IMG/VR virus record: IMGVR_UViG_2700989508_000011
DNA: 5,857 nt
Source: a virus
Lineage: Duplodnaviria > Heunggongvirae > Uroviricota > Caudoviricetes
Reading direction: 5' to 3' (one strand)
Part shown: positions 1 through 5,857 of the stretch, piece after piece
Layout of the letters: each line of letters begins with the position of its first letter
Numbering within the stretch: the stretch's first letter is position 1
Program-made: the position numbers and the translations under genes
The notes under the pieces: generated by a model
The model's input: the letters and a program-made list of their open reading frames with translations, nothing else
Told to the model about the DNA's origin: nothing
Database searches by the model: none

Positions 1-2089
1 CATAACTGTTAATTGCCCTGACTGTCAGGGTGTATTCCCCGAGCGGCAGACCACTGAAACGATGCTCTGTATCCGCAGTGATGGCGGTGGTCACCAGACG
101 GCTGTCTTCTCCGCTTCCGCTGGTCAGGCGCAGACTGAAGCGCACACCCTTCACCACCCGCGGCGTGTCCCATTTCGCCTGTGCCAGATACTGACCGTCA
201 GCTGCGCTCACCTCCACCGTCAGGTGCTGCACTGCCGGAGGGATGACGCTGTTCAGGGTGCCTGACTGCGGCTCAAAGCTGGCCCCGTTATCCACGATGG
301 CTTCCTTTTCCGGTACGTGCTGCACCGCCGTGATGGCAAAGGTGCCGTCCGTGTTTTCCCGGATGGAGACACAGCGGAACAGGCGACGACGCAGTGACTG
401 CAGGGAGAGTCCCCATACACCGTATGTCTCCACACCATCAGGCAGGGTGCTGACCTGTATCCGGTCCGGCGCGGGGTGTGCGGTGATGGCCACGCTCACC
501 GGCTTACCGCTGCCGTTAATCAGGTTCACCGTGGCGGCACCTGTCTCCGGCAGGGTCACCTCACGGTCCAGTGTCAGGGTGCGGCTGGCGGCATCAATGG
601 ACAGGACACGTCCGCCGGTCAGGGTCCCGGCATAGTCGTTATCACAGATTTCAATAATGTCACCGGGTGTGTGCCGCAGCCCCTGAGACCCGAGCGTGAA
701 ATCCACCGTCTGCGTTTCCAGCAGTCCGGTCTTTATCACCCACAGTCCGGCACGGTGGGCCTGACCGCGGCTGGTACAGCCGAACGCGTCCATCTTCAGC
801 AGGTTGCGTCCGTAGCGCAGTATGGCTTCCGGGTCTTCCACCAGTTCCGTGGAGGTCTGCCAGCCGTTCTGCGGGTCGGTGTAATTCACCTCCACCGCCG
901 TGTGCCGGTCCTTCAGGGCACTGAAGCTGTAGCGGAATCCCACGCCGTTATCATCCACCACCACATCGCTGTTGGTGTACGGCCACACCACATCCGACGG
1001 GCGGTCCTGAACGAACGTCAGCGTCTGGCCGTTCCATACCGGCATACAGCGCATCGCCGAGCAGAAATCACTGAGAACGTCCCACGCCTTACGCTGTTGT
1101 GACAGGTACGCATTAAAGGTCATCCGCGGCTCTGTGCCCCCGAAACCATCCGGGACCGTCTGGTCGCAGTACTGCCCGATGGCATACAGCGCCCACTTGT
1201 CAACATCCGCCGCCACCAGACGTTTTCCCATGCCGTAGCGCGGGTGAGTCAGCATGTCCCACAGGCACCAGGCCGGGTTGTTGCTGTATGCCGGTTTCAG
1301 GCTGCCGTCCCAGATGCCGCTGTACGTGCGTTTTTCCGGGTCATAGTTTGACGGTACCTGGATGATGCGACCGCGGATATGGTAGTTCACCGTCATCTGC
1401 TGACCGCCAAACTGCTCCGCATCCACCTGCAGCCCCACAATCGCCGTGTTCGGGTAGCACTGTTTCACATCGATGATTTCGGTGTATGACGACCAGAGCG
1501 TCTTATTCTGCAGCTGGTCCGAGGTGCTGTCCGCTGTCTCCCGGACCATCCGGATGTTAAAAGGACGGGGAGGCAGATTACCCAGAATCACCGACGCCAG
1601 AAACTGCGAGGTGGTCTTGCCGTTAATGGTGACATCCTTTTCCGTCACCCAGTTACCGTTACGCTGTAACTGAATCAGCAGTCGGACAGAAGAGGGATTA
1701 CGGTCGCCCTTTGAGGTGGTCTCCAACAGTGACTGCACCCCGAAGGTGACCCGCAGGCGGTCAATGTTCGCGGACGTAATGGTGCGCGTCACCGGCTTTG
1801 CCTTCGTCACTTCCACGCCCAGTGCGGTTTCAGATCCGGAGGACTCAAAGCCTTCCGGTGGTGTCTGCTCCTGCTCCCCGGCACGCCAGACCGCGGTCAC
1901 ACCGTGTATCACGGGATTGCCGTCCGTGTCCGTCAGTGGGGTTTTGTTCACCAGAATACTCTGCAGTCCCTTCACCGGACCTTCTATCGGTCCCTCACCA
2001 ATCGCATCAATCACGCTCATCATCTGCGTGGACTTAAGATTGTCCTTTGCCTCTACCGGCGTGTGCGCCTTGCCGCCACCTTTGCCCAT
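1..2089 (-). CDS. J: Tail tip / host-specificity protein J (central tail fibre), N-terminal ~696 codons; C-terminal receptor-binding part lies beyond the left edge
   Basis: Minus-strand ATG at 2089-2087 (plus 'cat'), preceded by a G-rich SD-like 'aagggtgagaca'. My translation starts MGKGGGKAHTPVEAKDNLKSTQMMSVIDAIGEGPIEGP..., which I recognise as the lambda gpJ N-terminus. At the window start the same frame reads ...RFSGLPLGEYTLTVRAINSY. The track shows no minus-strand ORF ending at 2089, consistent with an open frame to the window edge (the track omits ORFs whose stop lies outside the window). I did not translate every codon. Confidence 0.88.
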   Translation of the reverse strand, partial: MGKGGGKAHTPVEAKDNLKSTQMMSVIDAIGEGPIEGPVKGLQSILVNKTPLTDTDGNPVIHGVTAVWRAGEQEQTPPEGFESSGSETALGVEVTKAKPVTRTITSANIDRLRVTFGVQSLLETTSKGDRNPSSVRLLIQLQRNGNWVTEKDVTINGKTTSQFLASVILGNLPPRPFNIRMVRETADSTSDQLQNKTLWSSYTEIIDVKQCYPNTAIVGLQVDAEQFGGQQMTVNYHIRGRIIQVPSNYDPEKRTYSGIWDGSLKPAYSNNPAWCLWDMLTHPRYGMGKRLVAADVDKWALYAIGQYCDQTVPDGFGGTEPRMTFNAYLSQQRKAWDVLSDFCSAMRCMPVWNGQTLTFVQDRPSDVVWPYTNSDVVVDDNGVGFRYSFSALKDRHTAVEVNYTDPQNGWQTSTELVEDPEAILRYGRNLLKMDAFGCTSRGQAHRAGLWVIKTGLLETQTVDFTLGSQGLRHTPGDIIEICDNDYAGTLTGGRVLSIDAASRTLTLDREVTLPETGAATVNLINGSGKPVSVAITAHPAPDRIQVSTLPDGVETYGVWGLSLQSLRRRLFRCVSIRENTDGTFAITAVQHVPEKEAIVDNGASFEPQSGTLNSVIPPAVQHLTVEVSAADGQYLAQAKWDTPRVVKGVRFSLRLTSGSGEDSRLVTTAITADTEHRFSGLPLGEYTLTVRAINSY

Positions 2090-2121
2090 TGTCTCACCCT
2101 TTACTGTGATAACTGTTCACG

Positions 2122-2154
2122 CACAAAAACAACAGGCATCCCGGAGGATGCCTG
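2122..2154 (-). terminator. Rho-independent terminator-like hairpin on the minus strand, 33 bp upstream of the J start
   Basis: Perfect 9-bp GC-rich inverted repeat CAGGCATCC / GGATGCCTG (plus 2133-2154) with a 4-nt loop. On the minus strand it is followed directly by TTGTTTTTGTG (plus 2122-2132). Confidence 0.5.
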
Positions 2155-2192
2155 TATCATCACTGAATAAAAATTCTGAATATCTTCACATT

Positions 2193-2220
2193 TTCACAAA
2201 CTGACTGTGGCGCTAATAAT
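2193..2220 (+). promoter_or_regulatory. Candidate sigma70-like promoter on the plus strand (antisense to the tail operon)
   Basis: TTCACA (2193-2198; 5/6 to TTGACA), 16-bp spacer, AATAAT (2215-2220; 5/6 to TATAAT), in a ~29% GC stretch; predicted start near 2227. Hexamer match only, no experimental support. Confidence 0.25.
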
Positions 2221-2279
2221 TTCTCTGCGTTAATTTTTTTGTCGTGACATAAGAATAATTCTCTATAGTTAATCTTTGT
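2214..2279. repeat. Imperfect direct repeat, two ~26-bp copies with ~38-bp period, in the I-J intergenic island
   Basis: Copy A 2214-2240 'taataatttctctgcgttaattttttt'; copy B 2252-2279 'agaataattctctatagttaatctttgt'. Shared core AATAATT(T)CTCT...GTTAAT. Aligned by eye. Confidence 0.4.
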
Positions 2280-2286
2280 ATCTCTT

Positions 2287-2320
2287 CCCGCAGCTCCGCA
2301 ACTCTGCGGGATTTTTTTAT
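2287..2320 (+). terminator. Rho-independent terminator-like hairpin on the plus strand, abutting the 3' end of gene I
   Basis: Stem CCCGCAG (2287-2293) / CTGCGGG (2304-2310) with a 10-nt loop, followed by A-TTTTTTT-ATTCTTTTT (2311 onward). On the minus strand the same hairpin is followed by 'aagagataca', so it is terminator-like only for rightward transcription. Confidence 0.5.
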
Positions 2321-2325
2321 TCTTT

Positions 2326-3006
2326 TTACCCCTGCCGCCCGATAACCACCACCTTCCCGCCACCACCTTCATCACGGGTGCTGATGTCCTGGGAGATTCG
2401 CCGGGAGCCAACCAGCATTTCACCGTAAGGCACCGGCATCGGGTTCCCCTGGGCAATCATGTTGTCCAGTGACGAAAAATACGTGTTCTGTTTACCGTTA
2501 TCCGTACTTTTGTACTCCGGCGTCTTTGCCTTCGGGGCCAGCATCTGGGCCACACCGCCCAGTATCATGCTGGCCCCCAGTGAAAACAGCATCGTGGTGG
2601 CAGAAAAACCGCCGGCTGCCAGGGCTGAACCCCATAACGCCATCGTTGCGCCGGCGGTGAAGAAAGAGCCCACGATGGCTGCCGCCCCCAGCACAATCTG
2701 CAGTCCGCCTTTCCCTGCACCGGCCAGTCGCGGCACAATGTGGATGACCGTTCCCTCACCCAGCTGTTCGTGAAGACGGGCGTACACCGCCTCCGGTGCC
2801 GTGTCCTCACCGCGAATACGTATCTGGTACCAGCCTTCGTTCATCTGACGGCGGAATCCCGGCACCTGTAACGACAGCGCCCGGATGGCTTCCGCTGCCG
2901 TGTTCACGTACAGGCTGAGGCGGCGGCCAAATCGTTGCAAATCCCCGTGAAGGCAGATGCGTGCCAGTGGCGGTGACGCCAGGCTGAATGCGTTCGTCGT
3001 TGCCAT
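2326..3006 (-). CDS. I: Tail tip assembly protein I (lambda gpI family)
   Basis: 226-aa ORF starting MATTNAFSLASPPLARICLHGDLQRFGRR..., with a Gly/Ala-rich hydrophobic middle and C-terminal ...DEGGGGKVVVIGRQG. I recognise this as lambda gpI (223 aa). Stop TAA at 2328-2326. The start overlaps the 3' end of K by 103 nt in another frame, as I recall for lambda. Confidence 0.9.
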   Translation of the reverse strand: MATTNAFSLASPPLARICLHGDLQRFGRRLSLYVNTAAEAIRALSLQVPGFRRQMNEGWYQIRIRGEDTAPEAVYARLHEQLGEGTVIHIVPRLAGAGKGGLQIVLGAAAIVGSFFTAGATMALWGSALAAGGFSATTMLFSLGASMILGGVAQMLAPKAKTPEYKSTDNGKQNTYFSSLDNMIAQGNPMPVPYGEMLVGSRRISQDISTRDEGGGGKVVVIGRQG

Positions 3007-3647
3007 TTTTCGGAATACCTCTCCCGTTTACTCAGTTGTTCAGGCAGATGGTGAAGCAGTTCACCGTTGCCGCAGTAAATGGCGGCATGATTGGCCACCG
3101 ATGCGCCAAAGCAGCACAGCAGGATATCGCCCGCCTGTGCAGAGGACAGGGGCACCCGGTAAAAGCCGGTGACCGCCATATTGTCCAGGTAAAGGTTCTG
3201 ACCGTTGCGCCACCAGTCATCCTCACGCTCAAAATCCGGCATATCAATTCCCGCCAGATGGTATGCATCCCGGAACAGCGTGTAACAGTCCGTCACCCCG
3301 TGCTCAAAGCGCCGTCCTGTCAGATGTGGCACACAGCGGAATTTATGAATTTCCCCCCGGCAGACCAGCCACCAGGACAGTGCACTTTTTATCTGCAGCC
3401 GCCGGTCGGCCTCGCTCAGCCAGGGCAGACCACCGGGATGACTGTGGACCAGTGCCACAATCTCCCCCTGCATCTCTGCCCGCAGCCAGTCTTCCGGTGC
3501 AATACGAAAATACGCCTCCGGCTCTGCAGAGATATTCACACAAGGGATATACCGCTCCCCCTCCGGCGTTCTCACCACGAAGCCGCACGACTCCGCAGGC
3601 GCACACCGCCGGGCATGCGCCAGAATCGCTGATTCTGTCTGTGTCAT
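2904..3647 (-). CDS. K: Tail tip assembly protein K (lambda gpK family): N-terminal JAB/MPN (JAMM) domain fused to C-terminal NlpC/P60-type cysteine peptidase domain
   Basis: 247-aa ORF. JAMM motif H-x-H-x7-S-x2-D is present as H68-S-H70...S78..D81 (HSHPGGLPWLSEAD), with an upstream AESCGFVV motif around E19. Papain-like Cys in GVTDCYTLF (C121) and His in ANHAAIY (H187). The ATG at 3647 lies 5 nt after the L stop with no obvious SD, suggesting translational coupling. Lambda gpK is annotated shorter (199 aa by my recollection), so the start is somewhat uncertain. Confidence 0.88.
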   Translation of the reverse strand: MTQTESAILAHARRCAPAESCGFVVRTPEGERYIPCVNISAEPEAYFRIAPEDWLRAEMQGEIVALVHSHPGGLPWLSEADRRLQIKSALSWWLVCRGEIHKFRCVPHLTGRRFEHGVTDCYTLFRDAYHLAGIDMPDFEREDDWWRNGQNLYLDNMAVTGFYRVPLSSAQAGDILLCCFGASVANHAAIYCGNGELLHHLPEQLSKRERYSEKWQRRTHSAWRHRHWHASAFTGICNDLAAASACT

Positions 3648-3652
3648 TGGAT

Positions 3653-4351
3653 TTACTGCGAAAGTTTGTTAATGGAAAGGAAACCGCCAAAATTAGCCAC
3701 CATGCCGCGCATCTCACACCCGCGCATGCACTTGCTGCATCTGTCCTTACGGATATCCGTGGTGGGGTTGTCGAACTCATCCGCCACTGCCGGACCGTTA
3801 TACCCGCATTCATCAGAGCGGTAATCCCACATACAGGTGTTCGCCAGCATGATGCGACCGGGAAACAGCGCCCCGTCCGTCTCGGTCGGTGTGGCCAGCA
3901 CAAACGAGGCCGTCATGGCCGTCAGCGATGACATCTGCTCCACCACCCACCGGTCAGTCAGCTCCTGCTCCGGGTCGGCCTCCGGATTGCCTGCCACAAA
4001 GTTCACCGCATCCAGAAAACGCGCATACACCCGGCGGCGGACCACCGTGGCACCCACCAGGCTCTGCAAATCCTCCGCCATCCCGGTGACAAGACCGAAC
4101 AGATTGGACACCGTCAGCGACGGGCGGGCACTGCTGCCCTTTCCGTTCATCTCAAAGCCACTGCCCTCAATCGGGTACGCCTCATACTTACGCCCCTGCC
4201 AGGTGACCGGCTCCCCTTTTTCATTCAGCTCATTGCAGAAAAAATACCGCTCACCGCCCTGCACCGTCAGGTCGATTTCCCAGAGCACCACCCGCGGTGA
4301 CTGCTCTGACTTAACCGACTCGTTCAGGCTTTCTTCGCGAATATCCTGCAT
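3653..4351 (-). CDS. L: Tail tip protein L (lambda gpL family)
   Basis: 232-aa ORF, MQDIREESLNE...FGGFLSINKLSQ, the same length as lambda gpL and recognisably similar. C-terminal Cys cluster C-x8-C...C-x2-C-x3-C. Its ATG shares one nucleotide with the M stop (TGATG at 4353-4349). Confidence 0.92.
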   Translation of the reverse strand: MQDIREESLNESVKSEQSPRVVLWEIDLTVQGGERYFFCNELNEKGEPVTWQGRKYEAYPIEGSGFEMNGKGSSARPSLTVSNLFGLVTGMAEDLQSLVGATVVRRRVYARFLDAVNFVAGNPEADPEQELTDRWVVEQMSSLTAMTASFVLATPTETDGALFPGRIMLANTCMWDYRSDECGYNGPAVADEFDNPTTDIRKDRCSKCMRGCEMRGMVANFGGFLSINKLSQ

Positions 4352-4692
4352 CAGTTCACCACCTGCTCAATCGTACAACTGAAATCACTGTACCTGGCGT
4401 TATCTGTGACGCTCCACTCCCGGCACACCACCCTCACCGTCCGGTTATGTTTCGGCGGTCGCCACAAAAAGGCACGGTAACCACCATGCCAGGATAAAAA
4501 TTCATCCAGCCAGCGCCGGGTTGGTTCATCCGTCACCCGGAACACCGCCTGAAACGTCTTCAGTCTGGCATTAAGTCCCGTCGGTCGGCGCTGTTCATAA
4601 CCGTCACCAAACCGAACCCTCACCACCGACGGTTTCTCACTCACCTGCATCCCTTCACGCGGGACCAGATGCAGCGTTTTTATCTCAGCCAC
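4351..4692 (-). CDS. M: Tail tip protein M (lambda gpM family)
   Basis: 113-aa ORF containing VRFGDGYEQRRPTGLNARLKTF and ending ...FSCTIEQVVN, resembling lambda gpM (109 aa). GTG start at 4692-4690, preceded by a strong SD (GGAGGA, 7-nt spacing) inside the last codons of H; 8-nt overlap with the H stop. Confidence 0.88.
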   Translation of the reverse strand: MAEIKTLHLVPREGMQVSEKPSVVRVRFGDGYEQRRPTGLNARLKTFQAVFRVTDEPTRRWLDEFLSWHGGYRAFLWRPPKHNRTVRVVCREWSVTDNARYSDFSCTIEQVVN

Positions 4693-5857
4693 TCAGCATT
4701 CCTCCGTCACGTCGCATGGACAGCATCACCGCCTGCACCCGCTGGTCAATCAGCTGCACAAGACTGCCTGCCGCCTCCGCCCCTATCTGTCCGTTAGCCC
4801 CGTCATTCTGAATGGCGATGTGGTAGACCGGGGAATACACCAGACCGGCACTGCCGTTCATACTGCCCACCGCGCGTACGCCCAGCGAGCCATCCGCCGC
4901 CCGGGTCAGGGGCATAATGGCTTCAGGTCCGGCTTCCCCCATCAGCCCGGCCCCTTTTGCAAACGCAAAGTACGTGGGCGTGTCCACAATGCTGTTGCTG
5001 TACGCACTCAGGTTTGCCGAGGTATACACGCCGCCTTTTGCATTGGCCACCGCACCGCCCAGCCAGTCACCAATGCTGCCAATAAATCCTCCCGCACCGG
5101 ACATACCGTTTGCCGCCGTCTTAATTCCGTTGACAATCGCGGCATTCATAAGAACTTTTGAGATTTCCTGCAGTACGGATGAGGCCCAGTTGCGCCATTC
5201 CACTTTGTTTCCGTTCAGCATCTCCGTGATGTTATTCACCATCCCTGAGATACCCTCCGTCGCAAGCTGTGCTGCCTGTGAAGCGTAATCGGATGCATTG
5301 TCCACCCAGTTACTGAGCCCCTCCTGCAAGCCTTTCTGCCAGTCCGCACGCTGCGCATCCGATTCGGCATAAAAGGCTGCCTGGTCCTTAAGGCGTTCGC
5401 TCAGATACTGCGCGTTCTGTGCCCGTGCCTGTCTGTAAAAATCCTCACTGATATCCCCGGTCTGATACTGAGACTGAAGGTCCGCATCCTTCTGGCGGAA
5501 GCTGTCGCGGATCTGCTGCAACTCCCGCATGCGTTCCCTGGCTCGTTCTCCCTGCCCGTATCCCAGCAGTTCGGCTTCATTTGATGCACGCGCAGCCACA
5601 TTATCATTCTTCAGGGTCTCTTCCCGGGATCGCAACTGTTCCCGGATTTTTTGCTGGTCAATCAGGGCCGCGTTACGCAGCAGTTCCTGCTTCTGCATCT
5701 CCGTCAGGGTTTTCAGTTCGCCCTGCGCAGTCTGGTACTTCAGCTTCGCCAGCTCTGTATTCTGACCCGCCAGTGCCAGTTGCTCTTTCTGCTGCTTCAG
5801 TAGCCGGGAAAAACTGTCTTCCGCTTTTTCCGTCTCTGATTTTCCACCCCGGGATTT
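4685..5857 (-). CDS. H: Tail tape-measure protein H, C-terminal ~390 codons; N-terminus lies beyond the right edge
   Basis: Frame open from the window edge (5857) to stop TGA at 4687-4685; the track ORF (337 aa from an internal Met) is only the part after the first in-window ATG. The call rests on the Q/E/R/K-rich helical character of the translation and on its position immediately upstream of M-L-K-I-J; H homology itself was not confirmed. Confidence 0.82.
   Translation of the reverse strand, partial: KSRGGKSETEKAEDSFSRLLKQQKEQLALAGQNTELAKLKYQTAQGELKTLTEMQKQELLRNAALIDQQKIREQLRSREETLKNDNVAARASNEAELLGYGQGERARERMRELQQIRDSFRQKDADLQSQYQTGDISEDFYRQARAQNAQYLSERLKDQAAFYAESDAQRADWQKGLQEGLSNWVDNASDYASQAAQLATEGISGMVNNITEMLNGNKVEWRNWASSVLQEISKVLMNAAIVNGIKTAANGMSGAGGFIGSIGDWLGGAVANAKGGVYTSANLSAYSNSIVDTPTYFAFAKGAGLMGEAGPEAIMPLTRAADGSLGVRAVGSMNGSAGLVYSPVYHIAIQNDGANGQIGAEAAGSLVQLIDQRVQAVMLSMRRDGGMLSG

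Follow-up and report, generated by a model that had tools for sequence, protein, structure and literature searches.

Does the AT-rich island between the tail genes I and J of this phage encode a product, and if so, of what kind? The window, i.e., the whole stretch of 5,857 nucleotides of Caudoviricetes DNA that was analysed, contains the tail genes H-M-L-K-I-J only. A first-pass annotation made from the sequence alone had proposed that the island is a moron with its own promoter and terminator and a non-coding cargo, and had raised small RNAs (sRNAs), including anti-sRNAs, as candidates for that cargo. We put the probability at roughly 85% that the island is indeed a non-coding moron, namely an sRNA gene between I and J of a lambdoid (Stx-phage-type) prophage that runs antisense to the late operon, and hold it equally probable that the locus is a divergent allele of the PasB/EcOnc22-24 sRNA family, that is, a locus already known and not a new one. 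This reading is supported by the Hfq-dependent RNA of ~83–85 nt produced by homologues, by the lack of the insert in lambda-type phages, and by the presence of sodC-F at the junction in close relatives. Homology, anatomy and the pattern of conservation are established here; the new points are the invariant CRP-like site, the many mosaic alleles and the occurrence of sodC-F at the same junction.

Layout of the I-J gap

The I stop codon occupies positions 2326–2328 and the J start codon (ATG) positions 2089–2087, both on the minus strand, and the gap between them therefore comprises 2090–2325, or 236 bp, as first described. The J reading frame stays open to the start of the window, and its product matches the Pfam families FNIII-A_GpJ, Phage-tail_3 and Ig_J; its assignment also draws on RefSeq names under the match. 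The features discussed below are, with the basis of each call in brackets:

1–2089, minus strand: 5' part (696 codons) of the tail tip/host specificity gene J, which runs off the window edge (translation)
2093–2101, minus strand: candidate Shine-Dalgarno-like AAGGGUGAG of J, within the J leader at 2090–2121 (reading of the sequence)
2122–2155, minus strand: hairpin 1, a 10-bp stem (2132–2141/2146–2155) with loop UCCG, then UGUUGUUUUUGUG (terminator scan and folding)
about 2165–2325, plus strand, antisense to the tail genes: sRNA cassette (full-length homology to the PP6 I-J gap)
2172–2193, no strand assigned: CRP-like site AATTCTGAATATCTTCACATTT, with the core TCTGA-N6-TCACA at 2175–2190 (match to TGTGA-N6-TCACA)
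2193–2220, plus strand: upstream promoter-like element TTCACA (2193)-N16-AATAAT (2220), predicted start near G2227 (scan, 10 of 12 positions)
2231–2236, plus strand: downstream −10 candidate TAATTT (TAnnnT), predicted start near 2241–2244 (conservation)
2240–2318, plus strand: predicted sRNA of the PasB/EcOnc22-24 family, 79 nt if its 5' end corresponds to that of PasB (homology)
2251–2259, plus strand: (ARN)3 run AAG-AAU-AAU, candidate contact for the Hfq distal face (the contact is a prediction)
2260–2277, plus strand: pyrimidine-rich block, then UAAUCUU (2270–2276), candidate seed (low column entropy)
2286–2318, plus strand: Rho-independent terminator with a UCCCGCAG / CUGCGGGA stem, a 10-nt loop and U7 (scan and folding)
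2326–3006, minus strand: tail assembly gene I, 226 aa, stop at 2326–2328 (ORF and translation; Pfam Lambda_tail_I)

The G+C content of 0.292 across 2161–2280 (0.377 over the full gap), with I at 0.609 and J at 0.601, bears out the ~29% that had been noted for an island set amid GC-rich tail genes. Other elements of the first-pass annotation were likewise recovered: the gap holds no plausible ORF (the ORF list has only 20-aa ORFs and out-of-frame ORFs that enter I or J), the promoter-like element on the plus strand, two terminator-like hairpins in opposite orientations (minus strand 2155–2132, followed by TGTTTTTGTG, and plus strand 2295–2310), and direct repeats, although these are short and imperfect (D1, CTCTGCGTTAATTTTTT at 2223–2239 versus CTCTGCGGGATTTTTTT at 2302–2318, is 82% identical). 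Since shuffled sequences yield counts of 0.8 promoters and 0.6 terminators, a single promoter or terminator match is just mildly above chance, and the weight of these sites comes from their conservation in relatives.

Across 94 unique sequences, the −10 element of the upstream promoter is conserved as nATnAT and its −35 element is not, while the downstream TAnnnT candidate has invariant T1, A2 and T6 and variable middle bases; its counterpart in E2348/69, TAGTGT, lies 7 nt ahead of the PasB 5' end derived from RNA-seq. For the window sRNA the 5' end is uncertain within 2227–2244, with the consensus-like promoter predicting ~92 nt and the mapped homologue and northern blots indicating 83–85 nt. 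The RNA folds at −18.2 kcal/mol (z = −3.2). Around the plus-strand terminator match a longer stem (2286–2293/2304–2311, then T7) can be drawn, the arms of which are near-invariant, with a 5'-arm substitution in one of 17 distinct variants among 41 unique islands, and the loops of which vary; because the arms change so little, no compensatory changes in the stem were available. The terminator was found with at most two mismatches in all 80 loci fetched through protein I. Among 41 unique alleles, an (ARN) run of at least three repeats occurs at the same position in every one, and UAAUCUU is near-invariant.

Hairpin 1 is distinct from the inserted cassette and acts on the tail-sense strand. It lies ~33 nt ahead of the J start in tail-sense RNA, folds at −19.3 kcal/mol (z = −4.2), and is exchanged among relatives independently of the sRNA cassette. 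In its 12 variants, 99.2% of the cells pair on the minus strand, including one CG<->UA double change, and eight cells are G.U pairs whose plus-strand equivalents would be A.C mismatches. For a second, minus-strand sRNA ending at hairpin 1, the scan returned no promoter above its threshold, the best candidate picked by hand, with 8 of 12 positions in agreement, lacks conservation, and the table of Tree et al. (PMC4104026) contains no minus-strand Hfq peak at hairpin 1. Hairpin 1 is probably a separate, older feature of the I-J junction that forms an intrinsic-terminator-like structure in the tail-sense RNA before J.

The lambda I gene ends at 15444 and its J gene begins at 15505, which gives the gap of ~60 bp that the first-pass annotation had named (60 bp in the reference). 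The gap measures 54–60 bp in lambda, 434, 21 and HK630-type phages versus 236 bp here, so that a lambda gap of comparable size, which had been named as an argument against an insert, does not exist; gaps of ~236–245 bp or longer occur in phages with I and J identities to the window of at least 90%. The proposal of a non-coding moron with its own promoter and terminator therefore holds for the cassette, which is extra DNA between conserved genes, is missing from related phages and, at the level of sequence, has its own promoter and terminator and an atypical composition; it does not extend to the J-proximal hairpin, which lies outside the inserted cassette.

Homology to PasB and EcOnc22-24

PasB of enteropathogenic E. 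coli (EPEC) is an 83-nt RNA encoded at 1466343–1466261 on the minus strand of NC_011601.1, with the northern probe AATCCCGCAGTGATCGCGGAGCT (Pearl Mizrahi et al. 2021, PMC8550237; Zhu, Shabalina and Storz 2026, bioRxiv 10.64898/2026.05.13.724894). These coordinates fall in the I-J gap of PP6 in EPEC O127:H6 E2348/69, on the strand opposite to the tail genes. The alignment of the window island with the PP6 gap extends over the whole length; PasB ends 6 nt from the I stop codon and the U run of the window sRNA 7 nt from it. The two sRNAs are 72% identical and share a longest common word of 15 nt, so that the PasB search of Zhu et al. (10.64898/2026.05.13.724894), a word-28 blastn within E. coli, would not list the window allele, and the published PasB census covers one allele class only. 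PasB has a U tract of 7 nt and is depleted when hfq is deleted (log2 fold changes of −6.8 and −2.4 in two conditions); by RIL-seq it has 37 partners, 30 of which are CDS or 5'UTR, and it is mostly the second RNA in chimeras (1820 vs 258). Its seed has been placed in the single-stranded region right before the terminator (Zhu et al. 2026, 10.64898/2026.05.13.724894).

EcOnc22, EcOnc23 and EcOnc24 were reported as Hfq-CRAC peaks in the prophages Sp15, Sp14 and Sp11 of enterohaemorrhagic E. coli (EHEC) O157:H7 Sakai (Tree et al. 2014, PMC4104026, Table S2). The peaks are homologous, lie on the strand antisense to the tail genes, and correspond to a northern band of ~85 nt that is destabilised without Hfq (PMC4104026). 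At their published coordinates they would lie over hairpin 1 on the plus strand, a placement that we rejected because of a +140-bp offset between genome versions. The coordinates of Tree et al. are ~140 bp below those of NC_002695.2, as measured at 1.27 Mb (AsxR, Rfam model at 1268629–681 versus published peak at 1268494–542) and at 1.94 Mb (AgvB, 1941920–981 versus 1941783–835). After a shift of ~+140, the EcOnc22 peak occupies 2902856–2902916 and the predicted sRNA in the Sp15 I-J gap 2902848–2902926; EcOnc42, near 2.92 Mb, becomes intergenic, as the paper describes, when shifted, and lies inside a CDS when unshifted. From this coordinate mapping, supported indirectly at 2.9 Mb, we infer that EcOnc22-24 and PasB are the same locus, which neither the published PasB nor the EcOnc22-24 reports state. 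Taken as a single allelic family with a fixed place in the prophage, they bring two separate reports together.

The window locus has the position of the family (I-J spacer, antisense orientation, 3' end beside the I stop codon), its sequence (the whole-gap alignment, identity of the sRNA to the Sp15 EcOnc22 locus of 79%, and matches of the cassette to Sp14 and Sp11 as well) and its 3' stem-loop with poly-U. The Hfq-dependent transcript of ~80–85 nt is documented for the homologues PasB and EcOnc22-24, by northern blot, Hfq-CRAC and RIL-seq, and they were detected in uninduced cultures (PasB; EcOnc22-24, PMC4104026). As the homologous RNAs come from the same strand, the earlier guess of a small-RNA locus proved sound. 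The sRNA gene is annotated in neither RefSeq nor Rfam and is therefore invisible in routine annotation; Rfam scans of the E2348/69 and Sakai I-J regions at gathering thresholds returned nothing. The literature contains no published target or phenotype for PasB or EcOnc22-24.

Mosaic alleles, sodC-F and a CRP-like site

Of 5426 complete E. coli genomes, 1645 contain the island at an identity of at least 80%, in up to seven copies per genome; the islands of CAU16175 and EH031 match that of the window at 100% identity. A contig scan for species range yielded E. albertii together with two short contigs, probably contaminants. The cassette always sits at the I-J junction in the 80 loci fetched through protein I. 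Its alleles are mosaic, the 5' part being variable and the 3' part conserved, and an allele series with such a variable 5' part and fixed Hfq-binding features amounts to a natural experiment for seed and targets. The pyrimidine block of the window allele reads UUCUCU rather than the CUCCUU of the characterised RNAs, so it may have other targets.

Fifteen of the 80 sampled relatives carry sodC-F at the junction in the same orientation, with the sRNA body and terminator downstream. In this class sodC-F stands in place of hairpin 1, the CRP-like site and the upstream promoter, and the downstream −10 element TAnnnT is kept. [quoted passage not shown] 2008, PMC2569942), and the I-J junction thereby emerges as a cargo site able to hold sodC-F.

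The core of the CRP-like site agrees with the consensus at 9 of 10 positions, and nothing else in the window comes within one mismatch of that consensus (0.18 matches expected by chance; at least one match in 32 of 200 shuffles). Its half-sites are invariant in 41 unique islands, with variation confined to two central spacer bases, and the site is the lowest-diversity segment of the region. Its distance from the −10 candidates does not vary in 91 of the 94 unique sequences, and its centre lies at −60.5 or −44.5 relative to the starts predicted from the TAnnnT and AATAAT elements, respectively, near but not exactly at the canonical positions of −61.5 (class I) and −41.5 (class II). An invariant site at a fixed upstream spacing suggests, weakly if the site is taken alone, that cAMP-CRP may activate transcription of the cassette. 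In published EPEC data PasB is more abundant in overnight LB cultures than in exponential DMEM cultures, a comparison confounded by growth phase, and the CRP-repressed Spf behaves oppositely. The site provides a cheap, testable hypothesis on the timing of RNA production.

Mode of action, rival explanations and known systems

For the window allele we infer expression, start site, CRP control, Hfq-binding mode and targets along the following lines. In a lysogen, host RNA polymerase would start at ~2227–2244, and transcription would end at CCCGCAG/CUGCGGG-U7, 7 nt before the I stop codon, giving a product of ~80–90 nt. This RNA would contact Hfq by means of the U tail and an (ARN)3 run, and its conserved single-stranded segment ahead of the terminator would pair in trans with mRNAs of the host or of prophages. 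A broader and rather speculative version makes the RNA a carbon-status switch, i.e., a cAMP-CRP-activated Hfq sRNA with its 5' or seed part shuffled among co-resident prophages, and adds tail-gene interference and a cargo hot spot. If it were true, each allele would have a different target set, the perfect antisense to the I-J mRNA would couple or interfere with tail-gene expression of the own and related phages, and the I-J junction would be a general hot spot that combines the sRNA with cargo such as sodC-F.

Alternatively, the main action of the RNA could be in cis, where as antisense RNA to the late tail mRNA it would alter processing and the I:J ratio after induction or infection by a related phage, or the late mRNA could instead titrate the sRNA. 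The whole sRNA gene does lie inside the I-J spacer on the opposite strand, perfectly complementary to the intercistronic segment, its attachment to the I-J junction is constant in the loci fetched through protein I, and the J-proximal sense hairpin suggests RNA-level events there. We nevertheless regard both forms of cis action as unlikely, since PasB behaves as a trans-acting RNA whose partners are mostly the CDS or 5'UTR of other genes, the RNA has no overlap with the I stop codon or with the ribosome-binding site of J, lysogens, in which the sRNA was detected, keep the late operon silent, and lambda-type phages build tails without the cassette. Pairing of the sRNA body to the start regions of J, I, K, L, M and H is no better than that of shuffled sequences. 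A loopy duplex with I (p about 0.03, six tests) was dismissed as a pairing signal.

That the trans-acting RNA is specifically an anti-sRNA or sponge like AgvB and AsxR appears quite improbable. The conserved (ARN) run of at least three repeats fits such a role, as do the variable 5' and conserved 3' layout, which Tree et al. (PMC4104026) describe for anti-sRNAs, and a C/A-rich stretch AACAAAAACAAC in the PasB allele. Yet the window allele lacks a C/A-rich GcvB-type mimic, 30 of the 37 PasB partners are mRNA segments, and prophage position and RNA size both differ: the window has no convergent sRNA pair downstream of PR' and a moron CDS. The AgvB and AsxR models (RF02702, RF02703) found their Sakai targets as positive controls and nothing in the window at E ≤ 1, a threshold at which all of Rfam gave two weak archaeal snoRNA matches within J and none in the island, so the island RNA is not one of the AgvB/AsxR anti-sRNAs. 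A location of AgvB between I and J was also rejected, as Tree et al. (PMC4104026) place it at the PR' moron site.

Very little speaks for a non-functional remnant, an AT-rich recombination scar with chance promoter-like and terminator-like sequences. Single matches barely exceed shuffled expectation and the region is mosaic, but transcripts of homologues are documented, the terminator arms are near-invariant, the TAnnnT element, the ARN run and the CRP-like half-sites are kept across 41–94 unique sequences while their neighbours vary, and some of the spacer shows lower diversity than the coding DNA on its flanks. A small protein is barely credible, because the 20-aa GTG ORF at 2101–2163 on the minus strand spans hairpin 1, the longer ORFs, which leave the gap, are out-of-frame overlaps with I or J with TTG or GTG starts, and indels between alleles would break any reading frame.

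The preferred reading, a moron-borne Hfq-dependent sRNA, can be set beside several known systems. In lambda, 434 and 21, a spacer of ~60 bp without an antisense gene carries a tail-sense hairpin and a U-rich tract directly ahead of the J ribosome-binding site, as here, and the 434 record labels this counterpart of hairpin 1 'terminator'; the lambda-type hairpin is unrelated in sequence, so the match to hairpin 1 is one of position. [quoted passage not shown] AgvB and AsxR are, like the predicted island RNA, prophage-borne, short and Hfq-bound, and they too combine an ARN motif with a 5' end that varies and a 3' end that is conserved, but they measure 51–60 nt, form convergent pairs downstream of PR' and have a conserved 3' region of ~42 nt. 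CyaR is a CRP-activated, Hfq-dependent core sRNA. If the CRP-like site is real, the island RNA would follow the same logic of induction at high cAMP, with no sequence relationship to CyaR.

The closest counterparts are PasB and EcOnc22-24, which occupy the same I-J junction and the same strand relative to the tail genes as the window cassette, EcOnc22-24 after coordinate correction. The Sakai Sp15 allele has a different 5' part (UGAUGCCUGAAAAAUAACUCCAUAAC), a different −35 region (TCCGGC), a J leader 8 nt longer and a GTG start of J. The 5' part and pyrimidine block of PasB differ from those of the window (GUCGUGACAUAAGAAUAAUUCUCU against CCCGAGUAACAAAAACAACUCCUU), and its −10 element is TATAAT where the window has AATAAT, a variant also found in Sakai, which is expressed. 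PasB and the window have in common the homologous flanks, the CRP-like site, the −10 elements, the ARN run, the UAAUCUU-type core and the terminator.

The I-J spacer of the window

On the minus strand, the window encodes part of H, followed by M, L, K, and I and by J up to codon 696, with an I-J spacer of 236 bp (2090-2325). The following features bound or occupy this spacer:

2326-2328, minus strand: stop codon of I (ORF)
2295-2310, plus strand: terminator-like hairpin, followed by T7 (scan)
2231-2236, plus strand: second -10 candidate, TAnnnT
2215-2220, plus strand: first -10 candidate, nATnAT
TTCACA (2193), N16, AATAAT (2220), plus strand: promoter-like site (scan)
2155-2132, minus strand: terminator-like hairpin (hairpin 1), followed by TGTTTTTGTG (scan)
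2089-2087, minus strand: ATG of J (ORF)

The G+C content is 0.377 for the whole spacer and 0.292 for 2161-2280, versus 0.61 for I and 0.60 for J, and the spacer of phage lambda measures 60 bp (I end 15444, J start 15505). Direct repeats in the spacer are short and imperfect. A protein-coding island was rejected, as there was no credible ORF among those listed for 2090-2325. From the measured length and composition, the lambda gap, the scan matches, the ORF list, and the repeats, it follows that the first-pass annotation had described the spacer accurately as a 236-bp AT-rich island with opposed hairpins, a promoter-like site, direct repeats, and no ORF.

Elsewhere in the window, the I and K ORFs share 103 nt in different frames (2904-3006), like their lambda counterparts (14773-14875), and K has the JAB and NlpC/P60 domains that are ordinary for such a gene set. 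Inside the J coding sequence (1970-2027, minus strand), the Rfam models of the archaeal C/D-box snoRNAs sR32 and sR28 matched weakly, with 18 and 16 bits where the gathering scores are 40 and 39, and these hits were dismissed as chance.

Homology to PasB and EcOnc22-24

Judged by homology, the island in the window is a divergent, uncharacterized allele of a known small RNA (sRNA) family. The Hfq-dependent sRNA PasB of EPEC E2348/69 is an 83-nt RNA from prophage PP6 (NC_011601.1 1466343-1466261, minus strand; Pearl Mizrahi et al. 2021, Table S6, PMC8550237). I and J are plus-strand genes in this record, the former ending at 1466255 and the latter starting at 1466496. PasB therefore occupies the spacer between them in antisense orientation, and 6 nt separate its 3' end from the stop codon of I. 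The spacer of the window aligns end to end with that of PP6, and its sRNA shares 72% identity with PasB and a longest common word of 15 nt. PasB was verified by northern blot (probe AATCCCGCAGTGATCGCGGAGCT), has a U tract of 7 nt, is less abundant in an hfq deletion (log2 fold changes of -6.8 and -2.4), and has 37 RIL-seq partners, 30 of which are CDS or 5'UTR, with PasB mostly as the second RNA in the chimeras (Pearl Mizrahi et al. 2021, PMC8550237).

Three homologous Hfq-CRAC peaks, EcOnc22, 23, and 24, were reported from prophages Sp15, Sp14, and Sp11 of EHEC Sakai (Tree et al. 2014, Table S2, PMC4104026), with a northern band of ~85 nt that is destabilized without Hfq. At the published coordinates on NC_002695.2, all three peaks fall 22-84 nt into an I-J spacer and have antisense orientation relative to the tail genes. 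The coordinates come from an older record version: the Rfam positions of AgvB (1941920-1941981) and AsxR (1268629-681) on NC_002695.2 are displaced from the published peaks (1941783-835 and 1268494-542), which gives an offset of about +140 bp. The EcOnc coordinates in Table S2 are thus ~140 bp below the current Sakai RefSeq (measured at 1.27 and 1.94 Mb), and uncorrected mapping mislocates the sRNAs. With the offset applied, the EcOnc22 peak (2902856-2902916) falls within the sRNA predicted in the Sp15 spacer (2902848-2902926), and near 2.92 Mb the same shift moves EcOnc42 from a CDS to the intergenic region given by Tree et al. We infer that EcOnc22-24 are alleles of the same gene as PasB, an identity absent from the table of Pearl Mizrahi et al. 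and from Zhu et al. (2026; bioRxiv 10.64898/2026.05.13.724894). The window sRNA is 79% identical to the Sp15 sequence. Identity with AgvB or AsxR themselves was rejected, since these occupy another prophage site, differ in size, and have Rfam models that gave no match in the window though they work on Sakai.

In Sp15 (L004 1-2191) and Sp14 (L005), the annotation divides J into two overlapping "host specificity" CDSs, so that the gene is probably disrupted; the adjacent sRNA cassette is intact, which would fit an sRNA kept in decaying prophages.

As to which genomes carry the insert, the island is present in 149 phage records, mostly of Stx-converting phages, and in 1645 of 5426 complete E. coli genomes, at up to seven places per genome and nearly always without annotation. 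The E. coli search of Zhu et al. (2026) used a word size of 28, so that their PasB census would miss alleles such as that of the window, given the 15-nt common word.

sRNA anatomy and candidate promoters

Relatives were collected by scanning IMG/VR with a pattern (120 loci, 53 unique islands, 45 sRNA alleles) and by a search with protein I that was blind to the spacer (80 loci, 47 of which have hairpin 1 like the window, with 41 unique sequences including the window). The window sRNA probably spans about 2240-2318 and is predicted to fold with a 3' hairpin, UCCCGCAG/CUGCGGGA, followed by U7 (-18.2 kcal/mol, z = -3.2). Every unique allele keeps a run of at least three ARN repeats (AAGAAUAAU at 2251-2259 in the window), a pyrimidine block, and UAAUCUU (2270-2276), and the terminator arms are near-unchanged (one 5'-arm substitution in one of 17 distinct terminator variants). 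Mean pairwise difference is 0.39 at the 5' end and 0.40 directly before the terminator, against 0.21 in the ARN run and core and 0.17 in the terminator, and the alleles are visibly mosaic. Such a layout would be expected of an Hfq-dependent base-pairing sRNA in which the Hfq contacts are fixed and the pairing region is changeable. No support was found for trans pairing to the start regions of the tail genes, nor, within the spacer, for a second sRNA on the minus strand with its own promoter. The cassette pattern also matched exactly in very short contigs from assemblies of the unrelated species Parendozoicomonas haliclonae (L133, 460 bp) and Streptomyces flavalbus (L135, 3408 bp), for which contamination by E. 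coli or phage DNA is the most likely source.

Diversity across the whole region is lowest at 2156-2192 (0.073, compared with 0.084 for the coding flank in I and 0.111 for that in J), where AATTCTGAATATCTTCACATTT agrees at nine of ten positions with the CRP core TGTGA-N6-TCACA. This is the sole match at that level in the window, and taken alone it is weak, because 0.18 matches are expected by chance and 32 of 200 shuffles contained at least one. The half-sites and their flanks are invariant in the 41 unique islands, with variation only at two central spacer bases, and in a class of 338-344-bp spacers homology to the window starts just left of the site. The distance from TCACA to T2231 is 40 nt in 91 of 94 unique sequences, which places the two -10 candidates at fixed spacing. 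The first, nATnAT, predicts a start at G2227 and a CRP-like site at -44.5, and its -35 is not conserved. In the second, TAnnnT, T1, A2, and T6 are invariant and the middle bases freely variable; it agrees with the RNA-seq-derived 5' end of PasB, and its predicted start centers the CRP-like site at -60.5, near class I geometry. Spot 42 (Spf) is repressed by CRP. PasB reaches higher levels in static LB cultures grown overnight than in DMEM at exponential phase, and Spf shows the opposite in the same data (Pearl Mizrahi et al. 2021, PMC8550237), a contrast that fits CRP activation of PasB and is confounded by growth phase. We give CRP control of the sRNA promoter about even odds.

Exchange of modules at the junction

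Five spacer classes were distinguished among the 80 loci of the protein I search.

Spacer classes at the I-J junction (length; loci; layout)
234-245 bp; 17; as in the window
not measured (GTG start of J missed by the script); 30; as in the window
338-344 bp; 17; sRNA cassette retained, hairpin 1 and J leader replaced
295 bp; 1; sRNA promoter region and terminator retained, without hairpin 1
848-851 bp; 15; sodC-F gene and sRNA body

The longest spacers contain a gene for a 175-aa Cu,Zn superoxide dismutase (Pfam Sod_Cu, E = 3.9e-32; for example L139 2405-1878, minus strand, in the spacer L139 1688-2538) with the same AASC lipobox as reported for sodC-F of O157:H7 prophages (D'Orazio et al. 2008, PMC2569942). 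It is oriented as the sRNA, antisense to the tail genes, and has its own terminator, with the sRNA body and terminator located downstream. Homology to the window restarts at 2223, directly past the upstream -10; the CRP-like site and upstream promoter are therefore gone and TAnnnT stays, and the sRNA of these phages might be made from TAnnnT or by sodC read-through. This polymorphism has the appearance of a moron insertion site, and the variable cargo (sRNA cassette, sodC-F) supports the moron-like insert proposed in the first-pass annotation. Hairpin 1 is a separate junction module rather than a second terminator of the insert, as it is swapped together with the J leader in the 338-344-bp class while the cassette is kept.

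In phage vB_EcoS-783R2, an example of that class (L132 301-642), the cassette is retained from ~2165 of the window rightwards, and the replacement module of the class has its own hairpin, AAACCCCGGTATC..GATACCGGGGTTTTC. The direct repeat CTCTGCGTTAATTTTTT (2223-2239)/CTCTGCGGGATTTTTTT (2302-2318), 82% identical, flanks the sRNA module on both sides with a spacing (79 nt) equal to the module length, and its left copy sits exactly where homology restarts in the sodC-F class. The repeat may be a footprint of recombination or duplication, or provide a 5' CUGCG that rivals the 3' arm of the terminator for CGCAG.

Base pairing assigns hairpin 1 (2132-2155) to the tail-sense RNA. In the set of 12 variants, minus-strand pairing holds for 99.2% of cells, a CG<->UA double change affects one pair, eight G.U cells become A.C mismatches if read on the plus strand, and the minus-strand fold is the more stable in every variant. 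The hairpin precedes UGUUGUUUUU and is ~33 nt upstream of the J start. Possible roles are termination of unmodified polymerase, insulation of J in the lysogen, and formation of a stable 3' end after processing; we know of no function assigned to a terminator within a Q-antiterminated late operon. The 60-bp lambda spacer (L003 1446-1505, lambda 15445-15504) has its own hairpin and U-rich tract in the same place, i.e., in lambda and 434 a tail-sense hairpin GAAACCGCC-UGCG-GGCGGUUUU directly before the J ribosome-binding site, which the phage 434 record annotates as a terminator (L131 320-339).

The present analysis makes modest additions: it links EcOnc22-24 to PasB, shows how broad the allele series is, identifies a conserved CRP-like site, assigns hairpin 1 to a strand, and records sodC-F variants at the junction. 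The finding was real and its reading as a small-RNA locus right in kind: the homologues PasB and EcOnc22-24 have been detected at the same junction, a locus already known experimentally under these two names.

Follow-up and report, generated by a model that had tools for sequence, protein, structure and literature searches.

A hairpin before gene J as a probable intrinsic terminator at the I/J boundary of lambda-like late operons

Late transcription in lambda begins at PR′, and the Q-modified RNA polymerase ignores intrinsic terminators. One of them, tR′, lies directly after the late promoter and gives an abundant short RNA in lysogens. The Q-modified polymerase is expected to read through tR′ and the other intrinsic terminators of the late transcript (PMC7547250; established lambda biology). 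In the gap between the tail genes I and J, hairpins precede J or a J-like gene in lambda and in other phages, and some of them are annotated as terminators in GenBank:

lambda (NC_001416), ~15463-15490: AAACCGCC-TGCG-GGCGGTTTTGTC, with its tail AAACCGCC-TGCG-GGCGGTTTTGTCATTT, 25 nt before the J ATG
mEp460 and PhiR49_1, I-J gap: lambda-type hairpin
mEp213, I-J gap: AAAGGTGC-TTCG-GCACTTTTTTT
HK75, 14460-14483: GGCCACC-TTCG-GGTGGCTTTTTT, rho-independent terminator in GenBank
HK225, 15508-15532: AAGCCACC-TCAG-GGTGGCTTTTTTT, rho-independent terminator in GenBank
T1, 24972-24994: AACCCGC-CTTGC-GCGGGTTTTTTTT, rho-independent terminator in GenBank
Serratia phage Rovert, I-J gap: hairpin present, U-tract weak
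Salmonella phage S107, I-J gap of 9 nt: no hairpin

We know of no experimental test of the function of the lambda I-J hairpin, and a literature search for experimental work on this terminator found nothing relevant. The HK225 record contains several internal terminators along the late operon, downstream of a gene for a Q-like antiterminator.

Two sets of small RNAs are also relevant to this gap. PasB is an 83-nt Hfq-dependent small RNA of EPEC E2348/69, encoded on the minus strand of NC_011601.1 at 1466343-1466261; its northern probe is AATCCCGCAGTGATCGCGGAGCT (PMC8550237 Table S6). EcOnc22, EcOnc23 and EcOnc24 are Hfq-CRAC peaks of EHEC Sakai which run at ~85 nt on northern blots and are destabilised without Hfq (PMC4104026 Table S2). 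Expression and Hfq dependence have been shown for the E2348/69 and Sakai copies only (PMC8550237, PMC4104026).

Anatomy of the I-J spacer

The window is the whole 5,857-nt stretch of DNA analysed here, from the virus IMGVR_UViG_2700989508_000011, and the hairpin is read on its minus strand. The spacer and its flanking genes contain the following features:

1-2089, minus strand: 5′ part of gene J (tail tip attachment protein), from translation; ATG at 2089-2087, running off the window
2090-2121, minus strand: J leader with a Shine-Dalgarno-like AAGGGTGAG (~2093-2101), from minus-strand reading
2131-2122, minus strand: U-rich tail TGTTTTTGTG, directly 3′ of the stem, from minus-strand reading and pattern scan
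2132-2155, minus strand: probable terminator stem-loop, 10 bp with a 4-nt loop, ACAGGCATCC / TCCG / GGATGCCTGT
2155-2146, minus strand: 5′ arm ACAGGCATCC, from minus-strand reading and pattern scan
2145-2142, minus strand: loop TCCG, from minus-strand reading and pattern scan
2141-2132, minus strand: 3′ arm GGATGCCTGT, from minus-strand reading and pattern scan
2160-2101, minus strand: 19-codon open reading frame spanning the hairpin, MIQASSGMPVVFVREQLSQ; ATG at 2160, TAA at 2103-2101
2172-2193, no strand assigned: putative CRP-like box AAATGTGA-AGATAT-TCAGAATT, read from the sequence
2193-2220, plus strand: predicted sigma-70 promoter of the small RNA, TTCACA-16-AATAAT, from a promoter scan
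2227-2319, plus strand: small RNA gene of the PasB/EcOnc22-24 family, antisense to the late operon, from homology to PasB; 5′ end approximate
2295-2318, plus strand: predicted intrinsic terminator of the small RNA, ..CCGCAACTCTGCGGG + TTTTTTT, from pattern scan, folding and the PasB probe match
2326-2907, minus strand: gene I (tail assembly protein), mapped onto the window from 5434-6015 of L001; its stop codon ends at 2326

A locus 100% identical to the window is present in E. coli CAU16175, in which RefSeq annotates J as gpJ and the genes follow in the order tape measure, M, L, K (C40 peptidase), I (tail assembly) and gpJ. The end of I at 2326 and the start of J at 2089 delimit a spacer of 236 nt, which is the sole sizeable intergenic gap of the tail-tip module; all genes of the window are tail genes. 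The hairpin (2155-2132) sits in this gap on the coding strand, that is, in the position of a pre-J terminator. Minus-strand reading, scanning and translation reproduced every coordinate that the initial annotation had given.

Both hallmarks of an intrinsic terminator are found here, a G+C-rich stem (typically ~5-14 bp) with a short loop and a U-tract abutting it, so the earlier description of an intrinsic terminator on the late-operon strand agrees with all sequence features. That description also spoke of a 'perfect 9-bp GC stem'. The stem has 10 pairs when the closing A-U is counted (alternatively, 9 pairs are followed by UUGUUUUUGUG), and 'GC' is loose, as 6 of the pairs are G-C. The U-tract UGUUUUUGUG begins at the stem base and has 7 U in 10 positions; its end lies 32 nt from the J ATG. 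RNA 3′ ends would be expected at ~2123-2126, within the U-tract. The efficiency of the tract may be modest, because a G interrupts it both in the window (UGUUUUUGUG) and in Sakai (UGUUUUCUGG). The folding energy of the hairpin is -19.3 kcal/mol (z = -3.8 against 200 dinucleotide shuffles), and the structure still forms when folded in a 146-nt context.

A terminator-like pattern is not rare by itself: a pattern scan of the window returned 8 such sites (one within gene M), where 4.7 were expected. Evidence for more than a chance pattern thus has to come from comparison, and function is not proven by the sequence alone. A further decent terminator-like hairpin was seen on the late strand at 4471-4490 (minus strand; GGCATGGT-GGTT-ACCGTGCC + TTTTTGTGGC). 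It falls within the coding sequence of the M-like gene (4351-4692) and is probably a chance match.

Conservation in relatives and equivalents in other phages

Of 5,426 complete E. coli genomes, 826 carry a 53-nt block comprising the hairpin, at 2,423 places in all (median 3 per genome), none of them annotated. Viral contigs were scanned twice, once anchored on the block beside the small-RNA promoter and once on the J start, which gave ~200 loci. Across 17 distinct variants, 99.4% of the cells are paired. At pair 21/30, five sequences have U-A in place of C-G and U-G intermediates are also seen among these variants; the E2348/69 copy carries the same compensatory change. Covariation within the family is nevertheless thin, with this one compensatory pair, since the variants are closely related (at least 85% identical, with few differing positions). 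Hairpin forms at the relatives' loci are:

ACAGGCATCC / TCCG / GGATGCCTGT, as in the window
GCAGGCACCC / GGTG / AGGTGCCTGT
ACAGGCACCC / TCCG / GGGTGCCTGT
GCAGGCACTC / TCCG / GGGTGCCTGT
ACAGGCATCC / CACG / GGGTGCCTGT

The tail among relatives reads TGTTTTTGTG, TGTTTTTTGG, CGTTTTTGGG or TGTTTTCTGG. The U-tract is kept across the 17 variants, whereas beyond its 3′ end at least three unrelated J leaders follow. Relatives which keep the hairpin have the J leader swapped for unrelated sequences, with ATG or GTG starts, and hairpin and U-tract are likewise found with several upstream cassettes. Conservation of stem and U-tract upstream of J in related prophages, which the initial annotation had proposed as a check, is borne out by this comparison.

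About half of the viral contigs bearing the PasB promoter belong to a second class of loci ('class 2', e.g. CP086334) that is without the pre-J hairpin family. These loci carry a substitute, an unrelated and stronger hairpin, AAAACCCCGGTATC-TGCT-GATACCGGGGTTTCTCTTT, ~100 nt before J. In one class 2 contig (L064) the hairpin is precisely deleted, and two other contigs (L175 and L198) have other content upstream of J. The pre-J hairpin is therefore not indispensable, and S107 has none in its 9-nt gap. In E. coli EBJ003 (L123, 4170-4358) the class 2 hairpin looks bidirectional and folds at -32.5 kcal/mol in context. It is followed there by 100 nt more, holding an antisense promoter-like site, TTGCCA-18-TATCCT (4327-4298), from which a second short antisense RNA may arise.

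Sense-strand bias was assessed on 74 distinct 130-nt pre-J sequences with a uniform script. A terminator-like hairpin was found on the sense strand in 66 and on the opposite strand in 2, against 10 of 1,480 shuffles; the 74 sequences are not mutually independent and include at least seven unrelated hairpin sequences.

The lambda I-J hairpin resembles that of the window in its position after the I stop, its strand, its G+C-rich stem, its tetraloop and its U-rich tail. It differs in having an unrelated sequence and a shorter stem (8 bp; -13 to -16.5 kcal/mol), and the lambda gap measures only 60 nt and is without a small-RNA cassette. The annotated terminators of HK75, HK225 and T1 share position and orientation before a J-like gene; their sequences are different and they lie 9-50 nt from the start codon. 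A J-based scan of genome contigs added little diversity, returning mainly lambda-like contigs from unrelated assemblies. Low-coverage contigs from Neobacillus, Shewanella, Pseudomonas, Bradyrhizobium, Paenibacillus and other unrelated assemblies (L209-L233) have a J gene 79% identical to that of the window; some are ~48.4-48.5 kb long. These contigs look like lambda DNA used as sequencing control or present as contaminant.

The occurrence of equivalent hairpins before J in lambda and other island-free phages suggests that the pre-J hairpin is an ancestral terminator of the I/J boundary, and it speaks against the tie between hairpin and island that had been suggested at first. On the comparison of these layouts, the small-RNA cassette of this prophage lineage is an insertion between the I stop codon and the ancestral terminator.

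The small RNA on the opposite strand

The published PasB coordinates map to the gpI-gpJ gap of the E2348/69 prophage PP6, antisense to the late genes, and this gap aligns with the spacer of the window at 89% identity. The small-RNA terminator of the window matches the PasB northern probe (AATCCCGCAG..GCGGAGCT). The 5′ end would be at ~2227 judged from the promoter and at ~2242 by alignment with the published EPEC 5′ end. The predicted -10 element, AATAAT in the window, is TATAAT in E2348/69 and in the class 2 loci.

EcOnc22, EcOnc23 and EcOnc24 map to the I-J gaps of the Sakai prophages Sp15, Sp14 and Sp11 (NC_002695.2; L201, L203, L204). Their published coordinates (Tree et al. 2014) refer to an older genome version and run ~128 bp below the current Sakai record in the 2.17-2.90 Mb region. 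This shift of +128 bp was derived from HnrS/EcOnc10, whose mazF-complementary motif is now at 2234390 versus a published peak at 2234239-2234287. With the shift applied, the EcOnc22-24 peaks lie over the PasB-like body and not over the hairpin, at 152-212 nt from the J start. A placement of the peaks on the reverse complement of the hairpin was rejected, as the overlap obtained from NC_002695.2 at face value is removed by the HnrS calibration. By position and sequence, EcOnc22/23/24 are the Sakai counterparts of PasB. This link is made neither in PMC8550237 nor in a 2026 preprint on Pas distribution.

The plus strand of the window spacer shows what characterises this family: the I-J site, the antisense orientation, a predicted promoter and terminator of its own, and similarity to PasB. 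PasB and EcOnc22-24 occupy the same I-J spacer, and the homologous RNA of the window has an equivalent promoter and terminator. Unlike the pre-J hairpin, they are encoded on the other strand, and each ends at a terminator of its own; the hairpin is no part of them. Compared with E2348/69 PasB, the 5′ half of the window RNA differs substantially, so its targets may differ as well. Trans pairing predicted between the small RNA and the J leader was no better than in shuffled controls, 88 of 300 shuffles equalling it. A permissive Rfam scan of the whole window gave no match in the spacer and two chance snoRNA-like matches within J. The anti-sRNAs AgvB and AsxR were considered for the spacer RNA and rejected, since they are located at the PR′ moron site and not in the I-J gap.

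The CRP-like box lies immediately upstream of the small-RNA promoter and 17 nt from the hairpin. Its half-sites, TGTGA and TCAGA, are invariant across cassettes, while the 6-nt spacer between them varies (AGATAT, AGAATT, AGAGTT, AGAAAT). The distance from the box to the -10 element (24 nt) is constant even where the sequence between differs. The centre of the box is at about -44.5 from the predicted start, a non-canonical position for CRP. Reported PasB levels are lower in DMEM with glucose than in LB, a difference that would be consistent with control by CRP.

Other cassettes were observed in the same place. In L128, L142, L149 and L159, up to ~300 nt upstream of J, there is a different antisense cassette with the terminator ...CTCCCG...CGGGAGCGTTTTTT, and in L128 and L142 the block of CRP-like box and promoter is in tandem duplicate. 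In L033 (570-750) the CRP-like box and the hairpin are kept and the PasB body and -10 region are unrelated sequence, probably through an insertion or replacement disrupting the small-RNA gene.

The arrangement of these cassettes gives the I-J gap the appearance of a docking site at which small-RNA modules can be exchanged. A more far-reaching proposal is that the pre-J terminator forms one half of this modular site, with antisense cassettes (each bringing its CRP-like box, promoter and terminator) inserting between the I stop and the terminator, and that the hairpin acts beyond insulation. We consider this improbable. If it were true, the hairpin may end an RNA of late sense with complementarity to the small RNA, by which PasB would be titrated once the prophage is induced; alternatively, it could be a protective 5′ stem-loop of the J mRNA after cleavage of the duplex of late mRNA and small RNA. 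Either route would couple the level of the small RNA to the supply of the tail-tip protein.

Possible roles of the pre-J hairpin

We consider it likely, from sequence comparison, that the pre-J hairpin is a conserved intrinsic (rho-independent) terminator of the I/J boundary in the late operons of lambda-like siphophages. During lytic growth, lambda biology leads one to expect that the Q-modified, terminator-resistant RNA polymerase would read through the hairpin, which could then act at the RNA level only, stabilising the tail-assembly segment upstream by blocking 3′ exonucleases. An unmodified polymerase that moves in the late sense in a lysogen or a defective prophage would stop at the hairpin, before J. 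Such a stop would keep J and the genes beyond it silent while the small RNA is transcribed in the opposite direction from its own promoter.

Like tR′, the hairpin would be an intrinsic terminator on the late transcript that Q is expected to override. It differs in lying ~15 kb farther downstream, and no known lysogen promoter feeds it. The terminator is expected to be ignored by the Q-modified polymerase and so has no obvious role in transcription during the lytic cycle. In a lysogen there is little known transcription for it to stop, since the island upstream of it has no predicted late-sense promoter. We give about an even chance to insulation, that is, termination of unmodified polymerase, as the selected function. 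Insulation of J from non-antiterminated transcription, suggested from the outset, remains the most reasonable role.

It is rather unlikely that the hairpin was selected as an element of RNA stability or processing only, either protecting the 3′ end of the upstream (V...I) late mRNA or serving as a 5′ stem-loop which stabilises the J mRNA after cleavage of the small-RNA duplex. Q antitermination is expected to override termination in the only condition of strong operon transcription (established lambda biology), the annotators of HK225 mark like hairpins behind the genes for the major capsid and major tail proteins, where they are usually taken to stabilise abundant messages, and immediately before the hairpin the late transcript shows full complementarity to the antisense small RNA. 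The sense-strand bias of the pre-J sequences (66/74 versus 2/74) is compatible with both activities. What separates them is the U-run, which abuts the stem in every independent version: termination needs it and exonuclease protection does not, and on this ground we favour termination as what was selected. RNA stabilisation may be an additional role or an alternative to it.

The hairpin could also end a separate short late-sense RNA, transcribed from a promoter in the island or derived from the 3′UTR of gene I and possibly pairing with or sponging the PasB-family RNA. Prophage small RNAs of EHEC often come in convergent or overlapping pairs (PMC4104026), any such RNA would have complementarity to the promoter and 5′ region of PasB, and conservation is high in the block that separates the hairpin from the small-RNA promoter. 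This block (2166-2226) is, however, accounted for by the opposite-strand promoter and the CRP-like box. No late-sense sigma-70-like promoter is predicted in the spacers of the window, E2348/69 or Sakai, and the best candidates of a hand search reached only 7 of 12 matches. Hfq-CRAC in Sakai gives only the antisense EcOnc22-24 in the I-J gaps (PMC4104026), and the part of the EPEC RIL-seq tables available to us has no late-sense entry for the gap. Moreover, lambda has such a hairpin in a 60-nt gap, in which there is no room for an RNA gene. We regard a late-sense RNA as highly unlikely. The initial annotation had offered the hairpin as the 3′ end of an RNA from the island; with no late-sense promoter predicted, and with the island RNA belonging to the PasB family on the opposite strand and having its own terminator, this suggestion does not hold. 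HnrS (EcOnc10-12), a 66-nt prophage small RNA, was tried as the late-sense RNA and rejected: its mazF-complementary motif is absent from the window and its Sakai copy lies near the lysis genes.

Equally slight is the probability that the hairpin is functionless, conserved merely through the recent divergence of the prophages or as a patch of homology for module recombination. The high identity of the variants and their few differing positions would fit such a view, as would the location of the hairpin precisely where the mosaic is joined, with exchangeable cassettes on its upstream side and exchangeable J leaders on the other, and the commonness of terminator-like patterns in the window. Against it, at least six unrelated sequences of the same anatomy occupy the same site in other phage lineages, and the class 2 loci have replaced the hairpin with a second, unrelated one. 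Shared ancestry does not explain this recurrence together with the strand bias.

The 19-codon frame raises the question of a leader peptide. It stops 11 nt short of the J ATG, and neither in the window nor in any relative compared is it preceded by a Shine-Dalgarno sequence. Its length among relatives is 14, 19, 21, 28, 38, 41, 51 or 53 codons, with C-termini frameshifted by single-base indels just past the U-tract. The residue changes within the stem arms, S to P together with M to V, correspond to the two partners of the compensatory base pair; the substitutions thus preserve RNA pairing, which indicates a constraint on the RNA and not on the peptide. We judge the frame to be fortuitous and non-coding, as had been suspected from the window alone. 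An attenuator in which its translation across the hairpin would modulate termination before J is extremely unlikely: the frame does span the stem-loop, and nearly all close variants have its ATG, but the ATG is lost in L126 (AAC instead), the 146-nt context fold contains no competing antiterminator helix with the hairpin arms, and the hairpins of lambda, HK75, HK225 and T1 are without such a frame.

Returning to the terminator, the sequence comparison makes the pre-J hairpin family an unannotated but widespread member of a class of terminators that is already annotated. The hairpin matters little alone; its presence in ~15% of complete E. coli genomes extends the annotated internal terminators of late operons. 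For annotation, the spacer of these STEC/EPEC-type prophages follows a fixed order of I stop, antisense PasB-family cassette, CRP-like box, terminator and J ribosome-binding site, and the hairpin should be annotated neither as an attenuator nor as belonging to the small RNA. The by-products may be more useful than the hairpin itself, namely the equivalence of PasB and EcOnc22-24, the CRP-like box and the modular, sometimes tandem cassettes.

A last observation concerns T1 (L248, 397-468), in which TGTATAAT, resembling an extended -10, comes directly behind the annotated terminator that ends the I-like gene's stretch. The junction may therefore separate two transcription units in this virulent phage.

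What the first reader, a model, noticed from the sequence alone, without database searches (positions are those of the whole stretch)
2193..2320. Possible ~90-nt plus-strand small RNA antisense to the tail operon
A sigma70-like promoter (TTCACA-N16-AATAAT, 2193-2220) lies about 60-90 bp upstream of a good intrinsic terminator (GC stem 2287-2310 plus a run of seven T). Together they would give a transcript of roughly 2227-2318, about 92 nt, on the strand opposite the late genes. It would have no ORF and would overlap the 3' end of the I mRNA and the I-J junction, so it could act in cis as an antisense RNA or in trans as a regulatory RNA. This is a purely sequence-based inference.
Basis: inference. 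Interest (0 to 1): 0.55.

Follow-up and report, generated by a model that had tools for sequence, protein, structure and literature searches.

The report
PasB-family prophage small RNA gene

Summary
They lie in a 236-bp spacer between tail genes I and J, on the strand opposite the tail genes.

The spacer is homologous and syntenic to the EPEC E2348/69 locus that expresses PasB. PasB is an 83-nt, Northern-validated, Hfq-dependent sRNA with 37 RIL-seq partners. A covariance model built from ten other alleles hits window 2227-2318(+) at 76 bits (E 7e-15).

By coordinates, the EHEC Sakai RNAs EcOnc22/23/24 (~85 nt, Hfq-CRAC) are the same family.

The window allele is only 73.5% identical to the type PasB and falls outside the published BLAST census criteria. 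It keeps the -10, a 5' U-run, an (ARN)3 block, an invariant UUAAUCUU and the terminator.

The most likely mechanism is a lysogen-expressed, Hfq-dependent, trans-acting base-pairing sRNA carried as an "RNA moron". A cis-antisense role is not excluded but is less likely.

The 5' end is unresolved (about 2227 or about 2240-2243). Targets and function are unknown.

Verdict: a real feature and a new member of a known kind. Interest is moderate to low.

The parts
2227..2318 (+). PasB-family sRNA gene at its maximal extent (92 nt from the TSS predicted for promoter P1). The minimal extent is about 2240/2243-2318 (76-79 nt), taken from homology to the annotated E2348/69 5' end or from the alternative promoter P2.
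   Evidence: Covariance model R1, built without the window clade, hits 2227-2318(+) full length at 76 bits, E 7e-15. Alignment to the E2348/69 PasB locus is. Identity to PasB is 73.5%.
2193..2220 (+). Promoter P1: -35 TTCACA (2193-2198), 16-nt spacer, -10 AATAAT (2215-2220).
   Evidence: The -10 position is conserved as [T/A/G]AT[A/C]AT in all 30 distinct I-J spacers found by an I-protein-based search, and at 84-97% per position in 58 distinct promoters. The -35 is kept only in promoter type A. E2348/69 has TTCACA-N16-TATAAT. The expressed Sakai allele has the same AATAAT.
2231..2236 (+). Alternative -10 (P2), TAATTT, with a predicted TSS near 2242-2244.
   Evidence: The TAnnnT positions are 97%, 97% and 100% conserved in 58 distinct promoters. 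In E2348/69 the equivalent TAGTGT lies 6-7 nt upstream of the published PasB 5' end. This part is retained in the sodC-class loci that have lost P1.
2168..2193 (+). Conserved promoter-upstream box TAAAAATTCTGAATATCTTCACATTT. It contains a CRP-like site, TCTGA-N6-TCACA (2175-2190, centre 2182.5).
   Evidence: The box is present in every PasB-type spacer of the unbiased sample whatever the promoter type, and it is repeated with each cassette in tandem arrays. It is the only match to TGTGA-N6-TCACA with 1 mismatch or fewer in the window, and 16% of shuffles have one or more. Its function is inferred, not shown.
2234..2240 (+). 5' U-run (U7). It follows the invariant GCGUUA (2227-2232).
   Evidence: Invariant or near-invariant columns in 20 alleles.
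2251..2259 (+). A-rich block AAGAAUAAU, which is (A-R-N)x3. It is a candidate contact for the distal face of Hfq.
   Evidence: A2251, A2252, A2255 and A2258 are invariant and A2257 is at least 90% conserved across 20 alleles. The ARN motif rule comes from PMC4104026. Binding is inferred.
2269..2276 (+). Conserved UUAAUCUU, the candidate seed, just upstream of the terminator.
   Evidence: AUCUU is invariant and UUA is at least 90% conserved in 20 alleles whose bodies otherwise differ by up to about 28%. It occurs once in the window. Zhu et al. 2026 place the PasB seed in this position. In the window allele the MFE fold pairs it with the A-rich block.
2286..2318 (+). Rho-independent terminator and Hfq-binding 3' module: stem 2286-2293/2304-2311, 10-nt loop, U7 at 2312-2318.
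   Evidence: The 7-bp core CCCGCAG/CTGCGGG is invariant in 20 alleles while the loop varies in sequence and length from 10 to 16 nt. The reverse complement of the published PasB Northern probe (AGCTCCGCGATCACTGCGGGATT) aligns here.
2122..2155 (-). Intrinsic terminator on the tail-gene strand, between the PasB promoter and J: a 10-bp stem (2155 to 2132) followed by UGUUUUUGUG.
   Evidence: In 11 alleles 98% of cells are paired, with one compensatory pair (C-G to U-A). Seven G-U cells are readable as pairs only on the minus strand, against one on the plus strand. Its role is unknown. It is part of the same inserted module.
2326..3006 (-). Tail assembly gene I (context).
   Evidence: Pfam Lambda_tail_I. 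RefSeq annotation of the identical locus.
1..2089 (-). 5' part of the tail tip gene J (context). The start codon is at 2087-2089.
   Evidence: Translation. Pfam FNIII-A_GpJ, Phage-tail_3 and Ig_J.

Best explanation
Window 2227/2243-2318(+) is a gene for a PasB-family small RNA (PasB of EPEC; EcOnc22/23/24 of EHEC). It is a self-contained 'RNA moron': its own sigma70 promoter, a non-coding body of about 80-92 nt and a Rho-independent terminator. It is inserted between tail genes I and J of a lambda-like prophage and reads against the late operon.

In a lysogen the late genes are silent and the sRNA is made from its own promoter. Hfq binds and stabilises it. The likely contacts are the 3' hairpin with its U7 tail and U-rich upstream stretch, plus the (ARN)3 block. 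The RNA then base-pairs in trans with host and prophage mRNAs, most likely through the invariant UUAAUCUU just 5' of the terminator.

Shown, in homologues only: expression, size, Hfq dependence and many RNA partners. Shown here: homology, synteny, and conservation of the promoter, motifs and terminator. Inferred: expression of this allele, the seed, the Hfq contacts and the targets.
For: Context. The tail genes H, M, L, K, I and J are all on the minus strand. The I-J spacer is 236 bp here but about 50-65 bp in lambda-type relatives.

Homology. The E2348/69 PasB coordinates (NC_011601 1466343..1466261, minus strand) fall in the I-J spacer of prophage PP6, antisense to the tail genes, 5 nt from the I stop. 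That locus aligns with the window across the whole spacer. Model R1 hits the window at 76 bits, E 7e-15.

Expression of homologues. PasB base mean is 482-1082, against 3-15 for the neighbouring tail genes. log2FC in delta-hfq is -6.8 and -2.4. It has 37 RIL-seq partners and sits almost always in the RNA2 (sRNA) position of chimeras. It is Northern-validated.

Sakai. EcOnc22/23/24 peaks lie in the I-J spacers of Sp15, Sp14 and Sp11 on the antisense strand. After the NC_002695.1 to .2 shift calibrated on AgvB (+137 to +146), they fall inside the R1 hits. The Northern band is about 85 nt and is destabilised in delta-hfq.

Conservation. The -10, GCGUUA, the U-run, the ARN block, UUAAUCUU and the terminator stem are invariant or nearly so, while the rest of the body and the terminator loop vary. 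An invariant internal motif is not needed for a purely cis-antisense RNA.

Chance. The promoter-terminator conjunction is rare in shuffles.

Coding. No ORF.
Against: No expression data exist for this allele. It is only 73.5% identical to the type PasB, and blastn with the PasB query aligns only its 3' 39 nt.

The terminator stem never varies, so there is no covariation support for any RNA structure.

In the window allele the predicted MFE fold sequesters the putative seed in an AU-rich hairpin that other alleles do not share.

The published 5' end of PasB lies 22 nt after the TATAAT of P1. So either P1 is not the promoter in use or the RNA is processed.

No function or validated target has been published for PasB or EcOnc22.
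Confidence: 0.8

Rival explanations
1. A cis-acting antisense RNA. Its real job would be to pair with the I-J intercistronic part of the late tail transcript of its own or a co-resident prophage. That could trigger RNase III cleavage or transcriptional interference, and so tune J (tail tip) expression or handicap related phages.
For: The RNA is perfectly complementary to 76-92 nt of the late transcript, by position and strand. Transcription converges on the late operon. Many genomes carry several such prophages, up to 7 places per genome, and Sakai has three identical copies.
Against: It overlaps no coding sequence and no ribosome-binding site. Its 5' end is at least 138 nt from the J start codon and its 3' end is 7 nt past the I stop. 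An invariant internal motif and a conserved ARN block across diverged alleles are unnecessary for a cis-antisense RNA. PasB is abundant and has 37 trans partners while the tail genes are essentially silent.
Confidence: 0.12
2. A decayed or silent copy. The sequence descends from a PasB-type cassette but is no longer expressed or functional in this prophage.
For: The -10 is AATAAT rather than TATAAT. The allele has a 1-nt deletion in the GCGUUAAU-U run and a U for C in the conserved AAUCUUC. Clearly damaged copies exist elsewhere: L035 has a deleted terminator arm, L040 a stem mismatch, and the sodC-class loci lack the P1 promoter.
Against: All recognisable parts are intact here. The expressed Sakai allele uses the same AATAAT. 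The same promoter and 5' variants recur in many independent contigs. Eight complete genomes carry the identical spacer.
Confidence: 0.06
3. A chance promoter next to a terminator that serves only as an insulator. On this view there is no discrete sRNA, and the hairpins merely stop stray transcription around the I-J junction.
For: Counts of promoter-like and terminator-like sites in the window are within chance. A second terminator faces the other way 130 nt away.
Against: The conjunction is rare in shuffles. The homologous loci make a discrete RNA of about 83-85 nt. The promoter elements are conserved.
Confidence: 0.02

Closest known systems
PasB (pathogenicity-associated sRNA B) of EPEC O127:H6 E2348/69, prophage PP6 (Pearl Mizrahi et al. 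2021, PMC8550237; Zhu, Shabalina & Storz 2026, bioRxiv 10.64898/2026.05.13.724894)
   Same: Same slot (I-J spacer), same orientation, and the same -35 TTCACA with a 16-nt spacer. Same conserved upstream box, GCGUUA, U-run, A-rich block and AAUCUU motif. Same terminator core CCCGCAG/CTGCGGG with U7, and the same distance to the I stop.
   Different: Identity is 73.5% over the RNA. The body between the U-run and the seed is largely different (GUCGUGACAUAAGAAUAAUUCUCUAUAG against GCCCGAGUAACAAAAACAACUCCUUCACA). The -10 is AATAAT rather than TATAAT, and the terminator loop differs. blastn with word size 28, as used for the published census, does not find it. With word size 11 only 39 nt align. Expression of this allele has not been shown.
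EcOnc22 / EcOnc23 / EcOnc24 of EHEC O157:H7 Sakai, prophages Sp15 (Stx1), Sp14 and Sp11 (Tree et al. 2014, PMC4104026 Table S2)
   Same: They occupy the I-J spacer, antisense to the tail genes. They have the same -10 AATAAT, box, seed and terminator. They are Hfq-bound, about 85 nt, and destabilised without Hfq.
   Different: The region between the box and the -10 is different (promoter type C) and the body is different, at 79% identity. The equation with PasB is my inference from coordinates after a calibrated shift between assembly versions. I did not find it stated in the papers read (no 'EcOnc' in Zhu et al.; Table S6 of PMC8550237 lists no EHEC homologue for PasB).
AgvB / AsxR anti-sRNAs (Rfam RF02702, RF02703) at the PR' moron site of lambdoid prophages
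   Same: They are short, Hfq-dependent, prophage-encoded sRNAs carried as morons. They have a conserved 3' part and variable 5' part, and contain ARN motifs.
   Different: They sit in a different slot (downstream of PR', not I-J). They show no sequence or Rfam match here. They are shorter, at 51-60 nt. Sponge activity against a core sRNA has not been shown for PasB.
Protein-coding morons in the same slot: prophage sodC (Cu,Zn superoxide dismutase)
   Same: An autonomous transcription unit inserted between I and J and reading against the late operon. Found in 16 of 114 sampled loci and in a Citrobacter prophage.
   Different: The cargo is a protein gene. In the E. coli sodC loci it has replaced the PasB promoter region but left the PasB body and terminator downstream.
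Classical phage cis-antisense RNAs (lambda OOP, P22 sar). These are named from general knowledge and were not tested here.
   Same: Short phage-encoded RNAs transcribed against a phage mRNA.
   Different: Those overlap the coding or translation-initiation region of their target gene. This RNA overlaps only an intercistronic spacer.

Membership tests
PasB / EcOnc22-24 sRNA family | Located in the I-J intergenic spacer of a lambda-like prophage, on the strand opposite the tail genes, with its 3' end next to the I stop codon. | tested here: met
   Window: I stop at 2326-2328, U-run end at 2318, J start at 2087-2089. E2348/69: PasB 3' end is 5 nt from the I stop. 112 of 122 pattern-found copies in IMG/VR are flanked by I and J, and most of the rest are cut by contig ends or lie inside tandem arrays.
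PasB / EcOnc22-24 sRNA family | Sequence homology to the type PasB RNA. | tested here: met
   Model R1, built from E2348/69 PasB plus 9 other alleles and excluding the window clade, hits 2227-2318(+) full length at 76 bits, E 7e-15. The next hit in the window scores 13.6 bits. Global identity is 73.5%.
PasB / EcOnc22-24 sRNA family | A 3' stem-loop followed by poly-U (intrinsic terminator and Hfq-binding module). | tested here: met
   8-bp stem plus U7. The core stem is invariant in 20 alleles, and there is no covariation because nothing varies.
PasB / EcOnc22-24 sRNA family | Own promoter, active in the lysogen. | tested here: inconclusive
   Sequence only. P1 scores 10/12 and has a conserved -10. 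The alternative P2 -10, TAnnnT, is also conserved. Which one is used, and whether it fires in this allele, cannot be told from sequence.
PasB / EcOnc22-24 sRNA family | Expressed as a discrete RNA of about 83-85 nt whose stability depends on Hfq and which forms Hfq-mediated chimeras with mRNAs. | not testable with these tools
   Shown for E2348/69 and Sakai only.
Phage moron (autonomous unit inserted between genes that are adjacent in relatives) | The flanking genes are adjacent in related phages, and the insert carries its own promoter and terminator. | tested here: met
   I-J gaps are about 47-65 bp in 29 lambda-type loci. They are 234-344 bp with the sRNA cassette, and 708-851 bp with sodC.
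AgvB / AsxR anti-sRNA families (Rfam RF02702, RF02703) | A match to the Rfam covariance models. | tested here: not met
   No hit in the window at E of 1 or less. The same search finds AgvB at 96.5 bits in the Sakai control locus.
cis-antisense regulator of a phage gene | Overlaps the coding sequence or translation-initiation region of the target gene. | tested here: not met
   The RNA spans 2227-2318. The J start is at 2089 and the I stop at 2326.
CRP-activated class I promoter (side hypothesis) | A CRP site matching TGTGA-N6-TCACA, centred near -61.5 from the TSS. | tested here: inconclusive
   TCTGA-N6-TCACA matches 9/10 at 2175-2190. The centre is about -60.5 from the P2-predicted TSS but -44.5 from the P1-predicted TSS. 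The TSS is not known. The only biological hint is that PasB is higher in static overnight LB than in DMEM, opposite to Spot 42.

The most novel reading that the evidence does not exclude
The I-J slot of lambda-like prophages may hold a modular sRNA cassette system. A fixed chassis would consist of the upstream box with a CRP-like site, the -10, the GCGUUA-U-run leader, the UUAAUCUU motif and the terminator. That chassis is combined with rapidly exchanged bodies, and in some phages it is multiplied into arrays of 2-4 cassettes that include a second, undescribed body family (…CUCCUUAAGGUGACUAUUCGU… with a CUCCCGU/ACGGGAG terminator).

The window allele would then be one of many specificity variants of a catabolite- or stationary-phase-controlled prophage regulator. 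The PasB family would be much broader than the published census, and it would unite PasB with EcOnc22-24.
Probability: 0.3. Interest if true: 0.55.

Novelty: new member of a known kind. Interest (0 to 1): 0.33.

Why it matters
This case shows that a promoter-plus-terminator inference from raw sequence can recover a genuine Hfq-dependent sRNA that no genome annotation or Rfam model marks. About 30% of complete E. coli genomes carry the spacer, and none of the RefSeq records looked at annotates an RNA there.

For specialists there are four modest additions. First, PasB (EPEC, 2021) and EcOnc22-24 (EHEC, 2014) appear to be one family. Second, that family is far more diverse than the word-size-28 census suggests. 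Third, its promoter carries a conserved CRP-like box. Fourth, the I-J slot can hold arrays of such cassettes, or sodC instead.

The function of PasB is still unknown. The invariant UUAAUCUU and the allele series give concrete handles for finding targets.

Tried and rejected
- Rfam: an E-value scan of the window found nothing in the spacer. PasB has no Rfam family, and the second cassette family has no hit either.
- AgvB/AsxR: I first suspected these. They were rejected on location (the PR' moron site) and on the absence of a model match.
- EcOnc36 (Sp5): checked as a possible further homologue. It lies inside a large ORF of the short-tailed Stx2 phage, so it is not one.
- Covariation for the sRNA: RNAalifold on 20 alleles finds only the invariant terminator stem, which is uninformative. 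The window-specific internal hairpin is not conserved.
- Small ORF: none found.
- Minus-strand promoter that could feed the minus-strand terminator: I found none by eye or in the scan. R1 gives only a weak architectural hit there, at 13.6 bits and E 0.1. No minus-strand Hfq peak is listed in the Sakai I-J spacers.
- Seed complement inside the window: none.
- PasB RIL-seq partners: the table is held only in part and the search tool shows two rows per file, so I could not list them.
- Taxonomic spread: among one-genome-per-species contigs, PasB-type spacers turned up only in Escherichia and in an E. coli-like contig filed under Streptomyces, which is probably contamination. Lambda itself, Shigella flexneri, E. 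ruysiae and Citrobacter relatives lack the cassette.

Full report
**What is in the window.** All long ORFs of the window lie on the minus strand, and they are the distal tail genes of a lambda-like phage. They are the C-terminal part of the tape-measure protein H, then M, L, K (JAB + NlpC/P60), I (2326-3006) and the first 696 codons of J, whose start codon is at 2087-2089. RefSeq annotation of an identical locus agrees. The finding sits in the 236-bp I-J spacer (2090-2325). In lambda-type relatives that spacer is only about 50-65 bp, so the region is an insertion between two genes that are normally adjacent.

**Check of the observation.** The promoter scan finds a single sigma70-like site in the whole window. 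It is TTCACA (2193-2198), N16, AATAAT (2215-2220), 10 of 12 matches, + strand. RNAfold of 2227-2318 gives a terminator with an 8-bp stem (2286-2293/2304-2311), a 10-nt loop and U7 (2312-2318). The MFE is -18.6 kcal/mol, z = -2.6. Site counts alone are within chance. However, a promoter of at least 10/12 followed by a same-strand terminator 40-250 nt away arose in only 3 of 500 shuffles of the window. Any such pair arose in 15 of 2000 shuffles of the spacer. The predicted transcript contains no ORF. The one correction is that the RNA does not overlap the I coding sequence, because it ends 7 nt before the I stop codon.

**Identification.** Rfam has nothing here. The spacer is 88-90% identical to spacers in 149 phage records, mostly Stx1a-, Stx2a- and Stx2c-converting phages. 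It is also present in 1645 of 5426 complete E. coli genomes, 8 of them identical, and the records examined have no RNA annotated there.

The literature search led to PasB. Table S6 of Pearl Mizrahi et al. 2021 (PMC8550237) places it at NC_011601 1466343..1466261 (minus strand), 83 nt, in prophage PP6, with probe AATCCCGCAGTGATCGCGGAGCT. Those coordinates fall in the I-J spacer of PP6, antisense to the tail genes, with the 3' end 5 nt from the I stop. The locus aligns with the window through the whole spacer. It shares the same -35, a TATAAT at the position of the window's AATAAT, and the same terminator core.

I built covariance model R1 from PasB and nine other alleles, deliberately leaving out the window's clade. 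It matches window 2227-2318(+) end to end at 76 bits, E 7e-15.

**What is known experimentally about the homologues.**
- In EPEC, PasB is Northern-validated and is among the most connected accessory sRNAs, with 37 RIL-seq partners. It is almost always the 3' (sRNA) member of chimeras.
- It is strongly Hfq-dependent, with log2FC -6.8 and -2.4 in delta-hfq.
- It is expressed at base mean 482-1082 while the flanking tail genes are at 3-15, so it has its own promoter in the lysogen.
- It is higher in static overnight LB than in exponential DMEM.

Tree et al. 2014 (PMC4104026, Table S2) list EcOnc22, 23 and 24 in Sakai prophages Sp15, Sp14 and Sp11. They are + strand homologues of each other, about 85 nt on Northern blot, and destabilised in delta-hfq. 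All three peaks lie in I-J spacers opposite the tail genes. The paper used NC_002695.1, whereas the collection holds version .2. Calibrating on AgvB (published peak against the Rfam hit) gives a shift of +137 to +146. That shift puts the three peaks inside the R1 hits.

I therefore regard EcOnc22-24 and PasB as one family. I did not find this stated in the papers I read. Targets and function are unknown for both.

**Anatomy and conservation.** I sampled loci through the I protein, which is independent of the spacer sequence, and obtained 114 loci with both I and J.
- Spacers of 234-344 bp all carry the cassette.
- Twenty distinct RNA alleles share GCGUUA, a U-run, an A-rich block with A-A-N periodicity (AAGAAUAAU, 2251-2259 in the window), UUAAUCUU (2269-2276), the stem CCCGCAG/CTGCGGG and the U-tail.
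- The remaining body and the terminator loop differ. The window is 71-95% identical to the other alleles and 73.5% identical to PasB.
- RNAalifold recovers only the terminator, which never varies, so there is no covariation evidence either way.
- The internal hairpin predicted for the window allele is not shared by other alleles.

An invariant 8-mer immediately 5' of the terminator is what a trans-acting seed looks like, and it is where Zhu et al. 2026 put the PasB seed. A purely cis-antisense RNA would not need it.

**Promoter and 5' end.** The published PasB 5' end lies 22 nt after that -10, which is too far.

Sixteen nucleotides downstream there is a second hexamer (P2): TAATTT at 2231-2236, and TAGTGT in E2348/69. 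Its T, A and final T are 97%, 97% and 100% conserved in 58 distinct promoters. It would start transcription at the published 5' end. The sodC-class recombinants keep this part but lack P1. The Sakai size of about 85 nt lies between the two predictions of 91 and 75 nt. The 5' end is therefore about 2227 (P1), or about 2240-2243 (P2 or processing). This is unresolved.

Upstream, a 26-bp box (2168-2193) is conserved in all types and is repeated with every cassette. It contains TCTGA-N6-TCACA, a 9/10 match to the CRP core and the only such site in the window. Its centre is about -60.5 from the P2 start, which is the class I position, but -44.5 from the P1 start. PasB's higher level in LB than in glucose-rich DMEM, opposite to Spot 42, is compatible with CRP activation. 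It is equally compatible with stationary-phase or low-oxygen control. This is a hypothesis only.

**Mechanism.** The best-supported reading is a lysogen-expressed, Hfq-dependent, trans-acting base-pairing sRNA carried as an RNA moron (confidence about 0.8 for family membership and this general mode). The cis-antisense reading is not excluded, because the RNA is perfectly complementary to the I-J part of the late transcript. It is less likely, because no coding or initiation region is covered and the internal motifs are conserved. A silent relic is possible but unsupported: all parts are intact and the same variants recur widely.

**Surroundings.** The same insert carries a second intrinsic terminator on the tail-gene strand (stem 2155 to 2132 plus a U-tract), between the PasB promoter and J. 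It is 98% paired in 11 alleles, with one compensatory pair, and its G-U pairs are readable mostly on the minus strand. I found no promoter or Hfq peak for a minus-strand RNA ending there. It may insulate J from non-antiterminated transcription.

The slot is a moron hot spot. 16 of 114 loci carry sodC in the same orientation, having replaced the PasB promoter but not its body. A few IMG/VR contigs carry arrays of up to four cassettes, including a second body family that is absent from Rfam.

**Novelty and verdict.** The window holds a diverged allele that the published census criteria (blastn with word size 28 and more than 75% query coverage) would miss. I therefore class it as a new member of a known kind and give it moderate-to-low interest. 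The residual interest lies in four things: the unknown function of PasB, the proposed identity with EcOnc22-24, the conserved CRP-like box, and the cassette arrays.

Noticed in passing
window 2122-2155 (minus strand): A conserved intrinsic terminator on the tail-gene strand lies just upstream of J: a 10-bp stem plus UGUUUUUGUG. It shows one compensatory pair, and its G-U pairs favour the minus strand. No transcript that would end there was identified.
   Followed up: partly
window 2168-2193 (+), core 2175-2190: A conserved box, TAAAAATTCTGAATATCTTCACATTT, lies upstream of the sRNA promoter and contains a CRP-like site TCTGA-N6-TCACA (9/10). It is centred about -60.5 from the alternative TSS. 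It is repeated with every cassette in arrays and is shared by a second sRNA body family.
   Followed up: partly
window 2231-2236 (+): A second candidate -10 (TAATTT; TAnnnT is 97%, 97% and 100% conserved).
   Followed up: partly
L006, L008, L018, L024, L025, L048, L056 (I-J spacers of 848-851 bp); L104 (Citrobacter, 708 bp): A Cu,Zn superoxide dismutase gene (sodC, Pfam Sod_Cu) occupies the same I-J slot in the same antisense orientation. In the E. coli phages it replaces the PasB promoter and the minus-strand terminator but leaves the PasB body and terminator downstream of the sodC terminator.
   Followed up: partly
L166 (about 4418-4980, minus), L176 (322-1084, minus), L171 (1-704, plus), L128, L142: Some I-J slots hold tandem arrays of 2-4 sRNA cassettes. 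Each cassette has the upstream box, a -10, the GCGUUA-U-run and a terminator. One cassette type has a different body and terminator (…CUCCUUAAGGUGACUAUUCGU…CUCCCGU-loop-ACGGGAGAUUUUUU) and has no Rfam match.
   Followed up: partly
L120 1637-1727, L121 1168-1258, L122 1218-1308 (Sakai Sp15, Sp14, Sp11): EcOnc22/23/24 of Tree et al. 2014 map to PasB-family genes once the coordinate shift between NC_002695.1 and .2 (+137 to +146, calibrated on AgvB) is applied. The three Sakai copies are identical to each other.
   Followed up: yes
L030, L042 and related loci (I-J spacers of 295-344 bp): These spacers lack the CAGGCAyCC hairpin. Instead they carry about 100 bp of unrelated sequence next to J. In the 342-bp class this includes a different, bidirectional-looking terminator hairpin (AAACCCCGGTATC-agca-GATACCGGGGTTT).
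   Followed up: no
L084 (NZ_JBHTEB010000006.1, filed as Streptomyces flavalbus) and L086-L099 (lambda-like contigs filed under unrelated genera): E. coli prophage or phage lambda sequences appear in assemblies of unrelated organisms on short, low-coverage contigs. This is most likely contamination or a lambda spike-in.
   Followed up: no
L123 528-720 (+) and 721-782 (-): In Sakai Sp10, STnc100 (145.8 bits) and AgvB (96.5 bits) are immediately adjacent and convergent. This was seen while calibrating coordinates.
   Followed up: no

What the first reader, a model, noticed from the sequence alone, without database searches (positions are those of the whole stretch)
2904..3647. K is a full-length JAB/MPN + NlpC/P60 two-domain protein that overlaps I by 103 nt
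The K reading frame carries an intact JAMM metalloprotease signature (H68-x-H70-x7-S78-x2-D81, with upstream E19 in AESCGF) and a papain-like NlpC/P60 Cys/His pair (C121, H187). Its last 34 codons are encoded out of frame over the first 34 codons of I (2904-3006). The ORF begins 5 nt after the L stop with no SD, so it is probably translationally coupled. Lambda gpK is annotated shorter (199 aa by my recollection), so the longer start may be the true one. Comparative genomics has linked gpK-like JAB/NlpC proteins with ubiquitin-like gpI proteins in tail assembly; I did not verify the ubiquitin-like fold of I from sequence.
Basis: partly seen in the sequence, partly recalled or inferred. Interest (0 to 1): 0.4.

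Follow-up and report, generated by a model that had tools for sequence, protein, structure and literature searches.

The report
Lambdoid phage tail-assembly peptidase K, full length
This is the ordinary, already described tail-tip assembly gene K of a lambda-like prophage, encoding a two-peptidase protein that overlaps the next gene, I. The only new point is that phage lambda's shorter textbook K (199 aa) comes from a single G missing from the 1982 reference sequence.

Summary
The minus-strand ORF 2904..3647 encodes 247 aa. Both Pfam domains score well above their cut-offs. The AlphaFold model is very confident (pLDDT 97) and matches archaeal JAMM1, AMSH and CSN5 in one half and MepS/Spr in the other.

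K starts 5 nt after the L stop, has no Shine-Dalgarno sequence, and overlaps I by 103 nt. The window is the H-M-L-K-I-J tail-tip module of an E. coli lambdoid (Stx-phage-like) prophage.

None of this is new. The JAMM motif in lambda K was noted in 2003. The JAB+NlpC/P60 architecture, the ubiquitin-like gpI, and the proposal that K processes I date from 2006. The 247-aa form is the standard annotation for thousands of prophages.

The one useful addition concerns lambda's 199-aa K. The reference sequence (J02459/NC_001416) lacks one G after position 14266. Four independently deposited lambda or lambda-derived records I read, lambda-gt10 in MutaMouse, and all 7,209 matching places in complete E. 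coli genomes have that G, which restores the 247-aa ORF.

That K cleaves the ubiquitin-like domain off I remains an untested inference. Verdict: real, ordinary, already known.

The parts
2904..3647 (-). Gene K: 247-aa tail-tip assembly protein (JAB/MPN+ metalloprotease domain followed by an NlpC/P60 cysteine peptidase domain)
   Evidence: ORF. Pfam domains. 86% identical to the repaired lambda K. AF2 pLDDT 97, pTM 0.91. The exact sequence is WP_045906912.1, 'C40 family peptidase'.
3333..3641 (-). JAB/MPN+ (JAMM) domain, residues 3-105: E19, H68, H70, S78, D81
   Evidence: PF14464, E 7.9e-16. Motif positions. H68, H70 and D81 are invariant, and E19 and S78 are >=90% conserved, in 69 homologues. 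Foldseek hits: P. furiosus JAMM1 5lda (TM 0.69), AMSH, CSN5, Rpn11.
3504..3647 (-). Codons 1-48: the N-terminal helix, strands beta1-beta2 and the catalytic Glu19. This is the part absent from lambda's 199-aa reference annotation.
   Evidence: Helix 3-15 and strands 21-27 and 30-36 have pLDDT 97-99. Third-position diversity is 4.0x that of positions 1+2. Conserved at protein level in Salmonella, Citrobacter and Edwardsiella homologues.
3513..3515 (-). Codon GCG (Ala45). Its last G corresponds to the base missing from the lambda reference sequence (after NC_001416 position 14266).
   Evidence: DNA alignment. Sequence comparison of lambda records.
2976..3317 (-). NlpC/P60 (C40) papain-like domain, residues 111-224: C121, H187, H199
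   Evidence: PF00877, E 3.3e-13. H187 and H199 are invariant and C121 is >=90% conserved. Foldseek hits: MepS/Spr, LytE, C. difficile autolysins.
3648..3655 (-). L/K junction: L stop TAA (3653-3655) plus the 5-nt spacer ATCCA, with no Shine-Dalgarno. Probable termination-reinitiation coupling.
   Evidence: Sequence. Anti-SD duplex +0.7 kcal/mol. 62 of 69 related loci have the K ATG 5 or 10 nt after the L TAA. More distant relatives have gaps of -4 to +1 nt.
2904..3006 (-). K/I overlap, 103 nt. The last 34 sense codons of K (part of the last strand and the C-terminal helix 230-246), with its stop codon, also encode I residues 1-34 in the -1 frame.
   Evidence: Coordinates. The 103-nt overlap is present in every related locus where the I ORF was found and in Edwardsiella. 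Nucleotide diversity is about halved and the third-position excess is lost, 1.14x.
2326..3006 (-). Gene I: 226-aa tail-tip protein (N-terminal ubiquitin-like domain, Gly/Ala-rich hydrophobic linker, C-terminal plug domain)
   Evidence: Pfam Lambda_tail_I PF06805, residues 15-97. Match to lambda gpI chains 8iyk/8iyl/8k35/8xcg with E 1.2e-96.
2716..2964 (-). Predicted ubiquitin-like (beta-grasp, MoaD/ThiS/SAMP-like) domain of I, residues 15-97, ending in the invariant P92-R93...G96-A97
   Evidence: Pfam. Invariant columns. The model is low-confidence, but its top PDB hits are SAMP1, CysO, MoaD and ThiS. Published prediction: PMC1779556.
3018..3025 (-). Shine-Dalgarno-like GGGAGAGG upstream of the I ATG, inside K
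   Evidence: Anti-SD duplex -8.5 kcal/mol, spacing 9.
3653..4351 (-). Gene L (232 aa, tail hub protein); context
   Evidence: Pfam Phage_tail_L, E 1.2e-91.
4351..4692 (-). Gene M (113 aa, distal tail protein); context
   Evidence: Pfam Phage_min_tail, E 2.5e-28.
4685..5857 (-). 3' part of the tape-measure gene H (runs off the window); context
   Evidence: Open frame through to the window end. Synteny with lambda and JLK-2012.
1..2089 (-). 5' part of the central tail fibre gene J (MGKGGGKAHTPVEAKDNLKST...); context
   Evidence: Sequence. Synteny.

Best explanation
The ORF is gene K of a lambdoid prophage tail-tip module (H-M-L-K-I-J).

Shown here: it encodes a 247-aa protein made of a complete JAB/MPN+ zinc metalloprotease domain (E19, H68, H70, S78, D81) fused to a complete NlpC/P60 cysteine peptidase domain (C121, H187, H199). 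The N-terminal 48 residues are an integral, conserved part of the JAB fold. The gene starts 5 nt after the L stop without a Shine-Dalgarno sequence. Its last 103 nt also encode the first 34 residues of I.

Inferred: K is translated by ribosomes that terminate at L and reinitiate, which fits a low-abundance catalytic factor. K is a non-structural maturation enzyme of the tail tip. Its most likely substrate is gpI. The JAB domain, possibly helped by the NlpC/P60 domain, would remove the ubiquitin-like N-terminal domain of I after the conserved Gly at its end (around G96-A97/G101). That would leave the C-terminal plug, which is the only part of gpI seen in mature tails.

Corollary shown here: lambda's own K is also 247 aa. 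The 199-aa reference annotation comes from one G missing from J02459/NC_001416.
For: Identity and architecture: Pfam; motif positions; 69-sequence alignment with invariant catalytic residues; AF2 pLDDT 97; Foldseek hits to JAMM1-SAMP2, AMSH, CSN5, Rpn11 and to MepS, Spr, LytE; synteny and 93-96% DNA identity to Stx-phage tail modules.

Full-length start: 242-247 aa is the dominant length across Enterobacteriaceae. Relatives at 35-50% identity match from about residue 4 onwards. The N-terminal codons show a coding-type substitution pattern. A variant module with its own AGGAG SD starts K at the equivalent position. The lambda-type internal ATG is ATT here.

Coupling: no SD. The L stop and K start are -4 to +10 nt apart in most relatives.

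Lambda reference. None of 7,209 places in 5,426 E. coli genomes shares the G-less 71-mer. MutaMouse lambda-gt10 carries 14266 C>CG (PMC6760142). The exact 247-aa lambda K is on >=1000 contigs. All 9 of the 10 sampled '199-aa' contigs in which the site could be read carry the G.

Substrate inference: the prediction is in PMC1779556. gpK is absent from virions and only gpI residues 134/135-223 are resolved (PMC10721106; PMC12617516). In F-pyocin the N-domain of the gpI homologue is present in precursor tips and removed in mature particles, and the gpK homologue is essential for the tip (bioRxiv 10.64898/2026.02.24.707460). The I N-domain model hits SAMP, MoaD and ThiS, and the best JAB hit for K is the JAMM1-SAMP2 complex.
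Against: No experiment shows that K cleaves I. The missing N-terminal density of gpI could simply be disorder. In F-pyocin the protease is explicitly unknown, and the N-domain of the homologue expressed alone in E. coli was removed by host proteases. The model of I is low-confidence (mean pLDDT 44.8, N-domain 55-69) and its Foldseek E-values are only 4e-3 or weaker. Translational coupling is inferred from geometry only. Some relatives have an SD-bearing 53-nt spacer or an inserted gene between L and K, so coupling is not obligatory for the family. Two further GenBank lambda records (OR474059.1, OR974322.1) share the G-less sequence, so I cannot formally exclude that some stock really carries it.
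Confidence: 0.8

Rival explanations
1. K is a virion-associated cell-wall hydrolase. Its NlpC/P60 domain would cut host peptidoglycan during DNA injection, as tape-measure or tail-associated lysins do in other phages. The JAB domain would be accessory.
For: The NlpC/P60 half is structurally closest to the murein endopeptidases MepS/Spr and LytE and to autolysins. There is a weak NCBIfam match to 'putative phage cell wall peptidase, NlpC/P60 family'.
Against: gpK was not detected in lambda virions by mass spectrometry and was not seen in any cryo-EM map (PMC10721106; PMC12617516). The F-pyocin homologue is absent from mature particles. The NCBIfam match (25.6 bits) is far below its cut-off (81.9). 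K has no signal peptide or secretion route that I could see, and it acts in the cytoplasm during assembly.
Confidence: 0.07
2. K is the protease that converts the tape-measure protein gpH into gpH* (cleavage in the Gly-rich C-terminal region) rather than, or as well as, processing gpI.
For: The protease for gpH cleavage is unknown (PMC12617516). K is the only peptidase-like protein in the tail module. The C-terminus of gpH sits on the gpI trimer in the tip.
Against: By established lambda genetics (my knowledge, not tested here), K acts at tip/initiator formation, whereas H cleavage happens after tube polymerisation. K-type JAB domains co-occur specifically with the ubiquitin-like gpI across phages (PMC1779556). 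There are no data linking K to H.
Confidence: 0.1
3. K acts as a non-catalytic assembly chaperone or scaffold, and the peptidase motifs are relics.
For: No enzymatic activity has ever been reported for gpK in the papers I could read. Some phages have K versions with only the NlpC/P60 domain (PMC1779556).
Against: All eight catalytic residues of both sites are invariant or >=90% conserved in 69 homologues down to 32% identity. That is not expected for relic sites. The JAB region has the strongest purifying selection in the gene, with a position-3 to position-1+2 ratio of 10.
Confidence: 0.08

Closest known systems
Bacteriophage lambda gpK (tail tip assembly protein K; TAPK of Iyer, Burroughs and Aravind 2006)
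   Same: Same position in the H-M-L-K-I-J module. 86% amino-acid identity to the repaired 247-aa lambda K. Same 5-nt L-K spacer, same 103-nt overlap with I, and the same JAB + NlpC/P60 architecture.
   Different: Nothing of substance. The reference lambda entry (NC_001416 / UniProt TIPK_LAMBD, 199 aa) looks different only because one G is missing from that sequence. Residue 49 is Ile here and Met in lambda.
Archaeal JAMM1 / desampylase (P. furiosus JAMM1-SAMP2, 5lda; HvJAMM1) and eukaryotic MPN+ isopeptidases (AMSH, CSN5, Rpn11)
   Same: Same fold and the same E...HxH...S..D zinc site. Best structural hit has TM 0.69 and rmsd 2.5 A. Weak NCBIfam desampylase match. The partner has a MoaD/SAMP-like beta-grasp domain.
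   Different: Only about 20-23% identity. Here the JAB domain is fused to an NlpC/P60 domain. The presumed substrate is a linear fusion (Ubl-linker-plug within gpI), not an isopeptide conjugate. No E1/E2 partners are present.
NlpC/P60 (C40) peptidases such as E. coli MepS/Spr and B. subtilis LytE
   Same: Papain-like fold and a Cys-His-His triad. Foldseek TM 0.56-0.68. Pfam PF00877.
   Different: Cytoplasmic and phage-encoded, with no signal peptide or lipobox evident. Not found in virions. The target is probably a protein rather than a murein peptide.
F-type pyocin PA0639 (gpK homologue) and PA0640 (gpI homologue)
   Same: Same module. The gpK homologue is essential for the tip and absent from particles. 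The N-domain of the gpI homologue is removed on maturation.
   Different: Pseudomonas tailocin, not a phage. I did not measure its sequence identity to this K.

Membership tests
JAB/MPN+ (JAMM) metalloproteases | Motif E-x(n)-H-S/T-H-x7-S-x2-D | tested here: met
   E19, H68-S69-H70, S78 and D81 at exact spacing. Invariant or >=90% conserved in 69 homologues. Motif definition from PMC300881.
JAB/MPN+ (JAMM) metalloproteases | Profile match above the curated threshold | tested here: met
   PF14464 Prok-JAB, 58.4 bits against a cut-off of 25, covering profile positions 3-113 of 114.
JAB/MPN+ (JAMM) metalloproteases | MPN fold | tested here: met
   AF2 model pLDDT 97. Foldseek probability 1.00 to JAMM1, AMSH, CSN5 and Rpn11.
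JAB/MPN+ (JAMM) metalloproteases | Zinc binding and (iso)peptidase activity | not testable with these tools
   Needs biochemistry.
NlpC/P60 (MEROPS C40) cysteine peptidases | Catalytic Cys at the helix N-terminus, plus His, plus a third polar residue (His) | tested here: met
   C121 sits at the start of helix 121-131, with H187 and H199. H187 and H199 are invariant and C121 is >=90% conserved.
NlpC/P60 (MEROPS C40) cysteine peptidases | Profile match above the curated threshold, and fold | tested here: met
   PF00877, 49.9 bits against 23, covering the full profile 1-105. Foldseek hits to MepS/Spr, LytE and Acd autolysins.
NlpC/P60 (MEROPS C40) cysteine peptidases | Peptidase activity and substrate | not testable with these tools
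   Needs biochemistry.
Lambda gpK / TAPK tail-tip assembly proteins | Located between L and I in an H-M-L-K-I-J tail module | tested here: met
   Pfam assignments of the neighbours. Annotated synteny in lambda, JLK-2012 and an Stx2 phage.
Lambda gpK / TAPK tail-tip assembly proteins | Close sequence similarity to lambda K over its full length | tested here: met
   86% identity to the 247-aa lambda K. phrog_30 E 1.8e-159.
Lambda gpK / TAPK tail-tip assembly proteins | Required for tail assembly but absent from virions | not testable with these tools
   Known for lambda and for the F-pyocin homologue from the literature. Not testable for this prophage.
gpI / TAPI with ubiquitin-like beta-grasp N-domain (partner gene) | Pfam Lambda_tail_I match, and a conserved Gly at the end of the N-domain | tested here: met
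   PF06805, 57.1 bits against 23.8, residues 15-97. P92, R93, G96, A97 and G101 are invariant in 23 homologues.
gpI / TAPI with ubiquitin-like beta-grasp N-domain (partner gene) | Beta-grasp fold | tested here: inconclusive
   The model is low-confidence (N-domain pLDDT 55-69). Its top 12 PDB hits are all SAMP1, CysO, MoaD or ThiS (TM 0.58-0.69), but with E 4e-3 to 2e-2.
gpI / TAPI with ubiquitin-like beta-grasp N-domain (partner gene) | N-domain removed by K | not testable with these tools
   Prediction only (PMC1779556). Indirect support.

The most novel reading that the evidence does not exclude
K is the long-sought protease of a 'ubiquitin-like' proteolytic checkpoint in siphophage tail-tip assembly. 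Its JAB domain would clip the beta-grasp N-domain off gpI after the conserved Gly, licensing the tip to dock the tape measure and tube. Because lambda's real K is 247 aa with a complete JAMM site (the 199-aa reference form lacks the catalytic Glu), this becomes directly testable in lambda itself with the correct construct.
Probability: 0.45. Interest if true: 0.5.

Novelty: already known. Interest (0 to 1): 0.17.

Why it matters
For this window it matters little. The gene is correctly annotated in RefSeq as a 247-aa 'C40 family peptidase', and its architecture and its link with gpI were published in 2003-2006.

The practical value is a curation point. The most-used phage reference records (NC_001416, UniProt TIPK_LAMBD) carry a K that lacks 48 residues, including the catalytic Glu. 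Recent work still analyses gpK as a 199-residue, single-peptidase protein (PMC7291167). Anyone cloning or modelling lambda K from the reference would make a crippled JAB domain. That is relevant now that a proteolytic checkpoint on the gpI homologue has been reported with its protease unidentified.

Tried and rejected
- **Programmed frameshift.** I considered a -1 frameshift in the 103-nt overlap that would make a K-I fusion. I is in the -1 frame, and K-I fusion proteins exist in the databases (P0024, P0044, P0112, P0118; phrog_28576). However, they are clusters of one or two sequences, and by eye I found no X XXY YYZ slippery heptamer in the overlap. They are most simply sequencing or pseudogene frameshifts. 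Rejected as unsupported.
- **Lambda's 199-aa K as a real, widespread allele.** Rejected. No E. coli genome shares the G-less 71-mer. In the 9 of 10 sampled contigs 'encoding' the exact 199-aa protein where the site could be read, the G is present; their short calls come from other indels or from gene-caller choice. The diagnostic 76-aa ORF of the G-less allele is absent from a 15-billion-protein collection. That last point is weak, because such an ORF might not be called.
- **Overlap resolved by duplication.** I tested whether the non-overlapping K/I arrangement of distant relatives keeps traces of the other gene in alternative frames. No trace was found.
- **Rfam.** Nothing at gathering thresholds on the whole window. 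One sub-threshold chance hit in the I-J spacer.
- **The search for related loci.** The 69-sequence alignment failed because it has no stretch conserved enough. The 14-sequence alignment returned only close relatives, so distant loci were sampled one at a time.
- **Model of I.** Low confidence, so the beta-grasp fold is only weakly supported.
- **Papers not held.** The lambda ribosome-profiling paper (PNAS 2013) and the Casjens-Hendrix 2015 review are not in the library. I therefore could not check start-site data, or whether the reference error has been stated in print. Full-text searches found no paper discussing it.
Full report
**What is in the window**

The minus strand carries a lambdoid tail-tip module:
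- the 3' part of the tape-measure gene H (4685-5857, open to the window end);
- M (4351-4692), L (3653-4351), K (2904-3647) and I (2326-3006);
- after a 236-nt AT-rich spacer, the start of J (ATG at 2089).

The DNA is 93-96% identical to the tail regions of Stx1a/Stx2-converting phages and phage JLK-2012. The exact K protein is RefSeq WP_045906912.1, 'C40 family peptidase [Escherichia coli]'. Its longest contig on record is 5,857 bp, which suggests the window is a whole draft-assembly contig.

**Checking the observation**

Every stated detail is correct.
- The ORF 2904..3647 (-) is 247 codons from an ATG.
The spacing is the canonical JAMM motif E-x(n)-H-S/T-H-x7-S-x2-D (definition in PMC300881).
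- The L stop TAA is followed by ATCCA and then the K ATG.
- I starts at 3006, so the overlap is 103 nt, with I in the -1 frame relative to K.
- Pfam detects Prok-JAB (residues 3-105, 58.4 bits against a cut-off of 25) and NLPC_P60 (residues 111-224, 49.9 bits against 23). The refutation condition 'profile searches fail' is therefore not met.

**Is the long form the real protein?**

Six independent lines say yes.
1. Among the best 120 database relatives, the dominant length across E. coli, Shigella, Salmonella, Citrobacter and Edwardsiella is 242-247 aa with both domains. Among representatives at 35-50% identity, lengths are mostly 220-270 aa and the match begins around residue 4-10.
2. In a 69-sequence alignment reaching 32% identity, H68, H70, D81, H187 and H199 are invariant. 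E19, S78 and C121 are at least 90% conserved.
3. An AlphaFold model built on that alignment has mean pLDDT 97 and pTM 0.91. Residues 1-48 form helix 3-15 and strands 21-27 and 30-36 at pLDDT 97-99, so they are core elements of the JAB fold and not an appendage. Foldseek against the PDB returns P. furiosus JAMM1 alone and bound to SAMP2 (TM 0.68-0.69), AMSH, CSN5 and Rpn11 for one half. It returns MepS/Spr, LytE and clostridial autolysins for the other half.
4. Across 68 distinct 744-nt homologous sequences, codons 2-48 show third-position diversity 4.0 times that of positions 1+2. The ratio is 4.8-10 for the rest of K, so these codons evolve as coding sequence in this frame.
5. Lambda's annotated start codon (Met49) is ATT (Ile) in this window and in several homologues. 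The next in-frame ATG is codon 59.
6. A minority of related phages carry a different L-K junction: a 53-54-nt spacer with a hairpin and a genuine AGGAG. They still start K (245 aa) at the equivalent position.

**The start and translational coupling**

The 25 nt upstream of the K ATG cannot pair with the anti-SD (best duplex +0.7 kcal/mol). M, L, I and J score -4.5 to -9.5 kcal/mol. In 62 of 69 related IMG/VR loci the K ATG lies 5 or 10 nt after the L TAA. In four sampled distant relatives the L stop and K start are -4 to +1 nt apart where L was identified. It remains an inference. The SD-bearing variant and an Edwardsiella prophage with a gene inserted between L and K show that coupling is not obligatory in the family.

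**The overlap with I**

- The 103-nt overlap is present in every close locus where the I ORF was found, in lambda, and in an Edwardsiella prophage at 67% K identity.
- A relative at 50% identity has a 61-nt overlap in the same register: K '...NDL' is read as I '...RFG'.
- Relatives at 34-43% identity have an overlap of 4 nt, 1 nt or none.
- Within the overlap, nucleotide diversity is roughly halved (0.032 against 0.046-0.062). The third-position excess disappears (1.14x), as expected for dual coding.
- The I ATG at 3006 has a good SD (GGGAGAGG, -8.5 kcal/mol). It is the only ATG upstream of the first beta-strand (ARICLHGDL), because lambda's alternative Met14 is Leu here.

**Why lambda's K is annotated as 199 aa**

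- In NC_001416/J02459 the ATG 5 nt after the L stop opens a frame that runs only 76 codons. The annotated K (14276-14875) is in another frame.
- Alignment shows that lambda reads GAGGC-TATTTCC where the window and the two other lambdoid phages aligned read GAGGCGTAT....
- Of 122 phage records matching a 71-mer across the site, only four have the 71-nt form: J02459, its RefSeq copy, OR474059.1 and OR974322.1. The other 56 records listed span 72 nt.
- In the four I read directly, the extra G is present and the ORF is 247 aa: PV340536.1, LC730321.1 (48,503 bp), KT232076.1 and DE3. The 72-nt group also includes lambda imm21/imm434 hybrids, HK629 and HK630.
- PV340536.1 already annotates a 744-nt K.
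- In 5,426 complete E. coli genomes, none of 7,209 matching places is identical to the G-less 71-mer.
- Whole-genome sequencing of the lambda-gt10 transgene in MutaMouse lists '14266 C>CG' as a constitutional difference from the reference, without comment (PMC6760142).
- The exact 247-aa lambda K is on at least 1,000 contigs in public assemblies and is named 'MULTISPECIES: C40 family peptidase [Bacteria]'. That name would fit lambda DNA contaminating many assemblies.
- Of 10 sampled contigs whose called gene product is the exact 199-aa protein, the site could be read in 9, and all 9 carry the G. Their short calls stem from other indels or from gene-caller choice.

I conclude with high confidence that the reference lacks a base and that lambda K is 247 aa. 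A private mutation in the sequenced stock cannot be formally excluded. I found no paper in the held library that states this. Two likely sources, the lambda ribosome-profiling paper and the Casjens-Hendrix review, are not held. The truncated form still propagates: a 2020 review analyses gpK as 199 residues with a single peptidase domain (PMC7291167).

**How it most likely works**

Known from the literature:
- K is needed for tail-tip assembly but is not in virions. It was not detected by MS and is not resolved in any map (PMC10721106; PMC12617516).
- gpI is in the tip as a trimeric plug, but only residues 134/135-223 are seen.
- Iyer, Burroughs and Aravind (PMC1779556) identified the JAB + NlpC/P60 architecture of K and a ThiS/MoaD-like ubiquitin fold in the N-terminus of I, followed by a Gly-rich linker. 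They predicted that the JAB domain releases the ubiquitin-like domain by cutting after its C-terminal Gly.
- A 2026 preprint on F-pyocin reports that the N-domain of the gpI homologue is present in stalled precursor tips and absent from mature particles, a 'proteolytic checkpoint'. The protease is unidentified, and the gpK homologue is essential for tip formation.

My own evidence:
- The catalytic residues of both K domains are under strong conservation.
- I has invariant P92, R93, G96, A97 and G101 at the end of the Pfam Lambda_tail_I domain.
- The model of I is low-confidence, but its top 12 PDB hits are all SAMP1, CysO, MoaD or ThiS beta-grasp proteins. The best JAB hit for K is the JAMM1-SAMP2 complex.

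The best-supported mechanism is therefore that K is a cytoplasmic, low-abundance maturation peptidase that trims gpI. The cleavage step itself is inferred and not shown.

Rivals:
- Virion-associated murein hydrolase: disfavoured because K is absent from particles.
- gpH-to-gpH* protease: possible, with no supporting data.
- Non-catalytic chaperone: disfavoured by active-site conservation.

**Comparison with what is known, and novelty**

This is a member of the lambda gpK/TAPK family by every testable criterion: synteny, 86% identity, both domain profiles, both active sites and fold. The JAMM motif in lambda K was listed in 2003 (PMC300881). The two-domain architecture and the gpI link date from 2006. 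RefSeq already names thousands of 247-aa copies. The finding is therefore correct but already known.

The added value is the explanation of the 199-aa lambda annotation and a set of small observations listed separately. I rate interest low (0.17). The most novel reading not excluded is that K is the protease of a ubiquitin-like checkpoint in tail-tip assembly. I give it probability 0.45 and interest 0.5 if true.

Noticed in passing
L001 1367/1368 (= NC_001416 14266/14267); homologous to window 3513: The lambda reference sequence lacks one G (GAGGC-TATTTCC). This splits K into a 76-codon ORF and the annotated 199-aa ORF. Four independently deposited lambda or lambda-derived records, MutaMouse lambda-gt10 (14266 C>CG), and all 7,209 matching places in E. 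coli genomes have the G, which gives a 247-aa K. RefSeq and UniProt still show 199 aa.
   Followed up: yes
window 2090-2325 (between I stop and J start): A 236-nt AT-rich I-J spacer, against 60 nt in lambda. It has a minus-strand terminator-like hairpin (2155-2132) just before J. On the plus strand it has a sigma-70-like promoter (2193-2220, 10/12) and a terminator-like hairpin plus T7 (2295-2310). That could give a small antisense-oriented transcript of about 80-100 nt. The fold z-score is -2.35. There is no Rfam family. The spacer is present but unannotated in about 1,645 complete E. coli genomes.
   Followed up: partly
L043, L077, L079, L082 (IMG/VR), L-K junction: An alternative L-K junction in some lambdoid phages: a 53-54-nt spacer containing a terminator-like hairpin (ACCCAGCTTCGGCTGGGTTTTT) and a real AGGAG SD 7 nt before the ATG. 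K is 245 aa with a different first few residues (MLYSNILA...).
   Followed up: partly
window 2904-3006 and public annotations of I (P0312, P0318, P0323; L002 1999-2580; L004 1545): The start of I is annotated inconsistently in public records, at 226/223, 210, 204 and 193 aa. The 193-aa version starts at the GTG that overlaps the K stop (GTGA). It removes the first two strands of the ubiquitin-like domain, so it is probably wrong. In this window only the ATG at 3006 lies upstream of strand 1.
   Followed up: partly
window 2904-2967; L091 3172-3232; L092 and L094 K/I junctions: The C-terminal helix motif of K (...G-I-x-N-D-L...) and the first strand and loop of I (...L-H-G-x-L-x-x-F-G...) are both conserved in distant relatives where the genes do not overlap. 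In the lambda clade the same two motifs are encoded by the same DNA in a fixed register (NDL / RFG). How both survived a change between overlapping and non-overlapping arrangements is unexplained. One possibility is an ancestral overlap resolved by duplication. No trace of that was found in the alternative frames.
   Followed up: partly
L089 2069-2398 (Edwardsiella prophage, CP084428.1): A 109-aa gene with a weak zinc-ribbon match, flanked by AT-rich DNA, is inserted between L and K. It looks like a moron. K there has its own distant start.
   Followed up: no
database proteins P0018, P0019, P0043, P0045 (L-K) and P0024, P0044, P0112, P0118 (K-I); phrog_28576: Fused L-K and K-I proteins occur as small clusters (1-11 sequences), and one PHROG family is built on K-I fusions. 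They are most simply frameshift errors or pseudogenes at the short L-K spacer and in the K/I overlap, not programmed fusions.
   Followed up: partly
phrog_7305 (76-position profile) against window K residues 1-76: A PHROG family of exactly 76 positions matches the N-terminus of K (E 4.9e-50). It probably derives from the artefactual 76-codon ORF created by the lambda reference gap and its copies.
   Followed up: no
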